The notes beneath the pieces were generated by a model. It made no database searches, was not told the origin of the DNA, and saw only the letters and a program-made list of their open reading frames with translations. A stretch of 63,973 bases of DNA, counting the filler. It is 7 parts of 7 records of this genome, joined end to end, with 100 filler letters (N's around TTAATTAATTAA, not from the genome) between each part and the next. Parts side by side here need not be neighbours in the genome. Positions count along the whole stretch, not along the records: positions 52,295 to 58,826 come from DRR723986_11312; 6 more parts are not named here. One strand, given 5' to 3'. This document shows, one piece after another, positions 1 through 63,973 of the stretch. The stretch's first letter is position 1, and each line of letters begins with the position of its first letter. The position numbers were made by a program, and so were the translations under genes.

Positions 1-29
1 GGCTCGCGCTGCGCTTGGCCGGGATGACG
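1..29 (-). repeat. partial REP-like palindromic element (truncated by window start)
   Basis: Minus strand reads CGTCATCCCGGCCAAGCGCAGCGCGAGCC, resembling the GTCATCCCGG...CCGGGAT short palindromic repeats of Hyphomicrobiales; lies about 90 nt downstream of a stop codon. Confidence 0.5.
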
Positions 30-118
30 AGAGGAGAGGCGCGTGGGCTTGGAGAAGAGAGAAAGAGAAGCCTGCCGACTGCGTGCGCGGAGTGAAAGCG
101 GTCATCCTGACATCCCCT

Positions 119-1045
119 TCAGTAATAGAAGTAACGGGTGAAGTGGAAGAACAGCGGTGCGGTGTAGGTCAGGCTGTCGATCCGGTCGAGGATGCCACCA
201 TGACCGGGAATAAGACTGCCGGTGTCCTTGACGCCGAGATCCCGCTTCAGGGCCGAGACGGTGACATCTCCAACGAACCCCGCGACCGGGATCAGCAGGC
301 CGGCGGCAGCGGCGTGGATCATGTCAAAGGGCGTGACCAGCGGTGCGGTCAGAAGGGACAGAACGAAAGTGGTTGCAACGCCGCCAAGAAAGCCTTCCCA
401 CGTCTTGTTGGGACTGACGCCCGGAATGATCTTGTGACGGCCAAACAGTTTGCCCCAGGTGTATTGGGCAACGTCGTTGAACTGGGTCAGGAACAGGAGG
501 AACAGCAGCAGGCCCGGACCGCCGGTGCTGTTGGCCTCGGTCGCCGGCAGGATCAGGAGGAAAGCCGCGTGGCTGATGGAGAAGACGCATAGCATTAGCC
601 CCCAGTTGAGGGTGCCGACAGCGCGCAGGAAGCCCTCGGTCTGCTGGGTCAGCAGGCTGACGAAGGGCAGGAACAGGAACATGTAGACCGGGATGAACAC
701 CGCGAACATGCCATAGTAGCTGTCGTAGACCCAGAAGTACTGCACAGGGATCGACAGATACGCCCAGAACAGCACCCGCCTGTCAGCCCGGCGGGTGGGG
801 ATCATCGAGAAATACTCTTTCAGCGCCAGGAAGCTGATGAGGGCGAAAACAATGATCGAGACCGTGTTGCTGACCAGGAAGGAGACGGTGAAGATTGCCA
901 CCATCACCCACCAGCTGACGGTGCGCTGAACCAGTTCGCTCATGTTCTTGGCGGAGCGTTTCGAAATCACGAAGACGATGGCGCTGGCAACGCACAGCAC
1001 GGCCCAGATGCCGATCAGGGCCCAATGGATGGTCAGGAGGTTCAT
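119..1045 (-). CDS. phosphatidate cytidylyltransferase, YnbB-like
   Basis: Polytopic membrane protein with SPNKTWEG and KRDLGVKDTGSLIPGHGGILDRIDS CTP_transf_1 motifs; ATG at 1045 overlaps the upstream stop (ATGA). Confidence 0.9.
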   Translation of the reverse strand: MNLLTIHWALIGIWAVLCVASAIVFVISKRSAKNMSELVQRTVSWWVMVAIFTVSFLVSNTVSIIVFALISFLALKEYFSMIPTRRADRRVLFWAYLSIPVQYFWVYDSYYGMFAVFIPVYMFLFLPFVSLLTQQTEGFLRAVGTLNWGLMLCVFSISHAAFLLILPATEANSTGGPGLLLFLLFLTQFNDVAQYTWGKLFGRHKIIPGVSPNKTWEGFLGGVATTFVLSLLTAPLVTPFDMIHAAAAGLLIPVAGFVGDVTVSALKRDLGVKDTGSLIPGHGGILDRIDSLTYTAPLFFHFTRYFYY

Positions 1046-1653
1046 GCGGATTGTTTCTCCCTGATTGCCGCCCTGGCGCGGTTGAAGATGGTGACCGCGG
1101 ACAGCGCCAGCCCGGCACCGAAAAGGATCTGATAAAGGAGAGGCGCGGTCAGGCCAAAGGCCATCAGGAACCCGCAAAGACCGAACAGGGCTGCCCGGTC
1201 GCTCTTGCCGAAGGGGCCGTCATACCGGCGGCTTGCACCGATCTGGACTGCGATCACGCCGGTCATCTCGCCGATGATGGCAAGCACGACCAGTCCGACG
1301 ACAATCGGCCCATCGACAAAGGGGAGGAGTGCGAAGGGCAGGTAGAGCGCAACGTCTGACAGCACATCGCCCAGTTCGTTGAGCACCGCGCCAAGATCGG
1401 ATTTCTGGTCGTGTTCCCGCGCCAGCATGCCGTCGATGGCATTGAGGCCCATGCGGATGAACAGAACCAGCGGCAGCAGGATCAGGGGCAGGAACGAGCC
1501 GGGAAAGATCGAGAGCAGCAGGCCTTCGCCAATCGACAGGCCAAGCGCGGCCAGGGTTACCTGATTGGCTGTCACCCCGTTTGCGGCAAGCGATCTGCAC
1601 ACGGGGCGAAGCAGGTCCTGAAAACGGGACTTCAGCTGGTAAATCGTTGGCAT
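1042..1653 (-). CDS. CDP-alcohol phosphatidyltransferase, YnbA-like
   Basis: NAIDGMLAR...GAVLNELGDVLSD CDP-OH_P_transf motif; TANQVT N-terminal motif. Confidence 0.9.
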   Translation of the reverse strand: MPTIYQLKSRFQDLLRPVCRSLAANGVTANQVTLAALGLSIGEGLLLSIFPGSFLPLILLPLVLFIRMGLNAIDGMLAREHDQKSDLGAVLNELGDVLSDVALYLPFALLPFVDGPIVVGLVVLAIIGEMTGVIAVQIGASRRYDGPFGKSDRAALFGLCGFLMAFGLTAPLLYQILFGAGLALSAVTIFNRARAAIREKQSA

Positions 1654-1734
1654 TCAAAAACTTTCCCGACTAATTTTCGGGAAAGATATAGGTATAGATC
1701 ACCAGGTGCACGCTAGAATTTCAATTACCTGCTG

Positions 1735-2445
1735 TCACTTCCTGACAGGGTGGCGCTGGAGCAGGCGTTTCAGGTGATCAGTAACATTTTCCGGCTCTTC
1801 CAGCGGTGTCAGGTGGCCACTGTGTTCCAGGACGACAAGGTCCGCTGCCGGGATCAGGCTGGCCATGGACCGATGGAGCTCCGGCGGCGTCAACTGATCA
1901 TGATTGCCACACAGCACCAGTGTCGGGCAGGTAATGCCGGTGAGTGACGCGCGGCTGTCGGGGCGTGCAATGCGGGTCTGGCGAATGAAGACGTCCGGGC
2001 CAAGCCGCTGTGTCATGGCACGAACCCGATTGATCATGTCGGAATTTTCCCGGTTTTCCGGGGCAAGGTAGGACTGGGCGAGTTTTCTGCCGAAGCCGTG
2101 GAAACGGCCCGGTTTCGACGCCTGGGCAATCAGTTGTTCGCGCTCTGCCGCGCGTTCCGGCGTGTCAGGCAGCATGGTGGTGTCGAGGAGGGCGAGATGA
2201 GTCACGCGTTCCGGCGCGCGGCGCAGGATTTCCTGAGCGACGATACCGCCGAGCGAAAACCCGGCCAGCGCAAAGCGGTCCTCGCTGGTGGCCAGAACCA
2301 TTTCCGCCAGAGCCCCCAGCGAACTACCGCGTGTTATGTCGGCAACTCGGGGGCGAGCGATGTCAGCGAGACCGGTGATCTGATCCCGCCAGAGATCCGC
2401 ATCGTTCAGGAGCCCCGGAATCAGGACGATCTGCGGCAGGCTCAT
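1735..2445 (-). CDS. alpha/beta fold hydrolase
   Basis: GFSLGG nucleophile elbow, GNHD acid, GHL His; start overlaps the upstream stop. Confidence 0.85.
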   Translation of the reverse strand: MSLPQIVLIPGLLNDADLWRDQITGLADIARPRVADITRGSSLGALAEMVLATSEDRFALAGFSLGGIVAQEILRRAPERVTHLALLDTTMLPDTPERAAEREQLIAQASKPGRFHGFGRKLAQSYLAPENRENSDMINRVRAMTQRLGPDVFIRQTRIARPDSRASLTGITCPTLVLCGNHDQLTPPELHRSMASLIPAADLVVLEHSGHLTPLEEPENVTDHLKRLLQRHPVRK

Positions 2446-3242
2446 GCATCGGCCTCCTGCGCGGAGGCGAGGATTGTCCGGGCACGGATGCGGACCGGTT
2501 CGTCGACCATTGCGCCGTCGACATTGGCTGCGCCATCACCCGAGGCGAGAACACGCCTGGCCCACTCGATTTCATCGAGGCTCGGGGCGAAGGCGCGTTT
2601 GATCTCGGCAAGCTGTCTTGGGTGAATGCAGAGTTTGCCGGTCATACCGAGATCCCGTGCATGGCAGGCGTCTTCAAATGTCTGCGCAGGGTTGTCGAGC
2701 TGTGCAGTGACGCCGTCGATCGGGGCCGCGATGCCGGCAAGCCGGGACGCCAGAACCAGTTCGGAGCGAACGGGCAAGAGCACCTCCTTCAAATGCGCGC
2801 AGCCAAGATCGGCACAATAGTCGATGGACCCGAAAGCCAGTCGAACCACCCCATCGGTGCTTGCAATGCTCCTGGCATTGGCAAGCCCCCTGGTACTTTC
2901 AATGAGCGCGATAACCGGGACCGAGCCTCCCAGGGCAGTGTGGAGCGTGGCAATCTCTCCGGGAGCCTCCGCCTTCGGCAGCATGACGGCATCCGGTGCC
3001 AGCTTGCGAAGAGCCATGACATCCTCCAGGTGCCACGAAGTCCCAGCGGCGTTGATGCGCACGATGACCGGTTTTTCGGTGAAGCCGGTTGTCAGATTGG
3101 CGCGGGCGGCCTCTTTCTCCGATGCGGGGATCGCGTCTTCCAGATCCAGGATGATCGCGTCGGCTTCGGTTGCGGCTGCCTTGGGGAACCGGTCGGGCCT
3201 ATTTGCCGGCACGAACAGAGGTGTCCTGACTGCCGTTACCAT
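2442..3242 (-). CDS. CitE/HpcH-family CoA ester lyase, (S)-citramalyl-CoA lyase-like
   Basis: PLFVPANRPDRF, ILDLEDA, VRIN, LIES, GKLCIHP and DGAMVDEP motifs; start set at ATG 3242. Confidence 0.85.
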   Translation of the reverse strand: MVTAVRTPLFVPANRPDRFPKAAATEADAIILDLEDAIPASEKEAARANLTTGFTEKPVIVRINAAGTSWHLEDVMALRKLAPDAVMLPKAEAPGEIATLHTALGGSVPVIALIESTRGLANARSIASTDGVVRLAFGSIDYCADLGCAHLKEVLLPVRSELVLASRLAGIAAPIDGVTAQLDNPAQTFEDACHARDLGMTGKLCIHPRQLAEIKRAFAPSLDEIEWARRVLASGDGAANVDGAMVDEPVRIRARTILASAQEADA

Positions 3243-4072
3243 GCTGCCGTCGCCTCCATGGCAACCGGGCCGCCAAGCTGCGCGGTCCAGAGCTTCATGG
3301 TTTCTCCCTCCGTTTGCGCGTTCACCGTGAAGTCCGCCGTGTCGAATATGGTCGACAGACTTCGAAACCGGAATGTTTTCGGTGCTCTTTCCTTGAGATC
3401 CGCAGCGAATTGGCAAAGCAGTGTTGCCTGCAAGGGACCGTGAACAATAAGCCCTGGATAGCCTTCCACGTCGCGGACATAGTCCTTGTCGTAGTGGATG
3501 CGGTGCCCGTTGAAGGTCATGGCCGAATAGCGGAATAGGTAGGTGGCCGATGGCGTGATCTGCATGACGTCGTCTCCAGTCGTCGCAGGCGCCGGGGTTG
3601 TCTTCATGCCCGCAACGTTCTGTGCCTCCCGGTAGACGATGTCCTGACGCTCGTTCAAGACAGGTCGGCCGTCAGAAGTGACTTCATGATTGACCGTGAC
3701 GAAACAGAGTGGCCCGGTGCGGCCCTGTTTCAGGACCACATCCCTGACGGTTGACACCCGCCGGACCTCTTCGCCAATCCGGATGTCACCCTGGAAGGTA
3801 AACTCGCCGCCTGCCCACATGCGCCGGGGCAGGGGCACGGGCGGCAGGAAGCCGCCACGGGCTGCATGACCGTCCGGTCCCAGACCGGCTGTCTGAACGG
3901 CCGGCTGAGCAAGGCAGAGATGGATCAGCAGCGGCGCGATATCACCCGGAGCTTCACCTGATGTCCGGTCAAAGGTCGCGTTGAACTGGCGAACCAGTGT
4001 GGGGCTCAAGACCTCCGAGGCGCTGTCTTCGCGCCCTATCCAGCTGCGCAGGTGGTCGATGTCGAGGTCCAT
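3236..4072 (-). CDS. double-hotdog MaoC/HTD2-type dehydratase, itaconyl-CoA/mesaconyl-C4-CoA hydratase-like
   Basis: RRMWAGG and FRYSAMTFNGHRIHYD...EGYPGLIVHGPL motifs; GGAGG RBS before ATG 4072. Confidence 0.85.
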   Translation of the reverse strand: MDLDIDHLRSWIGREDSASEVLSPTLVRQFNATFDRTSGEAPGDIAPLLIHLCLAQPAVQTAGLGPDGHAARGGFLPPVPLPRRMWAGGEFTFQGDIRIGEEVRRVSTVRDVVLKQGRTGPLCFVTVNHEVTSDGRPVLNERQDIVYREAQNVAGMKTTPAPATTGDDVMQITPSATYLFRYSAMTFNGHRIHYDKDYVRDVEGYPGLIVHGPLQATLLCQFAADLKERAPKTFRFRSLSTIFDTADFTVNAQTEGETMKLWTAQLGGPVAMEATAAW

Positions 4073-4074
4073 GA

Positions 4075-5172
4075 TCACGCCTCCAGGGGCTTGAGGGCCG
4101 GGATCGGGCCGTAGCTGCGCGGTTCGCCCGAAAAGATGGCCGCAGGGGCGGGGAAGGAGACCGGGCCATTCGGGCTGTCGACGGTGATACGCCTCAGGTG
4201 CGGATGGGTCGACAGGCCTTCCATATCGTTGACCGAGGCCAATGCGATATTAGCCTCCGTCAGCAACCTGATGGCCGTTTCGGCATCAATTTTCGCAAAG
4301 GCTTCGCCAACAGCGGCATCCGTTTCCCTGCGATTGTTCACACGCGCGACGTTTGTTGCGAACCTTGGATCGGTGCCGAGTTCGGGTTTTCCGATGAAGT
4401 CGCTGCAAAGGGTCCTCCATTCCCGGTCGCTTTGAATGGCGATCAGAATTGCCGAACCTTCCTTTGGCTGGAAGACGCCATAGGGGGCAATCGAAGGATG
4501 GGCGAGGCCGACCCGCTGGGGGCTCTTGCCGCCTTCATGGTTGAGAAGGGGGACGGTCAGCCAGTCGGCGAGAACATCGAACATGGAAACCGAGATCTGC
4601 GCGCCCTTGCCGGTGATCCCGCGCTGGATCAGCGCTTCCAGAATGGCGGTATAGGCCGTTGCCCCGGTGGCGATGTCGACAAGGGAAATGCCGACACGCG
4701 CGGGTTCGTTCGGTCCGCCGGTGATCGAACAAAGACCGGTTTCGGCCTGGATCAGCAAATCATAGGCCTTGCGGTCGGCCATCGGCCCGGTTTCGCCGAA
4801 ACCGCTGATGGAGCAGGTAATGAGGCGCGGATAATCCACCACCAACCTGCCCGGATCAAAACCAAGGCGCGCCAAGGCGCCAGGCTTGAGGTTCTGGATC
4901 AGGACATCGGCGTTTGCGATCAGCTGCGCCAGCCTTTCCTTGCCCTTGTCGGAACCAAGATCCAGCGTGATGCTGTCCTTGCCCCGGTTCAGCCAGACAA
5001 AGTAACTCGACTGACCCTTGGCAACGTCGTCATACCCCCGGGCAAAATCACCTTCGGGCCGTTCGACCTTGGTGACTGTCGCTCCGGCATCCGCAAGCCG
5101 GGACGTGGCGTAGGGGGCGGCCACCGCCTGTTCGATGGCGACGACGTTCAATCCTTCCAGCGGCAAAACCAT
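4075..5172 (-). CDS. CaiB/BaiF family III CoA-transferase
   Basis: EQAVAAP, LADAGA, KVERPEGDFARGYD, LNRGKDSI and AYDLLIQAE motifs. Confidence 0.9.
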   Translation of the reverse strand: MVLPLEGLNVVAIEQAVAAPYATSRLADAGATVTKVERPEGDFARGYDDVAKGQSSYFVWLNRGKDSITLDLGSDKGKERLAQLIANADVLIQNLKPGALARLGFDPGRLVVDYPRLITCSISGFGETGPMADRKAYDLLIQAETGLCSITGGPNEPARVGISLVDIATGATAYTAILEALIQRGITGKGAQISVSMFDVLADWLTVPLLNHEGGKSPQRVGLAHPSIAPYGVFQPKEGSAILIAIQSDREWRTLCSDFIGKPELGTDPRFATNVARVNNRRETDAAVGEAFAKIDAETAIRLLTEANIALASVNDMEGLSTHPHLRRITVDSPNGPVSFPAPAAIFSGEPRSYGPIPALKPLEA

Positions 5173-6332
5173 CAGAACGACCTCGGCAGGCCAAGCACAT
5201 GCTCGGCAACATAAGAAAGGATGAGGTTGGTGGAGATTGGTGCTACCTGGTAGAGCCGCGTCTCGCGGAACTTGCGCTCGACGTCATATTCGCAGGCAAA
5301 ACCGAAGCCGCCATGGAACTGGATGCAGGCATTCGCCGCTTCCCAGCTTGCCTTTGCGGCCAGGTATTTGGCCATGTTTGCCTCCGCGCCGCAGGGAGCG
5401 CCGGCATCGAACAGGCTACAGGCCTTATAGCGCATCAGATTGGCCGCCTCGATCTCGATATAGGCTTCAGCGATCGGAAACTGGACGCCCTGGTTCTGGC
5501 CTATGGGACGGCCGAAGACTTCCCGTTCGCGCACATAGTCAGTCACCTTGTCGGTGAACCAGTAGCCATCGCCGATACATTCGGCGGCAATCAGTGTGCG
5601 TTCGGCGTTGAGGCCGGTAAGGATATATTTGAAGCCTTTTCCTTCCTCGCCGATGAGATTTTCTTCCGGGATTTCCAGATTGTCGAAGAAGAGCTCATTG
5701 GTCTCGTGGTTGACCATGTTCAGGATCGGGCGAACCTCCATGCCTGATTTCATGGCTTGCCTGATATCGACCAGGAAGATCGAAAGGCCCTCCGATTTCT
5801 TCTGCACGTCGGCAAGCGGCGTTGTGCGCGCCAGGAGGATCATCAGGTCGGAATGCTGCACACGGCTGATCCAGACCTTCTGGCCGTTGACGACATAGCG
5901 GTCGCCCTTCTTCACGGCGGTGGTCTTGATCCTGGTGGTGTCCGTGCCCGTCGTCGGCTCGGTCACGCCCATGGACTGCAACCGCAATTCGCCGCTTGCG
6001 ATCTTCGGCAGGTATTTCCGCCGCTGTTCTTCCGAGCCATGCCGCACGAGCGTGTTCATGTTGTACATCTGGCCGTGACAAGCGCCGGAATTACCGCCTG
6101 CACGGTTGATTTCTTCCATGATGACCGAGGCTTCGGTGAGCCCGAGGCCGGATCCGCCGTAGTCCTCCGGGATAAGTGCGGCCATCCAGCCTTCGCGTGT
6201 CAGGGCGTCGACAAATTCTTCCGGATAGGCGCGGACCTCATCGATCTTGCGGTGGTATTCGGCGGGAAACTGGGCACATAGCGCGCGGATGCCGTCGCGA
6301 ATGTCCTGGTAGCTGTCGGTTTGGCTTGTCAT
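5172..6332 (-). CDS. acyl-CoA dehydrogenase
   Basis: IPEDYGGSG, VTEPTTGTD, NGQKVWIS, REVFGRPIG and HGGFGFACEYDVER motifs. Confidence 0.92.
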   Translation of the reverse strand: MTSQTDSYQDIRDGIRALCAQFPAEYHRKIDEVRAYPEEFVDALTREGWMAALIPEDYGGSGLGLTEASVIMEEINRAGGNSGACHGQMYNMNTLVRHGSEEQRRKYLPKIASGELRLQSMGVTEPTTGTDTTRIKTTAVKKGDRYVVNGQKVWISRVQHSDLMILLARTTPLADVQKKSEGLSIFLVDIRQAMKSGMEVRPILNMVNHETNELFFDNLEIPEENLIGEEGKGFKYILTGLNAERTLIAAECIGDGYWFTDKVTDYVREREVFGRPIGQNQGVQFPIAEAYIEIEAANLMRYKACSLFDAGAPCGAEANMAKYLAAKASWEAANACIQFHGGFGFACEYDVERKFRETRLYQVAPISTNLILSYVAEHVLGLPRSF

Positions 6333-6416
6333 GTGGGCTTTTCGTCTGGCGTGTTTGTTGACCGCAGTTAAGCCGCTGAATTGCTATTGAACAAATATAT
6401 GTTTTGGATAGTTATT

Positions 6417-6431
6417 ATATAAATTTTATAT
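6417..6431. promoter_or_regulatory. putative LysR recognition site
   Basis: Perfect palindrome ATATAAA-T-TTTATAT containing T-N11-A, in the AT-rich gap between the divergent operon and LysR gene. Confidence 0.6.
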
Positions 6432-6445
6432 GGTAACTTGTTGCC

Positions 6446-7393
6446 ATGGACATCCGCCAACTCCGCTATTTCCAGGAAATCGTTGCGCAGGGTTCGCTCA
6501 CCCGGGCTGCCGAAAGCCTGCATGTGGCGCAGCCGGCCCTGTCGCTGCACCTGAAGAACATGGAAGAGCAGCTTGGCACCAGGCTGCTGACGCGCAGTCG
6601 CTCCGGTGTCACGCCCACGGAGGCGGGAGAGCTGCTGCTGCAAAGGGCGCGGGCAATTCTCGAGGACCTGGCGCGCACGGAAGACGATATCCGCAATCTG
6701 GAAACAGATCCGTCCGGCATCGTGCGGATTGGTCTGCCGGGTACGATCAGCGCTATGGTGTCGCTGCCGCTGATCCTGGCGGCGCGTGAGCGCTTTCCGC
6801 GGATCACGCTCAATATTACCGAGGCCATGAGCGGTTTCGTTGGTGATTGGCTGAGCGAAGGCAAGATCGATCTTGCCGTGCTTTACAGCCGTTCCAAGGA
6901 TGCACGTATCCGGTCTGAATTATTGCTTGAAGAAGAGCTTGTGGTTCTGTGGCCCGCCGATGCCGAACGTCCGCTGGAAATGAACATGGAGGCACTCGAC
7001 AACGTGCCAATGGTGCTGCCGAGCGGAGCGCACGGCTTGCGGGTGCTGATAGACCGGACGTTCCAGGCGCTGGGCTTTGCACCTGAAATCGCGATGGAAA
7101 TCGACTCCTTCAACAACATCAAACGCCTGGTGGCAGCCGGGTTTGGCCCGTCGATCCTGCCGCTCTACGCGGTGACGGAGGAGGTGGCAGCAGGTTCCCT
7201 TCGTGTCAGCCGCATTGCCGCGCCGGGGCTCTGGCGCGGGGCTCATCTGATGTCGCCGGGTGGACGACCGGTGACGCGGGCGCTGGAAGCGGTGCACGCG
7301 TTGCTGCGCGAGGTTATCCTGGATCTGCGCGACAAGGGGGCCTGGGCCGCTTCCCGGCCACCGCAGGTTTCCGGCACCGAGACTGTCTCCTGA
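6446..7393 (+). CDS. LysR family transcriptional regulator
   Basis: MDIRQLRYF...GSLTRAAESLHVAQPALS HTH; substrate-binding domain; divergent from the catabolic operon. Confidence 0.95.
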   Translation: MDIRQLRYFQEIVAQGSLTRAAESLHVAQPALSLHLKNMEEQLGTRLLTRSRSGVTPTEAGELLLQRARAILEDLARTEDDIRNLETDPSGIVRIGLPGTISAMVSLPLILAARERFPRITLNITEAMSGFVGDWLSEGKIDLAVLYSRSKDARIRSELLLEEELVVLWPADAERPLEMNMEALDNVPMVLPSGAHGLRVLIDRTFQALGFAPEIAMEIDSFNNIKRLVAAGFGPSILPLYAVTEEVAAGSLRVSRIAAPGLWRGAHLMSPGGRPVTRALEAVHALLREVILDLRDKGAWAASRPPQVSGTETVS

Positions 7394-7506
7394 CGGGAAC
7401 AAAACCCGGAGCTCTGTCGTTTTCCCGATACTGCCCTATGCTGGCTGAGCAAGCAGCCTGTCCATGTGTGCAAGGCTTCCCGCTATTTCTGGAGAACCGA
7501 TTGACG

Positions 7507-8232
7507 ATGATCGACGCTGTCCTGCTGACCTCGCCCCGTATTTCCACCTTTGATGACCAGACCTATCTCACGAACGCCAGCAGCTTTTTCTTTGCGCGTG
7601 ATGAGCGCCTGTTTCTCGTTACCAGCCGGCATGTCATGGTGGATGAGCCAAGCGGGCATCATCCCTCCCGTATCGAAATCGAACTCCACAACGACCCTGA
7701 AAACCTGGCCGACTCCATCGCTTTTTCGATCCCGCTTTTCCGGGATGGCAAAAGCCTCTGGCGCCAGGGAGAGGATACCGCAGGCGATATCGACGTTGCG
7801 GTGATCGAGATTGACCGGGCGGCGCTACCTGAAAATATCGTCTATCGGGCCTTCGGGCCGGAACACCTGAGTGACCCGCAAGAGCATGTCGAGATCGGAT
7901 CATCCATTCTGGTTGTCGGTTTTCCGCTCGGGTTTCATGACACGCTCCATCACATGCCGGTCGTCCGCCACGCGGTCGTGGCTTCCTCCTTCGGCTTTCG
8001 GTTTCAGGGCATGGGCTATTTCCTGACCGATGCCCGCACGCATCGCGGCACAAGTGGGGCTCCGGTGGTCATGCGCAATACGGCAGACACCGCAAGCGAA
8101 CTGCCGTGGAAACTGCTTGGCGTTCACTCCGCCCGCCTCGATGTCGGAACGCGCGATCTCGTGCTGGATGAGGCGCTAGGCCTCAATTGCGCCTGGTATG
8201 CGGACATTCTGATGACGCTTACGGAGGGGTGA
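7507..8232 (+). CDS. trypsin-like (S1) serine peptidase domain protein
   Basis: TSRHV (His), DVAV (Asp), GTSGAPV (Ser); GGAGA RBS; no signal peptide or PDZ. Confidence 0.8.
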   Translation: MIDAVLLTSPRISTFDDQTYLTNASSFFFARDERLFLVTSRHVMVDEPSGHHPSRIEIELHNDPENLADSIAFSIPLFRDGKSLWRQGEDTAGDIDVAVIEIDRAALPENIVYRAFGPEHLSDPQEHVEIGSSILVVGFPLGFHDTLHHMPVVRHAVVASSFGFRFQGMGYFLTDARTHRGTSGAPVVMRNTADTASELPWKLLGVHSARLDVGTRDLVLDEALGLNCAWYADILMTLTEG

Positions 8233-8265
8233 CCCCCATCAAAGGCAAACTTCAGCCCTGGAGCG

Positions 8266-8967
8266 TCAGGCGGGTTTGAACCTGTAGTGGCCGGTGATTT
8301 CGAAATCGAACAGCCGGTCTTCCAGCTGCGTTCCAGCACCAATGTTGTGGACCACCATTGGTCGTTCGCTGTCTGCGGAGGCACGGTGACTGACAATCGC
8401 CATGTGCGGCAGGTTTCCAGGCAGCATCTGGGAAACGACGTCGCCGGGCTGATAGTCTTTGGCGTTTGCAGTGACCGGAAGAGCTGCGCCTTTTCGTCTG
8501 AAGAAGGTCTGCAGGTTCGGCACCCGCCGGTGGTCGATGTTCCTGTCCGGGCGTTTGAGACCCCAGATCTTTGGATAGGACGAAAAGTCCGACTTCATGT
8601 CCGCATTAATGGCCGACTGAAGATCGTAGCCGAAAGCGTCGCGGTAGGCTCTGACGACCACATCGGTGCATACACCGCGTTCGCGCGGCAGGTCGCCATT
8701 TGGAAACGGGAGCGAGACATAGGCCGGATCGTAGACCACCGTAACGCCGATCTGGCTTTCTGCCGCCTCAATCAGCTGTCCCGCCCACGCATTGGGCAAA
8801 GCAAAACTTTTTGACGTTGCTTCAGTGGGCGGCGTAGACGGTCCGGCAAGTGCCTTGCTGACGAGCTGCAACCCGGTTTGCAGTCGATAAGCGGGGAGGG
8901 TGTGTGCCGCGTAGGCGCCTCCTGCTGCCAGAAGTCCGGTTCCGAACAGGAATGTACGCCGCTTCAT
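8266..8967 (-). CDS. DUF1287 (YijF-like) protein with Tat-like signal
   Basis: YDPAY, GVCTDVVVRAYR, NIDHRRVPNL and HNIGAG motifs; N-terminal KRRTFL. Confidence 0.85.
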   Translation of the reverse strand: MKRRTFLFGTGLLAAGGAYAAHTLPAYRLQTGLQLVSKALAGPSTPPTEATSKSFALPNAWAGQLIEAAESQIGVTVVYDPAYVSLPFPNGDLPRERGVCTDVVVRAYRDAFGYDLQSAINADMKSDFSSYPKIWGLKRPDRNIDHRRVPNLQTFFRRKGAALPVTANAKDYQPGDVVSQMLPGNLPHMAIVSHRASADSERPMVVHNIGAGTQLEDRLFDFEITGHYRFKPA

Positions 8968-9155
8968 GTGAGAGCTCCCATAAATCTGAAGCCGGAATAC
9001 TGGCGGAGTGGGACCGGAATGGGGCGAGGCGACATTTGACCGATTTTCCCGTTGGGTAAATCAATACGCGTGTCGTCGCGGAAGTCGGTCAATTGCACGT
9101 TTTTTGTTCTCGAAAATTTAATCTGATGAGTCTTTACTGCAGCAAAAGGCGGTAA

Positions 9156-10691
9156 ATGTTGACGAAATTTGGGGAAATACTGCTGAAAACGGCAATGATT
9201 GTCTTTTTGTCCTGGCTGGCTACGCCTGCCCAGGCCGAGCAGGCATCCCTGTCCTATGATCAGTTCTTTCTGCGTCACAGCGCAACCATGATGCTGATCG
9301 ATCCGGATACCGGAAGCATTCTTGATGCCAACAATGCCGCGGCAGACTTCTACGGGTTCGACCGGGATACGCTGCGCCGCATGTCCATTCAGAACATCAA
9401 TCAGCTGACGGCCGAGCAGGTTGAAGCCGAACGTCAACTTGCCAAGGCTGAACACCGAAATTTCTTCATCTTCCGCCACAAGCTGGCGGATGGCTCCGTT
9501 CGGAGCGTGGAAGTTCATTCAACTCCGGTGGACTACGACGGCAGGAAGGCTTTGCTTTCCGTGGTGCACGATATTTCCGACGACCGGCAGCGGGAACAAG
9601 AACTGTGGCACTACAAGAACCGCCTGGAGGAAATGGTCGACAGCAAGAGCGCGGAACTTTCCTCTGCCTATAACGCCCGGAACCAGTGGATGCTGGGCCT
9701 GGTCGGCACGCTTGGTCTGTCGCTTGTCGTCGTCAGTTTTCTGCTGCTTGAAAGACACACCGCGCACAAGCGGTTGCGATCTTCGGAGCAGCGTTTGCGA
9801 GAGATCATCTTCGGCACCAACGTCGGGACCTGGGAATGCAACGTTCAGACCGGGGAGGTGGTCTACAACGAACGCTGGGCTGAAATTCTCGGCTATTCGC
9901 TGACCGAGTTGCAGCCGCTCAGCCGACAGACCTGGTACCGGTTGACCCATCCGGACGATGTGGAAAAATCTGAGCAGAAGCTGGCAGAGGTGTTTTCCGG
10001 AGCAAGGGAAGCCTACGACAACGAAATTCGCATGCGCCACAAGGAGGGCAGGTGGGTCTGGGTTCTCGACAGGGGACGTGTGGTCGAATGGACGAAAGAC
10101 GGCAAGCCTTTGCGCATGTCCGGCACCCATTCGGATATTACCCGTCTGAAGAAGACGGAAGAAGCTGTCAGGCGGCTAGCGATGACCGATCATCTGACAG
10201 GCCTTTCGAACCGGGCACATTTCAGCCAGAGCCTTGCGGAAAATGTTGCCATTGCAGACCGGGATAACCGCAAGTTTGCGCTGATGATGCTGGACCTTGA
10301 TACCTTCAAGCCGGTCAACGACAGCCACGGGCATCCGGTGGGTGACGCGCTGCTCCAGGCCGTTGCCTCCACCATCAAGCGCTGCACGCGCGAAGGGGAT
10401 GTCGTGACCCGGGTCGGCGGGGATGAGTTTGCCGTGATCATCGGCGATTATGCGGAAGAGAAGGATGTTCTGGCCTGTGCCACCCGCATCTACCGGGAGG
10501 TCTCGCGGCCGATGGAAATCAAGGGCAAGGATATCAACATCAGCATCAGCATCGGGGTGTCGTTCTATCCCGATGATGCAGATGATGCCAAATCGTTGAT
10601 CACCCACGCGGACCAGGCCATGTATGAAGCCAAGAAGAGCGGGGCAAACGTCCTGACGTATGAAGCCTACAGGATGCGGGTGGCGAGCTAG
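9156..10691 (+). CDS. PAS-TM-PAS/PAC diguanylate cyclase
   Basis: Intact GGDEF (RVGGDEF), I-site REGD, DLDTFKPVND, two PAS-like repeats, signal peptide plus one TM. Confidence 0.92.
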   Translation: MLTKFGEILLKTAMIVFLSWLATPAQAEQASLSYDQFFLRHSATMMLIDPDTGSILDANNAAADFYGFDRDTLRRMSIQNINQLTAEQVEAERQLAKAEHRNFFIFRHKLADGSVRSVEVHSTPVDYDGRKALLSVVHDISDDRQREQELWHYKNRLEEMVDSKSAELSSAYNARNQWMLGLVGTLGLSLVVVSFLLLERHTAHKRLRSSEQRLREIIFGTNVGTWECNVQTGEVVYNERWAEILGYSLTELQPLSRQTWYRLTHPDDVEKSEQKLAEVFSGAREAYDNEIRMRHKEGRWVWVLDRGRVVEWTKDGKPLRMSGTHSDITRLKKTEEAVRRLAMTDHLTGLSNRAHFSQSLAENVAIADRDNRKFALMMLDLDTFKPVNDSHGHPVGDALLQAVASTIKRCTREGDVVTRVGGDEFAVIIGDYAEEKDVLACATRIYREVSRPMEIKGKDINISISIGVSFYPDDADDAKSLITHADQAMYEAKKSGANVLTYEAYRMRVAS

Positions 10692-10751
10692 CTGCGGTGA
10701 AAGTGAACGACATTCCTTTGGCCTGCCTTCTCGCTCAGCCCTGCTCCTTGT

Positions 10752-11670
10752 CTAGACCCAGCGTGCAAGTTCCTCTTCGTAGGGCGAGATATCGCCGAAC
10801 TTCGCCGTGACCCAGTCCGGATTGTAGTAGGTATCGAGATAGCGCTGACCGCTGTCGCACATCAGCGTGACGATCGAGCCTGTCTCGCCTTTGTCGATCA
10901 TCCGGCCGGCGATTTGCAGCGCGCCCCACAGATTTGTGCCGGTGGAAGCGCCCGCCTTACGGCCGATCAGTTTCTCCAGCCACAGGATCGTTGCAATGCT
11001 TGCGGCATCGGGCACCTTGATCATGTCGTCGATGACGTCCGGCAGAAACGAGTGTTCCACCTTTGGCCGGCCAATGCCTTCTATCCGGCTTGAGCAGTTT
11101 TCCGTGAGAGCGTGGTTCCCGGTACGATAGGCATCATAGAAGACCGAGTTTTCCGGATCGACCACGGTCAGGCCGGTGTCGTAGCCCCGGTAGCGGATAA
11201 ACCGGCCAAGCGTTGCGGACGTGCCACCCGTGCCGGCGCTCATCACCAGCATCTTCGGCACAGGATGTGGCTCGAATTCCATCTGGCTGAAGATGCTTTC
11301 GGCAATGTTGTTGTTCCCGCGCCAGTCGGTTGCTCGCTCCGCATAGGTGAACTGGTCCATGAAATGCCCGCCGAGCTGTTCGGCAAGGTCCACCGCCGCG
11401 CCGTGCATCTCGGGCGCTGATCCGACGAAATGCGGTTCACCGCCGTAGAGCCGGATTTGCTCGATCTTGCTGTGGGCGGTGCTTTGCGGCACCACGGCAA
11501 TGAATGGAACGCCGATCATTTGCGCAAAGTAGGCTTCCGAAACGGCCGTGCTGCCCGACGAGGCTTCGATCACCGGTGTGCCTTCGCGGATCCTGCCGTT
11601 GCACAGCGCATATAGAAACAGCGACCTGGCGAGACGGTGCTTCAGGCTGCCGGTCGGGTGGGTGCTTTCA
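10752..11670 (-). CDS. PLP-dependent cysteine synthase family, Cds1-like L-cysteine desulfhydrase (5' truncated)
   Basis: Frame extends to the contig end with [18 protein letters not shown] (PLP Lys); ASSGST, GTGGT and IEGIG motifs. Confidence 0.8.
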
Positions 11671-11770
11671 NNNNNNNNNNNNNNNNNNNNNNNNNNNNNN
11701 NNNNNNNNNNNNNNTTAATTAATTAANNNNNNNNNNNNNNNNNNNNNNNNNNNNNNNNNNNNNNNNNNNN
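11671..11770. other. artificial contig linker
   Basis: N44-TTAATTAATTAA-N44, stops in all six frames. Confidence 0.99.
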
Positions 11771-12363
11771 TCTGGCTGCGGCTGAAGCTGATCGCCGATG
11801 CCGGCCTGGTCGGCCTGCCCAATGCAGGCAAGTCCACCTTCCTTGCAACGGTATCGGCTGCAAAGCCGAAAATTGCCGACTATCCGTTCACGACAATTCA
11901 CCCCAATCTTGGCATCGTGCAGATCGACGGTCGCAGCTTTGCCATGGCCGATATTCCCGGCTTGATCGAGGGGGCGCACGAAGGCACGGGTCTTGGCGAC
12001 CGCTTTCTTGGGCACGTCGAACGCACCCGCGTTCTGCTTCATCTGGTCGACGGCTCCGGTCAGGAAGACCCGGGCGAAGCCTATCGGATCGTGCGCGGCG
12101 AGTTGGATGCCTATGGCGCCGGGCTTACGGAGAAACCCGAGATCGTGGCGCTCAGCAAGTGCGACGCTCTCAATGAAGACCTGATTGCCGAAAAGGCTGC
12201 GAGCCTTGAGGAAGCCTGTGGTCAGAAACCGCTGATCCTGTCCTCGGCCAGCGGCCTCAATGTCGACCGGGCGCTGCGCATGATCGTGCGCGCGATTGAC
12301 AGGGACAAGGAAGAAGAAGCTAACCAGGTGCCTGCACCCGAACAAGAGGGCTGGCATCCCTGA
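11771..12363 (+). CDS. obgE: GTPase Obg/CgtA (5' truncated)
   Basis: [37 protein letters not shown] and LSKCD G-motifs. Confidence 0.95.
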
Positions 12364-13487
12364 TGTCCCGCAGTCTGAGAGACTTCAGCCGCATCGTCGT
12401 CAAGATCGGCTCCGCCCTGCTTGTCGAGCAGGGCGAACTCAAGCGTAGCTGGCTCAACGCGCTGATCGCCGATGTGGTCAAGCTGTCCGAGGCCGGTGCG
12501 GAGGTGCTGCTTGTCTCCTCCGGATCGATTGCGCTTGGCCGCGGTATTCTCGGGCTGCCGGGTGGACCGCTGAAGCTGGAGGAAAGCCAGGCAGCGGCCG
12601 CAGCCGGTCAGATCTCTCTGGCCCAGGCCTATGCGGATGCCCTCGGCGCGCATGGCAAGAAGGCTGGTCAGATCCTGCTCACCCTTGGCGACACGGAAGA
12701 AAGGCGGCGCTATCTCAATGCGCGCGCCACTATCGGCACTCTGTTGAAGCTTGGTGCGGTACCGATCATCAACGAAAATGATTCCGTGGCGACTTCCGAA
12801 ATTCGTTATGGCGACAACGACCGGCTGGCAGCGCGTGTTGCCACCATGGCCAGTGCCGACTGCCTTGTGCTTTTGTCGGATATTGACGGGCTTTACACCG
12901 CACCTCCCCAGCAGAACCCCGATGCAGTGTTTCTGCCGGAAGTGCCGCGCATTACCCATGAAATCGAATCCATGGCCGGAAGCGCCGGGTCGGAGCTTTC
13001 GCGCGGCGGCATGAAGACGAAAATCGATGCCGGCAAGATTGCGACCGCGGCCGGAACGTCGATGGTGATCACCTCCGGCAAGGAACTCAACCCGCTTCAG
13101 CGGCTGGATCAGGGCGCCCGCGGCACCTGGTTCCCGGCGCTCAGTTCACCTGCCAGTGCCCGCAAGGCCTGGATTGGCGGCCATCTGGAGCCGCGCGGCG
13201 AAATCCGGCTGGATGCAGGCGCGGTCAAGGCGATGACGTCCGGCAAGAGCCTCCTGCCTGCCGGAGTGACATCTGTATCGGGAAGTTTTTCGCGCGGCGA
13301 CGCCGTGACATTGCTCAACCCGGAAGGCCGGATCATCGGCCGGGGACTGATTGCATATGACGCGGACGAGGCGCAGTTGATTGCAGGCCGCAACAGCCGC
13401 GAGATTGAAGCCATCGTCGGCTATCCGGGCCGGGCGGAAATGATCCACCGGGACGATCTGGTTCTGGAACTGCCCGCGCTCGAGTGA
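12363..13487 (+). CDS. proB: glutamate 5-kinase
   Basis: [30 protein letters not shown] and C-terminal PUA domain. Confidence 0.97.
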
Positions 13488-13582
13488 GTGTGAGCGAACT
13501 GATGGATGCCTTTTGAGGCGGAACGCGCTAAAACGCGGAAAGACTGGCGGCGGTGAGCGCCGCAAAACGGGAGCAAGTGAGT

Positions 13583-14863
13583 ATGCTGGAAGTAGTCGAG
13601 GCAAAGACGACCGAGGACTTGATGGCAGAGATCGGGCAGCGCGCCCGTGCTGCCGGCCGGATCCTTGCCATCGCTCCAGCAGACCAGAAGAACAAGGCCC
13701 TGGCCGAAATGGCAGCCGCCGTTCGAGCTGCAACACCGGATATTCTTGCGGGCAACCGTCTCGATCTCGAAGCGATGAAGGCAGGCGGCCAGACGGCAGC
13801 GTTCCTGGACCGTGGCACGCTTACGGAAGAGCGGATCGAGGCGATTGCCAAAGCCCTTGAGGACATTGTCGCGCTGGACGATCCCGTCGGCAGCGTGATC
13901 GCCGTCTGGGATCGGCCGAACGGCCTGAAGATCGAACGTGTGCGCACGCCCCTGGGTGTTATCGGTGTCATTTACGAAAGCCGCCCGAACGTGACCTCGG
14001 ATGCAGGCGCGCTGTGCCTGAAAGCCGGCAACGCCGTTGTTCTGCGTGGCGGCTCCGACACCATCAATTCCAACCGGGCGATCCATGCGGCCCTGCAGAA
14101 AGGCCTCGTCGCCGCCGGTCTGCCGGAAGATGCGATCCAGATCGTTCCGGTAACCGACAGGGCCGCTGTTGGCGAAATGCTGCGCGGCCTTCAAGGCAAC
14201 CTCGATGTCATCGTTCCGCGTGGTGGCCGCAGCCTTGTCGAGCGTGTGCAGACCGAAGCTCGCGTGCCGGTCTTTGCCCATCTGGAAGGCCTGGTGCATA
14301 TCTTCGTCGACAAGGCGGCAGATCTTGAGAAATCCGTCGAAGTGATCGTCAATTCCAAGCTGCGCCGGACCGGCATCTGCGGTGCGCTGGAAACATTGCT
14401 GGTGCATGAAGACGTGGCCCACAGCCACTTGCCGGTTATCGTGAAGGCACTTCAGGAAAAGGGCTGCGAGATCCGGGGCGGTGCGATTGTGCGCGACATC
14501 TGCGAAAACATCGTGCCGGCAAGCGAGGACGACTGGTCGACGGAGTATCTGGACAAGATCCTTTCAGTGAAGGTGGTCGCGGATCTCGACGCTGCCATGG
14601 AGCATATCGCGCGCTACGGTTCCAACCATACCGATTGCATCCTGACCGAAGATCAGGCGACTGCCGACCGGTTCCAGCGGGAAGTGGATTCAGCCATCGT
14701 GCTGCACAATGCTTCAACCCAGTTTGCCGATGGTGGCGAATTCGGCATGGGCGCGGAGATCGGCATTGCCACTGGTCGCATGCATGCACGCGGACCAGTG
14801 GGCGTGGAGCAGCTGACCAGCTTCAAGTACAAGGTGCATGGCACCGGCCAGACCCGCCCGTAA
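13583..14863 (+). CDS. proA: glutamate-5-semialdehyde dehydrogenase
   Basis: [23 protein letters not shown] and [28 protein letters not shown]. Confidence 0.97.
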
Positions 14864-14886
14864 TGACCAATCGTGAGTTCGCCTGA

Positions 14887-15522
14887 ATGAGCCCCTTGAG
14901 TCTTGGCGCGGGACTGGACCGTGACTGGATGAAACTGCCCCATGCCGAGCCGGGCAACCGCATCGGCATTTTCGGCGGATCCTTCAATCCTCCTCATTCA
15001 GGTCACCGGCTGGTGGCTTCGACCGTGTTGAAGCGGCTGGGGCTGGATCAGGTCTGGTGGCTGGTGACACCTGGCAACCCGCTCAAGAGCCACGCGGACC
15101 TGGCGCCGCTGGAGCGGCGGCTGCGACTGACGGCGGACCTTGCCGACCATCCACGCATGAAGGTCACCGCCTTCGAGCAGGTTCTGGGAACACCCTATAC
15201 GGCCAGAACGCTGGTTGCCCTGCGCCAAATGCGTCCATCTGTCCGATTCGTTTGGGTCATGGGGGCTGACAATTTAGCCGGCTTCCATCGCTGGCAGGAT
15301 TGGCGCGACATCGTCGGCTCGGTGCCGATCGCCATTGTCGACCGGCCGGGAGCCTCTTTGTCAGTGATGTCGTCTCCCATGGCAAAAGCCTATGAAAAAT
15401 ATAGGCTTCCTGAAGAAGACGCGGCACTTCTGCCGGAAATGGAGGCGCCGATCTGGACTTTTCTGCACACGCCATTGGACCGGACATCGTCCACCGATCT
15501 GCGCCTTGGGCAAAAGCGGTAA
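14887..15522 (+). CDS. nadD: nicotinate-nucleotide adenylyltransferase
   Basis: GGSFNPPHSGH, WVMGADN and SSTDLR motifs; canonical synteny. Confidence 0.95.
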   Translation: MSPLSLGAGLDRDWMKLPHAEPGNRIGIFGGSFNPPHSGHRLVASTVLKRLGLDQVWWLVTPGNPLKSHADLAPLERRLRLTADLADHPRMKVTAFEQVLGTPYTARTLVALRQMRPSVRFVWVMGADNLAGFHRWQDWRDIVGSVPIAIVDRPGASLSVMSSPMAKAYEKYRLPEEDAALLPEMEAPIWTFLHTPLDRTSSTDLRLGQKR

Positions 15523-15719
15523 ACAGCAGATTTGCCAAGAATTCCCGCGTGTCTTGAAAATGCCAAACGGGAAGCGGTATTATAGGGACGGTCGCGATGA
15601 GCGCGGCCGAGGTACGGTCAACCGGTCCTGCATCCAAAACGGGTGACGTACGAAGTCGGACGTTTCAGTTCGTGACGACGTTGGGCGCGGGACGGCATAA
15701 ACGGCGAAAGGCACAACAT

Positions 15720-16136
15720 CTGACCATGACCTTTGAAAGTGGGCGGACAGACATGTCCTCTCCTCTGCAGGCTTCCGTAGGTAAAGAACTTGCGGCAGAC
15801 CTCCTCGATACGGTCCTCACCAGTCTTGACGACTCCAAAGCTGAGGACGCTGTTACCCTCGACATCGCAGGCAAGAGTTCACTGGCCGATTACATGGTAA
15901 TCGTGTCCGGTCGTTCCCATCGTCACGTGGGCGCGATTGCCGAGCACTTGCTGAAAGACCTCAAATCGGCCGGCGCCGGATCGGCAACGGTTGAGGGTCT
16001 GAACATTTGCGATTGGGTGCTGATCGATGCGGGTGATGTGATCGTACACATCTTCCGTCCGGAGGTTCGCGGCTTCTACAATCTTGAGAAGATGTGGGCA
16101 CCGGAAGAGGATGCGGCACCGCATTACATCGGCTGA
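15720..16136 (+). CDS. rsfS: ribosome silencing factor (start uncertain: CTG 15720, ATG 15726 or ATG 15753)
   Basis: SLDDSKAED, ADYMVIVSGRS and DWVLIDAGDVIVHIFRPEVRGFYNLEKMW. Confidence 0.95.
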   Translation: MTMTFESGRTDMSSPLQASVGKELAADLLDTVLTSLDDSKAEDAVTLDIAGKSSLADYMVIVSGRSHRHVGAIAEHLLKDLKSAGAGSATVEGLNICDWVLIDAGDVIVHIFRPEVRGFYNLEKMWAPEEDAAPHYIG

Positions 16137-16216
16137 GCCGGCATTGAGGCCCTGAGGCAGGGCCTCCGTCTGCTGCCGGGCAGATTTATCACCGGATCGA
16201 TCTCCGGCAGGGACTT

Positions 16217-16699
16217 ATGCGCTTTACGCTCTTCTGCATTGGCAAAATGAAAGCCGGTGCGGACAAAGAACTTTTCGACCGATATATCGACCGCGCCCGC
16301 AAGACAGGCCGCGGTCTCGGTGTTACCGAAGTCATCCTCAACGAAATGCCGGAAAGCCGTGCACAGCGCGCCGATGACCGCAAGGCGGAAGAAGCGCGGG
16401 GAATTCTTGCCGCGCTCAACGCCGGGGCGCGGCTGGTGGTGCTGGACGAGAACGGCAAGAACCTGACCAGCCCGGCCTTCAGCCAGAAACTGGAAGCCTG
16501 GAAGGATGAAGGTGTTCCCGACGTGGTCTTTGCCATTGGCGGAGCGGATGGTCACGGCCAGGAAGTTCTGAGCCGCGCCGACCTTAAACTCGCTCTTGGT
16601 GCCATGACCTGGCCGCATCAGATCGCCCGCATTCTTTTGGCGGAGCAGGTCTACCGTGCCATGACGATCCAGTCCGGTCACCCTTATCACCGTGTGTGA
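16217..16699 (+). CDS. rlmH: 23S rRNA m3Psi1915 methyltransferase
   Basis: LDENGK, FAIGGADG, MTWPHQIARILLAEQVYRA and GHPYHR. Confidence 0.97.
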   Translation: MRFTLFCIGKMKAGADKELFDRYIDRARKTGRGLGVTEVILNEMPESRAQRADDRKAEEARGILAALNAGARLVVLDENGKNLTSPAFSQKLEAWKDEGVPDVVFAIGGADGHGQEVLSRADLKLALGAMTWPHQIARILLAEQVYRAMTIQSGHPYHRV

Positions 16700-16729
16700 G
16701 ACTTCTGAAAGAGCCCTGGGAGAGAACCG

Positions 16730-17221
16730 GTGATACCGGCACTTGAGACCGAAAGACTGATCCTGCGGCCGATGACCATGTCGGACTGGCCGGCGTACGA
16801 GGCTTTGATGGCCTCGGATCGATCCCAATATATGGGAGGCCCGCTATCGCGGTTTGCAGCCTGGGGCCTGTTCTGTCACGACATTGCGCAATGGCAGTTG
16901 ATGGGGCATGGGGCCCTGATGATGGAGGCGCGCGGCTCCGGCGAGGTCTTCGGTCAGGTCGGTATCAATCATGGCCCGCTTTTTCCGGAACATGAACTCG
17001 GCTGGTTCGTCTATGAGCATGCGGAGGGAAGGGGCTATGCTTTCGAGGCGGCCGGGGCCTTTCGTGACTGGGCACGGCAGGAGCGCCGTCTACCGTCGCT
17101 CGTCAGTTATATGGATCAGGAAAACACCCGCTCGGCGCGCCTTGCCGAACGGCTTGGAGCGCATCTCGATGTCGATGCTGCGCGCCCGGACCCCAAGGAT
17201 ATTGTCTACAGACATTACTGA
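16730..17221 (+). CDS. RimJ/RimL-type GNAT acetyltransferase
   Basis: LETERLILRP, ELGW, GRGYAFEA and NTRSARLAERLG. Confidence 0.88.
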   Translation: MIPALETERLILRPMTMSDWPAYEALMASDRSQYMGGPLSRFAAWGLFCHDIAQWQLMGHGALMMEARGSGEVFGQVGINHGPLFPEHELGWFVYEHAEGRGYAFEAAGAFRDWARQERRLPSLVSYMDQENTRSARLAERLGAHLDVDAARPDPKDIVYRHY

Positions 17222-17422
17222 TCGTGAAGGACAGGAGATGGGGTTTCCGCCGGAAAACCTGTTGTCGTAACGGCACTATGACCAAAAATTAACGATTGAA
17301 ACGGCGGAAAAAGGCGAGAATGCCTGTATCTCGCCGCATTCGCCACGTAACGGTCATCGATCAGACAGAAGAGGGAATGCGATCCTCGGTGGGAGCAGAA
17401 GTTAATTGACCGGTCACTAGGG

Positions 17423-17438
17423 TAAACGGTTCGTTAAC
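17423..17438. promoter_or_regulatory. candidate CtrA box
   Basis: TAAA-CGGTTCG-TTAAC, one mismatch to TTAA-N7-TTAA, upstream of envC. Confidence 0.4.
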
Positions 17439-17487
17439 GCAGACTGTGTATCGCATTGGAAGATAACCCTTTGGGAGCTTAGGCAGG

Positions 17488-18882
17488 TTGATAGCGGATC
17501 GCATGACAGCGGCGCGTTCGGAACTCGAGAGACGGAAGAAATTCCGCCCGCTCTTGAGTGGCCTGACTGCGGCCTTGCTCGTTCTGCCCCTGCCAGCCGG
17601 ATCGACGGAAAGTGTCGACGAGACCACCACCCAGGAACAGGCGGCTCCGCCTGCTGAGGTGACTGCTGCACTGGAACGCAAGAAACAACGCGAAGAGGAA
17701 CTTGCCGCGCTGTCGCGCGATATCGAGGTATCGACGGACCGGCAGGCGACCATCGCACGCGAAATCCGCGCACTTGATCGCGACCGGGACACGTTGAATG
17801 CCAAGATCATCAGCACGTCCGACACGATCAAGGGCCTGGAAGGCGAACTGACCGATACCGAGCGGCGGCTGCGCGCGCTGGGGGAGAATGAGGACGCGGT
17901 GCGCTTGTCGCTGATTGCTCGCCGTGACGTGCTGGCAGAAGTTCTGGCTGCCCTGCAGCGAATCGGGCGCCGTCCGCCACCGGCGCTTGCCGTGCGCCCG
18001 AGCGACGCGCTGTCGGCTGTGCGCAGTGCGATTCTCCTGAACGCGGTCATGCCGGAGCTGAAGGTGGAAACCGAGGCACTGGCAGCAGATCTTGAGGAAT
18101 TGCACCGTCTGAAGACGGTGATTGCTGAGGAAAAAAACCGCCTGCGCGGCGACGCGATGCGATTGGCTGAGGAAAAGTCCCGGCTGGAGCTTCTTCTGAG
18201 CGCGAAAAGGCAGGAACATCAAAGATCGGTACATGACCTTCAGGAAGAGAAGGAGCGTGCAGCGGAACTTGCGGACAAGGCGGGATCTCTCCAAGAATTG
18301 ATCGCGACCCTGGAAGTGGAAATCGAGAGTGCCCGGGAGGCGGCGGAAAAGTCGCGTCAGGCAGCACTCGAGGCCAGGAAAAATCCGTCGCGCTCGTATG
18401 ATCCCTTTGCGGATCCTGGGCGTCTGGCACCGGCCATTTCGTTCCAGGAAGCCAAGGGCAAGCTGCCTCAGCCTGTTGCCGGTACGCTTTTGAAGGACTA
18501 TGGCCAGGAAGACGATTTCGGCGGTGTGACGGAGGGTCAATCTATCGCCACACGGCCTGGGTCCAATATTACGTCACCTGCCGACGGATGGGTGGTCTAC
18601 TCCGGACCGTTTCGTTCGTTCGGACAGCTCTTGATCCTGAATACCGGCGACGGCTACCATGTGTTGCTGGCCGGAATGGACCGGATCGATGCGGAGTTGG
18701 GGCAATTTGTTTTGACCGGGGAACCGGTCGGAGTGATGGGCGCAACCCAGTGGGCAAGCGCTTCGACGTTCGGTTTGGGCTCGACCCAGCCGATCCTTTA
18801 TGTTGAATTCCGGAAAGACGGTCGTGCGATCGATCCCACACCTTGGTGGGCACGCACTGAAGAAGAAAAGGCTCGCGGATGA
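17488..18882 (+). CDS. envC: murein hydrolase activator EnvC family (coiled coil plus degenerate M23)
   Basis: Signal-like hydrophobic segment, long coiled coil, LytM domain (SPADGWVVYSG...LYVEFRKDG) lacking HxxxD. Confidence 0.85.
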   Translation: MIADRMTAARSELERRKKFRPLLSGLTAALLVLPLPAGSTESVDETTTQEQAAPPAEVTAALERKKQREEELAALSRDIEVSTDRQATIAREIRALDRDRDTLNAKIISTSDTIKGLEGELTDTERRLRALGENEDAVRLSLIARRDVLAEVLAALQRIGRRPPPALAVRPSDALSAVRSAILLNAVMPELKVETEALAADLEELHRLKTVIAEEKNRLRGDAMRLAEEKSRLELLLSAKRQEHQRSVHDLQEEKERAAELADKAGSLQELIATLEVEIESAREAAEKSRQAALEARKNPSRSYDPFADPGRLAPAISFQEAKGKLPQPVAGTLLKDYGQEDDFGGVTEGQSIATRPGSNITSPADGWVVYSGPFRSFGQLLILNTGDGYHVLLAGMDRIDAELGQFVLTGEPVGVMGATQWASASTFGLGSTQPILYVEFRKDGRAIDPTPWWARTEEEKARG

Positions 18883-20210
18883 TACGGAAAGCTTCCTTGC
18901 TGCTTGTGGGTGCTCTCATGGGAGCAGCAGCAATCACGACACTGTCCCAGATGCCGATCAATGTCTCGGTAGCGGCCAATGCGGCGGCAACGGATACGTA
19001 CCGGCAGCTTAACCTGTTTGGCGACGTGTTCGAACGCGTGCGGTCAGACTACGTGGAAGTCCCTGATGACGCCCAGCTCATCGAGAGCGCCATCAACGGC
19101 ATGTTGACCTCCCTCGACCCGCACTCCAGCTACATGTCTCCGAAGAGCTTCCGGGACATGCAGGTGCAGACCCGCGGCGAATTCGGTGGTCTCGGCATTG
19201 AAGTCACCATGGAAGAAGGCCTCGTGAAGGTCGTGTCTCCGATCGACGATACGCCCGCCGCCAAGGCCGGTGTCCTGGCAGGTGACTACATCACCTACAT
19301 CGACGGCGAACAGGTCCAGGGACTGACCCTCAACGAAGCGGTCGAAAAGATGCGCGGGCCGGTCAAGACGGACATCGTGGTCACGGTGCGCCGCAAGGGC
19401 CGCGCCGAGCCGTTCGACATCACCATCACCCGCGACATCATCCGCATTCGTTCGGTGCGCTGGCGGGAAGAGGATGACGTCGGATATGTTCGCGTCACCC
19501 AGTTCAACGAACAGACCTTCGACGGCCTGAAGGAAGGCATCGAGGAAATGACCGCGAACATCGGTGAAGACAAGCTCAAGGGCTTCGTCATCGACCTGCG
19601 CAACAACCCGGGTGGTCTGCTGGATCAGGCAATTGCCGTTTCCGACGCCTTCCTGGACCGTGGCGAGATTGTTTCGACACGTGGCCGTGAAGCCGACGAA
19701 ACCCAGCGCTACAACGCACGGGCTGGCGACCTGACAACCGGCAAGCCGGTAATCGTGCTGGTCAACGGCGGTTCCGCCTCCGCTTCGGAAATCGTTGCAG
19801 GTGCGCTGCAGGATCATCGCCGGGCAACCATCCTCGGCACACGGTCCTTCGGCAAGGGCTCGGTTCAGACGATCATCCCGCTTGGTGCCAACGGCGCCAT
19901 CCGCCTGACCACGGCTCGGTACTACACCCCGTCTGGCACATCGATCCAGGCCAAGGGCATCGTGCCGGACATTGAGTCCCTCCAGGATCTGCCGGACGAT
20001 CTGGTCGGCCGTGTCGATACCAAGGGCGAAGCCGGTCTTCGTGGCCACCTGGAAGCTTCCGAAGGTGAGGAAGAATCCGGTAGCCAGGCCTATGTGCCGT
20101 CCGATCCGAAGGACGACACTCAGCTGAACCTGGCACTCGACCTTCTGCGCGGTAATCAGGTGAACAGCGCCTTCCCGCCGGTCTCCGACAGCGCGGCTGT
20201 CAAAAACTAA
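18879..20210 (+). CDS. ctpA: S41 carboxyl-terminal processing protease
   Basis: LDPHS, PDZ GLGI, DLRNNPGG, SASASEI, SFGKGSVQ and TARYYTP. Confidence 0.95.
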   Translation: MIRKASLLLVGALMGAAAITTLSQMPINVSVAANAAATDTYRQLNLFGDVFERVRSDYVEVPDDAQLIESAINGMLTSLDPHSSYMSPKSFRDMQVQTRGEFGGLGIEVTMEEGLVKVVSPIDDTPAAKAGVLAGDYITYIDGEQVQGLTLNEAVEKMRGPVKTDIVVTVRRKGRAEPFDITITRDIIRIRSVRWREEDDVGYVRVTQFNEQTFDGLKEGIEEMTANIGEDKLKGFVIDLRNNPGGLLDQAIAVSDAFLDRGEIVSTRGREADETQRYNARAGDLTTGKPVIVLVNGGSASASEIVAGALQDHRRATILGTRSFGKGSVQTIIPLGANGAIRLTTARYYTPSGTSIQAKGIVPDIESLQDLPDDLVGRVDTKGEAGLRGHLEASEGEEESGSQAYVPSDPKDDTQLNLALDLLRGNQVNSAFPPVSDSAAVKN

Positions 20211-20213
20211 ATC

Positions 20214-20244
20214 AAAAAAACGCGCGCCGGTCCGCCGGCGCGCG
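20214..20244. terminator. GC-rich hairpin after ctpA
   Basis: CGCGCGCCGG-TCCG-CCGGCGCGCG preceded by A7, so the U-tract is on the minus strand. Confidence 0.55.
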
Positions 20245-20329
20245 ACTTGTCGTTCTCGTTCTGCGTATATCAAAAACAAACTTTCCGGTTCGGGGACATC
20301 CTGAAACCGGGCAATAGGCTCAGGACGAT

Positions 20330-21475
20330 ATGTCGAGCGAAGATCTCACAGCTCCTTTAGGCATGGGCAAGCGGCGGCTGGTCAGGCTGCCGTTCGGTCT
20401 TATCGGGGTCGGAATTCTGAGCGTGATCCTCACTTCTACGCTCGTCTGGATCACTGTCGTCGACGACCCGCTTGGCGGAGAACCCGTTGCCGTTCTGCCG
20501 CTCGACGCCATTGTCGAAGGCGTGACCTCCCAGGACATCGAAGTGGTCGAGATCCGCCCGGGCATCAACGGTGACCTGGGCCCGAACCTGCGTCCGGAAA
20601 GCAGCAAGGATCTGCTTGGCCCGCGCTACGACATGGTCATGCGACCGGACGGACTGGGCCCGGAAGCTCCGGTGACCGGCCTGTCGATCAATCCGGACAG
20701 CCGTGTCAGTGAACGGTCCGATTTCGGGTTCCTGCCGAAGGTCAGCGATGCCGGGATCCGGCCGCTGGATGCCTATTCCCGGCCCATCGTTCGCGAGTTC
20801 ACCTCGATCCCGAAAATTGCCGTCATCGTGACCGGGCTCGGCCTGAGTGAAACCGGTACCCAGAACGCCATTACCCGGTTGCCGGCCGATACGACCTTTG
20901 CGCTTGCCCCTTATGGTGAAGACCTGGACCTGTGGATGCAGCAGGCCCGGACCAAGGGCCATGAACTGCTGCTGCAATTGCCGCTGGAGCCGTTCGATTT
21001 TCCCGACAATGACCCGGGCCCGCACACGCTGCTGGTCAGCCTGCGCCCCAATGAAATGATGGATCGGCTTGGGTTCCTGCTCACGCGGGCGACCAACTAT
21101 GTGGGCGTCATTCCTGAAATGGGCGCGCGTTTCACGGCGACGAAACCCTCCATGGAGTTCCTTCTGGAAAAACTGAAGGCGCGTGGCCTGATGTTCGCCG
21201 ACAACGGCACATCTTCCCGGTCCATTGCCGATGATGTCTCCAAGGAAATGCGCGTTCCCTTCAGTGGGGTGGACGTGGTGCTGGACGAAGTACCGCGTGA
21301 AGACGACATTAACGCCAAGCTGCTGCAGCTGGAAAGCGTCGCCCGTGCCCGCGGTGTCGCGGTGGCGACCGCATCCGCATTGCCTGTGACCGTGCGCCAG
21401 CTGGAAAAGTGGGTGCAGGATCTTGAGGAGCGCGGTCTGCAGCTGGTCCCCGTCAGCGCGACCATCGATCGATAA
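20330..21475 (+). CDS. divergent polysaccharide deacetylase family (YibQ-like)
   Basis: N-terminal TM; TFALAPY, GHELLLQLPLEP and GLQLVPVS; typical position after ctpA. Confidence 0.85.
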   Translation: MSSEDLTAPLGMGKRRLVRLPFGLIGVGILSVILTSTLVWITVVDDPLGGEPVAVLPLDAIVEGVTSQDIEVVEIRPGINGDLGPNLRPESSKDLLGPRYDMVMRPDGLGPEAPVTGLSINPDSRVSERSDFGFLPKVSDAGIRPLDAYSRPIVREFTSIPKIAVIVTGLGLSETGTQNAITRLPADTTFALAPYGEDLDLWMQQARTKGHELLLQLPLEPFDFPDNDPGPHTLLVSLRPNEMMDRLGFLLTRATNYVGVIPEMGARFTATKPSMEFLLEKLKARGLMFADNGTSSRSIADDVSKEMRVPFSGVDVVLDEVPREDDINAKLLQLESVARARGVAVATASALPVTVRQLEKWVQDLEERGLQLVPVSATIDR

Positions 21476-21505
21476 TTCTGAGAAATTGAGCACCAAGAGG
21501 TATTC

Positions 21506-22036
21506 GTGACGAAGCTGGCACTCGGACCGGGATTTCCGGAACCTGTCGACGGTCTTCCCTATCGGCCCTGCGTCGGTATCATGCTGATCAACAAGGCAGG
21601 CAAGGTCTGGATCGGCAGCCGCGATGATGGAGGCAGTTCCTCCAACTACGAATATTGCTGGCAGATGCCGCAAGGCGGCATAGACAAGGGCGAAGCACCC
21701 GAGCCGGCTGCCCGGCGCGAACTTTACGAGGAAACCTCGATCAAGTCCGTTTCCCTTCTGGAAGAAGCCCCGGAGTGGTTCGCCTACGACTATCCAGAAG
21801 ACGTTGTCCGCGCATCGCGCAAGGGCAAGTATCGCGGTCAGGCTCAGCGCTGGATCGCCTACCGCTTCGACGGATCGGAAGACGAAATTAATATCCTCAC
21901 GCCACCGGACGGCCACACCGCGGAATTCAGCGAGTGGCGCTGGGAAGATGCCGACCGGCTGCCCGGTTTGATCGTGCCGTTCAAGCGCCCGGTCTATGAG
22001 CGTGTGGTTGCCGCGTTTTCACATCTGACCTCGTAA
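21506..22036 (+). CDS. rppH: RNA pyrophosphohydrolase
   Basis: [18 protein letters not shown]...ARRELYEET Nudix box, GQAQRW and IVPFKR. Confidence 0.93.
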
Positions 22037-22309
22037 AACGAAGCTCATCCGACACGGGCTGAAAAGCCCCCTGGAACCTGCTGGGTTTGCGGTGCTTTTT
22101 GTCCGTGAGGTGCTCCAAAGCGTCAGCATTGGAGTCCCGCCTGTCGTTTTTCAAACAGACAGGCTGACTCGGCGCGGCTAACATCCGGACCAAAATGCGG
22201 GGTAGGTCCCGGGTTCGCCGGTTCGAACCGTCAGCCGCCCCCGCGAAGATCGAGAGAGGAGCGCGGACGCGAAATCCAGATGCGCTCCAGCAATACGGGA
22301 GGTACGCCA

Positions 22310-23986
22310 ATGTCTTTCGGCAAGGGGCTTTCACGCAAGCCGTCCCAGCCAAAAGGGCGTCAGTTGGAAGATGCGGCCCTGGACGAAGTCCGGAATTTGC
22401 TGGGTGATGAGCCGCGCCGGCGCGACCTGCTCATTGAACATCTGCACAAGATCCAGGACGCATTTGGCTGCCTTGAGGCTCGGCACCTGCGCGCATTGGC
22501 CGACGAGATGCGCCTGTCGCAGGCAGAGGTCTATGAGGTCGCGAGCTTTTACCACCATTTCGACATCGTACGGGAAGGGGATGCAAAGCCTGCACCTCTG
22601 ACCATTCGTGTTTGCGACAGCGTTGCCTGCGCGCTCAAGGGGGCGGACGCTCTGGCTGCTGCGCTTGAAGCCGGGGTTGATCCGGCAAAAGTCCGCATCC
22701 AGAAAGTTCCGTGCATCGGTCGCTGTGCTGGTGCCCCGGCCGTGCAGGTCGGCAAGCGGGCCATCGACAACGCAAGCGAAGTGTCCGTGCGCGCTGCCTT
22801 GTTCGAAGGAACTTCCGATCCGGTGGTTCCCGATTACATCAAGCTGGATGCCTACCGCGAAGCTGGTGGTTACAAGTTGCTGGAGCGCGTGCGCGCGGGT
22901 GAACTGGATGCAGCGGCAATTGCGGACAAGGCGCTGGAGGCAGGCCTTCGCGGCCTGGGCGGTGCAGGCTTCCCGACCGGCACGAAATGGAAGATCGTCC
23001 ACGACCTGCCGGCCCCGAAATACCTCACCATCAATGGCGATGAAGGCGAACCAGGCACGTTCAAGGACCGCGTTCACCTGGAACGCGACCCGCACCGGAT
23101 GCTCGAGGGCGCGCTGATTGCCGCCCATGCGATTTCCGCCGCGCGCATCTATCTCTATATGCGCGATGAATACCCGGCGGTACTCCGGATCCTGAAGACC
23201 GAAATCGAGGCCCTGCGCGAAGCGGGCATCATCACGACCATCGACATTGAACTGCGCCGCGGGGCGGGAGCCTATATCTGCGGCGAGGAAAGCGCGATGA
23301 TCGAATCGATCGAAGGCAAGCGCGGCCTGCCGCGCCACCGCCCACCGTACATTGCCCAGGTCGGCCTGTTCGGTCGGCCGACGCTCAATCACAACATAGA
23401 AACCCTGTTCTGGATCAGGGATATCGTCGAGAAGGGTTCGGAATGGTTCGCCAGCCACGGCCGCCGTGGTCACAAGGGCTACCGCTCCTTCTCGGTTTCC
23501 GGCCGTGTCAGGGACCCAGGCGTCAAGATGGCCCCGGCGGGGATCACCATGAACGAGCTTCTGGCAGAATATTGCGGAGGCATGGAAGAGGGGCACGTCT
23601 TCAAGGGCTACCTGCCCGGTGGTGCCTCCGGGGGCATCCTGCCCGCATCTCTTGCCGACGAGCCGCTGGATTTCGGTACGCTCGACAAATACGGCTGTTT
23701 CATCGGCAGCCACGCCATCGTCGTTTTCTCCGATCAGGATGACATGCGCGATGTGGCATTGAACCTGATGCGCTTCTTCAAGCACGAGAGTTGCGGTCAG
23801 TGCACGCCCTGCCGCTCCGGAACGGAGAAGATGGAACATCTGCTGGCAGCAGGCGATTGGGACAAGACGAAGATCACGGATCTCGATGAAGTCATGCGAT
23901 CGGCATCCATTTGCGGTCTTGGGCAGGCAGCCAGCAATCCGGTCACGTCGGTGCTGAAATTTTTCCCGGAGGAGTTCGAGAAATGA
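22310..23986 (+). CDS. NAD-dependent formate dehydrogenase beta subunit (fused NuoE-like plus NuoF-like)
   Basis: N-terminal 2Fe-2S (CDSVAC...CIGRC), GLRGLGGAGFPTG, NGDEGEPGTFKD, GAYICGEE and ESCGQCTPCR...SICGLG; GGGAGG RBS. Confidence 0.92.
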   Translation: MSFGKGLSRKPSQPKGRQLEDAALDEVRNLLGDEPRRRDLLIEHLHKIQDAFGCLEARHLRALADEMRLSQAEVYEVASFYHHFDIVREGDAKPAPLTIRVCDSVACALKGADALAAALEAGVDPAKVRIQKVPCIGRCAGAPAVQVGKRAIDNASEVSVRAALFEGTSDPVVPDYIKLDAYREAGGYKLLERVRAGELDAAAIADKALEAGLRGLGGAGFPTGTKWKIVHDLPAPKYLTINGDEGEPGTFKDRVHLERDPHRMLEGALIAAHAISAARIYLYMRDEYPAVLRILKTEIEALREAGIITTIDIELRRGAGAYICGEESAMIESIEGKRGLPRHRPPYIAQVGLFGRPTLNHNIETLFWIRDIVEKGSEWFASHGRRGHKGYRSFSVSGRVRDPGVKMAPAGITMNELLAEYCGGMEEGHVFKGYLPGGASGGILPASLADEPLDFGTLDKYGCFIGSHAIVVFSDQDDMRDVALNLMRFFKHESCGQCTPCRSGTEKMEHLLAAGDWDKTKITDLDEVMRSASICGLGQAASNPVTSVLKFFPEEFEK

Positions 23987-26751
23987 GCCAGGTCACTTTC
24001 TCCCTCGACGGTCGGATGGTCACCGCGGAAGACGGCGAAACCATCTGGCAAGTTGCCAAGCGCGAAGGCGTCGCCATTCCGCATCTCTGCCACAAGGACG
24101 CACCGGGTTATCGCTCCGACGGCAATTGCCGTGCCTGTATGGTCGATATCGAGGGCGAGCGCGTGCTTGCCGCTTCCTGTATTCGCACCCCAGCCGAAGG
24201 CATGGTGGTGAAGACCGCCAGCGAACGTGCGTCCAAGGCTCGCGAGATGGTGTTCGAACTTCTGGCAGCCGACCAGCCCTCGCGCGACCACCACCCAGAC
24301 CCGGAAAGTGATTTCTGGAAATGGTCCGACCGTGTCGGTGTCTCCACCAGCCGCTTTGGCCCATGCGCCAAACCGGCCCAGGACATTTCCCATCCGGCCA
24401 TCGCGGTCAATCTGGACGCCTGCATCGCGTGTAATCTGTGCGAGCGAGCCTGCCGGGAAGTGCAGGTCAACGACGTTATCGGCATGGCGGATCGCGGTTC
24501 GCACACGGTGCCGGTGTTCGATCTGGCAGACCCGATGGGTCTTTCCACATGCGTTGCCTGCGGCGAATGCGTGTCGGCCTGTCCGACCGGGGCCCTGATG
24601 GAAAAGAGCCTTCTGGATGCCAGCGCCAGCAAGCGCGAGATCTTTGCCGAAGAAACCGTCGACAGCGTCTGTCCTTTCTGTGGTGTGGGCTGCCTGACGT
24701 CTGTCTCGGTGAAGGACGGCAAGATCGTCAGCGTCGAGGGCCGCGACGGCCCGGCCAACGAGAACCGCCTCTGCGTCAAGGGCCGCTTCGGCTTCGATTA
24801 TGTTTCCAGCCCCGAGCGCCTGACCAAGCCGCTGATCCGCCGAGACGATGCGCCCAAGCGTGGCGACATTGCCATGACGCTGGAAAACCATCTCGACTAT
24901 TTCCGTGAGGCAACATGGGACGAAGCGCTCGAGCGAGCCGTTGGTGGTCTTAAAGCGGTTTATGACGCCAAGGGCGGCCGTGGTATTGCGGGCTTCGGCT
25001 CGGCCAAGGGCTCCAACGAAGAGGCTTATCTCTTCCAGAAGCTGATCCGCCAGGGTTTCCAGACCAACAATGTCGACCACTGCACGCGTCTCTGCCACGC
25101 TTCTTCCGTGGCTGCGCTCATGGAGGGCATCGGTTCGGGTGCAGTGACAGCCCCGTTCAATGCAGCCGGCGATGCAGACTGCATGATCGTGATCGGCGCT
25201 CGTCCGGAGCAGAACCACCCGGTTGCCGCGACCTACATCAAGCAGGCGGCCAAGAACGGCACAAAGCTGATCGTCATGGACCCGCGCGGCCAGGGGCTGA
25301 TGCGCTTTGCCGACTACGGCTTGAAGTTCAAGCCGGGAACCGATGTGGCGATGTTGAACGCGATCCTCAACGTCATCATCACCGAAGGCCTCTACGACAG
25401 CCAGTATATCGCCGCTCACGTCGACGGCTTCGAGGCATTGAAGGAAAAGATTGTCGACTTCACGCCGGAAGCGATGGAGCCGGTCTGCGGCATCGACGCA
25501 CAAACCCTGCGGGAAGTCGCAAGGCTTTACGCCACCAGCGCCAAGTCGATCATCTTCTGGGGCATGGGCGTTTCGCAGCATGTCCACGGCACCGACAACG
25601 TCCGCTGCCTGATTGCCATGGCGCTGACAACCGGCCAGATAGGCCGCCCGGGCACCGGCCTGCATCCCCTGCGCGGTCAGAACAACGTGCAAGGGGCATC
25701 CGACGCCGGGCTCATTCCGATGGTGTTCCCGGACTATCGTTCAGTTGAAAACCCGGATATCCGCGCCGAATTCGAAGACGCCTGGGGCCGCACGCTCGAC
25801 CCCGCGCGCGGTTTGACCGTGGTGGAGATCATGGACGATATCCTGGATGGTGGCATCGAGGCGATGTTCGTTCAGGGTGAAAACCCGGCCATGTCTGATC
25901 CGGACCAGGCCCATGCCCGCAAGGCACTCGCCAGTCTGAAACATCTTGTGGTTCAGGATATCTTCCTGACCGAAACCGCCTGGCATGCGGACGTGATCCT
26001 GCCTGCCTCCGCCCATGCGGAAAAGCTCGGTACGTTCACGAACACCAACCGCCAGGTTCAGATCGGCCGTCCTTGCGTGCCGATGCCCGGTGAAGCACGC
26101 GCCGACTGGCAGATCCTCATCGATATCGCCAACCGCCTGGGCCTGAACTGGACCTATGACGGCGTGCCGGCGATCTATGAGGAAATGCGGTCGCACATGA
26201 ATTCGCTGAGCAACATTTCCTGGGAAAGGCTGGAGCGCGACGGCACGGTCACCTATCCGGCGGATGCCCCGGACAAGCCTGGCAACGAGATCCTGTTCGG
26301 CCAGTCCTTCCCGACGGCAGATGGCCGCGGACGCATCGTGCCGACGGATCTGGTGCCGCCGGATGAACTTCCCGACGATGATTTCCCGTTGGTGCTGACC
26401 ACGGGGCGTATGCTGGAGCATTGGCACACCGGTGCCATGACGCGGCGAGCGGAAGTGCTCAATGCCATCGAACCGGAGCCAGTCGTTTCCATGAACCCGC
26501 GCGATATCGAGCGCTCGGGTCTGGACATCGGCCAGCAGGTGAGGGTGGAAACACGGCGCGGCGCAATCACGTTGACCCTGCGCGCAGACCGGGACGTGTC
26601 GACAGGCATGCTCTTCATCCCGTTCTGCTTCAGCGAAGCCCCGGCCAACTTCCTGACTAACCCGCAGCTGGATCCCTTCGGCAAGATCCCGGAGTTCAAG
26701 TTCTGTGCAGCGCGGATCGGAACGGTCGGACAGCAGCAGGCGGCAGAGTGA
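23983..26751 (+). CDS. fdhF: formate dehydrogenase alpha subunit (Mo/W-bis-PGD, Cys ligand)
   Basis: NuoG-like Fe-S N-terminus, CPFCGVGC, NNVDHCTRLCHASS, LRGQNNVQG and molydop-binding C-terminus; ATGA overlap with beta. Confidence 0.93.
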   Translation: MSQVTFSLDGRMVTAEDGETIWQVAKREGVAIPHLCHKDAPGYRSDGNCRACMVDIEGERVLAASCIRTPAEGMVVKTASERASKAREMVFELLAADQPSRDHHPDPESDFWKWSDRVGVSTSRFGPCAKPAQDISHPAIAVNLDACIACNLCERACREVQVNDVIGMADRGSHTVPVFDLADPMGLSTCVACGECVSACPTGALMEKSLLDASASKREIFAEETVDSVCPFCGVGCLTSVSVKDGKIVSVEGRDGPANENRLCVKGRFGFDYVSSPERLTKPLIRRDDAPKRGDIAMTLENHLDYFREATWDEALERAVGGLKAVYDAKGGRGIAGFGSAKGSNEEAYLFQKLIRQGFQTNNVDHCTRLCHASSVAALMEGIGSGAVTAPFNAAGDADCMIVIGARPEQNHPVAATYIKQAAKNGTKLIVMDPRGQGLMRFADYGLKFKPGTDVAMLNAILNVIITEGLYDSQYIAAHVDGFEALKEKIVDFTPEAMEPVCGIDAQTLREVARLYATSAKSIIFWGMGVSQHVHGTDNVRCLIAMALTTGQIGRPGTGLHPLRGQNNVQGASDAGLIPMVFPDYRSVENPDIRAEFEDAWGRTLDPARGLTVVEIMDDILDGGIEAMFVQGENPAMSDPDQAHARKALASLKHLVVQDIFLTETAWHADVILPASAHAEKLGTFTNTNRQVQIGRPCVPMPGEARADWQILIDIANRLGLNWTYDGVPAIYEEMRSHMNSLSNISWERLERDGTVTYPADAPDKPGNEILFGQSFPTADGRGRIVPTDLVPPDELPDDDFPLVLTTGRMLEHWHTGAMTRRAEVLNAIEPEPVVSMNPRDIERSGLDIGQQVRVETRRGAITLTLRADRDVSTGMLFIPFCFSEAPANFLTNPQLDPFGKIPEFKFCAARIGTVGQQQAAE

Positions 26752-26798
26752 CGCCGGGTCTCGCCAGAACTCAAAGAACGAGCTAACTGCCTGAAGGC

Positions 26799-26827
26799 AA
26801 AAAAGGGCGGCCACTGGCCGCCCTTTT
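26799..26827. terminator. bidirectional intrinsic terminator
   Basis: AAAAAAGGGCGGCC-ACT-GGCCGCCCTTTT between convergent genes. Confidence 0.85.
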
Positions 26828-26855
26828 GGTATTCGCATTCACGTGGTCAGAGCAA

Positions 26856-29024
26856 TCAATTGGCAACAATCTTGACTGCAAGCAGATCCGGCAGGGTTTG
26901 CGGTGCTGCCATCGAACCCAGGATCTGCGCCAGCGGAACCGGGTTCGGCGGCGTCAGGGTGACCTTCAGTTCCCCCGGATTGTCGAGGAACTTGGACGCT
27001 GCTTCAGTAACCATCTGCGTGAAAGCCGCATTCTGGATCGGCGCGGTCATTTGCGTCGCCTGTGCCACCAGGGCTTCCCGGAAGACATTTTCGGGGATGT
27101 TCTGAGCCTCGGCAATGTGGGCCAGACCCTTCTTGGTGAGGCCGGCATCCTTGAAGGTCAGGGATGCGTCGACGAACTGGGCAACCACAAGGGCCATTTG
27201 TCCCTGGTTCTCGGGATCCTCAAACAGGGACTTCGGTACGTTTGCAAGACGTGCGGACAATTCGGCGCGGCCGAGCCCTTCGACATCCACCATCATGCGC
27301 TCCAGGCGCAGTTCCAGCGTTGCCTCGTCCCAATAGAGCCGGGTCTCGTCGGACCAGACGACCGTTTCCAGACCGAGAGCTTCCAGCAATGCCTGGGCTT
27401 CCGGGTCATCGATGGCCGCGACAGGCACTTTCAGCCCTTCGGTCCTGGCGTGAAAGCTGGTCGGGATTGGCGGCACCGTGGTGGACAGCGTCATCTCGGC
27501 TCTGCCGATTTCGGTCCGACCGAGGTCGGGCACGGCAACGTCCAGTCCTTCCAGTTCATAACCGAAAGAGCGCGGCATGAACGCGCGGGCCACCTCCATC
27601 GGATGATCCTCGCCGAAGCTTGGGTCCGCCATCAATGTGCTGATCATGGCACGCATGGGCGTATATTCGGCGAATTCGATATCGCCGATCGCTGCCCAGT
27701 CGATCTTGACCGATGCACCTTCCGGCAGGTCCGGGGCATCGAGACCGACCATCATCATTTCGCCGATACCGTCGGAGTTGATCTCCGACATGGACATTTC
27801 CTTGATGGCGATTTCCATCGGCTTTTCTGGGCCAGGCGTCGGTACGGTCACGTTGATACCGCTGATGCGGGCATCGGTGACGCCGAACGACCGGTAGAAC
27901 TGGAATACGCCGGTGATCAGTTCTTCAGGGGCTGGAACCTGCTTGGCAAACAGACTGTCGAACAGGGCAAGGATGTTGTTGTCACGCTTCAGAACGGTGA
28001 CTTCTGAAATCGAGGTCTTGTCAACGGCAATTTCAATCGCAAGCCCGTCGGCGATGTCCTGTTTGGACTTGTAGTCGATCGCCGAAGCCGAGCCGAGCAT
28101 GACCACTTCATCGCCGGTTTCGGGAACATCGGGGTCGAACAGATCGAAGAACGCGGCCGCGTCCATGTCCGTGTAAACGGTCTTGCCCTGGCTGGTGGTC
28201 TGGTTCAGCATCTGGCCCGAGGTCGTGTCCAGGGTCTGCATCGACTGGCTCATGCTGTCGATCGTGTATTCCCCGATACGGCCATCCACAGCGTCGGCCA
28301 TGCGGTAGCCGGCAATCTGCATGGTGCCTGACAGAACAAGAGTGTCCTTGCCGTCTTCGATCTCATGCGCCTCGATGGTCATCGCCGTGTTGTCGGCCTT
28401 GACTTCGTCGTAGGAAGTCAGGAGGGCGGCTTTCACGAAGGGCAGCCAGCGGCTGACCTGGTGGGCCTCGTCTTCTGCCGGCACTTCCGGCATGGTGAAG
28501 CTGTAGTTGGTCGCGGAAACTCCGCTCAACCGACCGTCGATCTTCAACCGGCCCTTGCCATCGGCGCTGGCGGAAAGAACCATTTCTGAATCGTCGGAAT
28601 AGACCCAGCTTGCGGCGTCAAAGTCGCCGTCTTCATGGCTGAGACCTGTAATGGTGACCGTGCCGCTGCTGAATGAAAGCGAATAGGTCAGGTCGGTCAG
28701 CTTTTCCGGTTCGATATCCGTGGCGCCGTCATTGCCCGTGACATCCGTTTCCTCGGCCGGAATATCCTCGATGGTTCCGCTCAAGGAGATCGTGCTGTCG
28801 GTGAGGGTCAGAGTATCGGTACCTTCGTCATAAGCGACGCTACCGTTTTCGACCTCGACACCCAGGCTCTTCAAACCTTCTACATAAGCTTCATAGGCGG
28901 TCTCGCCGGTGTCCTGCGCAAGGGCGGAGCCGGAAACCAGCGCAAGCGCGGTGCCGAGCATGAGGAGCCGGACGCGGGCCCTGGCTGGTTTGGATGAGAA
29001 AACGGAGGCGGGCTGAAAATTCAA
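26856..29024 (-). CDS. large acidic exported hypothetical protein
   Basis: 722-aa ORF with host-like codon bias; signal peptide ending SALA-QD; D/E/T-rich with beta-strand pattern. Confidence 0.8.
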   Translation of the reverse strand: MNFQPASVFSSKPARARVRLLMLGTALALVSGSALAQDTGETAYEAYVEGLKSLGVEVENGSVAYDEGTDTLTLTDSTISLSGTIEDIPAEETDVTGNDGATDIEPEKLTDLTYSLSFSSGTVTITGLSHEDGDFDAASWVYSDDSEMVLSASADGKGRLKIDGRLSGVSATNYSFTMPEVPAEDEAHQVSRWLPFVKAALLTSYDEVKADNTAMTIEAHEIEDGKDTLVLSGTMQIAGYRMADAVDGRIGEYTIDSMSQSMQTLDTTSGQMLNQTTSQGKTVYTDMDAAAFFDLFDPDVPETGDEVVMLGSASAIDYKSKQDIADGLAIEIAVDKTSISEVTVLKRDNNILALFDSLFAKQVPAPEELITGVFQFYRSFGVTDARISGINVTVPTPGPEKPMEIAIKEMSMSEINSDGIGEMMMVGLDAPDLPEGASVKIDWAAIGDIEFAEYTPMRAMISTLMADPSFGEDHPMEVARAFMPRSFGYELEGLDVAVPDLGRTEIGRAEMTLSTTVPPIPTSFHARTEGLKVPVAAIDDPEAQALLEALGLETVVWSDETRLYWDEATLELRLERMMVDVEGLGRAELSARLANVPKSLFEDPENQGQMALVVAQFVDASLTFKDAGLTKKGLAHIAEAQNIPENVFREALVAQATQMTAPIQNAAFTQMVTEAASKFLDNPGELKVTLTPPNPVPLAQILGSMAAPQTLPDLLAVKIVAN

Positions 29025-29172
29025 TGTCGTGGCTCCAATAAAATGATCGGAATCGAGCGGTTTGAACGAGATCGGTCCCGATAGGGTTGGACGTCCAAGT
29101 CCTCATCAAGACCTAGGCCATTCCATGACTATGTACCAATCACATGACAAGGTCGAATCGGGAAAAGCCGGA

Positions 29173-29854
29173 TCAGGATTGCGCGAGGAGCCATTCAGAA
29201 CGCACTGTCTCGTCGGTTTCGACGCGCAACGCCGCGGTTTTGCGGGCCTGAAAATCTTCCTGTGCAGAAAGTTGGCCGAGTGCCCAGACGGCGGTGCCGC
29301 GAACAAGGGCGTCTGCATCGTCCAGCAGCGCTTCGATCTTGCCGAGCAGTTCAATTTCTCCGGAATTGCCGGCGGCAATCAAAACGTTGCGCAGAAACTT
29401 TCCCCGTCCGATCCGTTTCACCGGTGATCCGGAAAAGAGCTGGCGGAAAGCTGCGTCGTCCAGCGACAGGAGGTCTGCAAGCTTCGGGGTAATCATCTCC
29501 GCCCGGGCAATCAACTTGGCCTCCCTGGCAGCTTCGGCAAACTTGTTCCAGGGACAGGCTGCCAGGCAATCGTCACAGCCGTAAATTCGGTTGCCGATGG
29601 CTTTGCGAAACGCTTCCGGAATGGGGCCGGGGTGTTCGATGGTGAGGTAGGAAATGCAGCGCCTCGCATCGAGCTGATAAGGCGCGGGAAATGCGTTCGT
29701 CGGGCAACTGTCGAGGCAGGCGCGGCAGGAGCCGCAATGATCGCGTTCTGCTCCACTCGGCGGCAGATCCAGTGTGGTGAAGATCGAGCCGAGGAAAAAC
29801 CAGGACCCGAGATCACGTGACACGAGGTTCGTGTGCTTGCCCTGCCAGCCAAGC
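29173..29854 (-). CDS. queG: tRNA epoxyqueuosine(34) reductase (5' truncated)
   Basis: [38 protein letters not shown] and [13 protein letters not shown]. Confidence 0.95.
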
Positions 29855-29954
29855 NNNNNNNNNNNNNNNNNNNNNNNNNNNNNNNNNNNNNNNNNNNNTT
29901 AATTAATTAANNNNNNNNNNNNNNNNNNNNNNNNNNNNNNNNNNNNNNNNNNNN
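29855..29954. other. artificial contig linker
   Basis: N44-TTAATTAATTAA-N44. Confidence 0.99.
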
Positions 29955-30250
29955 CGCTCACAGCACTTAGGGCTGTGAGCTGTTGCTAGTATTTTGACCG
30001 TAAGCAACTCATTCTTAGATTGCGAGAGTTCATGCGGCTTGCCTCTGCTCGATTTAAGAGAGAACTCCCCCCACCAAGTCAGCCGTCCAATCAATCCAAA
30101 CGTTTGAGGCTTTTAGCCTTTGCACATTCTTGCGTTTACAAGCGAGGAATGCAGCTCATGCCTGCGATTAAAACTCTCAATTCCACTGCCGGTCCAACGG
30201 GCGGCACGCGTGTTGCCCCTGCGCCTGCCAACAAATCAATCTCAAATCTT

Positions 30251-31084
30251 GTGTCTCGGAGCGCTATTCTCCTCCTGGGAATTGCGCTTGTATCCGGCTG
30301 CACGCCCACAACCGAAATTGAGCTTCAGCCTGAGCCGCAGTATGCAGACCTTGAGTCGTTTTTTGAAGAGCGCCTCAACAACCAGCCGCGCAACTACGGC
30401 ACAATGCGTTTGTCCAGCCGCAGTGGCGATGTTACACAGGCCGAGCGAATCTACACGCTGGAAGCCATGATTTACAATGAAGACAAAACCGGTGGTGTGC
30501 GCACAGCCATTGATGGCGGAAGCGCTACAATCAGCAACATTGAACTGATCAGCGATCCCGATGACCCGGAAATACCCAATCGTTACTTTAAGAGTTGGTC
30601 ATCACTTGATGACATTCAGCCACCGGGTTTTGGGCAATTGTCAAACTGGGGGCTGGCGGGTAATCCGGCGATGGACATCCCGAACTTCGCCATCAGATTT
30701 TATGTGCCGGCGGATATTCGCCTCAGCCGGCCACCATTTGTGGATCCAGCCAATCCGCCTGCGTTCAGCAAGTCCGGGGACCTAGAGATACGCTGGAATG
30801 GCGATCCCAATCTACGCTACCCGGTACTAGTGCACCTGAATTATACAAAAGACGAGTTTAATACAGATCCAGGCTTGCCAGATAGCCAGCAAATGTATTC
30901 TGTTTTGGCAAATGATGAAGGCTCCTACTTCATTCCGGCCACCGCCCTGGATAATTTCCCGACGGGTGCCAACATTGTACTAACAGTCTCGCGCGGTAAC
31001 TACACAGAGCCCGTTAACGAGGGCAAGGAAATTTATATGTACGCCGTGCTGCAAGATAGCCGACGTTTTGTGCTGACCGATTGA
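30251..31084 (+). CDS. hypothetical lipoprotein (start uncertain)
   Basis: GTG 30251 gives MSRSAILLLGIALVSG-C with a lipobox-like site; long open frame. Confidence 0.6.
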   Translation: MSRSAILLLGIALVSGCTPTTEIELQPEPQYADLESFFEERLNNQPRNYGTMRLSSRSGDVTQAERIYTLEAMIYNEDKTGGVRTAIDGGSATISNIELISDPDDPEIPNRYFKSWSSLDDIQPPGFGQLSNWGLAGNPAMDIPNFAIRFYVPADIRLSRPPFVDPANPPAFSKSGDLEIRWNGDPNLRYPVLVHLNYTKDEFNTDPGLPDSQQMYSVLANDEGSYFIPATALDNFPTGANIVLTVSRGNYTEPVNEGKEIYMYAVLQDSRRFVLTD

Positions 31085-31124
31085 TAATCGTACAAGTGCA
31101 CATACTCCGGAGATTAACACAATC

Positions 31125-33182
31125 ATGACAGCAACACATAAAGTTAAGCCAGAATCAGCCTTGCACTATTTATTAACAAACCTGCACACATCCCTACTTC
31201 TGGCATGTGGCATTTGTCTGTTCGTTCCACTGTGCATACAAGCCCAATCCGAGATAACAATCGAATTTGAAGCGGTGGTTGCGGCTTCAGAAAACCGCAG
31301 CACAGAAGTTTTTGAGGAGCTTGAGGTCGGCGAAAAAGTCTACGGAACACTGCGTTATGATGCGCGCGCAGCTAAAAGCCACTTGGGACAACATCGCTCC
31401 ACTTTTACGATTCCCGCTCATGAAGCCAGTTTAACACTTGTTGTTCGTAAGCAGGAATTACGTGCGCCAGACGAAAGCGGCGAAAACCTCGTTCCGTTTT
31501 TTGCAGCACTAAACACCATGTCGGCTACCGGAACATCTCCAGACGATGTGTCACTGTCCTTTAACGGCTTCACGCGCTACTACGAAAATGCAGAGTCACT
31601 CCTGGACATCAAGCTCGAATTTTCAGGTTGGGAACTCACACAGAAACCGCCTCTTGATCGGCTGCCACACGAACTAAGGCTGGAAGACTGGAGAAACGCC
31701 GTAGTTTCTGTAATGCATAGTGAATATGACTATGCGGCCACGGACCTTCGAGCCCGCATCACATCGCTTAACATTATTCAAACGGAGCAGGTCAAGCTCA
31801 GTGGCAGTGTTTTTAAAGACCTTAACAATAACTGTAGTCCCGATGAAACGGATCGACCGTACTCACGGGAACTCATCGTGTTTAATCCCGGCGGCTTCAG
31901 CGTTATGACCGACGCGCAGGGACTATATACAACTGCTCTGCCGCCCGGCGATTACAGCGTTTCACTCCTGGATCAGGCCGTCTGGAAGCCCGCCTGCCTG
32001 GAAGCCGACGCGCACATCAGTATTTCCGCAGATGGCACAAATGAGTTAAATGCGGATATTGCATTAAAATCCGATGCAGCTCAAATGGATGCTGAACTAA
32101 AGATTACAGCCGGCAACTTGTTCCCCGGCAAAGCAACAAACCACATCATTGAACTGCACAACACAGGCAATATTAACTTTACGGGCAGCGTGCAATTGCG
32201 CTACCCGGCGATTGTAAGCGATCTGGAAAGCACACCGGCTGCCGATGTCACAACCGACTTCACAGAATACTCAGAGACGCAGTGGTTTGTGACGGACCTG
32301 CCGGTTAATCAATCACAAATCTTTCACGTTGATCTGCAAATTCCATTTTCTGGAGTCACAAACGGCGATCGATTTTGCTCAAGTGTTGAAGTCCAGTTTG
32401 ACAGCCGCCCGACTGCACCGCAAAACGACAAACACGTCAGAAACATTTGTAACAACATTCGACTTAACAACGCGCCGGCCCAGATGCAAGTATTCAGCGG
32501 CGAGCGCAATGCCGATGGGCCAATTGACATCACAGACACAAAATTACGTTACGTGATTCACTTCAGGAATACCGGCGAGGAAGCCGTCCAGGACATCCAG
32601 ATTCGCAGTTTTCTCAGCAATCAACTGGACATCACAAGCCTTAAACTCGGGCCAAGTCAATACGACGTGGACTTTTCGCTTTCGCCTTTTGGTAGCATGA
32701 CCTGGAATTTAAACGGAATTAACCTCCCGCCGCAATCTGTCGATCCCAAGGGCTACAGCGCTTCTGTCAGTTTTGAAGTTAATTTGGCCGAAGGTTTGGA
32801 GCTGGGCACGCAAATTATTAACTCAGCGGATATTACCTTCGCCCCGCAAGATACAAGCCGCACGAACATCGTCATCAGTGAGATTACAGACATTCCAAGC
32901 AGTGTTAACAGTGCAGAAGAACAGCGCAAATTCAGTGTACGTCCCAACCCAGCCGCCGAACAAGTCACAATTGACTTTGACAATGTTGATGCCGTTAATA
33001 ACAATTCTGGACCGGTCAGTTTGACACTACGCAATATTTTGGGCCAGACGGTCCTGACGCAGCGTTTAGATAGTCCGCAGCCAACAACAATTGACGTCTC
33101 TTCACTGCCGGTGGGCCTGTACTTTCTGAGGCTGGAATCGCGCAGCGGCAGGGGTTTTGAGACTGTTAACATTGTGCGTTGA
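31125..33182 (+). CDS. T9SS type-A sorting domain protein with SdrD_B-like and DUF7619-like Ig domains
   Basis: Signal peptide, SGSVFKDLNNNC, YVIHFRNTG, IINSADITF...TN and CTD VRPNPA...GLYFLRL. Confidence 0.8.
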   Translation: MTATHKVKPESALHYLLTNLHTSLLLACGICLFVPLCIQAQSEITIEFEAVVAASENRSTEVFEELEVGEKVYGTLRYDARAAKSHLGQHRSTFTIPAHEASLTLVVRKQELRAPDESGENLVPFFAALNTMSATGTSPDDVSLSFNGFTRYYENAESLLDIKLEFSGWELTQKPPLDRLPHELRLEDWRNAVVSVMHSEYDYAATDLRARITSLNIIQTEQVKLSGSVFKDLNNNCSPDETDRPYSRELIVFNPGGFSVMTDAQGLYTTALPPGDYSVSLLDQAVWKPACLEADAHISISADGTNELNADIALKSDAAQMDAELKITAGNLFPGKATNHIIELHNTGNINFTGSVQLRYPAIVSDLESTPAADVTTDFTEYSETQWFVTDLPVNQSQIFHVDLQIPFSGVTNGDRFCSSVEVQFDSRPTAPQNDKHVRNICNNIRLNNAPAQMQVFSGERNADGPIDITDTKLRYVIHFRNTGEEAVQDIQIRSFLSNQLDITSLKLGPSQYDVDFSLSPFGSMTWNLNGINLPPQSVDPKGYSASVSFEVNLAEGLELGTQIINSADITFAPQDTSRTNIVISEITDIPSSVNSAEEQRKFSVRPNPAAEQVTIDFDNVDAVNNNSGPVSLTLRNILGQTVLTQRLDSPQPTTIDVSSLPVGLYFLRLESRSGRGFETVNIVR

Positions 33183-33346
33183 GAATACGAGTTAACATGG
33201 TTCGCAGGTTTCAGACACGATATTTGACTGACAAACTATCACCTTCTTGCTTGAGGCTGAGGACTTGAGCGCTGCGCCCCTTTTCACTCCGTTCGGTGGC
33301 TGGCTGTTTCTTTTTGTTTGGCATTGAGTCCACATGTTCAATTTGT

Positions 33347-34195
33347 TTAATCATTGCTAACCTCCGCCTCAATCGAAGCATTAAGTGAAATCTGCATCCA
33401 GGTAAACACCTCACGATAGAGCTGCCGCCAGTTGCTGAAGTCGTGACCGTAAGGCAATTCATGATAACTGACATTCCAGTTTCGCGCCTGCAGAGCAGCT
33501 TTAATTGACGGAGTGTATGCCTGGGCGTCATTATCTGTGCCGGTACTAAGAAAAACAGCCTGACCGGCGCCATTCGAAACAGCCAATTGATCAATCAGAT
33601 CGTGACAGGGGTATGTGATCGGCGATAAAACCGCGTAGTGCTTAAACAGCTTAGAAGTATGCGCCGCAAAGTACAAGGCGTTTAAGCCGCCAAAGGAAAT
33701 GCCCATCAATGTGCGGCTGCGTGCCGATGTATCCAGGTGATAGTGTTTTTCAACAAATGGGATCAACTCCCGGCGGAAGAACACTGCAAAGTCAGGGTTG
33801 CACAGAAATTGCTGGTTACGGCGATTGTTGGCGGGATTGCCCGGTTCGGCAGCGCTAAGTAAAATTGTCACCACAGGCTGCACCAGCCCCTCGCTTTGAA
33901 TGGCTTCGAGTGAGTCAATCAAATGCCCATCCGACTGCATCAGATAGCCGTCAGTCACATACAGCGCTGGATAGGCCGCCTGTCTGGACGCATCGTAGGT
34001 ATGTGGCAGAATAACCTTTAACTCAAGATCGTACTGCAAAACATCACTTGAAATTTGATGTGTGTGGCTGCGATCATTGAGTGTAAGCGGAACTGTTTGA
34101 CGGGATGGATCGGCGCGAGCCATTTCGTGTGCTACAAGCGCATGTCCTGCGGCGAACAACATGATTGCAAGAATGACGGCGTCTACTAGTTGCAT
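33347..34195 (-). CDS. exported Fes/IroE-like esterase
   Basis: YPALYVTDG, ELIPFVE, GISFGG and GHDF; signal peptide; GGAG RBS before ATG 34195. Confidence 0.8.
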   Translation of the reverse strand: MQLVDAVILAIMLFAAGHALVAHEMARADPSRQTVPLTLNDRSHTHQISSDVLQYDLELKVILPHTYDASRQAAYPALYVTDGYLMQSDGHLIDSLEAIQSEGLVQPVVTILLSAAEPGNPANNRRNQQFLCNPDFAVFFRRELIPFVEKHYHLDTSARSRTLMGISFGGLNALYFAAHTSKLFKHYAVLSPITYPCHDLIDQLAVSNGAGQAVFLSTGTDNDAQAYTPSIKAALQARNWNVSYHELPYGHDFSNWRQLYREVFTWMQISLNASIEAEVSND

Positions 34196-34468
34196 TGGGT
34201 GCTCCTTTGGTACAATTTCTGCTCGTACCAGCTTAGAGCACGGTAAGTGCCGGGTGTGACAAGTGCATAAATGATTTTTTTTTGTAACACGGCAAGACTG
34301 ACGGCATCTAAGTCTGCGAGGCCGGCAAAGAGTCAATAGCTGGGCGTTCAAGCGGAGTTATGCCCTGTTATAAACACATTTCGCTTATGACAGGGATTGT
34401 GGCTGGAATCATAACAGCGACCGTGATCGTAAAACGTCGCTCGAATACAAACCAAAAGAAAGCAAAAA

Positions 34469-35344
34469 ATGCAGAGTCCATTTAGTAGCGATTATTCCGA
34501 TTCCAGGGACCGCGAGTTGGTTAGCCAAGCCGTGGCGGGCGACCGTGCAGCACTGGAAACTTTGGTTAAACGGCACCAGCCCTACATTTACAATGTAGCC
34601 TGGAAAATGGTTCACGAACCCGATGATGCGCAGGATTTGGCACAGGAAGCCTGGATCAAGGCGATCACCAATCTGGCATCGTTTCAGCACAAAAGCTCGT
34701 TCCGAACCTGGTTATACCGCATCGTACTTAATCACTTTCTGCAAACCAAAAAACGCAAGTGTGAAACGAAGATTACGAGTTTCACGGAATTTGGTACAAG
34801 GCTGGACAACATTCCAGATCCGGCAATGACCGAAACTGAGTTGTTTGAACTGGCAGAACAGTCGGAAGAAATGCGCATCAGCTGCATGTCCGGCATGTTG
34901 TTGTGTTTAAGCCGAGAGCAGCGTTTGGTTTTTATTTTGGGATCGATGTTTAAGATTGAGCACAAACTTGGAGCTGAGATTCTTGAAATCTCACCGGCAA
35001 ATTTCCGGATCAAGCTGCACCGGGCGCGCAAGGATTTGTACAACTTCATGCAGAACAAATGTGGACTGGTGAACAAGAACAATCCCTGCCGCTGTCCCAA
35101 GAAAACCAAGGCCCTGATTCAGGCAGGCGCAATTGACCCGGCGGAACGCAAGTTTAACATTGAGCACCGACGCAAAGTCTACGACTTGGCGCGTGCAACG
35201 ACGCGGGAGGCTGAAGACCTGGTAGAGCGTCAATATGACAAGCTCTACGGCCATCACCCTGCGCAGGATAAATTTAACAAGGAAATTCTGGTGACTGAGA
35301 TTGTCAATCACAAAGACATTCAGAACTACTTCCACTTAAACTGA
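34469..35344 (+). CDS. ECF sigma-70 factor with Cys-rich C-terminal extension
   Basis: DAQDLAQE, SSFRTWLYRI (region 2), region 4 ending LHRARKDL, then CGLVNKNNPCRC. Confidence 0.9.
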   Translation: MQSPFSSDYSDSRDRELVSQAVAGDRAALETLVKRHQPYIYNVAWKMVHEPDDAQDLAQEAWIKAITNLASFQHKSSFRTWLYRIVLNHFLQTKKRKCETKITSFTEFGTRLDNIPDPAMTETELFELAEQSEEMRISCMSGMLLCLSREQRLVFILGSMFKIEHKLGAEILEISPANFRIKLHRARKDLYNFMQNKCGLVNKNNPCRCPKKTKALIQAGAIDPAERKFNIEHRRKVYDLARATTREAEDLVERQYDKLYGHHPAQDKFNKEILVTEIVNHKDIQNYFHLN

Positions 35345-35558
35345 TGTCTGTTTAGCGGCTCACAAGTCCGTTGGTGCGTGCCGGCTGGATTAACAACCAG
35401 GACGCGGACGGCAGTGCACGGCGCAACATTCCGCAGCATTTAACAAACAATATACATTTAAACCTATCTGCCGTGCAGCTTTCTGCACGGCCAGGCAATC
35501 TACGTTTATTCCCAAAACTCTTGGGTGTAAACAAGCAACCCAAGCAAGGAAGAAAATT

Positions 35559-36089
35559 ATGAAAACGCTCATCATAGCGGCAGGTTTATTGGCAGGTATG
35601 GGATTCCTGATCTTTAATTCAACAGAAACGGTTGCCGGCAAGGGCGAACCCAAAATTACCCACACGATTACAATCGCGGCTTCGGCGGATGAAGTCTGGG
35701 AACGACTGCGTCAGCTGGACGGCCTGGAGGAGATTATTCCACAGTACGTTGCGCAGTCCTCGATTAACACAAACACACCGCAGGTAGGCACGGAACGCAC
35801 GTGTAAAGCTCCCGAAGGCAACGGTTATTACAAGGAGAAAGTACTTGAATTTGACGATGGCGCACGTTTCTACAAGTACACTCTGATTGACGGAAGTATT
35901 CCGATCAAGAACATGTTAAACTCGTTTCGCGTAGTGGACCTTGGTTATAAAAAGTGCATGGTTATCTGGCAGGCCAACTACGAGTGGGTGCCGAATGATC
36001 AGATGCCCGAAGCGCAGCTGGACGGTTTCATGTCGCAAGCCGGCAGTGACATCCTCAAAGGCCTAAATCGCCTGCACGGCCGAGGTTGA
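35559..36089 (+). CDS. SRPBCC (polyketide cyclase 2-like) protein with N-terminal signal/anchor
   Basis: TITIAASADEVW, VGTERT and YKEKVLEFD...YKY; N-terminal hydrophobic helix. Confidence 0.8.
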   Translation: MKTLIIAAGLLAGMGFLIFNSTETVAGKGEPKITHTITIAASADEVWERLRQLDGLEEIIPQYVAQSSINTNTPQVGTERTCKAPEGNGYYKEKVLEFDDGARFYKYTLIDGSIPIKNMLNSFRVVDLGYKKCMVIWQANYEWVPNDQMPEAQLDGFMSQAGSDILKGLNRLHGRG

Positions 36090-36130
36090 TCCGGCAGAAG
36101 GTAGAGCGCATAGTCTGAACTTCAGACGAC

Positions 36131-36167
36131 ATCCTCGGTTGGCGATTGTGCCTACCGGGGATTTTTT
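36131..36167 (+). terminator. intrinsic terminator
   Basis: ATCCTCGGT...ACCGGGGAT stem followed by a T-run. Confidence 0.6.
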
Positions 36168-36301
36168 GTTTAAGGCTTCAACTGAAATAATCGGCGGCTG
36201 CGGACTCAGTGACCAGCATGAAAAAGAAGCAAGCCGCAAGAGCACAGAGTGCGACGGCGAAGCGCTCTAACAGCAAGCCGGAAGCCATTTTTCACAAAAT
36301 G

Positions 36302-36401
36302 NNNNNNNNNNNNNNNNNNNNNNNNNNNNNNNNNNNNNNNNNNNNTTAATTAATTAANNNNNNNNNNNNNNNNNNNNNNNNNNNNNNNNNNNNNNNNNNN
36401 N
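36302..36401. other. artificial contig linker
   Basis: N44-TTAATTAATTAA-N44. Confidence 0.99.
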
Positions 36402-36663
36402 AGGCTTTTTGATTTTTTTGTTAATCGCTGATGCAACAATCGCAGGCCGTCATTCTGTCTGCTAGACTCTTAGTCTCTCAGACTGTTAAACCTCTGAGGC
36501 GAAAACACATTAGACTAAAAACTTGCGGGCTGCGCGGCCTTGCCTTCGACTTGCAAGTTGTGCTTCTGCGGCAGCTTCACCGTGAGCATCATACCACGTG
36601 TAATTATAAACGCGGCGCGCCAGGATGGGTGCTTCAAATTCTAAAACTGAGTGTGTCTAAAAA

Positions 36664-37053
36664 TCAAAAATCGCCCACCGGCGGAACCCAAAGGTGCTTT
36701 TCCAGGTCGACTACCTCACCCACAAACTGAATTTCCTCAGCTTCCAATAGCTCGCGCATCAATGTTGGTGTGGCAAAATGTGTTGCGCCACTCAGCGCGC
36801 CCATGCGGTTGACCACGCGATGCGCGGGAACGTCGGGCCGGTTAGCTGCTGAGTTGAGCGCCCAGCCAACCATGCGTGCGGAGGACTTGGCACCCAGCGC
36901 CGCCCCGATATGCCCGTAGGTCGAGACTTTCCCGGTGGGAATTGTTGCTACCACGTTGTATACGCGGTGAAAGAAATCATTATTTTGTCCCGAGCTTGCT
37001 GCTTTACCCTCTTCGCTAAACTCCAGCGCTCTGCGCTTCGTCGGACCTTTCAT
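36664..37053 (-). CDS. alkyltransferase-like (ATL/MGMT family) protein
   Basis: IPTGKVSTYGHI, ARMVGWAL and VPAHRVV (Ala in place of the catalytic Cys of PCHRV). Confidence 0.88.
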   Translation of the reverse strand: MKGPTKRRALEFSEEGKAASSGQNNDFFHRVYNVVATIPTGKVSTYGHIGAALGAKSSARMVGWALNSAANRPDVPAHRVVNRMGALSGATHFATPTLMRELLEAEEIQFVGEVVDLEKHLWVPPVGDF

Positions 37054-37109
37054 ACTATACTCGCATATCGATTGCTAAAAGCTGAATTCATCGGAAAGAC
37101 CTGGCTAAC

Positions 37110-37925
37110 ATGAGTACACTTAAGTACGGATATCCACGGCGGATTATTTGTTTGACCGAAGAAACAACTGAGGCTTTGTATCTGATTGGTGCCGACGACC
37201 TCCTGGTCGGAGTCTCGGGTTTCACCGTTAGACCCAAACGTGCCCGCAAAGAAAAAGCCACCGTCTCCACCTATCTGGATGCCAATGTCGAAAAGATTCT
37301 GGAACTCAAGCCCGACCTCGTAATTGCCTGGTCTGATCTACAGGCCGATATCTGTGCGAACCTGGTCCGCGCCGGCGTTGAAGTCCTCTGTTTTAATCAT
37401 CGCAGCGTCGCCGGTATTCTCTCGATGCTGTTGCGCCTGGGCGCAATTGTCGGCCGCTCAAGCGCCATGCAAAAGCTGGTGGATGAGCTGCAGCGTAACT
37501 ACGACCAGGCCCTGGAGCGCGGCGCTGCCCGCAAAATTATTCCGCGCGTCTATTTTGAAGAATGGTACGATCCCCTGATCAGTGGAATCGCCTGGGTCAG
37601 CGAAATCATCGAAGCCTGCGGCGCCGTTGACGTTTATGCCGAAAACCGCAGCTCCCAAGGCGCAAAGGGTCGCATTATAGCGGATCCGTCTGAAGTCATT
37701 GCACGCAAGCCCGATATCATGATCGCATCCTGGTGCGGCAAAATGTTTAAACCGGAACGCGTACTGGCGCGCGCCGGCTGGTCTGAAATCCCAGCAATCA
37801 AAAATCGCCAAATGCACGAAATCCATTCAGCTGTCATCTTGCAGCCGGGCCCCGCCGCACTAAGCGAAGGGTTAACTCAAGTGATGCAGATTCTCGACAA
37901 TTGGGAAAACAAGCAGAAAAGCTAA
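37110..37925 (+). CDS. BtuF-like helical-backbone metal/cobalamin-binding protein
   Basis: PRRIICLTEETTE, LKPDLV, RVYFEEWYDP and ILQPGP; no signal peptide. Confidence 0.85.
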   Translation: MSTLKYGYPRRIICLTEETTEALYLIGADDLLVGVSGFTVRPKRARKEKATVSTYLDANVEKILELKPDLVIAWSDLQADICANLVRAGVEVLCFNHRSVAGILSMLLRLGAIVGRSSAMQKLVDELQRNYDQALERGAARKIIPRVYFEEWYDPLISGIAWVSEIIEACGAVDVYAENRSSQGAKGRIIADPSEVIARKPDIMIASWCGKMFKPERVLARAGWSEIPAIKNRQMHEIHSAVILQPGPAALSEGLTQVMQILDNWENKQKS

Positions 37926-38158
37926 AACAGACTACGTGTTATTGTTTGTGTCTTAAGCCCAGAGTACGTGTGTGCAACTGCGCCGCGCCTGGATTACGCT
38001 GCCGGAAGTCTTAATCCTTGTCGGCTTTGGTTGCGGCCCGGAGTGTCTGTTTTGAACGGTAATTGATTCCTGAGAATTCGCAGTTCTCAATCTCGGCATG
38101 CACAACAATTCTGTGACTTTGAGCAGTTGAGCCTGAGGCATTCTCAACGCCAAAAAAC

Positions 38159-39415
38159 TTAACTTTTTATAAGCTCAGTCAAAAATGGCGCTACACCCCA
38201 ACGTTCATAATTGGCGTCCAGCTCAGTGATGTCACGCGTTTTTCCGATGTATTCCGCGCGAATCATAATGTTCTTGGATGTGTGTTCCGGCGCTACAAAC
38301 TCAATCAGACTGGCCCGATAACCTTTAGCCTGCAGGATGTCTCTGCGCATGCTGTCAGTTAACAGATCCGCCAGCCGTTCCCTGCTGATATTATCTTGCA
38401 GGAGCGCACCGACTTCATCAGGAGCGCCATCCCTGCGCAGGCGTTCGTTAACGTAATGGTGGCAGCATGGCGCCGCCAAAATCGCTTTTGCCTCGACTTT
38501 CAGGGCCAGCGCAAGTGCTTCGTCAGTGGCAGTATCACAGGCATGCAGGGCGATCAACAGGTCGCAGGATTCTGGAGTAGCGGCATCGGTAATAGTTGAG
38601 TGCACAAAGCGCGCGGCCTGCATTCCCAGTTGCTGCGCGGCAGCATTCGCAAAATTAATGACGCGCGGATTAAAGTCAATGCCCAGTAGTTCAACTTCCA
38701 GCCCGCGAATTTTGTTTAAGTACCAGTACAGCGCCAGACTAAGGTAGGCTTTGCCACAGCCACAATCCACGACGCTAAGCTTGGAGTCACTCGGCGACTT
38801 AAACATGTCTAGAGTCATCGCCAGGCTGATAAACTGATTAATCTGTCGGAATTTAGAGCGCCGGCTGTCAATTATGCGTCCGCGGTCGTCAGCAATCCCC
38901 AGCGTCTGCAGAAGGTCTTTGGCGTTCTCAACCGTGATTGGATGTTGTTTATCGTTTTCACTCTGGTTGCCCCACTGTTTGCGTGAAGCCTTGCCGCGTT
39001 TAAGCACAACTTTGGGTGCCTGATCGTTTGGACGTGGATACAGATGTAGCGTTATGTCCCCCGCTGCTGTCTGCATGTGCGCCTGAAGAAATGGCAAGCC
39101 AAAGAGCAAGTCCAGTACGCCTTCCAGCACATGGTCTGCCTGCAAGTCTATATGCGTGGTGAAGTGCTGCTTCTGCGTGAAACATTCCAGAGTTACCCGG
39201 TTAAGGCCTGCTTCCGCATTGTTGTTTAAGCTGTGCAAACTCAGCTTGCGCGGCGCTTCCGGAATTTCGATGACCGTCTGTAAACTCTTCAGACAGGCCT
39301 GCGCCGGCTCCGTCTGGTGGTCACGTCGATATTCCGGTGCGCTCAGGGTTAGTACAAAGTCCGCATCATCCTGGGTGATGCGTCGGCGCATTTCCTGTGC
39401 TGCGTCATTTAACAT
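38159..39415 (-). CDS. class I SAM-dependent methyltransferase
   Basis: KFRQINQF, VVDCGCGKAYLS, ALHACDTATD, APCCH and EHTSKN. Confidence 0.88.
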   Translation of the reverse strand: MLNDAAQEMRRRITQDDADFVLTLSAPEYRRDHQTEPAQACLKSLQTVIEIPEAPRKLSLHSLNNNAEAGLNRVTLECFTQKQHFTTHIDLQADHVLEGVLDLLFGLPFLQAHMQTAAGDITLHLYPRPNDQAPKVVLKRGKASRKQWGNQSENDKQHPITVENAKDLLQTLGIADDRGRIIDSRRSKFRQINQFISLAMTLDMFKSPSDSKLSVVDCGCGKAYLSLALYWYLNKIRGLEVELLGIDFNPRVINFANAAAQQLGMQAARFVHSTITDAATPESCDLLIALHACDTATDEALALALKVEAKAILAAPCCHHYVNERLRRDGAPDEVGALLQDNISRERLADLLTDSMRRDILQAKGYRASLIEFVAPEHTSKNIMIRAEYIGKTRDITELDANYERWGVAPFLTELIKS

Positions 39416-39442
39416 GTTGCCACTTTCCCACGTTGCATAAGG

Positions 39443-40150
39443 TTATTCAGCTGCCGCCAGCGTGGCGGCTTCAACGCGACGCACGCCATGATCACGTAGT
39501 GTCTGCGCACAGGCATTCGCAGTCGCACCTGTTGTGAAAACGTCGTCAACCAGTAAGACGTGCGCGTTAAGCAGCGCTCCTATTTCTGGCCCCTCTCTAA
39601 AATTGCGGCGTCCGCGGTCCTGGCGCTGCTGTGCACTTAGTCCGGTTTGGGAGGCTGTGTACGTGCCACGCGCCAGGGCGTGATTGAACACTGGAATGTC
39701 AAGTTCTTGCGCCACTCCCTTCGCGATTTCTTCGGCCTGATTAAATCCGCGTTCCCGGCGGCGCGCCCTATGTAGGGGAACCGGTACGATTGCGTCGAAG
39801 TCGTCGCGCCGCAGGTGGACCAGTGTGCGTGCCATCTCAGCGCCAAACTCCTGACCAATTCTTTTGCAGCCGCGATACTTAAGGGCGTGCAGCAGCGCAT
39901 GTGAATTATCCTGACGGCGCAACAAAAAGCGCGCGTTAACCGCTGCTAAAGCTGTCTGCTCAACCCCGGCGCGTGCTGCCGGTCGGTTTAGCAGTTCGGC
40001 AGGTTCAGGTGCCGGCGGTAATGCGTCAACACAGGCACTGCAGGCAAATTCAAAAACTTGGTAGGCGTCAGCGGCGCGGAGCAGTACGCCGCATATCTCG
40101 CAGCATCGTGGTGCCGCAAATTCAAGCAGATCGGTCAGCAGGCCCTGCAA
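39443..40150 (-). CDS. comF: ComF family phosphoribosyltransferase-like protein
   Basis: N-terminal CxxC...CxxC, IVPVPLH, RGFNQA and LLVDDVFTTGAT. Confidence 0.88.
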   Translation of the reverse strand: MQGLLTDLLEFAAPRCCEICGVLLRAADAYQVFEFACSACVDALPPAPEPAELLNRPAARAGVEQTALAAVNARFLLRRQDNSHALLHALKYRGCKRIGQEFGAEMARTLVHLRRDDFDAIVPVPLHRARRRERGFNQAEEIAKGVAQELDIPVFNHALARGTYTASQTGLSAQQRQDRGRRNFREGPEIGALLNAHVLLVDDVFTTGATANACAQTLRDHGVRRVEAATLAAAE

Positions 40151-40362
40151 CGCGATACCTGGCGCGCGCAGCGCGCTGAATGATCGGCTATCAGAGGCAA
40201 ACGGATTAAGCAGCCGGATGAAAGAGTCGCGAATACTTGTGACTGGAGCTTTCAGACAAACCTCACATGCTGGAGTTCAGGCATGGACTGCCTGTGCCGC
40301 AGCCGAAAATTCAGGCTGCGGCGCATTTGGAGATTGAGCGCGATGCTCAAAAGTTAGAAGAG

Positions 40363-41481
40363 TTATTTGCCGTAGTTAAAACCAAGTGTCTGGCCAATTT
40401 CCTCTGGCAGGTCAGGCACATACGGCGCTGGAATCAGATATGAGCTAATATCGCCGATTTCATTGAACACGCGGTGTTTGTCCGCCGTCTGCACGAGATA
40501 CGAGTGACCTGAAGAGCCGCCAGTTCCAATCTTGGAGCCAATCATGCGGTTGACCATAGCTGCGTGTCTGAACCGCCAGACGGCCATGTTCTCATCCAGT
40601 TCAATCAACTGCATCAAAAAGCGATACGGCATTTGCAGCAGCGGGTAATCGCGGTACAGGAAGATAAAGAGCACGGCATGGGTGGCCCGCAGCGAAAGCC
40701 GGCGTGTGCCGTCTGCATTTAATGCGGCAAATTTTTCTTCGTCGAACAGCGCCTCAAAACCCGCTTCGGTTTTATCTATCTGCTGCAACTGCGTCTGAAT
40801 TCCTTCAGCGGGAATGCCCGAGTTTCTCAGTCGCTCGCGATCGGCTTCATAAAGTTCATGTACCACACGCTGCATTTCCTTGCTGAAAGCAAAGTCTTTG
40901 TGCTCCAGAAAGGGCATGCGTTCCAGCCAGCGCGCCACAACGTCAAGCAAAGAATCGTCCTCAGCTGCCGAATGTGCGGCCGTGCGGTCCGAAGAGTCGA
41001 GCCGCGAGTGGAATTTTTGTTCGCCAAATTGCAGGCGTTCTGTGTCGCGCAGACCCAAGCCAATTTCCAAAAGACGGAATTGTAAACTCTGGAAGCCACT
41101 GGCAGGGTTCAGGTACGAACGGAAGTCGGTAAAGTCCGAAGGCGTCATCGTCTCAATGATGTCAAACTGCTCTACGAGAATCGGCATGATGCGGTTAATA
41201 CGCGTCATGTAGTGGTTGGCGCGCGCCACGTCTTTTTCGGCAACCACTTCACTGCTGAAAATCTGGCGAATCGTATCAACTTCAAACAGAACCTGCTTAA
41301 ACCACAGCTCATACGCTTGATGTGTGATGATAAAGAGCATTTCATCGTGTGCATCTACGCCGTGTTTGGCCGTCACCGGTTCCTGCGCATTGAGGATCTT
41401 ATCAAGCTGCAGATAATCACGGTAGTACTGGTCCTTGTGAATAAAGGACGACTGCTTTTTGGATGCTGGTGTGTCGGACAT
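40363..41481 (-). CDS. kynA: tryptophan 2,3-dioxygenase (long form)
   Basis: YRDYLQLDKIL, HDEMLFIITHQAYELWFKQ, PASGFQSLQFR and RMIGSKIGTGGSSG. Confidence 0.93.
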   Translation of the reverse strand: MSDTPASKKQSSFIHKDQYYRDYLQLDKILNAQEPVTAKHGVDAHDEMLFIITHQAYELWFKQVLFEVDTIRQIFSSEVVAEKDVARANHYMTRINRIMPILVEQFDIIETMTPSDFTDFRSYLNPASGFQSLQFRLLEIGLGLRDTERLQFGEQKFHSRLDSSDRTAAHSAAEDDSLLDVVARWLERMPFLEHKDFAFSKEMQRVVHELYEADRERLRNSGIPAEGIQTQLQQIDKTEAGFEALFDEEKFAALNADGTRRLSLRATHAVLFIFLYRDYPLLQMPYRFLMQLIELDENMAVWRFRHAAMVNRMIGSKIGTGGSSGHSYLVQTADKHRVFNEIGDISSYLIPAPYVPDLPEEIGQTLGFNYGK

Positions 41482-41662
41482 ATAAAGTTCCTCGTTATTC
41501 CCGCCAGGGGGCGTGGATTTTGGATGTATTACAGGATCGAAGTATTCAAGGCTTACATCAAAGAATAATTTGCGAAGCAAGCTACATAAATGCGCGGGCC
41601 ACAACAATGATATCAGTAATGATTGCAGTGTGATTTCTTAGCACCCCAAAGCCGGCACCGAC

Positions 41663-42421
41663 TCACAATTCGCGCGTCACGTCCATCAGTTTTTGACCAT
41701 GGGCCGTAATCCAGCCGTCACATCGCCGATAGTCGGGGCACCAATATTCGACCTGCCGCCAAAATGCGGCGGAGTGGTCGGCATGTAGCAGATGCGCGAG
41801 TTCGTGGAGTATCAGGTAGTCGCGCACGTCGTCAGCGAACAGGATACAGCGCCAATTGAGATTGATAGAGCGATTTGTTTTGGAGCAGGAACCCCAGCGG
41901 CTGCGTTGATCGCGAATACTGATCCGTTTTACATGCTGTTGATGTTGTTTGGCCAGTTCAATTGTGCGTTGCGGCAACTCTGAGTTTGCCGCGTCGATCA
42001 TATAATTTTGCCACGCACGAATTGCGTTGCGTCTGTCGGCTTCGAGCCCGATAGCTTGTGGCAGTCGGATCACATAATCACTTTGCATTTGAGGTACACA
42101 GACTTCATCGCTTGCCTGCTCGGTCTGTGCCGCGTGCTGCAGTTCCACCCGGTGCCACGAACCTTTATAGGGTAAGCGTAGTTCCTGTTCCAGGTCCAGG
42201 AAGCGATTGCGCCTTTTATGGCTTGCATCCAGGTGCCGCCGGATGTCGTGCAGGTGCAGCTTCACAAACTCGCGTGCATCTCTCAGGGCCACGCGCGGTG
42301 GCATGGAGACCCAAACGCGTCCATCTTCGGCAATCTTGAGGCTGATGCGTTTTGCGTTACGTGTGCGCCGGATTTCGTAGCTGATGTCTTCCAGCTGTTC
42401 GACGTGTTTGCTTGAGCTCAT
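41663..42421 (-). CDS. YgjP/DUF45 (SprT-like) zinc metallopeptidase family
   Basis: SRWGSCS, INLNW and YLILHELAHLLHADHSAAFW; start set at ATG 42421. Confidence 0.85.
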   Translation of the reverse strand: MSSSKHVEQLEDISYEIRRTRNAKRISLKIAEDGRVWVSMPPRVALRDAREFVKLHLHDIRRHLDASHKRRNRFLDLEQELRLPYKGSWHRVELQHAAQTEQASDEVCVPQMQSDYVIRLPQAIGLEADRRNAIRAWQNYMIDAANSELPQRTIELAKQHQQHVKRISIRDQRSRWGSCSKTNRSINLNWRCILFADDVRDYLILHELAHLLHADHSAAFWRQVEYWCPDYRRCDGWITAHGQKLMDVTREL

Positions 42422-43162
42422 TGACTTCTGGAATGTCTTCAATTTGTGCAGTCGGGAGCGCTGCCTTTGTGGCAAAGATACACGAAATTGCAGCGCCATG
42501 CTTTTTCTATGCACGTTCCAGTTCACTTCGCCGCTCGCGCGCCTGTGTTGGCTTGAATGCTTCGCCCCTCTCACAATGTTCGGTGGCTTGCTTTTTCTTT
42601 TTGCTAGTAATCGCACGCGAAACCCCAGTTCCGTGATGTTCAATGTTTTTTTGTGCTCGGCAGCTGCTTCTTACAGGCATTAGAGCCTTGCACACGCTGT
42701 ATATATCCAAGATGCGTGAATGCGATGCTGCAATCCAAACGCAAAACAGTAAAGGTACTGTGATCGCGGCTAAACGGCCTGAAAAGGTGCACAAGCGGTA
42801 AATCCCAGTTCGAATTAACTCTGCACCATGTACAAGTGCTGCACACTTTTTGGGCGGGATGTCGCGTTACGCTACGCCAGCCTGAGTGTAAGAGCGCCGG
42901 CAGGTTTTGCATTTGGGCCGCGCCGCGTTTGCTCGATGCAGCGCAATCTCCTCCTGCTCTCTGGGGCGTCGGCCAATAAAAAATTGCACCAGCAATTTGG
43001 GCTTCCCGGGATGTCAATCTTCCAATTTCGACGCCACAGCGGGAGTCATGTGCGGCTCAAAGATTCTTTGCCGGCTGAGTGAGTTAGGGCCGCTACACCC
43101 CACCCACTTAAACGCGTTCCGGGGTAGTTAAACTCGAAATACCGGCCGTTGAACCATAAGCC

Positions 43163-43262
43163 NNNNNNNNNNNNNNNNNNNNNNNNNNNNNNNNNNNNNN
43201 NNNNNNTTAATTAATTAANNNNNNNNNNNNNNNNNNNNNNNNNNNNNNNNNNNNNNNNNNNN
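43163..43262. other. artificial contig linker
   Basis: N44-TTAATTAATTAA-N44. Confidence 0.99.
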
Positions 43263-43943
43263 CCGGTTGATCGCAGCGTCGGTCTGGATGTAGTCGTCAT
43301 AGCTGCCAGACAAGGCCCGGTTGCGCGCCGATACAATACCCGCCGAGACCGAGAACCCCTGCCCCAGCGGATTACCCATCGCAATCACCCAATCGCCAAC
43401 ACGCGCGGTTTCACTGTCGCCAAACTTGACGAACTTCAACGGACCCGGTGCTTCGACCTTGAGCAACGCAATATCTGTTTTCGGATCGGTCCCGATCACC
43501 TTTGCGGGCAGCTCTTCGGGCTGTCCATCGCCGGGAAAGAACTCAATCAAAATTTCATCAGCCCCTTCGATCACATGGTTGTTCGTAACCACATAACCAT
43601 CCTCAGAAATCACGAACCCCGATCCCAGAGCCGATGATTTGCGCGGACGCTCTCCATCGCCGTTGCGATCCTGAAACTCGCGAAAGAAGTCCTCGAACGG
43701 GGATCCTTCGGGCACGATCCCCTGAGGACCGGACCGGCCCTCGACCAATGTGGATGTCGTGATATTCACCACAGCGGGGCTGAATTTTTCGGCCAATGGC
43801 GCAAGGCTTTCGGGTCGCGCCTGTACCATCAGAGTTTGCGCCAGAACCAAAAACATGGTGAGCGCGCCCAGCCACATCAAACGCATACGCATCATCGCGC
43901 CGTCTTGTCGAAGGGGAATGGAAAGGGCCTTAGCCTGCTGCAC
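43263..43943 (-). CDS. DegP/DegQ (Do) serine endopeptidase (3' truncated)
   Basis: PAVVNI, GSGFVI, TNNHVI, DIALLK and IQTDAAIN; signal peptide. Confidence 0.93.
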
Positions 43944-44072
43944 TGGAGATCTCCTTGTCTCAACCTGCGCCTTTGGGGATCATTGCCCAAAGGGTTTGGT
44001 ATCTAATGTAGTGAGTTTGTCTCGCCTCGCAACTCGTGATCGCACCCAAATCCCCCTAACGTGAAGACCTTG

Positions 44073-44834
44073 TCAGGCATTGGCCCGCAAAGCCATGTCG
44101 CTCAGGGCCTGATATGCGGGTTCATGGGCCGCCAGATATGTTTCCGCATTCGGGGATTGGGCCGCCAAGGCATCAAATTTCCGGCGTTCGTTTTCCTCGG
44201 CATTTGGATCGGGCGGTTCGATCCCCTGACTCTGCATGGTTTTGCCATGCCAACCCTCAACCTGTTGCCAATCTTTGGGGACGTCACTCTGCCAATCAAA
44301 GGCGTGATCCGCTTCGGCCAATCCCCAAGCCTGCCAAAGCGCCGACATCACCCCTTGCGGGTTGGCGCGTACATCTTCGGATCGGATCACCAGCGGGGTT
44401 TCCCCTTGAGCGGCCAAACCTTGGGCATGGGCCAACTGAGCTACGATGCCAATTTCCTCGCTGCTACAATTGGGATCGATCTTGTGATAACTCACAATCG
44501 CAGCCCGTGGCCGACGCACCAAAAACGCATTGCGCAGCCTGCCCAGAAACACGTCATCCTCTAGAATGTGCGGCATCACGTAATAGCTCATGTCCTTGAT
44601 GAACACAGGCTGGTGCATCGCCCGGTCACACAACATGTCACGAATTTTAGAATATTCCTGCGGATGATCCGCCCGGACATCGAAATGCGGCATCTGCCCG
44701 GCCCCACGATGTACATAATAGTCATACATGAACGGCTCGTGGGCACAGTCCAGATCGCCCCGTTCGCGCATAATCCGCTCTATCGCCGTGGACATGGATC
44801 GGGGATGAGACCAAAGCGCGTAAATCGGGTGCAT
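44073..44834 (-). CDS. sulfotransferase-like P-loop protein
   Basis: LWSHPRSMST, HEPF, FIKDM, FLVRRP and GWH pattern. Confidence 0.75.
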   Translation of the reverse strand: MHPIYALWSHPRSMSTAIERIMRERGDLDCAHEPFMYDYYVHRGAGQMPHFDVRADHPQEYSKIRDMLCDRAMHQPVFIKDMSYYVMPHILEDDVFLGRLRNAFLVRRPRAAIVSYHKIDPNCSSEEIGIVAQLAHAQGLAAQGETPLVIRSEDVRANPQGVMSALWQAWGLAEADHAFDWQSDVPKDWQQVEGWHGKTMQSQGIEPPDPNAEENERRKFDALAAQSPNAETYLAAHEPAYQALSDMALRANA

Positions 44835-44869
44835 TCGGAACCTCTTACAAGAGCGATACCGCCACCCTG

Positions 44870-45064
44870 TCAGACGCCCAACTGATGCGCAATCCACAAC
44901 AGAATGACACCGATCACCAAGGTTATCAGCCCAACCTGACGCCGTGCGCTTTCGGGCAGGCTACGCAGCACCTCTAACATACGCTCCACAAGCGAAGGGG
45001 CCAGCGCGTACGCCAGCCCCTCGACAATCAGTACCAACCCAAGGGCTAGAAAGATCGTTGCCAT
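44870..45064 (-). CDS. DUF2065 (YjeT-like) small membrane protein
   Basis: ALGLVLIVEGL...P; follows hflC. Confidence 0.9.
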   Translation of the reverse strand: MATIFLALGLVLIVEGLAYALAPSLVERMLEVLRSLPESARRQVGLITLVIGVILLWIAHQLGV

Positions 45065-45939
45065 CATTCAGAAGCGCCCGTGGACGACTTCAGATAGTTA
45101 AAGAACTCGGAATCCGGGCTCATCACGATGGAGCTGTTTCCAGCTTTCAGCGCACGGCTATAAGCCGTCAATGAGCGATAGAATTCAAAGAACTCGGTAT
45201 CTTTGCCATAAGCTTGGGCAAAGATCGCGTTTCGTTCGGCATCCGCTTCACCGCGTGTGACTTCGGCCTCGCGTTTGGCTTCTGATACCAATTCAACCAC
45301 GGTTCTGTCGGCTTGCGCACGTACTCGCTGCGCCGCTTCGTTACCGCGTGCCCGCTCATCGGTTGCTTCACGTTCCCGCTCAGCCCGCATCCGGTCAAAT
45401 GTCGCTTCAAGGTTTTGCGACGGCAGATCGGTTGCTTTCAAACGCACATCGATCACTTCCAGACCCAGCGCACGCGCTTCGGTAATCGCAGCATTGCGAA
45501 TACGCAGCATCAGCGCCGCACGGTCAGAACTCAGGATGTCCTTGGAACTGACCGAGCCCAAAACCTCACGTGTTTCAGCGACGAGAATGCGGTTCAAGCG
45601 GTCTTCGGCAGTCCGCAGACCGCCCACACCCACAGCCTGACGGAACTGCTTTACGTCGGTTATACGATACCGAGCAAAAGCATCCACAACCAAACGGCGA
45701 TCATCCAATGGGGTCACTTCCAAGGGCTGAACGTCGATCGACAGAATGCGGCTGTCATAGCGCACAACTTCTTGGATCAGAGGAATTTTAAAGGCCAGAC
45801 CCGGCTCTTCTTTAACATCCACGACACGACCAAATTGCAGAACCAGCGCCTTTTCGCGCTCATCCACGATGAACAAGGCTGACAGAGCTGCAACAACGAC
45901 GATTACCAAAACTGGCAGAATAAATGTTGTCTTCCGCAT
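45064..45939 (-). CDS. hflC: protease modulator HflC
   Basis: SPFH; PGLAFKIP, RMRAERE and EFFEFYRSLTAY. Confidence 0.96.
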   Translation of the reverse strand: MRKTTFILPVLVIVVVAALSALFIVDEREKALVLQFGRVVDVKEEPGLAFKIPLIQEVVRYDSRILSIDVQPLEVTPLDDRRLVVDAFARYRITDVKQFRQAVGVGGLRTAEDRLNRILVAETREVLGSVSSKDILSSDRAALMLRIRNAAITEARALGLEVIDVRLKATDLPSQNLEATFDRMRAEREREATDERARGNEAAQRVRAQADRTVVELVSEAKREAEVTRGEADAERNAIFAQAYGKDTEFFEFYRSLTAYSRALKAGNSSIVMSPDSEFFNYLKSSTGASE

Positions 45940-47102
45940 CAGTTCGATCCCCCATCGGTATTTTTGCGCAACTCATTGAGCGGCAGATAAGGCACAACAC
46001 CCTGACCTTCGCCAGTTGCATTGCTGTCCAGGATCACCTTGTCAACGTCACCCAAAACCTGCTCCATCGTTTCCAGATAGAGACGCTTACGGGTCACTTC
46101 GGGCGCTTTGGAATACTCTTCGAGAACCGAGGAGAACCGGCTTGCTTCACCCTGTGCTTCGTTCACGACGCTGGCACGATAGCCTTCGGCCTCTTCCAGC
46201 AACTGCGCCGCTTGACCACGGGCTTCAGCCAGAACTTTGTTGGCATAGGCATCCGCCACGTTTTCCAAACGGTCCCGTTCCTGGGCCGCAGCTTGAACAT
46301 CGCGGAACGCGTCAATCACGGTTGCAGGTGGATCCGCTTTGTCAAAGTTGACGCCAATGATGTTCACACCACTGTCATAGCTGTCCATCGTGGTTTGGAT
46401 CAGCAATTGCAGACTATCGGCAATCACACCACGGTCCCGGTTCAGGATCGGTGCCAGTTCGGACTGAGCGATAATTTCGCGCATCGCGGATTCAGACACC
46501 GCCCGAATGGTCTGTCGTGGATCCCGCAAGTTAAACAGAAACTTGGCAGGATCGTTGATGTTCCAAACCACCTGATAGTCGATGTCGACAACGTTTTCGT
46601 CGCCAGTCAACATCAGACCGTCCTGCGCCCCACGGGCACCGCCCATGTCTTCGGTCTGTTGACGCGTGACAGGGATGACTTCGGCTGTGACCAAAGGCCA
46701 AGGCGCAAAGTTCAGACCCGGATTACCGATTGCCGAAAACTCACCCAGGAATAATTCCACAGACTGTTCTTCAGGTTTGACCGTGTAAACGCTCGCCATG
46801 CCCCACAGGCCCACAGCAACCAATACGCCCAGCGCAACGGTCCCGCGTGTGAACAAAGGTCCACCACCGCCAACAGGACCACGCCCGCCACCGCCGCCAT
46901 TGCCAGACCCACCGCGACCGCCCATCAGGACGCGCAATTGCTCTTGGCCTTTCTTCATCAGCTCGTCGATTTCAGGAATCTGATTGCCGTCCCCTTCGGG
47001 GCGCTTACCGCCACCTTGGTTATCGCCACCATTGTTTCCCTGGTTACCTCCGCCACCGGAAGAGCCTCCGCCCCCCCAGGGGCCACCGCTGTTGCCCGCC
47101 AT
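45939..47102 (-). CDS. hflK: FtsH modulator HflK
   Basis: GPWG Gly-rich N-terminus, MLTGDEN, AFRDVQAA and APEVTRKRLYLETM. Confidence 0.96.
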   Translation of the reverse strand: MAGNSGGPWGGGGSSGGGGNQGNNGGDNQGGGKRPEGDGNQIPEIDELMKKGQEQLRVLMGGRGGSGNGGGGGRGPVGGGGPLFTRGTVALGVLVAVGLWGMASVYTVKPEEQSVELFLGEFSAIGNPGLNFAPWPLVTAEVIPVTRQQTEDMGGARGAQDGLMLTGDENVVDIDYQVVWNINDPAKFLFNLRDPRQTIRAVSESAMREIIAQSELAPILNRDRGVIADSLQLLIQTTMDSYDSGVNIIGVNFDKADPPATVIDAFRDVQAAAQERDRLENVADAYANKVLAEARGQAAQLLEEAEGYRASVVNEAQGEASRFSSVLEEYSKAPEVTRKRLYLETMEQVLGDVDKVILDSNATGEGQGVVPYLPLNELRKNTDGGSN

Positions 47103-47173
47103 ATATGTCTACATCCCTTTGTCAGACCGCATTTCGCGGCATCAACTTAAACCTGTGTGCGTCTGGGCGCAAA

Positions 47174-48532
47174 TCAAGCGCTACGCACAGGCTGCTTCAT
47201 TGTGACCAATTCTTCTGACATGGTGGGGTGAACCGCCACTGTCCGGTCAAAATCTTCTTTGGTCGCGCCCATTTTCACTGCAATTCCAGCCAGCTGGATC
47301 ATTTCACCCGCGCCGGGTGCCACGATATGACATCCCAGCACCTTGCGCGAGGCTTTGGACACGATCAATTTCATCAAAACCCGCGCGGATCGTCCGGCAA
47401 AGCTTTGCTGCATCGGTTTGAACGACGCCGCATAGACTTCGATTGGTTCCTGTGCGGCTGCGTCTTCTTCGCTTAGGCCCACGGTCCCCATTTCAGGCTG
47501 GGTAAAGATGGCCGTCGGGATCAGTTCATGATCCGGCGAGGTCGGGTTGCCTTTAAACACGGTTTCGACAAAGGCCATGCCTTCGCGGATCGCTACAGGT
47601 GTCAGGTTCGCCCGGTCCGTCACATCGCCAATGGCATAAACCGACGGAACCGCCGTCTGGCTATATTGATCCACTAGGATTTCACCCTTGCGGCCGCGTT
47701 CAATGCCCAGCTCTTCGAGGCCCAAATTATCTGAATTGGGGTTCCGACCCGTGGCAAACATCACCTGATCAAACAGGGTCTCATCGCCGTTTGTGGCTTT
47801 GACAAGGATCTGATCGCCCTCTTTGCGCATTTCCAGCACGTTGGTGCCCAGCCGCAGATCAACGCCGTTCTGGCACATCTCTTCGCTGACCAATCCGCGC
47901 GCTTCGTCATCGAACCCGCGCAGGATTTGTGCGCCCCGGTAATACTGTGTCACCTCAACACCCAGACCATTCATGATCCCTGCGAATTCGCTGGCGATGT
48001 AACCACCACCCACGATCAGCATCTTCTTGGGCAGTTGATCCAAATGGAAGATCTCATTTGATGAAATCCCCAGCTCGGCCCCCGGAATATCTGGCAATGT
48101 GGGCCAGCCGCCTGTTGCGATCAGGATATGCTTAGCGGTCTTGCGTGTCCCATCGGCCAATTCGACCGTATGCGCATCCACCAATTTTGCACGCTGATCA
48201 AAGCTTTCGACACCATTGTTTTTCAAAATGTTGCGATAGATGCCTTCAAGACGATCCAGCTCAGCATGCATTTTGCCTTTGAACGTATTCCAGTTGAACG
48301 CACCAGGCTGAATATCCCATCCATAGCTTTGCGCATCTTCCACCATGTCGGCGTATTCGCTGGCAAAGACCATCAGCTTTTTAGGAACACAGCCCCGGAT
48401 CACACAGGTGCCGCCATACCGATCTTCTTCGGCCAAACCCACCTTGGCCCCTGTGTCGCCTGCCGCCACTCGGGCTGCGCGCACGCCACCAGATCCACCA
48501 CCGATAACGAAAAGATCGAAATCAAAGCTCAT
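47174..48532 (-). CDS. gor: glutathione-disulfide reductase
   Basis: GGGSGG, GGTCVIRGCVPKK, GGGYIA and HPTMSEE. Confidence 0.96.
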   Translation of the reverse strand: MSFDFDLFVIGGGSGGVRAARVAAGDTGAKVGLAEEDRYGGTCVIRGCVPKKLMVFASEYADMVEDAQSYGWDIQPGAFNWNTFKGKMHAELDRLEGIYRNILKNNGVESFDQRAKLVDAHTVELADGTRKTAKHILIATGGWPTLPDIPGAELGISSNEIFHLDQLPKKMLIVGGGYIASEFAGIMNGLGVEVTQYYRGAQILRGFDDEARGLVSEEMCQNGVDLRLGTNVLEMRKEGDQILVKATNGDETLFDQVMFATGRNPNSDNLGLEELGIERGRKGEILVDQYSQTAVPSVYAIGDVTDRANLTPVAIREGMAFVETVFKGNPTSPDHELIPTAIFTQPEMGTVGLSEEDAAAQEPIEVYAASFKPMQQSFAGRSARVLMKLIVSKASRKVLGCHIVAPGAGEMIQLAGIAVKMGATKEDFDRTVAVHPTMSEELVTMKQPVRSA

Positions 48533-48799
48533 GTTTTCCTGCCTCATCTGGAATTCCTGCACCGCCCGAAAGCCTTGCAAAGGGTGTAACTTATCCCGCG
48601 CCACTGTCCAGCCTGTTCCGTGGTCTCAAAGGTCGCGCTTATGCGCCCCGTTACTCTGGAAAAGATGGCAGCCTTGCAATGAACCGTTCACATAAGCCGG
48701 GATGTTAAGAATGAAAGCCCCTGTTTGCCATTGTAACAAACGAAAACAAGACCATCGCGAACGAATGGCGTGCCACATTACGCGCCCACGCCCCTCTGT

Positions 48800-49588
48800 T
48801 TAGTCAGCCAAATCTGTGAACAGGTTATCGCTTTCGACAAAATCCAGCCGATCATGCTCCACGGTTCCGTCGTTGATATCGCGCAGTTCAACCCGGCCAT
48901 CGCCGTAGCCAATAACAACCGTATCACAGATATCGATGAATAGACCGTTTTCCACCACACCCGGCATCTGGTTGATCACCAAGGCCAATTGGCGAGGGTT
49001 TCCGATGCGGTTCAGGTGCAGATCCAGAATGTGATTGCCTTCGTCGGTGATAAACGGCGTTTCCCCATTCATCCGCAATGTCGCGGACCGGCCCAGCACA
49101 TCCATCGAAATCAGCGTCTCTTCGATCAACGCCTGTGTGGTCTGCCAGCCAAACGGAATGACCTCGATCGGCAACGGGAACGCACCCAGCGTTTCGACCT
49201 CTTTGCCGATGTCCGCGATCACAACCATTTGATCTGACGCGGTCGCGACGATCTTTTCCTGCAGCAATGCACCGCCACCACCCTTGATCAGGTTCAGATC
49301 CCTATCGAATTCATCCGCGCCATCAATGGTCAGATCCAACCAACGCGCCTCATCCAGCGAGATCACCTCGATCCCAACGTCTCGTGCCAGTTGTGCGGTG
49401 CGTGTCGATGTGGGAACGCCGCGGATCTTGAGACCTTCGTCGCGCACCATCTCCCCAAGACAGCGCACCAACCAAGCCGCGGTGCTGCCTGTTCCCAGAC
49501 CAACCCGCATCCCATCCTCGACAAAATCAGCCGCCCGCTTGGCAGCAACAAATTTGGCCTTATCAATGGGCGACAATTCCCCGGTCAT
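48800..49588 (-). CDS. rpiA: ribose-5-phosphate isomerase A
   Basis: GLGTGST, DGADE, IKGGGGALLQEKI and PGVVENGLF. Confidence 0.97.
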   Translation of the reverse strand: MTGELSPIDKAKFVAAKRAADFVEDGMRVGLGTGSTAAWLVRCLGEMVRDEGLKIRGVPTSTRTAQLARDVGIEVISLDEARWLDLTIDGADEFDRDLNLIKGGGGALLQEKIVATASDQMVVIADIGKEVETLGAFPLPIEVIPFGWQTTQALIEETLISMDVLGRSATLRMNGETPFITDEGNHILDLHLNRIGNPRQLALVINQMPGVVENGLFIDICDTVVIGYGDGRVELRDINDGTVEHDRLDFVESDNLFTDLAD

Positions 49589-49702
49589 AGCAGCATCCCC
49601 TCGCGCGTCCTTGTGCGACTTATAGCAAGTTAACACCAAGGCGCGAGAGGGAATCTAAGTCCAATCCCGCGTGTCACCCCGTGTTTGCAAGGCCTTCAGA
49701 CG

Positions 49703-50137
49703 TCACACTTCGCTTTTGAGGTTACGAATTGTCCGCCGCATCAATGACAGAAACATCTGCACCTCTTCAGGGCTGAACCCGGCCAAAGCCGCCGTATTTT
49801 GCGCCTGCGCCCCGATCATCGCAGCCTCTTGCAGTTTGCGCGCCTTGTCCGTCAACACAACTATGCGGACCCGTTTGTCAGTCTCTGAAGAACGTCGCTC
49901 TATCAGATTGTCCCGCTCCATACGCGCCAGCGTATTGGCCATCGTGGCCTGTTCGACATCCAGCGCTGCAACCAGATCAACTTGGGTGCGGGCGTCTTCC
50001 TGCCATAGCTCCAGCAGAACCATAAATTGAGCCGGTGCCAGGTTGATTGCAGTCAACTGTCGCGCCAACCCTGATGCAAACAAGCGGGCCATTTGATTGG
50101 CGAGGAACCCCGCCGAGTTTTCCTGAAATTTTGACAT
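49703..50137 (-). CDS. MarR family regulator
   Basis: QFMVLLELW, TQVDLV...EQATMANTLARME and DKR wing. Confidence 0.92.
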   Translation of the reverse strand: MSKFQENSAGFLANQMARLFASGLARQLTAINLAPAQFMVLLELWQEDARTQVDLVAALDVEQATMANTLARMERDNLIERRSSETDKRVRIVVLTDKARKLQEAAMIGAQAQNTAALAGFSPEEVQMFLSLMRRTIRNLKSEV

Positions 50138-50155
50138 TTCCACAAAAGACACTTG

Positions 50156-50195
50156 AATAGCACGCTATGCAATGCAATTTAAATAGCACGCTATT
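50156..50195. promoter_or_regulatory. tandem MarR operators
   Basis: Two copies of AATAGCACGCTAT (palindrome ATAGC-AC-GCTAT) at 50156 and 50182, between divergent genes. Confidence 0.75.
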
Positions 50196-50218
50196 CTTTT
50201 TCTCTTACGGAGATTCCT

Positions 50219-50668
50219 ATGAAACCCGTCATACACGCTGCCGCCGGAACCCTTGCCCTTGCCACGATCTCTACGTTTTGGATGTCCACAGTGCTCAGCG
50301 AACTCTTTGGCTCTCATGACACAATCACTGCGGTGAAAACGGCTGTGCTCTATGGAATGATCCTTCTTATCCCGGCCATGGCCACCGCAGGCGCCACGGG
50401 TGCTTCTTTGGGCAAGGGCTGGAAACTACCTCAGGTCGCAGCCAAAAGCCGCCGGATGAAAATCATCGCCGCCAACGGGCTCCTGATCCTGCTGCCCAGC
50501 GCCGTGTTCCTAGCCATGCGCGCGCAATCGGGTCACTTCGATACGCTTTTCTACACGATTCAGGGCGTCGAGCTCTGTGCAGGTCTGGTCAATATCAGCC
50601 TTTTAGGTCTGAACATGCGCGATGGGCTTGCACTGGCGAAGCGCCGTAAGCCTGCCAAACACCCTTAA
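50219..50668 (+). CDS. 4-TM membrane hypothetical protein
   Basis: GGAG RBS; four hydrophobic segments; divergent from MarR. Confidence 0.8.
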   Translation: MKPVIHAAAGTLALATISTFWMSTVLSELFGSHDTITAVKTAVLYGMILLIPAMATAGATGASLGKGWKLPQVAAKSRRMKIIAANGLLILLPSAVFLAMRAQSGHFDTLFYTIQGVELCAGLVNISLLGLNMRDGLALAKRRKPAKHP

Positions 50669-50767
50669 CCCTCAAGACATATATTCAAATGACATCATTG
50701 CGCGTTTCCAATAGGAAACGTCGCAATCGGCCCCCCATCGCCCCTTGGCCAGCGCTAGAACGGGGCC

Positions 50768-51469
50768 ATGACACAGACTTTGCGCCTCCATTATGCCCCT
50801 GACAATGCCTCGCTGATTATTCGGCTGGTGCTGACCGAGATGGGCTTGCCGTTCGAAACGGCTCTGGTGGATCGTACGAAATCGGCCCAAAATAGTACAA
50901 ACTATCTGGCGCTGAACCCAAACGGGCTGATCCCCGTGCTGGAAACACCCCAAGGACCGATCTTTGAAACGGCTGCGATCCTGCTGTGGCTCAGTGAATA
51001 CACGGATCAAATGGCCCCAAAGGCACAAAGCGATCAACGCAGCGCATTTCTCAAGTGGCTCTTCTTTGCCTCAAACACACTGCACGCAGATCTGCGCATC
51101 CTGTTTTACGCCGAGAAATATATAGACCCGAAACAAGCCGACACATTGCGCGCCGGCATTCGCCCGCGTCTGCGTCACCACTTGAAACTGCTCGATCAGG
51201 TCGCACAGGACGCGCCCGATTGGTTTCATGCACAGAGCCCCTCGGTTCTGACCTATTATGTTGCCTGCATGATGCGGTGGATGGCACTTTATCCCAAGGG
51301 GTCGGACCAAAGCTGGTTCACCCCGGCCGACACGCCCTACCTGCAACGCATTCTACAGTCCCTTGAAACCCGCGACGCCACCCGCGCCGCGATCACCGCC
51401 GAGGGGCTGGGGGCCACTCCCTTTACCTCGCCCACCTACGCCACTCCTCCAGAAGGCTCAGCTACCTAA
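50768..51469 (+). CDS. glutathione S-transferase family
   Basis: LHYAPDNAS, YLALNPNGLIPVL and IFETAAILLWL. Confidence 0.9.
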   Translation: MTQTLRLHYAPDNASLIIRLVLTEMGLPFETALVDRTKSAQNSTNYLALNPNGLIPVLETPQGPIFETAAILLWLSEYTDQMAPKAQSDQRSAFLKWLFFASNTLHADLRILFYAEKYIDPKQADTLRAGIRPRLRHHLKLLDQVAQDAPDWFHAQSPSVLTYYVACMMRWMALYPKGSDQSWFTPADTPYLQRILQSLETRDATRAAITAEGLGATPFTSPTYATPPEGSAT

Positions 51470-51470
51470 G

Positions 51471-52194
51471 ATGTTTCTCTCCGTCTTCGATATGTTCAAA
51501 GTGGGCATTGGCCCCTCGTCCTCACACACTATGGGCCCAATGGTGGCCGCCGCACGGTTTCTAGACATGATGCGCGCCTCGCCGTTTGAGTTCCATGGTC
51601 TCAAGGCATCCCTGCACGGCTCGCTGGCCTTTACCGGCGTTGGTCATGCGACGGACCGCGCCACCATCCTTGGCCTCGCTGGGTTCATTCCCGACACCTA
51701 TGACAATGACAAAGCCGAAGCCGCGCTTGCTGACATCAACGCCACCCACACGGTCCAGCCCGAAGGTCTCGCGCCGCTCGCCTTTGATCCCAAAACCGAT
51801 CTGGTGTTCGATTACGATCACACGCTTGAGGGTCACGCCAACGCAATGATCTTGATGGCGACCGATGCGCAGGGCGATGTCACCCTGCGTCAGGTGTTCT
51901 TTTCCATCGGCGGTGGGTTTGTCCTCACCGAAGAGGAACTGACCCAAGGCAAAGCAACGGATGAAGGCGATCCGGTTCCATATCCGTTCAAATCCGCGAC
52001 CGAGATGTTGGAAATGGCTAAGGCCAGCGGCAAATCCATCGCCGACATGAAACGCGCCAATGAAATTTCGCGTGGCTGCGAGGTCTCGCTTGCCAAAGGC
52101 ACCGCGCGCCTGTGGGAGGTCATGAATGGCTGCATCGAACGCGGTCTGGTCACAGACGGGATCCTGCCCGGCGGGCTGAATGTGCGCCGCCGCG
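51471..52194 (+). CDS. sdaA: L-serine ammonia-lyase (3' truncated)
   Basis: SVFDMFKVGIGPSSSHTMGPM, GSLAFTGVGH, SIGGGF and GILPGGLNVRRR. Confidence 0.95.
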
Positions 52195-52294
52195 NNNNNN
52201 NNNNNNNNNNNNNNNNNNNNNNNNNNNNNNNNNNNNNNTTAATTAATTAANNNNNNNNNNNNNNNNNNNNNNNNNNNNNNNNNNNNNNNNNNNN
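52195..52294. other. artificial contig linker
   Basis: N44-TTAATTAATTAA-N44. Confidence 0.99.
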
Positions 52295-52399
52295 CCCCGC
52301 CGTTCGATACGCTGATGCAATCCCACTCCATGGAGGGTTCTCCGAACGCAGCAAGGGCAGTGGCGAACCGGGCACAAGAAAAGCTGAAACTACTGTCAT
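52295..52399 (-). CDS. amnA: 2-aminophenol 1,6-dioxygenase alpha subunit (N-terminal 35 aa only)
   Basis: MTVVSAFLVPGSPLP...W matches the AmnA N-terminus as recalled; GGAGG RBS; directly follows amnB. Confidence 0.8.
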
Positions 52400-52416
52400 T
52401 GACGTCTTGCCTCCTG

Positions 52417-53910
<1,494 letters not shown>

Positions 53911-53911
<1 letters not shown>

Positions 53912-54384
53912 CAATGTTGTCCCTTTTTCTCGCAATCGCTGCCACAGCCGCCAAGCCCCTGGCACTTTGATTGAATGGCTTCGCAGTAAAATGAAAACTC
54001 GGCCTCAATTGCGGCCCTGAGTGGCAGATCAGAGACCCCAACGGTGGTCCTTGCGGGCAGGCACTCCCTTGGCGTTGCGCCGAAGAAGTCATCCCACACG
54101 GCGTTAAAGGCTGGAAATTCCGAAAACTCGGAAAGGTAGATCTTTGCCCCCACCATGTCCTCAATTGTCAGGCCAAGCTCATCCATCATGGCTTTTAAGT
54201 TGATGAAGATGCACTTGGCTTCAGCGCTGATCCCGCCCGCAACAAGCTCACCCGAATCACGATCCAGCCCGACCATTCCTGCCGTCTGAACGTAACCGCC
54301 GACCCCCACGAGAGGGCTATAGCTGAACTTTGGGTTCGGCATGGCCTTTGTAGATATTGCTCTTTTTGCTGTTGGCGATGCCAT
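53911..54384 (-). CDS. RidA/YjgF family protein
   Basis: FSYSP, TAGMVG, FPAFNAVWDDFF and PARTTVGVSDLPLRAAIEAE; AGGAAGG RBS. Confidence 0.88.
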
Positions 54385-54422
54385 TGGGCGCACCTTCCTG
54401 TTGGTCGAGTTTCAAAAGCTAT

Positions 54423-54441
54423 AATCTTAAAATTTGAGATT
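54423..54441. promoter_or_regulatory. candidate operator in divergent promoter
   Basis: AATCTTAAA-A-TTTGAGATT, near-perfect inverted repeat in an AT-rich gap. Confidence 0.5.
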
Positions 54442-54562
54442 GTAAATCATTTATTGAGTTTTTGAATTTTGTCGTCTAAGAAGGCTCCTATGTTTAACGC
54501 CCGCCGCCGCTGGGCAGCCTGATCACGACCTCGTCGGAGATCGAAACCGGAGGAAAGTCACC

Positions 54563-56635
54563 ATGAACCCGCTTGCAGTCGGAATTCTGAGTATCGTCAT
54601 CGCAATCATCGTGATCGTGATTCTATGGGTCCTGTTTTGGTGGCTCTACAAACGCGCGACCAAGGAGGTGGCCTTTGTCCGAACCGGTTTTGGGGGGCAA
54701 AAGGTTGTCCAGAACGGCGGCGCCTTCGTCATTCCGGTCCTGCACGACACCATCCCTGTTTCGATGGGAACGGTTCGTATGGAGATTGCGCGAATCGAGG
54801 CAAACTCAATCATCACCAAAGACCGGATGCGTGTGGACACCACAGCTGAATTCTACATCCGAGTGGGAGGCCGGGAGGATGCAATCGCGCTGGCGGCGCA
54901 ATCACTCGGCAGCAAGACAGCACGCCCGGAAGCCCTGCGCGAGTTGATGGAAGGTCGCTTTGTCGACGCCCTGCGCACGGTCGCGGCCGAAATGACCATG
55001 GAAGACCTGCATGAACAGCGCGGCGAATACATTTCTCGCGTCAAGGCGCTTGTCAGCCCCGAGATTGAACGGACAGGTCTCGAACTGGAATCGGCCTCGC
55101 TGACCGCGCTGGAGCAAACGAAGAAAGAGTTCTTTAACCCCAACAACGCCTTCGATGCCGAGGGTCTTACACGGCTGACCAACGAGATTGAGGAACGCCG
55201 GCTGAAACGAAACGCCATCGAACAGGATTCAGAGGTCAGCATCCAGCAAAAGCTGTTGGAAACCGAAACGCGCAAACTTGAGATTTCGCGCGACGAAGAA
55301 TTCGCCCGACTTGAGCAACAGCGCGACATCGCAGTGCGCCGCGCCGAACAGGCCGCACGCATTTCAGCAGAAGAAGCAGGCAAACGAAGAGAGGCCGAAG
55401 CCGCAAAGGTCGACGCCGATCTAGCCATCAAGGTCGCCAACATCAAAGCCGAACAAGCCGCCGAATTCGAAACGCTCGGAAAGCGCAAGGCCATTGAGCA
55501 GTTGAACCAGAAAACCAATCGGGAAATCGCCGAGACAGAGGTAGAGGCGGACCAGGCGGTAAAGCTGCGGAAGATTGAAACCGAAAAAACCATTGCACTC
55601 CAGCAGGCAGAGACAACTTCGCTGGTCGCCCAGGAAGAGGCCAAGCTGCGCCAGGTGGCAGATGCAGCGCAAATCATGGCCGATCAGGAAGTGGACAAGG
55701 TTCGGATCAGCGCGCAGGCCGAGGTCACACAGGCCAAGACCAAAACCGATGAGGCCATCGAGGTCGCCAAGCGGGCGGCAGAACGCGCCATTGCGGAGGC
55801 AAAGTTGCAGTTGGATACCGCTGTGGATCTTCTTGCAGTGGAACAGCAACAGACCCTCGCACTGAGCGAACACCAGAAGGACATCGCGATTGCGGAAAGC
55901 ACAAAATCGCAGGTTGCAGCCCTCGCCGCGGCCGAGAATGATCGCGCACAACTCGTCAAGGCCGAAGAGGAACTTGCCAAACTGCGTGCGGTCGAACGAG
56001 AGGAGAAAGAGAAAGTGATCGCTCTGATCCAGGCCGCGACCGACGCAGAAAAGGCCGCAATCACCACAGCCATCGCCGCCGAAAGCCAGCACAAGGAGGC
56101 CGCGGAGCTTGCCAAGGCAGCCGAGATCAGAACCAAGTCCGAGGCCGGACGCATCACCGCCATTGCCGCGGCCGAAGCGGCAGCCGACAACGAACAGACA
56201 GAGGCGATCAAGCTGCGCCGCGCCGTTGAGGCGGATGCCGCCAAAGCCCTCAATGAGGCGGAAAACCTCATGTCGGACGACTTGATGAAGCTGAAAGTTC
56301 GCCTGTCGGTCATCGAAAACCTCAAGGATATCATTCGGGAAAGCGCCCGCCCGATGGAGCAAATCGACGACATCAAGATTGTGCAGGTCGATGGCCTGCT
56401 AGGCGGATCGGGTGGTTCCGGAGACACCGTCGTAAGCGGTGGTGAAGGCGGAAACCTTGCCGATCAGGTGGTCAACAGTGCGCTGCGTTATCGTGCGCAA
56501 GGACCGGTAATCGACTCCCTGCTGAGCGAGATCGGATTGAAATCACCCGATGCCAAAGGCGTTGCCAACATGCTTGGCCATGACTTTGACCCCAATGGTG
56601 ACGGGAATGGAAGCGAAAGCACTCAGAACGACTGA
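54563..56635 (+). CDS. flotillin (SPFH) family protein, YqiK-like
   Basis: N-terminal TM, AFVRTGFGG, ITKDRMRVD, FNPNNAFDAEGL, long AEA-rich coiled coil and PMEQIDDIKI...LRYRAQGP; GGAGG RBS. Confidence 0.92.
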   Translation: MNPLAVGILSIVIAIIVIVILWVLFWWLYKRATKEVAFVRTGFGGQKVVQNGGAFVIPVLHDTIPVSMGTVRMEIARIEANSIITKDRMRVDTTAEFYIRVGGREDAIALAAQSLGSKTARPEALRELMEGRFVDALRTVAAEMTMEDLHEQRGEYISRVKALVSPEIERTGLELESASLTALEQTKKEFFNPNNAFDAEGLTRLTNEIEERRLKRNAIEQDSEVSIQQKLLETETRKLEISRDEEFARLEQQRDIAVRRAEQAARISAEEAGKRREAEAAKVDADLAIKVANIKAEQAAEFETLGKRKAIEQLNQKTNREIAETEVEADQAVKLRKIETEKTIALQQAETTSLVAQEEAKLRQVADAAQIMADQEVDKVRISAQAEVTQAKTKTDEAIEVAKRAAERAIAEAKLQLDTAVDLLAVEQQQTLALSEHQKDIAIAESTKSQVAALAAAENDRAQLVKAEEELAKLRAVEREEKEKVIALIQAATDAEKAAITTAIAAESQHKEAAELAKAAEIRTKSEAGRITAIAAAEAAADNEQTEAIKLRRAVEADAAKALNEAENLMSDDLMKLKVRLSVIENLKDIIRESARPMEQIDDIKIVQVDGLLGGSGGSGDTVVSGGEGGNLADQVVNSALRYRAQGPVIDSLLSEIGLKSPDAKGVANMLGHDFDPNGDGNGSESTQND

Positions 56636-56706
56636 TTTGCATATCACTGGAGGGAGTATTGATATAATGTCGTTTGAAACAACACAGAAAAACTCCCTTC
56701 AGGCCC

Positions 56707-57867
56707 ATGGCAACTCCCAAAAACACTTCAGTCATAAAAGCTTTTGAGATTCTCAATGTTTTCAGCCGAAACAACAGGCCACTGACAGCGCCTGAGGTGG
56801 CAGAAGAAACGGGACAAAACCTTTCGACAACGCACAGGTTTCTCCTCACACTGGAGGACCTGGGCGCGGTCGCCCGGTCACCGGGAAACCGATATCATCT
56901 GGGAATGATGGTGGCGGAACTGGGCAAGAAAGTCACCAAACGCGACGTCTTTGCCGAACGGGCAAAAAGCCACGTGAACAAACTCTGCGAGCGCTTGGGA
57001 GAAACCATCAGTCTCGCGACCTTCGAAGATGAAAAAATCCAGTTTATCGCCTGGGCCGAACCCAGACGCCCTCTGTTTTTCCAGTTGCGACGTGATGAAC
57101 CTTTGCCGCTGCATGCAAGTTCTCTGGGCAAACTCTTTCTCGCCGCAATGCCGACAGTGGCGCGCGAAGAAGCAATTCAGAAACTGACATTGACCAGGTT
57201 TACGGATCAGACGCTTCACTCTGCTGCCACGCTCCGCCGCGAGCTTAACCAGGTGGCCGAGAACGGTTTTGCGCGCGACAATCAAGAGCTTGAAGACGGA
57301 CTTGACTGCATCGCGGTCCCCATACTTGACGCAGACGGGCATGTATTTGCGGCACTGTCTGTCTCGGCCCCCAGCTCACGTGCAAATCGCACGACCCTTC
57401 GGACATTCAAACAGGCCCTGCTTCAGACAGCAGGAGACATTCAGAAGTCGCTCTTTATCGAAAACAAGATCCTCCCCGGAAAAGCAAAGCCAAAAGGCAG
57501 CTTCCCGCATGTCAAACGCGTCGGCGATTTCGGCTTCATTTCTGGAACCAGTGCACGCAATCCGGATGAGACCTTTACCGGCGCAACGGTGAAAAAAAAC
57601 GGCGAAGTCATCCTGGATATCACCAAGCAAACCACCGCCACTATCCAGAATATCGCGGACATTCTGGCAAGCATTGATGCTGAACTGGACGATCTGGTTG
57701 AACTGGAGGCTTATCTCGTCGACATGGATGACTACGACGGGTTCAACGCAGCCTACGAACAGTTCTTTGGCACCGATGGCCCAACAAGAACAACCGTATC
57801 AGTTGAAGCCCTCCCCCACCCTCATCAGCTCATCATGATGAAAGCAACGGCCTATATCCCGCGGTAA
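56707..57867 (+). CDS. IclR regulator fused to C-terminal Rid (aminomuconate deaminase-like) domain
   Basis: SVIKAFEIL HTH, LHASSLGK, ELEDGLDCIAVPI and AALSVS (IclR), then in frame PKGSFPH, FISGTSAR and GPTRTTV...LPHPH (Rid). Confidence 0.88.
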   Translation: MATPKNTSVIKAFEILNVFSRNNRPLTAPEVAEETGQNLSTTHRFLLTLEDLGAVARSPGNRYHLGMMVAELGKKVTKRDVFAERAKSHVNKLCERLGETISLATFEDEKIQFIAWAEPRRPLFFQLRRDEPLPLHASSLGKLFLAAMPTVAREEAIQKLTLTRFTDQTLHSAATLRRELNQVAENGFARDNQELEDGLDCIAVPILDADGHVFAALSVSAPSSRANRTTLRTFKQALLQTAGDIQKSLFIENKILPGKAKPKGSFPHVKRVGDFGFISGTSARNPDETFTGATVKKNGEVILDITKQTTATIQNIADILASIDAELDDLVELEAYLVDMDDYDGFNAAYEQFFGTDGPTRTTVSVEALPHPHQLIMMKATAYIPR

Positions 57868-57958
57868 GGGACAGCCAAGCGCTGACTTCAGACATATGCA
57901 ACAAAGCCCTTTGGGCCGAAACAGGCACTTGTTCGCATCAAGCATCTAGCATCAAGCG

Positions 57959-58072
57959 CTATCCAAGCAGTGCCAACCAAATCCCTACAAACATCAATAT
58001 TCCGCCTAGATTGACCCACCCATGCCAAATCGCATACCGGAACGGCAGGGATTTTCGAGCGTAAAGGTGCAC
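57959..58072 (-). pseudogene. 3' remnant resembling hemolysin III/PAQR membrane protein
   Basis: LYARKSLPFRYAIWHGWVNLGG resembles the HlyIII C-terminal AIWH motif; the upstream frame loses similarity. Confidence 0.45.
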
Positions 58073-58103
58073 CGCGCGGCGCTCACTGTGGGGGGCCGAT
58101 ACC

Positions 58104-58484
58104 TTTTGGACACTCGTTTTGGACATTCCAGACGGCAAGAGCCCTATAAACAAGGCCTTAGAAAAAATTGGCCGAATTTGTAGAATGAGAAGAATGACAG
58201 AATCCATCTCATTTTGCCGCATGGTTTGAGACAGGTGGGAACAAAAATGATCGGAAGGCACTTGTCGCCCCGCGTTGCCACCCGGTTCCCCAAACCCCAA
58301 TAATGCTTGGTTCTATGCTAGATCCACAATGGCGCAGACGAGCGTCGCCTGGGTTCAATCTCAAACACTGGGCCGTATTGATCAGGTAGAAAGGTGGGAA
58401 GTCAGTTCCCACCTGAAGAAAACCGTTGAAAAACAGAACATTGCAAAAGCGCCTGTCATTTTCGTTGGGGCCTAGGGTGGGAAC
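58104..58484. repeat. clustered short repeats at a putative mobile-element end
   Basis: TTTTGGACA at 58104 and 58117; GGTGGGAA at 58234, 58393 and 58476, plus an inverted copy at 58406-58413. Confidence 0.6.
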
Positions 58485-58540
58485 CACCGGTTTCCGTTAG
58501 ATTTTGGTCCAATTTTTCTTCGAAGTTAACGTACCACGCT

Positions 58541-58741
58541 TCAGGATTTACCATTGGCGCGCCGCATTCGCTTTATCGCGCGCCTCATGATCAGATGTTT
58601 ATCACCTACAGTATCGGAGAGTATTTGTTTTTGACGTTCGATACGGCTATCGAGCACTGCAAGCCTTTGAAATTCATCAGATTCAAGAAAGTCGCGCCAG
58701 TGCTTGTTTACACCTGCTTGGTGTACATTTTGGTCTTTCAT
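58541..58741 (-). CDS. small hypothetical protein, possibly phage/island-derived
   Basis: 66-aa helical, basic C-terminus, lower-GC context. Confidence 0.4.
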   Translation of the reverse strand: MKDQNVHQAGVNKHWRDFLESDEFQRLAVLDSRIERQKQILSDTVGDKHLIMRRAIKRMRRANGKS

Positions 58742-58826
58742 CGCGAGTTCTTCATATTCTTATGGAATCCCGTCCATTTGTCGGCGGTGTACAAGCTGGA
58801 CCTGTCCCGTTTTCGTGCCGCCCCAA

Positions 58827-58926
58827 NNNNNNNNNNNNNNNNNNNNNNNNNNNNNNNNNNNNNNNNNNNNTTAATTAATTAANNNNNNNNNNNNNNNNNN
58901 NNNNNNNNNNNNNNNNNNNNNNNNNN
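58827..58926. other. artificial contig linker
   Basis: N44-TTAATTAATTAA-N44. Confidence 0.99.
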
Positions 58927-59728
58927 GCACCGGTGCAAACGCCGCCGCATAGAGGATCGAGGCCATGGATTTGCACAGGATCAGCACCAGTGCCATGTAA
59001 CCTGCCAAGGCCCACCACAGCAGCGCCCTGCGGCCCTGATCGCTGCGCGCGATGGTAATGGCCGACAGCACGCCGGTCAGCGCAAGGAACGCCGCCCACA
59101 ACCCGTGATAGAGAAACACGATGGGACGGAAGCCATCGCCCCGGATCATCTGTTCGAACGAATGCTGAAAATAGCCGTAGATCCAGATATTGAGCTGCGG
59201 CGACAGCCGCACTTCCAACAGCATCGGCAGCGAATAGACCAGCCCGGCCAGCAGCATTGCCCAAAGCAGATCGCGAATATCGTCGTCCTGACGTAGGAAA
59301 TTGCGCGCCAGCAGCAGCGGCGACATCAGCAACGCCTGATTGATGGATTGCGCGACGGCCTCTCGGATCTGAAGGGCGGGCAGGCTGAAACTGCCGAAAT
59401 AGACCGGATCCATATTGGTCAGCACGGTCCCGAAGGGGCTGAAGATGAATATCAGCACCAACGCTCGGGCGGTGTTGTTTTCCGGCAGGTACCTCAGGTC
59501 CTTGCGATACATGACCAGGCAGGTGAACAGGGCCGCCACACCGGGAATGGTTTGCTTGGTCAGCGGCGGCAGCAGGGGAAAGTCGAAGCCCGCCGGTTGC
59601 GGTGGCAGAAACAGATAGCCAAGGATGAGAGACGCCAGCAAAGCACGGCCCGGTGGCAGCTTGACAAAAAGCCAGACCACGAAAACCGGATAAATCACCA
59701 GCGCGAGAGAGGCGAGAGCATTGGGCAT
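58927..59728 (-). CDS. Wzy/O-antigen ligase-like membrane protein (3' truncated)
   Basis: Polytopic; EVRLSPQL...YGYF, GFRPIVFLYHGL and LCKS; EPS context. Confidence 0.7.
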
Positions 59729-59870
59729 GCCTGTATTCGGTCGTCCTTTACGTTTGCGTCGTCATGTTTCTGCCCGGTTTCCCCCCTAAAGGGGGGTTCA
59801 ACACGGGGTATACCCGGAACATGGGGCAGAAATATGCCCCGGATACGATTTGACGGCGAAAGGCAGGGCA

Positions 59871-61076
59871 ATGGCTGCGGGCAGCGACAGACGGTTGAAG
59901 ATCGCCTATCTGTGCGATTTCGATCCGCGGGATCCGACGCTCTATTCGGGTGGCAATGCCCGGATGCTTGCGGCTTTGGAAACCCATGCTGGCGATGTCA
60001 CGGTCCTGCCGCAAGGCTGGGGACTGGCCGAGCCGCTGCGCCGCGCGGTTCTGGCCGCACCGGAATCGATCAGCATCCGTGCCCGCTGGCGGCTGCATCT
60101 TTTGCTGTCGCGGCTGATCGCTGCGCCGGTGCGCAAGGCACTGTTGGCGGATCGGTTCGACGTGTTGTTCGGGGCCTACTCGTTCCATTCGCTGCATCGT
60201 CTGCGCCCGCCCTACCCCATGGTTACGGCCTTTACGTCGGATGCAACGCCGACGACATACAAGCAGTCCGAGATCGGGCAGAGTTTCGGATCTTGGTTCT
60301 CGCCCTCTCGCGCGCTTGATCCCTTGATTGAAGCCGCCGAGCGACGCACCTTTCGCGCGCTTGACCTGGCGCTCTGGCCATCGGACTGGCTGAGCAACGC
60401 CGTCAACGACCGCTACGGCCCGCTGCCCGGTCAGTCCCTGACCGTGCCCTGGGGGGCGAATGTGCCCGATCCAGGCGTCACCAGGCCTGCGCCGCTGGCC
60501 CCCGGCAAACCGGTCGAGATCCTTCTGGTCGGGCGCGACTGGACTGCAAAGGGTGGCTGGACCACTGCCGCAGCCGTGAAGGCCCTGCGGGCGCAGGGGG
60601 TGGATGCGCGGCTGACCGTGATCGGCTGCACCCCGCCGCCCGAGATCGGAACGGAGGCCCTGACGGTGTATTCCCATCTGGACAAGACGGTGCCAGACGA
60701 GTTGCAGATCTTTCACGACAGTTTCAGGCGCGCTCATTTTCTGTTGATGCCGTCCATGGAATCCTATGGCTTCGCCTTTTGCGAGGCCTCGGCCTACGGG
60801 TTGCCGTCGCTTTGCCTCGACGTTGGCGGTGTGCCGGTCTGGGACGGGGTCAATGGCCATGCCCTGCCGCTTGGCGCGGGCCCGGAAGACTTCGCCGCGA
60901 TCGTCCAGCGCTATGTGCAGGCCCCGGACACGCATGCCGCCCTGCGCGTCAGCGCAAGGCAGGTCTATGAAGAACACCTGAACTGGGATGCCTGGGGCCG
61001 CAGGGTGGCCGGGCTGATGCGAGATGCGCTTAGTGCCCCGTCCCGCGAAGAACCACCCCAAAGGTCCGGCCAATGA
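59871..61076 (+). CDS. glycosyltransferase family 4
   Basis: GRDWTAKGG and MPSMESYGFAFCEASAYGLP (E-x7-E motif). Confidence 0.9.
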   Translation: MAAGSDRRLKIAYLCDFDPRDPTLYSGGNARMLAALETHAGDVTVLPQGWGLAEPLRRAVLAAPESISIRARWRLHLLLSRLIAAPVRKALLADRFDVLFGAYSFHSLHRLRPPYPMVTAFTSDATPTTYKQSEIGQSFGSWFSPSRALDPLIEAAERRTFRALDLALWPSDWLSNAVNDRYGPLPGQSLTVPWGANVPDPGVTRPAPLAPGKPVEILLVGRDWTAKGGWTTAAAVKALRAQGVDARLTVIGCTPPPEIGTEALTVYSHLDKTVPDELQIFHDSFRRAHFLLMPSMESYGFAFCEASAYGLPSLCLDVGGVPVWDGVNGHALPLGAGPEDFAAIVQRYVQAPDTHAALRVSARQVYEEHLNWDAWGRRVAGLMRDALSAPSREEPPQRSGQ

Positions 61077-61716
61077 TCGCCAGGTCGGTGCGCAGCGACA
61101 GCTGCCGGTAATATTCCTGATCGAAGCCGGCACGCTCGTGAAAGCTGCTGTCATTGCGGCTGGAGGTCTGCCAGAACCCGGTGATGCCCGGACGCATGAC
61201 GTAGTATTCGGTGCCCGGATACAGCGCGCGCTGATTGCACATCATCGGGCGGGGACCGACGATGGACATGTCGCCGATCAGCACATTCCACAGCTGCGGC
61301 AGTTCATCGAGTGACGAGCGGCGCAGGAAATGCCCGAAACCGGTGATCCTCGGGTCGTTCTTCAGCTTTTGGTGGTGGTTCCATTCCGCACGGGCGGAAG
61401 GGTTTTGGGCCAGATAGTCTTCCAGAACCAGATCGGCCCCCTTGACCATGCTGCGCAGCTTCCACATGCCGAAAACGCGGCCGTTCATGCCGATGCGTTC
61501 CTGGCGGTAGAATGGCGAGCCGCCTTCCCGCACGATCAGGATCAAAGCGGAGATCAGCACGATCAGCGCGGCGGGAAGGGCAGCCAGAAGGACAACCGCG
61601 ATATCCAGCGTCCGCTTTGCGTGGCGACGATAGATCGACCGAGCCTGGCCATGCCGGATCGGCAGAACCGCGTGCGGTGCCTCGCTTTGGCTATAAAGGC
61701 CGAAACGCTCGTACAT
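61030..61716 (-). CDS. priming sugar transferase (Bac_transf, ExoY/WcaJ-like)
   Basis: KRTLDI, KLRSM, KLKNDPRIT, LRRSSLDELPQLWNVLIGDMSIVGPRP and RPGITG. Confidence 0.93.
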   Translation of the reverse strand: MYERFGLYSQSEAPHAVLPIRHGQARSIYRRHAKRTLDIAVVLLAALPAALIVLISALILIVREGGSPFYRQERIGMNGRVFGMWKLRSMVKGADLVLEDYLAQNPSARAEWNHHQKLKNDPRITGFGHFLRRSSLDELPQLWNVLIGDMSIVGPRPMMCNQRALYPGTEYYVMRPGITGFWQTSSRNDSSFHERAGFDQEYYRQLSLRTDLAIIGRTFGVVLRGTGH

Positions 61717-62632
61717 CGTAGTTAACCCTCCAAAGAGGCTCGACCGTTTCCGGCCGCGACAAACAGAGCTTTCCTGCCCCGCCAGCGACTCGTGGCGCGG
61801 TTTAGAAAGTCATTCAGGTTTTGGGTGCTGAAAGGCGCAGATGATTTACCGGGCCCCCCCGGGTCGCGGTCAAACCATCCCCACCTAGTGATGCTGCTTT
61901 CCCGATGGCAGTCCGGGGAGGCAGCACCGTCAAGTCACGGCTGACCAGCGCTTTCGCACAGCCACAAAATGGCATTTGTGGCATAATTTCGTCAATTTCA
62001 TTTTGACAAATTCAACCCCCGCGTGTGGAGTGAAATTGGGCGAAAATATGGCAACAGACACTTGAAAAAATCGTTCGTTATCAGTGTCCGAACTGAAGCT
62101 GAGCGATTTCTCTCGAACACATTGTAGCGCCACTAGAAACAATTAACATCTCGAAATGCTCGCTATGGTTGTATTTCACGCGGGGGCCTGTCCAATTGGT
62201 CAGGTCTGTCACGAATTCTGGAAACAGACCCGAGGGGCCACAGCTTGACTGCCAGTTTCCACGATCCCGATCCAAATCGTGGCAAAAGCCTGACTTGTTT
62301 CCGGCAGGATGACGCTGAAACCCGGACGAATATTTTTTATGGTTAATGCAGATCAACCTGAAGTTGCAAATAGTGGCGAAACAATGTCAGACTTTGTGCA
62401 TCTTTGTTCCCGGTTCTGCAATCTTTCGCCACAATCTGATTCGCTTTCCGCCCGCGAGAGCCTTGGAAACGCGTCGCTTTCCCCGCATTTCCCCTTGAAA
62501 GACCTGCCATAATGGACAAGTGGAGGAAGTCAGATCCTTCGCCCCATTTCTGCCACGAACTCCGCCTTGTGCTTGATACGTGACGCGCCGACCCCCATAA
62601 CCAGCCTTTGAAGATCCTGAACCGGAGACACC

Positions 62633-63943
62633 ATGCCCGAGCTTGCGCCCACCCTTGACGCATCGTTCTATCTGACCGCAGGCGCCATTCTGGCGTTGCT
62701 GCTGCTGTCGGCGTTTTTCTCGGGATCGGAAACCGCCCTGACAGCGGCCTCGCGCGGCAAGCTGCGGTCCCAGGCCGATCGCGGATCGAAAGCCGCTGAG
62801 CGCGCCCTGCATCTGACCGAAGACAGCGAGCGGCTGATCGGATCGGTGTTGCTTGGCAACAACCTGGTCAACATCCTTGCAGCATCGCTGGCAACCTCGC
62901 TGTTCACCCGCGCCTTTGGCGAAAGCGGCGTGGCGCTGGCAACGCTGGTGATGACCCTGCTGGTTCTGATCTTCGCCGAAGTGCTGCCCAAGACCTATGC
63001 CATTACCAATGCCGAGAAAGCCGCCGCCACGGTCAGCCCGGTGATCAAGGTGGTGATCCTCGTCTTCTCACCGGTTGTGGCCACGGTGCAGGTTTTGGTG
63101 CGCGCGATGCTGCGCGCCTTCGGGGTGCAGGCCGATCCCGACAGCAAGGTTCTGTCCGCCCATGAAGAAATCGCCGGCGCCATCACCCTGGGCCATTCCG
63201 AAGGCGTGGTCGAAAAGGAACATCGTGACCGACTGCTCGGCGCACTCGACCTGGGAGAACGCACTGTCGAAGAGATCATGCTGCACCGCTCGAATATCGA
63301 GATGATCGACGCGGATGCGGATGGCGAAACGATCCTAAGCCAATTGCTGCATTCGCCCTATACCCGCCTGCCCGTCTATCGTGGTGACCCGGAAAACATC
63401 ATCGGGCTGGTCCATGCCAAGGACGTGCTGCGCGCCATGGACCGGCTGGTGCGTGGCCCCGAGGCTTCGGCCCTTGGGCTTGCGGCGTTTTCGGTCACCG
63501 ATGTGGCGATGAAGCCCTATTTCGTGCCGGAAACCACGACGCTTGACGACCAGATGCGCCAGTTTCTGCGCCGCCATACCCATTTCGCGCTGGTGGTGGA
63601 TGAATATGGCGCGCTTCAGGGTCTGATCACGCTGGAGGACATACTCGAAGAGATCGTCGGCGAGATCACCGATGAATTCGACGTGGAAGAACTCGTGAAC
63701 CTGACACCCGGTCCCGATGGCAGCTACCTGATCGAAGGCGGCATGACGATCCGAGACCTGAACCGCGCGACGGACTGGAACCTGCCCGATGAAGAGGCCA
63801 ACACCGTTGCGGGGCTGGTGATCCACGAGGCGCAGATGATCCCCGAGAAGGGACAGGTGTTTTCGTTTCACGGGTTTCGGTTCGAAGTGGCCGAGCGCCA
63901 GCAGAACCGGTTGACGCAGCTTCGGGTGCGCAAGCTGCTATAG
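62633..63943 (+). CDS. HlyC/CorC (CNNM-CBS-CorC) family transporter
   Basis: SAFFSGSETA, LLGNNLVN, AEVLPK, VVDEYG...ITLEDILEEIVGEI and CorC C-terminal domain. Confidence 0.94.
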   Translation: MPELAPTLDASFYLTAGAILALLLLSAFFSGSETALTAASRGKLRSQADRGSKAAERALHLTEDSERLIGSVLLGNNLVNILAASLATSLFTRAFGESGVALATLVMTLLVLIFAEVLPKTYAITNAEKAAATVSPVIKVVILVFSPVVATVQVLVRAMLRAFGVQADPDSKVLSAHEEIAGAITLGHSEGVVEKEHRDRLLGALDLGERTVEEIMLHRSNIEMIDADADGETILSQLLHSPYTRLPVYRGDPENIIGLVHAKDVLRAMDRLVRGPEASALGLAAFSVTDVAMKPYFVPETTTLDDQMRQFLRRHTHFALVVDEYGALQGLITLEDILEEIVGEITDEFDVEELVNLTPGPDGSYLIEGGMTIRDLNRATDWNLPDEEANTVAGLVIHEAQMIPEKGQVFSFHGFRFEVAERQQNRLTQLRVRKLL

Positions 63944-63973
63944 GCGGTTTCGCCGTGCCTTCGGCACGTCGAC

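What the first reader, a model, noticed from the sequence alone, without database searches (positions are those of the whole stretch)
56707..57867. IclR regulator fused to a Rid deaminase domain that has lost the conserved Glu
Seen: a complete IclR (HTH plus effector domain, about 250 aa) continues without a stop into a Rid domain that closely parallels the neighbouring AmnD-like gene (PKGSFPH vs PRGRYPH, ISGTSAR vs VSGTSSR, GPTRTTV..LPHPH vs GPARTTV..LPHPH). The imine-binding Arg is kept, but the C-terminal IEI motif reads IMM, whereas both stand-alone Rid genes keep the Glu. Known: Rid proteins are trimers with inter-subunit sites, and IclRs are dimers or tetramers. Inference: a duplicated pathway enzyme repurposed as a second sensor, or a trigger enzyme, for 2-aminomuconate or reactive enamines. 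The 3-fold versus 2/4-fold symmetry mismatch could drive higher-order assembly or mixed trimers with AmnD. I do not recall a characterised regulator with this architecture.
Basis: partly seen in the sequence, partly recalled or inferred. Interest (0 to 1): 0.8.

Follow-up and report, generated by a model that had tools for sequence, protein, structure and literature searches.

The report
IclR regulator with dead deaminase domain
This is a real and widespread but unstudied bacterial gene switch in which a DNA-binding regulator of an aminophenol-degrading gene cluster carries a copy of one of that pathway's own enzymes, a copy that seems to have lost its catalytic residues and probably now serves as a sensor or assembly module.

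Summary
One open frame (56707-57867, 386 aa) encodes HTH_IclR, IclR_C and a Rid domain. It is not an assembly artefact. Contigs from 4 runs of 4 studies cross the junction without gaps, and 118 of the 120 best database relatives have the same three domains.

The Rid domain is closest to the solved 2-aminomuconate deaminase AmnE (6IZH, E 1.7e-40).

The Glu-to-Met change is a family signature. Met occurs in 119 of 119 fused homologues and Glu in 51 of 51 stand-alone relatives. The catalytic Arg, kept here, is lost together with a partner Asn in 33 of 119 fused homologues.

The fused Rid domains form one clade (SH-aLRT 98). Of 29 loci, 27 also hold amnB and 27 hold a Glu-bearing stand-alone AmnD-like gene.

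A conserved repeat motif lies in the divergent promoter region (54426-54459).

My reading is an amn-cluster IclR regulator with a pseudo-deaminase domain used for ligand sensing and/or oligomerisation. The sensing role is inferred. I could not test the oligomeric state, because the complex prediction failed three times. My literature searches found no paper on this architecture. I rate it a new variant of a known kind.

The parts
56707..57867 (+). IclR-Rid fusion gene (386 aa plus stop). An in-frame TTG at 56674 is the mechanical ORF start. The ATG at 56707 is the likely start.
   Evidence: Homologue N-termini read MATPKN. Contigs of 4 runs cover it without gaps.
56728..56880 (+). HTH_IclR winged helix-turn-helix (residues 8-58 of the 386-aa protein)
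   Evidence: Pfam PF09339, 53.8 bits against a cut-off of 22. Foldseek matches PcaR, T. maritima IclR and others.
56950..57444 (+). IclR_C effector-binding domain (residues 82-246)
   Evidence: Pfam PF01614, 128.6 bits against a cut-off of 24. TIGR02431 pcaR_pcaU scores 163.5 bits, below its cut-off of 284.75.
57487..57855 (+). AmnD-type Rid domain (residues 261-383), read as a pseudo-deaminase
   Evidence: PF01042, 68.4 bits. 6IZH AmnE, E 1.7e-40. TM 0.95-0.98 normalised to the target, rmsd 0.8-0.9 A.
57835..57837 (+). Met377 codon, at the position of the Rid family's conserved Glu (AmnE Glu133, RidA Glu120)
   Evidence: Met in 119 of 119 fused homologues, Glu in 51 of 51 stand-alone relatives.
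57787..57789 (+). Arg361 codon (AmnE Arg117, RidA Arg105 equivalent). Kept in this protein.
   Evidence: Across the family Arg is kept in 86 of 119 homologues and lost in 33.
54426..54459 (.). Candidate operator in the divergent intergenic region. It has an imperfect palindrome, CTTAAAATTTGAG (CTCA-N5-TGAG in the relatives), plus a third TGAG repeat. These surround a conserved ATTGTAAA core, which is TACAAT on the minus strand.
   Evidence: Phylogenetic footprint. The only promoter-like match on the minus strand overlaps it, but promoter-like matches there are not above chance.
54563..56635 (+). Flotillin-like gene (Band_7 + Flot) directly upstream of the regulator and probably co-transcribed with it
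   Evidence: The same position is conserved in 14 of 29 loci.
53911..54393 (-). Rid protein of 160 aa (keeps Arg and Glu), first gene of the divergent amn-type operon
   Evidence: A homologue is present in 20 of 29 loci.
53429..53965 (-). Stand-alone AmnD-like Rid (the ORF is 178 aa; the true start is probably later), with Arg and Glu intact
   Evidence: Present in 27 of 29 loci, all 27 with Glu.
52417..53439 (-). 2-aminophenol 1,6-dioxygenase beta subunit (AmnB) orthologue. The contig ends soon after it.
   Evidence: 3VSG_B E 2.1e-149 and 8IHG_A E 6.6e-148. Homologues of 66-96% identity in 27 of 29 loci.

Best explanation
The gene encodes the dedicated IclR-type regulator of a 2-aminophenol-type (amn) meta-cleavage cluster. 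Its C-terminal domain is an old duplicate of the pathway's 2-aminomuconate deaminase (AmnD/AmnE type) that has become a pseudo-enzyme.

Shown:
- The three-domain protein is real and conserved.
- Its Rid domain is one clade.
- It always carries Met where the enzymes carry Glu.
- The other cleft residues that are invariant in the enzymes (Arg361, Asn347) are free to be lost.
- The gene travels with amnB/amnA and an intact stand-alone AmnD-like gene.

Inferred:
- The N-terminal HTH binds the conserved TGAG-repeat motif. That motif overlaps the putative promoter of the divergent amn operon, so the protein would most likely act as a repressor by promoter occlusion.
- The Rid domain still assembles through the Rid trimer interface and binds, without turning over, a pathway intermediate. 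For Arg-bearing members such as this one, that is most likely the unstable enamine 2-aminomuconate or its product. The regulator would thus get a second input besides the IclR_C pocket, and an extra oligomerisation interface.

My rough split of the odds:
- ligand sensor, with or without an assembly role: about 0.45
- assembly or scaffold only: about 0.2
- partner of stand-alone AmnD: about 0.1
- still an active deaminase: about 0.15
For: Architecture and reality:
- Pfam finds three domains in one frame.
- 118 of the 120 best relatives have PF09339 + PF01614 + PF01042 and are about 384-456 aa, mostly 385-400. They come from Phaeobacter, Ensifer, Mesorhizobium, Devosia, Azospirillaceae and other sources.
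- 28 public genome loci hold a full-length copy.
- Contigs of 4 runs from 4 studies cross the junction with 0 gaps, and 10 of 11 variant sites are at codon position 3.

Origin:
- The closest solved structure is AmnE, 6IZH (E 1.7e-40; TM 0.95-0.98 normalised to the target).
- The 29 fused Rid domains form one clade (SH-aLRT 98.2) in a tree of 84 rows rooted on the Rid160 group.

Pseudo-enzyme signature:
- Met in 119 of 119 fused homologues against Glu in 51 of 51 stand-alone relatives.
- Asn347, Arg361, Thr363, Gly358 and Val366 are at least 95% conserved in the stand-alone set and relaxed in the fused set.
- Lys270, Arg271, Phe290, Phe346 and Gln374 are at least 95% conserved in the fused set and variable in the stand-alone set.
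- Arg361 and Asn347 are kept together in 86 of 86 homologues. Arg361 is lost in 33, and 32 of those also lack Asn347.
- The enzyme is not replaced. A Glu-bearing stand-alone AmnD-like gene sits in 27 of 29 loci.
- The domain is still constrained. Mean pairwise identity is 50.8% for the fused Rid part against 40.1% for the IclR part, over 325 pairs from 26 loci.

Pathway link:
- The neighbour is AmnB (E 2.1e-149).
- AmnB is found in 27 of 29 loci.
- In other loci the fused gene lies inside canonical amn-like operons, with a dehydrogenase over the TIGR03216 cut-off (819.6 bits against 693.25) and a hydratase.
- An AmnC-like gene over the cut-off lies about 2 kb beyond the left end of two flotillin-type loci.

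Operator:
- The core GAGAnnGTAAA..TGAG is found in 13 of 14 flotillin-type loci, always in the divergent intergenic region. It is found in 0 of 15 other loci, and shuffles give a mean of 0.1.
- A looser palindrome-plus-repeat pattern gives 15 sites in 14 of 29 loci, against 0-3 in shuffles.
Against: - No binding, activity or oligomeric state was measured.
- By the passage I read in PMC4433059, changing RidA Glu120 to Ala had little effect on activity. Loss of the Glu alone therefore does not prove inactivity, and this protein keeps Arg361 and Asn347.
- The 33 Arg-less members cannot bind a carboxylate in the usual Rid way, so a single family-wide ligand is doubtful. Arg (12 members) or His (9 members) appears at position 347 in 21 of them, which may or may not compensate.
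- The residues that are invariant across the whole family lie largely in the LPHPHQ..M loop and strand. In AmnE this region is an inter-trimer contact (PMC6742747 passages). That fits an assembly role as well as a sensing role.
- The motif patterns were derived from the same loci in which I counted them, and the shuffles kept only base composition.
- Promoter-like matches in the region are not above chance (2 found, 1.6 expected).
- The AF2 model has pTM 0.54, so the domain arrangement is unknown.
Confidence: 0.6

Rival explanations
1. Bifunctional or trigger enzyme. The fused Rid domain is still an active 2-aminomuconate (or other imine/enamine) deaminase, and catalytic turnover or substrate occupancy controls DNA binding.
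For: - This protein keeps Arg361 and Asn347, as do 86 of 119 homologues.
- It keeps most AmnD-clade invariants: Ser279, Gly280, Arg284, Asp287, Gly292, Gln308 and LPHP.
- By the passage I read in PMC4433059, RidA with Ala in place of Glu120 remained largely active, and only the Arg is essential.
Against: - Glu is replaced by Met in 119 of 119 fused proteins, while 51 of 51 stand-alone relatives keep Glu.
- 33 of 119 fused proteins lack the essential Arg.
- An intact stand-alone AmnD-like gene sits in the same locus in 27 of 29 cases, so the activity would be redundant.
Confidence: 0.15
2. Assembly module only. The Rid domain binds no ligand. It serves to trimerise or hexamerise IclR dimers, or to dock onto stand-alone AmnD trimers, which changes cooperativity at the three-repeat operator.
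For: - The residues invariant across the whole family cluster in the LPHPHQ..M loop and strand. In AmnE this is the trimer-trimer contact of a homohexamer (PMC6742747, abstract and passages).
- Cleft residues are relaxed.
- The candidate operator has three half-sites.
Against: - AmnE Arg56, which the paper found necessary for the hexamer, is not conserved at the aligned position 300 (Ser 45, Glu 17, Thr 16 of 120).
- AmnE Met96 is relaxed in the fused set.
- Many AmnD-specific residues near the cleft stay invariant.
- No oligomer prediction was obtained.
Confidence: 0.2
3. Artefact. Two adjacent genes (an IclR and an AmnD-like gene) were joined by an assembly or sequencing error in a fragmented draft.
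For: - The window is a chain of short contigs.
- An older public annotation of the Phaeobacter homologue calls the Rid part alone as a 138-aa '2-aminomuconate deaminase' (P0121).
Against: - 118 of the 120 best relatives are fused at the same place.
- Contigs of 4 runs from 4 studies cross the junction with 0 gaps.
- P0121 and P0122 carry the IclR-to-Rid linker (FIENK / FIESK) and Met at the Glu position, so they are partial calls of fused genes.
- All 8 true stand-alone hits (P0123-P0130) carry Glu.
Confidence: 0.01

Closest known systems
PcaR / PcaU / PobR-type IclR regulators of aromatic catabolism
   Same: - N-terminal HTH_IclR plus an IclR_C effector domain.
- The best NCBIfam match is TIGR02431 pcaR_pcaU.
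- The best structural matches are P. putida PcaR (8EJU/8EJV) and other IclR proteins.
- The gene sits beside, and is divergent from, an aromatic ring-cleavage operon.
- A candidate operator made of an inverted repeat plus a third direct repeat resembles what I recall of the PcaU operator. That resemblance is recalled and comes from no call.
   Different: - The TIGR02431 score is 163.5 bits, below the cut-off of 284.75.
- The protein carries an extra C-terminal Rid domain of about 135 aa that no solved IclR chain has.
- The pathway is the amino-aromatic (amn) meta-cleavage route, not beta-ketoadipate.
2-aminomuconate deaminase AmnE/AmnD of Pseudomonas sp. AP-3 (PDB 6IZH) and its stand-alone relatives
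   Same: - 52% identity, and rmsd 0.8-0.9 A to the model.
- Shared clade-specific motifs: FPH, SGTSxR and LPHP.
- Encoded in amn clusters.
   Different: - Glu133 is replaced by Met, and Leu130 by Gln, in all fused members.
- Arg117 and the residue at AmnE position 103 are dispensable in the fused clade.
- The domain is covalently attached to a DNA-binding regulator.
- The stand-alone enzyme is still present next to it.
Regulators that use an enzyme-derived domain as sensor: MocR/GabR (aminotransferase fold on a GntR HTH), BzdR (shikimate-kinase-like domain), and trigger enzymes such as PutA. All of these are recalled from general knowledge and come from no call.
   Same: The concept is the same. 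A duplicated metabolic enzyme fold is fused to an HTH and kept for ligand recognition instead of bulk catalysis.
   Different: The enzyme fold is different (Rid/YjgF, with a ligand site between subunits of a trimer), and so is the DNA-binding family (IclR). I found no described case of a Rid domain in a transcription factor. The main text of the 2015 Rid family survey mentions fusions only in general terms and does not mention IclR.
YabJ, a stand-alone Rid protein linked to purine regulation
   Same: This is a precedent for a Rid-family protein taking part in gene regulation. The PDB title of 1QD9 is 'purine regulatory protein YabJ'. Its dependence on PurR is recalled and comes from no call.
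   Different: YabJ is a separate RidA-type protein with intact catalytic residues. It is not fused to a DNA-binding domain.

Membership tests
IclR family transcriptional regulators | N-terminal winged HTH of the IclR type (PF09339) | tested here: met
   53.8 bits against a cut-off of 22, residues 19-69 of the 397-aa ORF.
IclR family transcriptional regulators | C-terminal IclR effector-binding domain (PF01614) | tested here: met
   128.6 bits against a cut-off of 24. Foldseek matches to PcaR, T. maritima IclR and TtgV at E about 1e-22 to 1e-17.
IclR family transcriptional regulators | Sequence-specific binding to an operator near the regulated genes | not testable with these tools
   Only a phylogenetic footprint is available: a conserved TGAG-repeat motif at 54426-54459.
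PcaR/PcaU/PobR subfamily (TIGR02431) | Score over the curated cut-off | tested here: not met
   163.5 bits against a cut-off of 284.75.
Rid (YjgF/YER057c/UK114) superfamily | Rid fold and Pfam PF01042 | tested here: met
   68.4 bits against a cut-off of 27.3. The model superposes on 6IZH with TM 0.95-0.98 normalised to the target.
Rid imine/enamine deaminases (RidA, Rid1-3, AmnD type) | Arginine that binds the substrate carboxylate (RidA Arg105), essential for activity by the PMC4433059 passage | tested here: met
   Arg361 is present in this protein. Across the fused family it is kept in only 86 of 119 homologues.
Rid imine/enamine deaminases (RidA, Rid1-3, AmnD type) | Conserved glutamate (RidA Glu120, AmnE Glu133), which the PMC4433059 passage says all eight Rid subfamilies retain | tested here: not met
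   Met377 in this protein. Met in 119 of 119 fused homologues and Glu in 51 of 51 stand-alone relatives.
Rid imine/enamine deaminases (RidA, Rid1-3, AmnD type) | Homotrimer with inter-subunit ligand clefts | not testable with these tools
   The complex prediction jobs failed, so there is no result.
RidA subfamily (TIGR00004) | Score over the curated cut-off | tested here: not met
   56.7 bits against a cut-off of 106.25.
2-aminomuconate deaminase (functional enzyme) | Deaminase activity on 2-aminomuconate | not testable with these tools
   The sequence signature argues against it. Public names such as JGI's '2-aminomuconate deaminase' for full-length fused proteins are automatic.

The most novel reading that the evidence does not exclude
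The Rid domain is a non-hydrolysing receptor for the short-lived enamine 2-aminomuconate. Because its ligand site lies between subunits, ligand binding would control the assembly of IclR dimers into a trimer-of-dimers (hexamer) on a three-repeat operator. This would be a first example of a Rid-fold sensor in a transcription factor, and of a cell measuring an unstable pathway intermediate directly through a disarmed copy of the enzyme that consumes it.
Probability: 0.2. Interest if true: 0.8.

Novelty: new variant of a known kind. Interest (0 to 1): 0.6.

Why it matters
Rid/YjgF proteins are among the most widespread small proteins. Several of their subfamilies that lack the catalytic Arg have no known function (PMC4433059, abstract and passages). 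A clade in which a Rid domain is hard-wired to a DNA-binding domain, with its catalytic residues switched or relaxed, gives a concrete and testable non-catalytic role for the fold, in ligand sensing and/or assembly.

It would also add a new companion domain to the IclR family. It names the likely regulator of amn-type aminophenol degradation clusters in marine and soil Alpha- and Gammaproteobacteria. This matters for bioremediation and for biosensor design for aminophenol and nitroaromatic breakdown products.

It also corrects a recurring annotation error, in which the fused protein or its C-terminal part is named '2-aminomuconate deaminase'.

Tried and rejected
- **Complex prediction.** I sent the Rid domain as three copies three times: twice as a slice of alignment A1 (and 60/66) and once as the window's own protein. 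All three jobs failed, so there is no verdict on the trimer.
- **Own genome.** It is not held.
- **Relatives of the nearest held genome.** In 41 genomes the query found only ordinary IclR proteins: identity 35% or less, with matches ending at or before query residue 274, so none covers the Rid domain (residues 261-383). The fused gene was not found in those searched with this query. Because the window is a chain of contigs, kinship to that genome is uncertain.
- **RNA evidence.** No RNA holder was listed, so expression is untested.
- **Earlier scan findings.** Nothing relevant came up.
- **Two Rid reviews** (PMC7373157 and PMC10642521) are not held.
- **Supplementary tables.** Those of the 2015 Rid survey (PMC4433059) and of the transcription-factor companion-domain survey (PMC5882156) could list this architecture, but supplements were closed. 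My statement that it is not in print rests on full-text searches and passages.
- **First Rid tree**. It was contaminated by antisense ORFs from single-linkage clustering, so I rebuilt it cleanly.
- **Internal start for a separate Rid protein.** Rejected. The older 138-aa Phaeobacter call begins at a Leu of the linker, and in the window that codon is CTC.
- **Hexamer by analogy with AmnE.** Not adopted, because AmnE Arg56 is not conserved.
- **Promoter scan.** Matches are not above chance.
Full report
**1. The observation**

The region lies on a 6.5-kb contig (52296-58826) of a window made of several contigs joined by N + TTAATTAATTAA linkers. One open frame runs from 56674 to 57867. The ATG at 56707 gives 386 aa and matches the N-terminus MATPKN of the homologues.

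Pfam finds three domains with no stop between them:
- HTH_IclR, 53.8 bits
- IclR_C, 128.6 bits
- Ribonuc_L-PSP (Rid), 68.4 bits

The Rid part is 47% identical to the neighbouring 178-aa Rid protein (E 3e-45) and 26% identical to the 160-aa one. The Arg is kept (R361), and the C-terminal IEI reads IMM (M377). Both stand-alone genes keep the Glu.

**2. Not an artefact**

Because the assembly is fragmented, I checked the junction in three ways.
- In a search of 5.8 billion proteins, 401 proteins scored E <= 0.001 among 8000 candidates. Of the 120 best, 118 carry PF09339 + PF01614 + PF01042 at about 384-456 aa. The two exceptions are an N-terminally different copy (P0002) and a frameshifted one (P0055).
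- A scan of one genome per species found 28 loci with a full-length copy. They include isolates (Phaeobacter sp. 11ANDIMAR09 at 82% identity, Mesorhizobium sp. ANAO-SY3R2, Sphingobium fuliginis DSM 18781, Sphingobium sp. R-21, Reyranella sp.) and metagenome-assembled genomes of Alpha- and Gammaproteobacteria.
- Contigs of four public runs from four studies cover the IclR-Rid junction with no inserted or deleted letters. Ten of the 11 variant sites fall on the third codon position of this frame, in both halves of the gene.

Short 'stand-alone' hits that carry Met (P0121, P0122) begin inside the IclR-to-Rid linker, so they are partial gene calls. The 8 true stand-alone hits all carry Glu.

**3. 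What the Rid domain is**

Its closest solved relative is the 2-aminomuconate deaminase AmnE of Pseudomonas sp. AP-3 (6IZH). The match is E 1.7e-40 and gap-free over 132 residues, so AmnE numbering equals the 386-aa numbering minus 244.

The AlphaFold model has mean pLDDT 86.2 and pTM 0.54. Its Rid part superposes on 6IZH at 0.8-0.9 A, and its N-terminal two thirds superpose on PcaR and other IclR structures. No solved chain covers both parts.

In a tree of 84 Rid sequences rooted on the Rid160 group, the 29 fused domains form one clade (SH-aLRT 98.2) next to the stand-alone AmnD-like proteins. The fusion therefore arose once, from an old duplicate. It is not a recent copy of the gene next door.

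**4. The pseudo-enzyme signature**

I compared 119 fused homologues with 51 stand-alone AmnD-like proteins, column by column.
- The Glu position is a complete switch: Met in 119 of 119 against Glu in 51 of 51.
- Five positions are at least 95% conserved in the fused set and variable in the stand-alone set: Lys270, Arg271, Phe290, Phe346 and Gln374.
- Eight positions are at least 95% conserved in the stand-alone set and relaxed in the fused set. They include Arg361 (the RidA Arg105 equivalent), Asn347, Thr363, Gly358 and Val366.
- Arg361 and Asn347 are kept together in 86 of 86 homologues. Arg361 is lost in 33 of 119, and 32 of those 33 also lack Asn347. Arg (12) or His (9) appears at position 347 in 21 of them.

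Among the 150 best representatives from 1.84 billion clustered proteins, the Gln374 + Met377 pair occurred in 15 proteins. Twelve of these have an IclR part, and three are short proteins that look like fragments of such genes. Met alone also occurs in single repeats of three triple-Rid proteins. Four more distant stand-alone representatives have Ile, Ala, Val or Gly in place of Glu.

By the passage I read in PMC4433059, all eight Rid subfamilies retain this Glu and the Arg is the residue essential for imine hydrolysis, while replacing the Glu with Ala had little effect on S. enterica RidA. The Glu loss alone is thus weak evidence of inactivity. The family-wide switch, together with the dispensability of Arg and Asn, is much stronger evidence.

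The domain is nevertheless under constraint. Its mean pairwise identity is 50.8%, against 40.1% for the IclR part, 57.4% for the stand-alone AmnD-like protein and 72.2% for AmnB (26 loci, 325 pairs).

**5. Genomic context**

The neighbouring LigB-type gene is an orthologue of the beta subunit of 2-aminophenol 1,6-dioxygenase (3VSG_B, E 2.1e-149; 8IHG_A, E 6.6e-148). Counts across the 29 loci with a full-length fused gene:

| Gene in the locus | Loci of 29 |
|---|---|
| AmnB homologue (66-96% identity) | 27 |
| Stand-alone AmnD-like gene (Glu in all 27) | 27 |
| Rid160 homologue | 20 |
| Flotillin gene directly upstream of the fused gene | 14 |

There are two layouts.
- **Flotillin type**, as in the window. 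The operon Rid160, AmnD-like, AmnB, AmnA-like, periplasmic binding protein, alpha/beta-hydrolase, two ABC ATPases and a permease runs one way. Flotillin and the fused regulator run the other way. In two such genomes, a dehydrogenase over the TIGR03216 cut-off (858 and 859 bits against 693) lies about 2 kb beyond the left end of the locus. I assume that the contig numbers correspond.
- **Operon type**, in Sphingomonads and Gammaproteobacteria. The fused gene lies inside or at the head of a canonical amn-like operon, with the dehydrogenase (819.6 bits), a hydratase and a decarboxylase.

The fused gene was not found in 41 relatives of the nearest held genome with this query. It therefore appears to be an accessory, patchily distributed cluster.

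**6. A candidate operator**

The divergent intergenic regions of the flotillin-type loci are otherwise dissimilar, but they share a motif. It consists of CTCA-N5-TGAG, then a conserved core A(T/C)TGTAAA(C/T)C, then a third TGAG. In the window it reads CTTAAAATTTGAGATTGTAAATCATTTATTGAGT, at 54426-54459.
- The core pattern occurs in 13 of 14 flotillin-type loci, always in that intergenic region. It occurs in 0 of 15 other loci, and 50 shuffles gave a mean of 0.1 sites.
- A looser palindrome-plus-repeat pattern gave 15 sites in 14 of 29 loci, against 0-3 in 20 shuffles. These include sites directly upstream of amnB or the AmnD-like gene in operon-type loci.
- Variant palindromes appear upstream of amnB in two further loci.

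There are two caveats. The patterns were derived from these same sequences, and the shuffles preserve only base composition.

On the minus strand the core reads TACAAT. It coincides with the only promoter-like match for the amn operon (-35 at 54466, -10 at 54444-54439). Such matches are not above chance in this region. If it is real, the repeats bracket the -10 element, which is the usual arrangement for a repressor.

**7. Mechanism**

Shown:
- an IclR regulator with an AmnD-derived Rid domain
- conserved linkage to amn genes
- a catalytic-site switch and relaxation
- retention of the real enzyme alongside

Inferred:
- The protein binds the repeat motif and controls the amn operon, and probably its own flotillin-regulator transcript.
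- The Rid domain has been kept for a non-catalytic job.

I favour binding of the AmnD substrate or product without turnover (about 0.45), because most AmnD-specific residues remain invariant. An assembly-only role (about 0.2) fits the invariant LPHPHQ..M segment. In AmnE this segment forms the trimer-trimer contact of a homohexamer (PMC6742747, abstract and passages). However, AmnE Arg56, which the paper found necessary for the hexamer, is not conserved here. I could not test any oligomer, because all three complex jobs failed.

**8. Comparison and novelty**

The DNA-binding two thirds of the protein is an ordinary IclR. It is nearest to the PcaR/PcaU/PobR group but below that subfamily's cut-off. 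The last third is a Rid domain of the AmnD type that fails one defining feature of the deaminases, the Glu. Conceptually the protein resembles regulators with enzyme-derived sensor domains, such as MocR/GabR and BzdR; this comparison is recalled and not tested.

I found no paper describing an IclR-Rid or any Rid-transcription-factor fusion.
- Full-text searches.
- Passages read: PMC4433059, PMC10470539, PMC6449761 and PMC5882156.
- Not seen: supplements, and two Rid reviews.

Databases already show the architecture under automatic names, some of them wrong ('2-aminomuconate deaminase'). I therefore rate it a new variant of a known kind, with interest 0.6.

Noticed in passing
window 11715, 29899, 36346, 43207, 52239, 58871: The window is not one continuous sequence. 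Six N + TTAATTAATTAA linkers join separate contigs of a draft assembly, so neighbours across these points are not physically linked.
   Followed up: partly
window 54563-56635; L001 7815-9929 and 12 other loci: A flotillin-like gene (Band_7 + Flot, about 600-900 aa) sits between the amn operon and the fused regulator in 14 of 29 loci. It is apparently co-transcribed with the regulator. I have no explanation for a membrane-raft scaffold in an aromatic-amine degradation cluster.
   Followed up: partly
window 57868 and 57000: Contigs of three runs (X1, X5, X6) agree with the window up to the stop codon and then diverge at 57868. One run (X8) continues past the stop but diverges upstream of 57000, matching the different N-terminus of P0002. 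There is strain-level rearrangement at both ends of the gene.
   Followed up: no
L001 179-4854 and the matching genes of other flotillin-type loci: A Liv-type ABC transporter (binding protein, two ATPases, permease) and an alpha/beta-hydrolase of the hormone-sensitive-lipase type are embedded in the amn operon. This suggests the natural substrate is an imported N-acyl or ester derivative of an aminophenol, not free 2-aminophenol.
   Followed up: partly
P0168, P0197, P0157, P0217, P0202; P0131 and other three-repeat hits: AmnD-type Rid domains that keep the Glu also occur fused to ARD/cupin dioxygenase-like domains and to an FAA-hydrolase domain. They also occur as triple tandem Rid proteins. 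These look like enzyme-enzyme fusions, unlike the IclR fusion.
   Followed up: partly
P0121 (Phaeobacter sp. 11ANDIMAR09) and JGI names: Public annotations call the C-terminal part alone, or the whole fused protein, '2-aminomuconate deaminase'. This is probably a propagated misannotation.
   Followed up: partly
window 53911-54393 and homologues in 20 loci: A second, more distant Rid protein (160 aa, with Arg and Glu intact) is the first gene of the amn-type operon in most loci. Its role beside the AmnD-like deaminase is unknown.
   Followed up: no
fused family positions 347 and 361: Arg361 and Asn347 are lost together in 32 of 33 Arg-less members, with Arg or His appearing at 347 in 21 of them. 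This may be a relocated basic residue in a remodelled pocket.
   Followed up: partly
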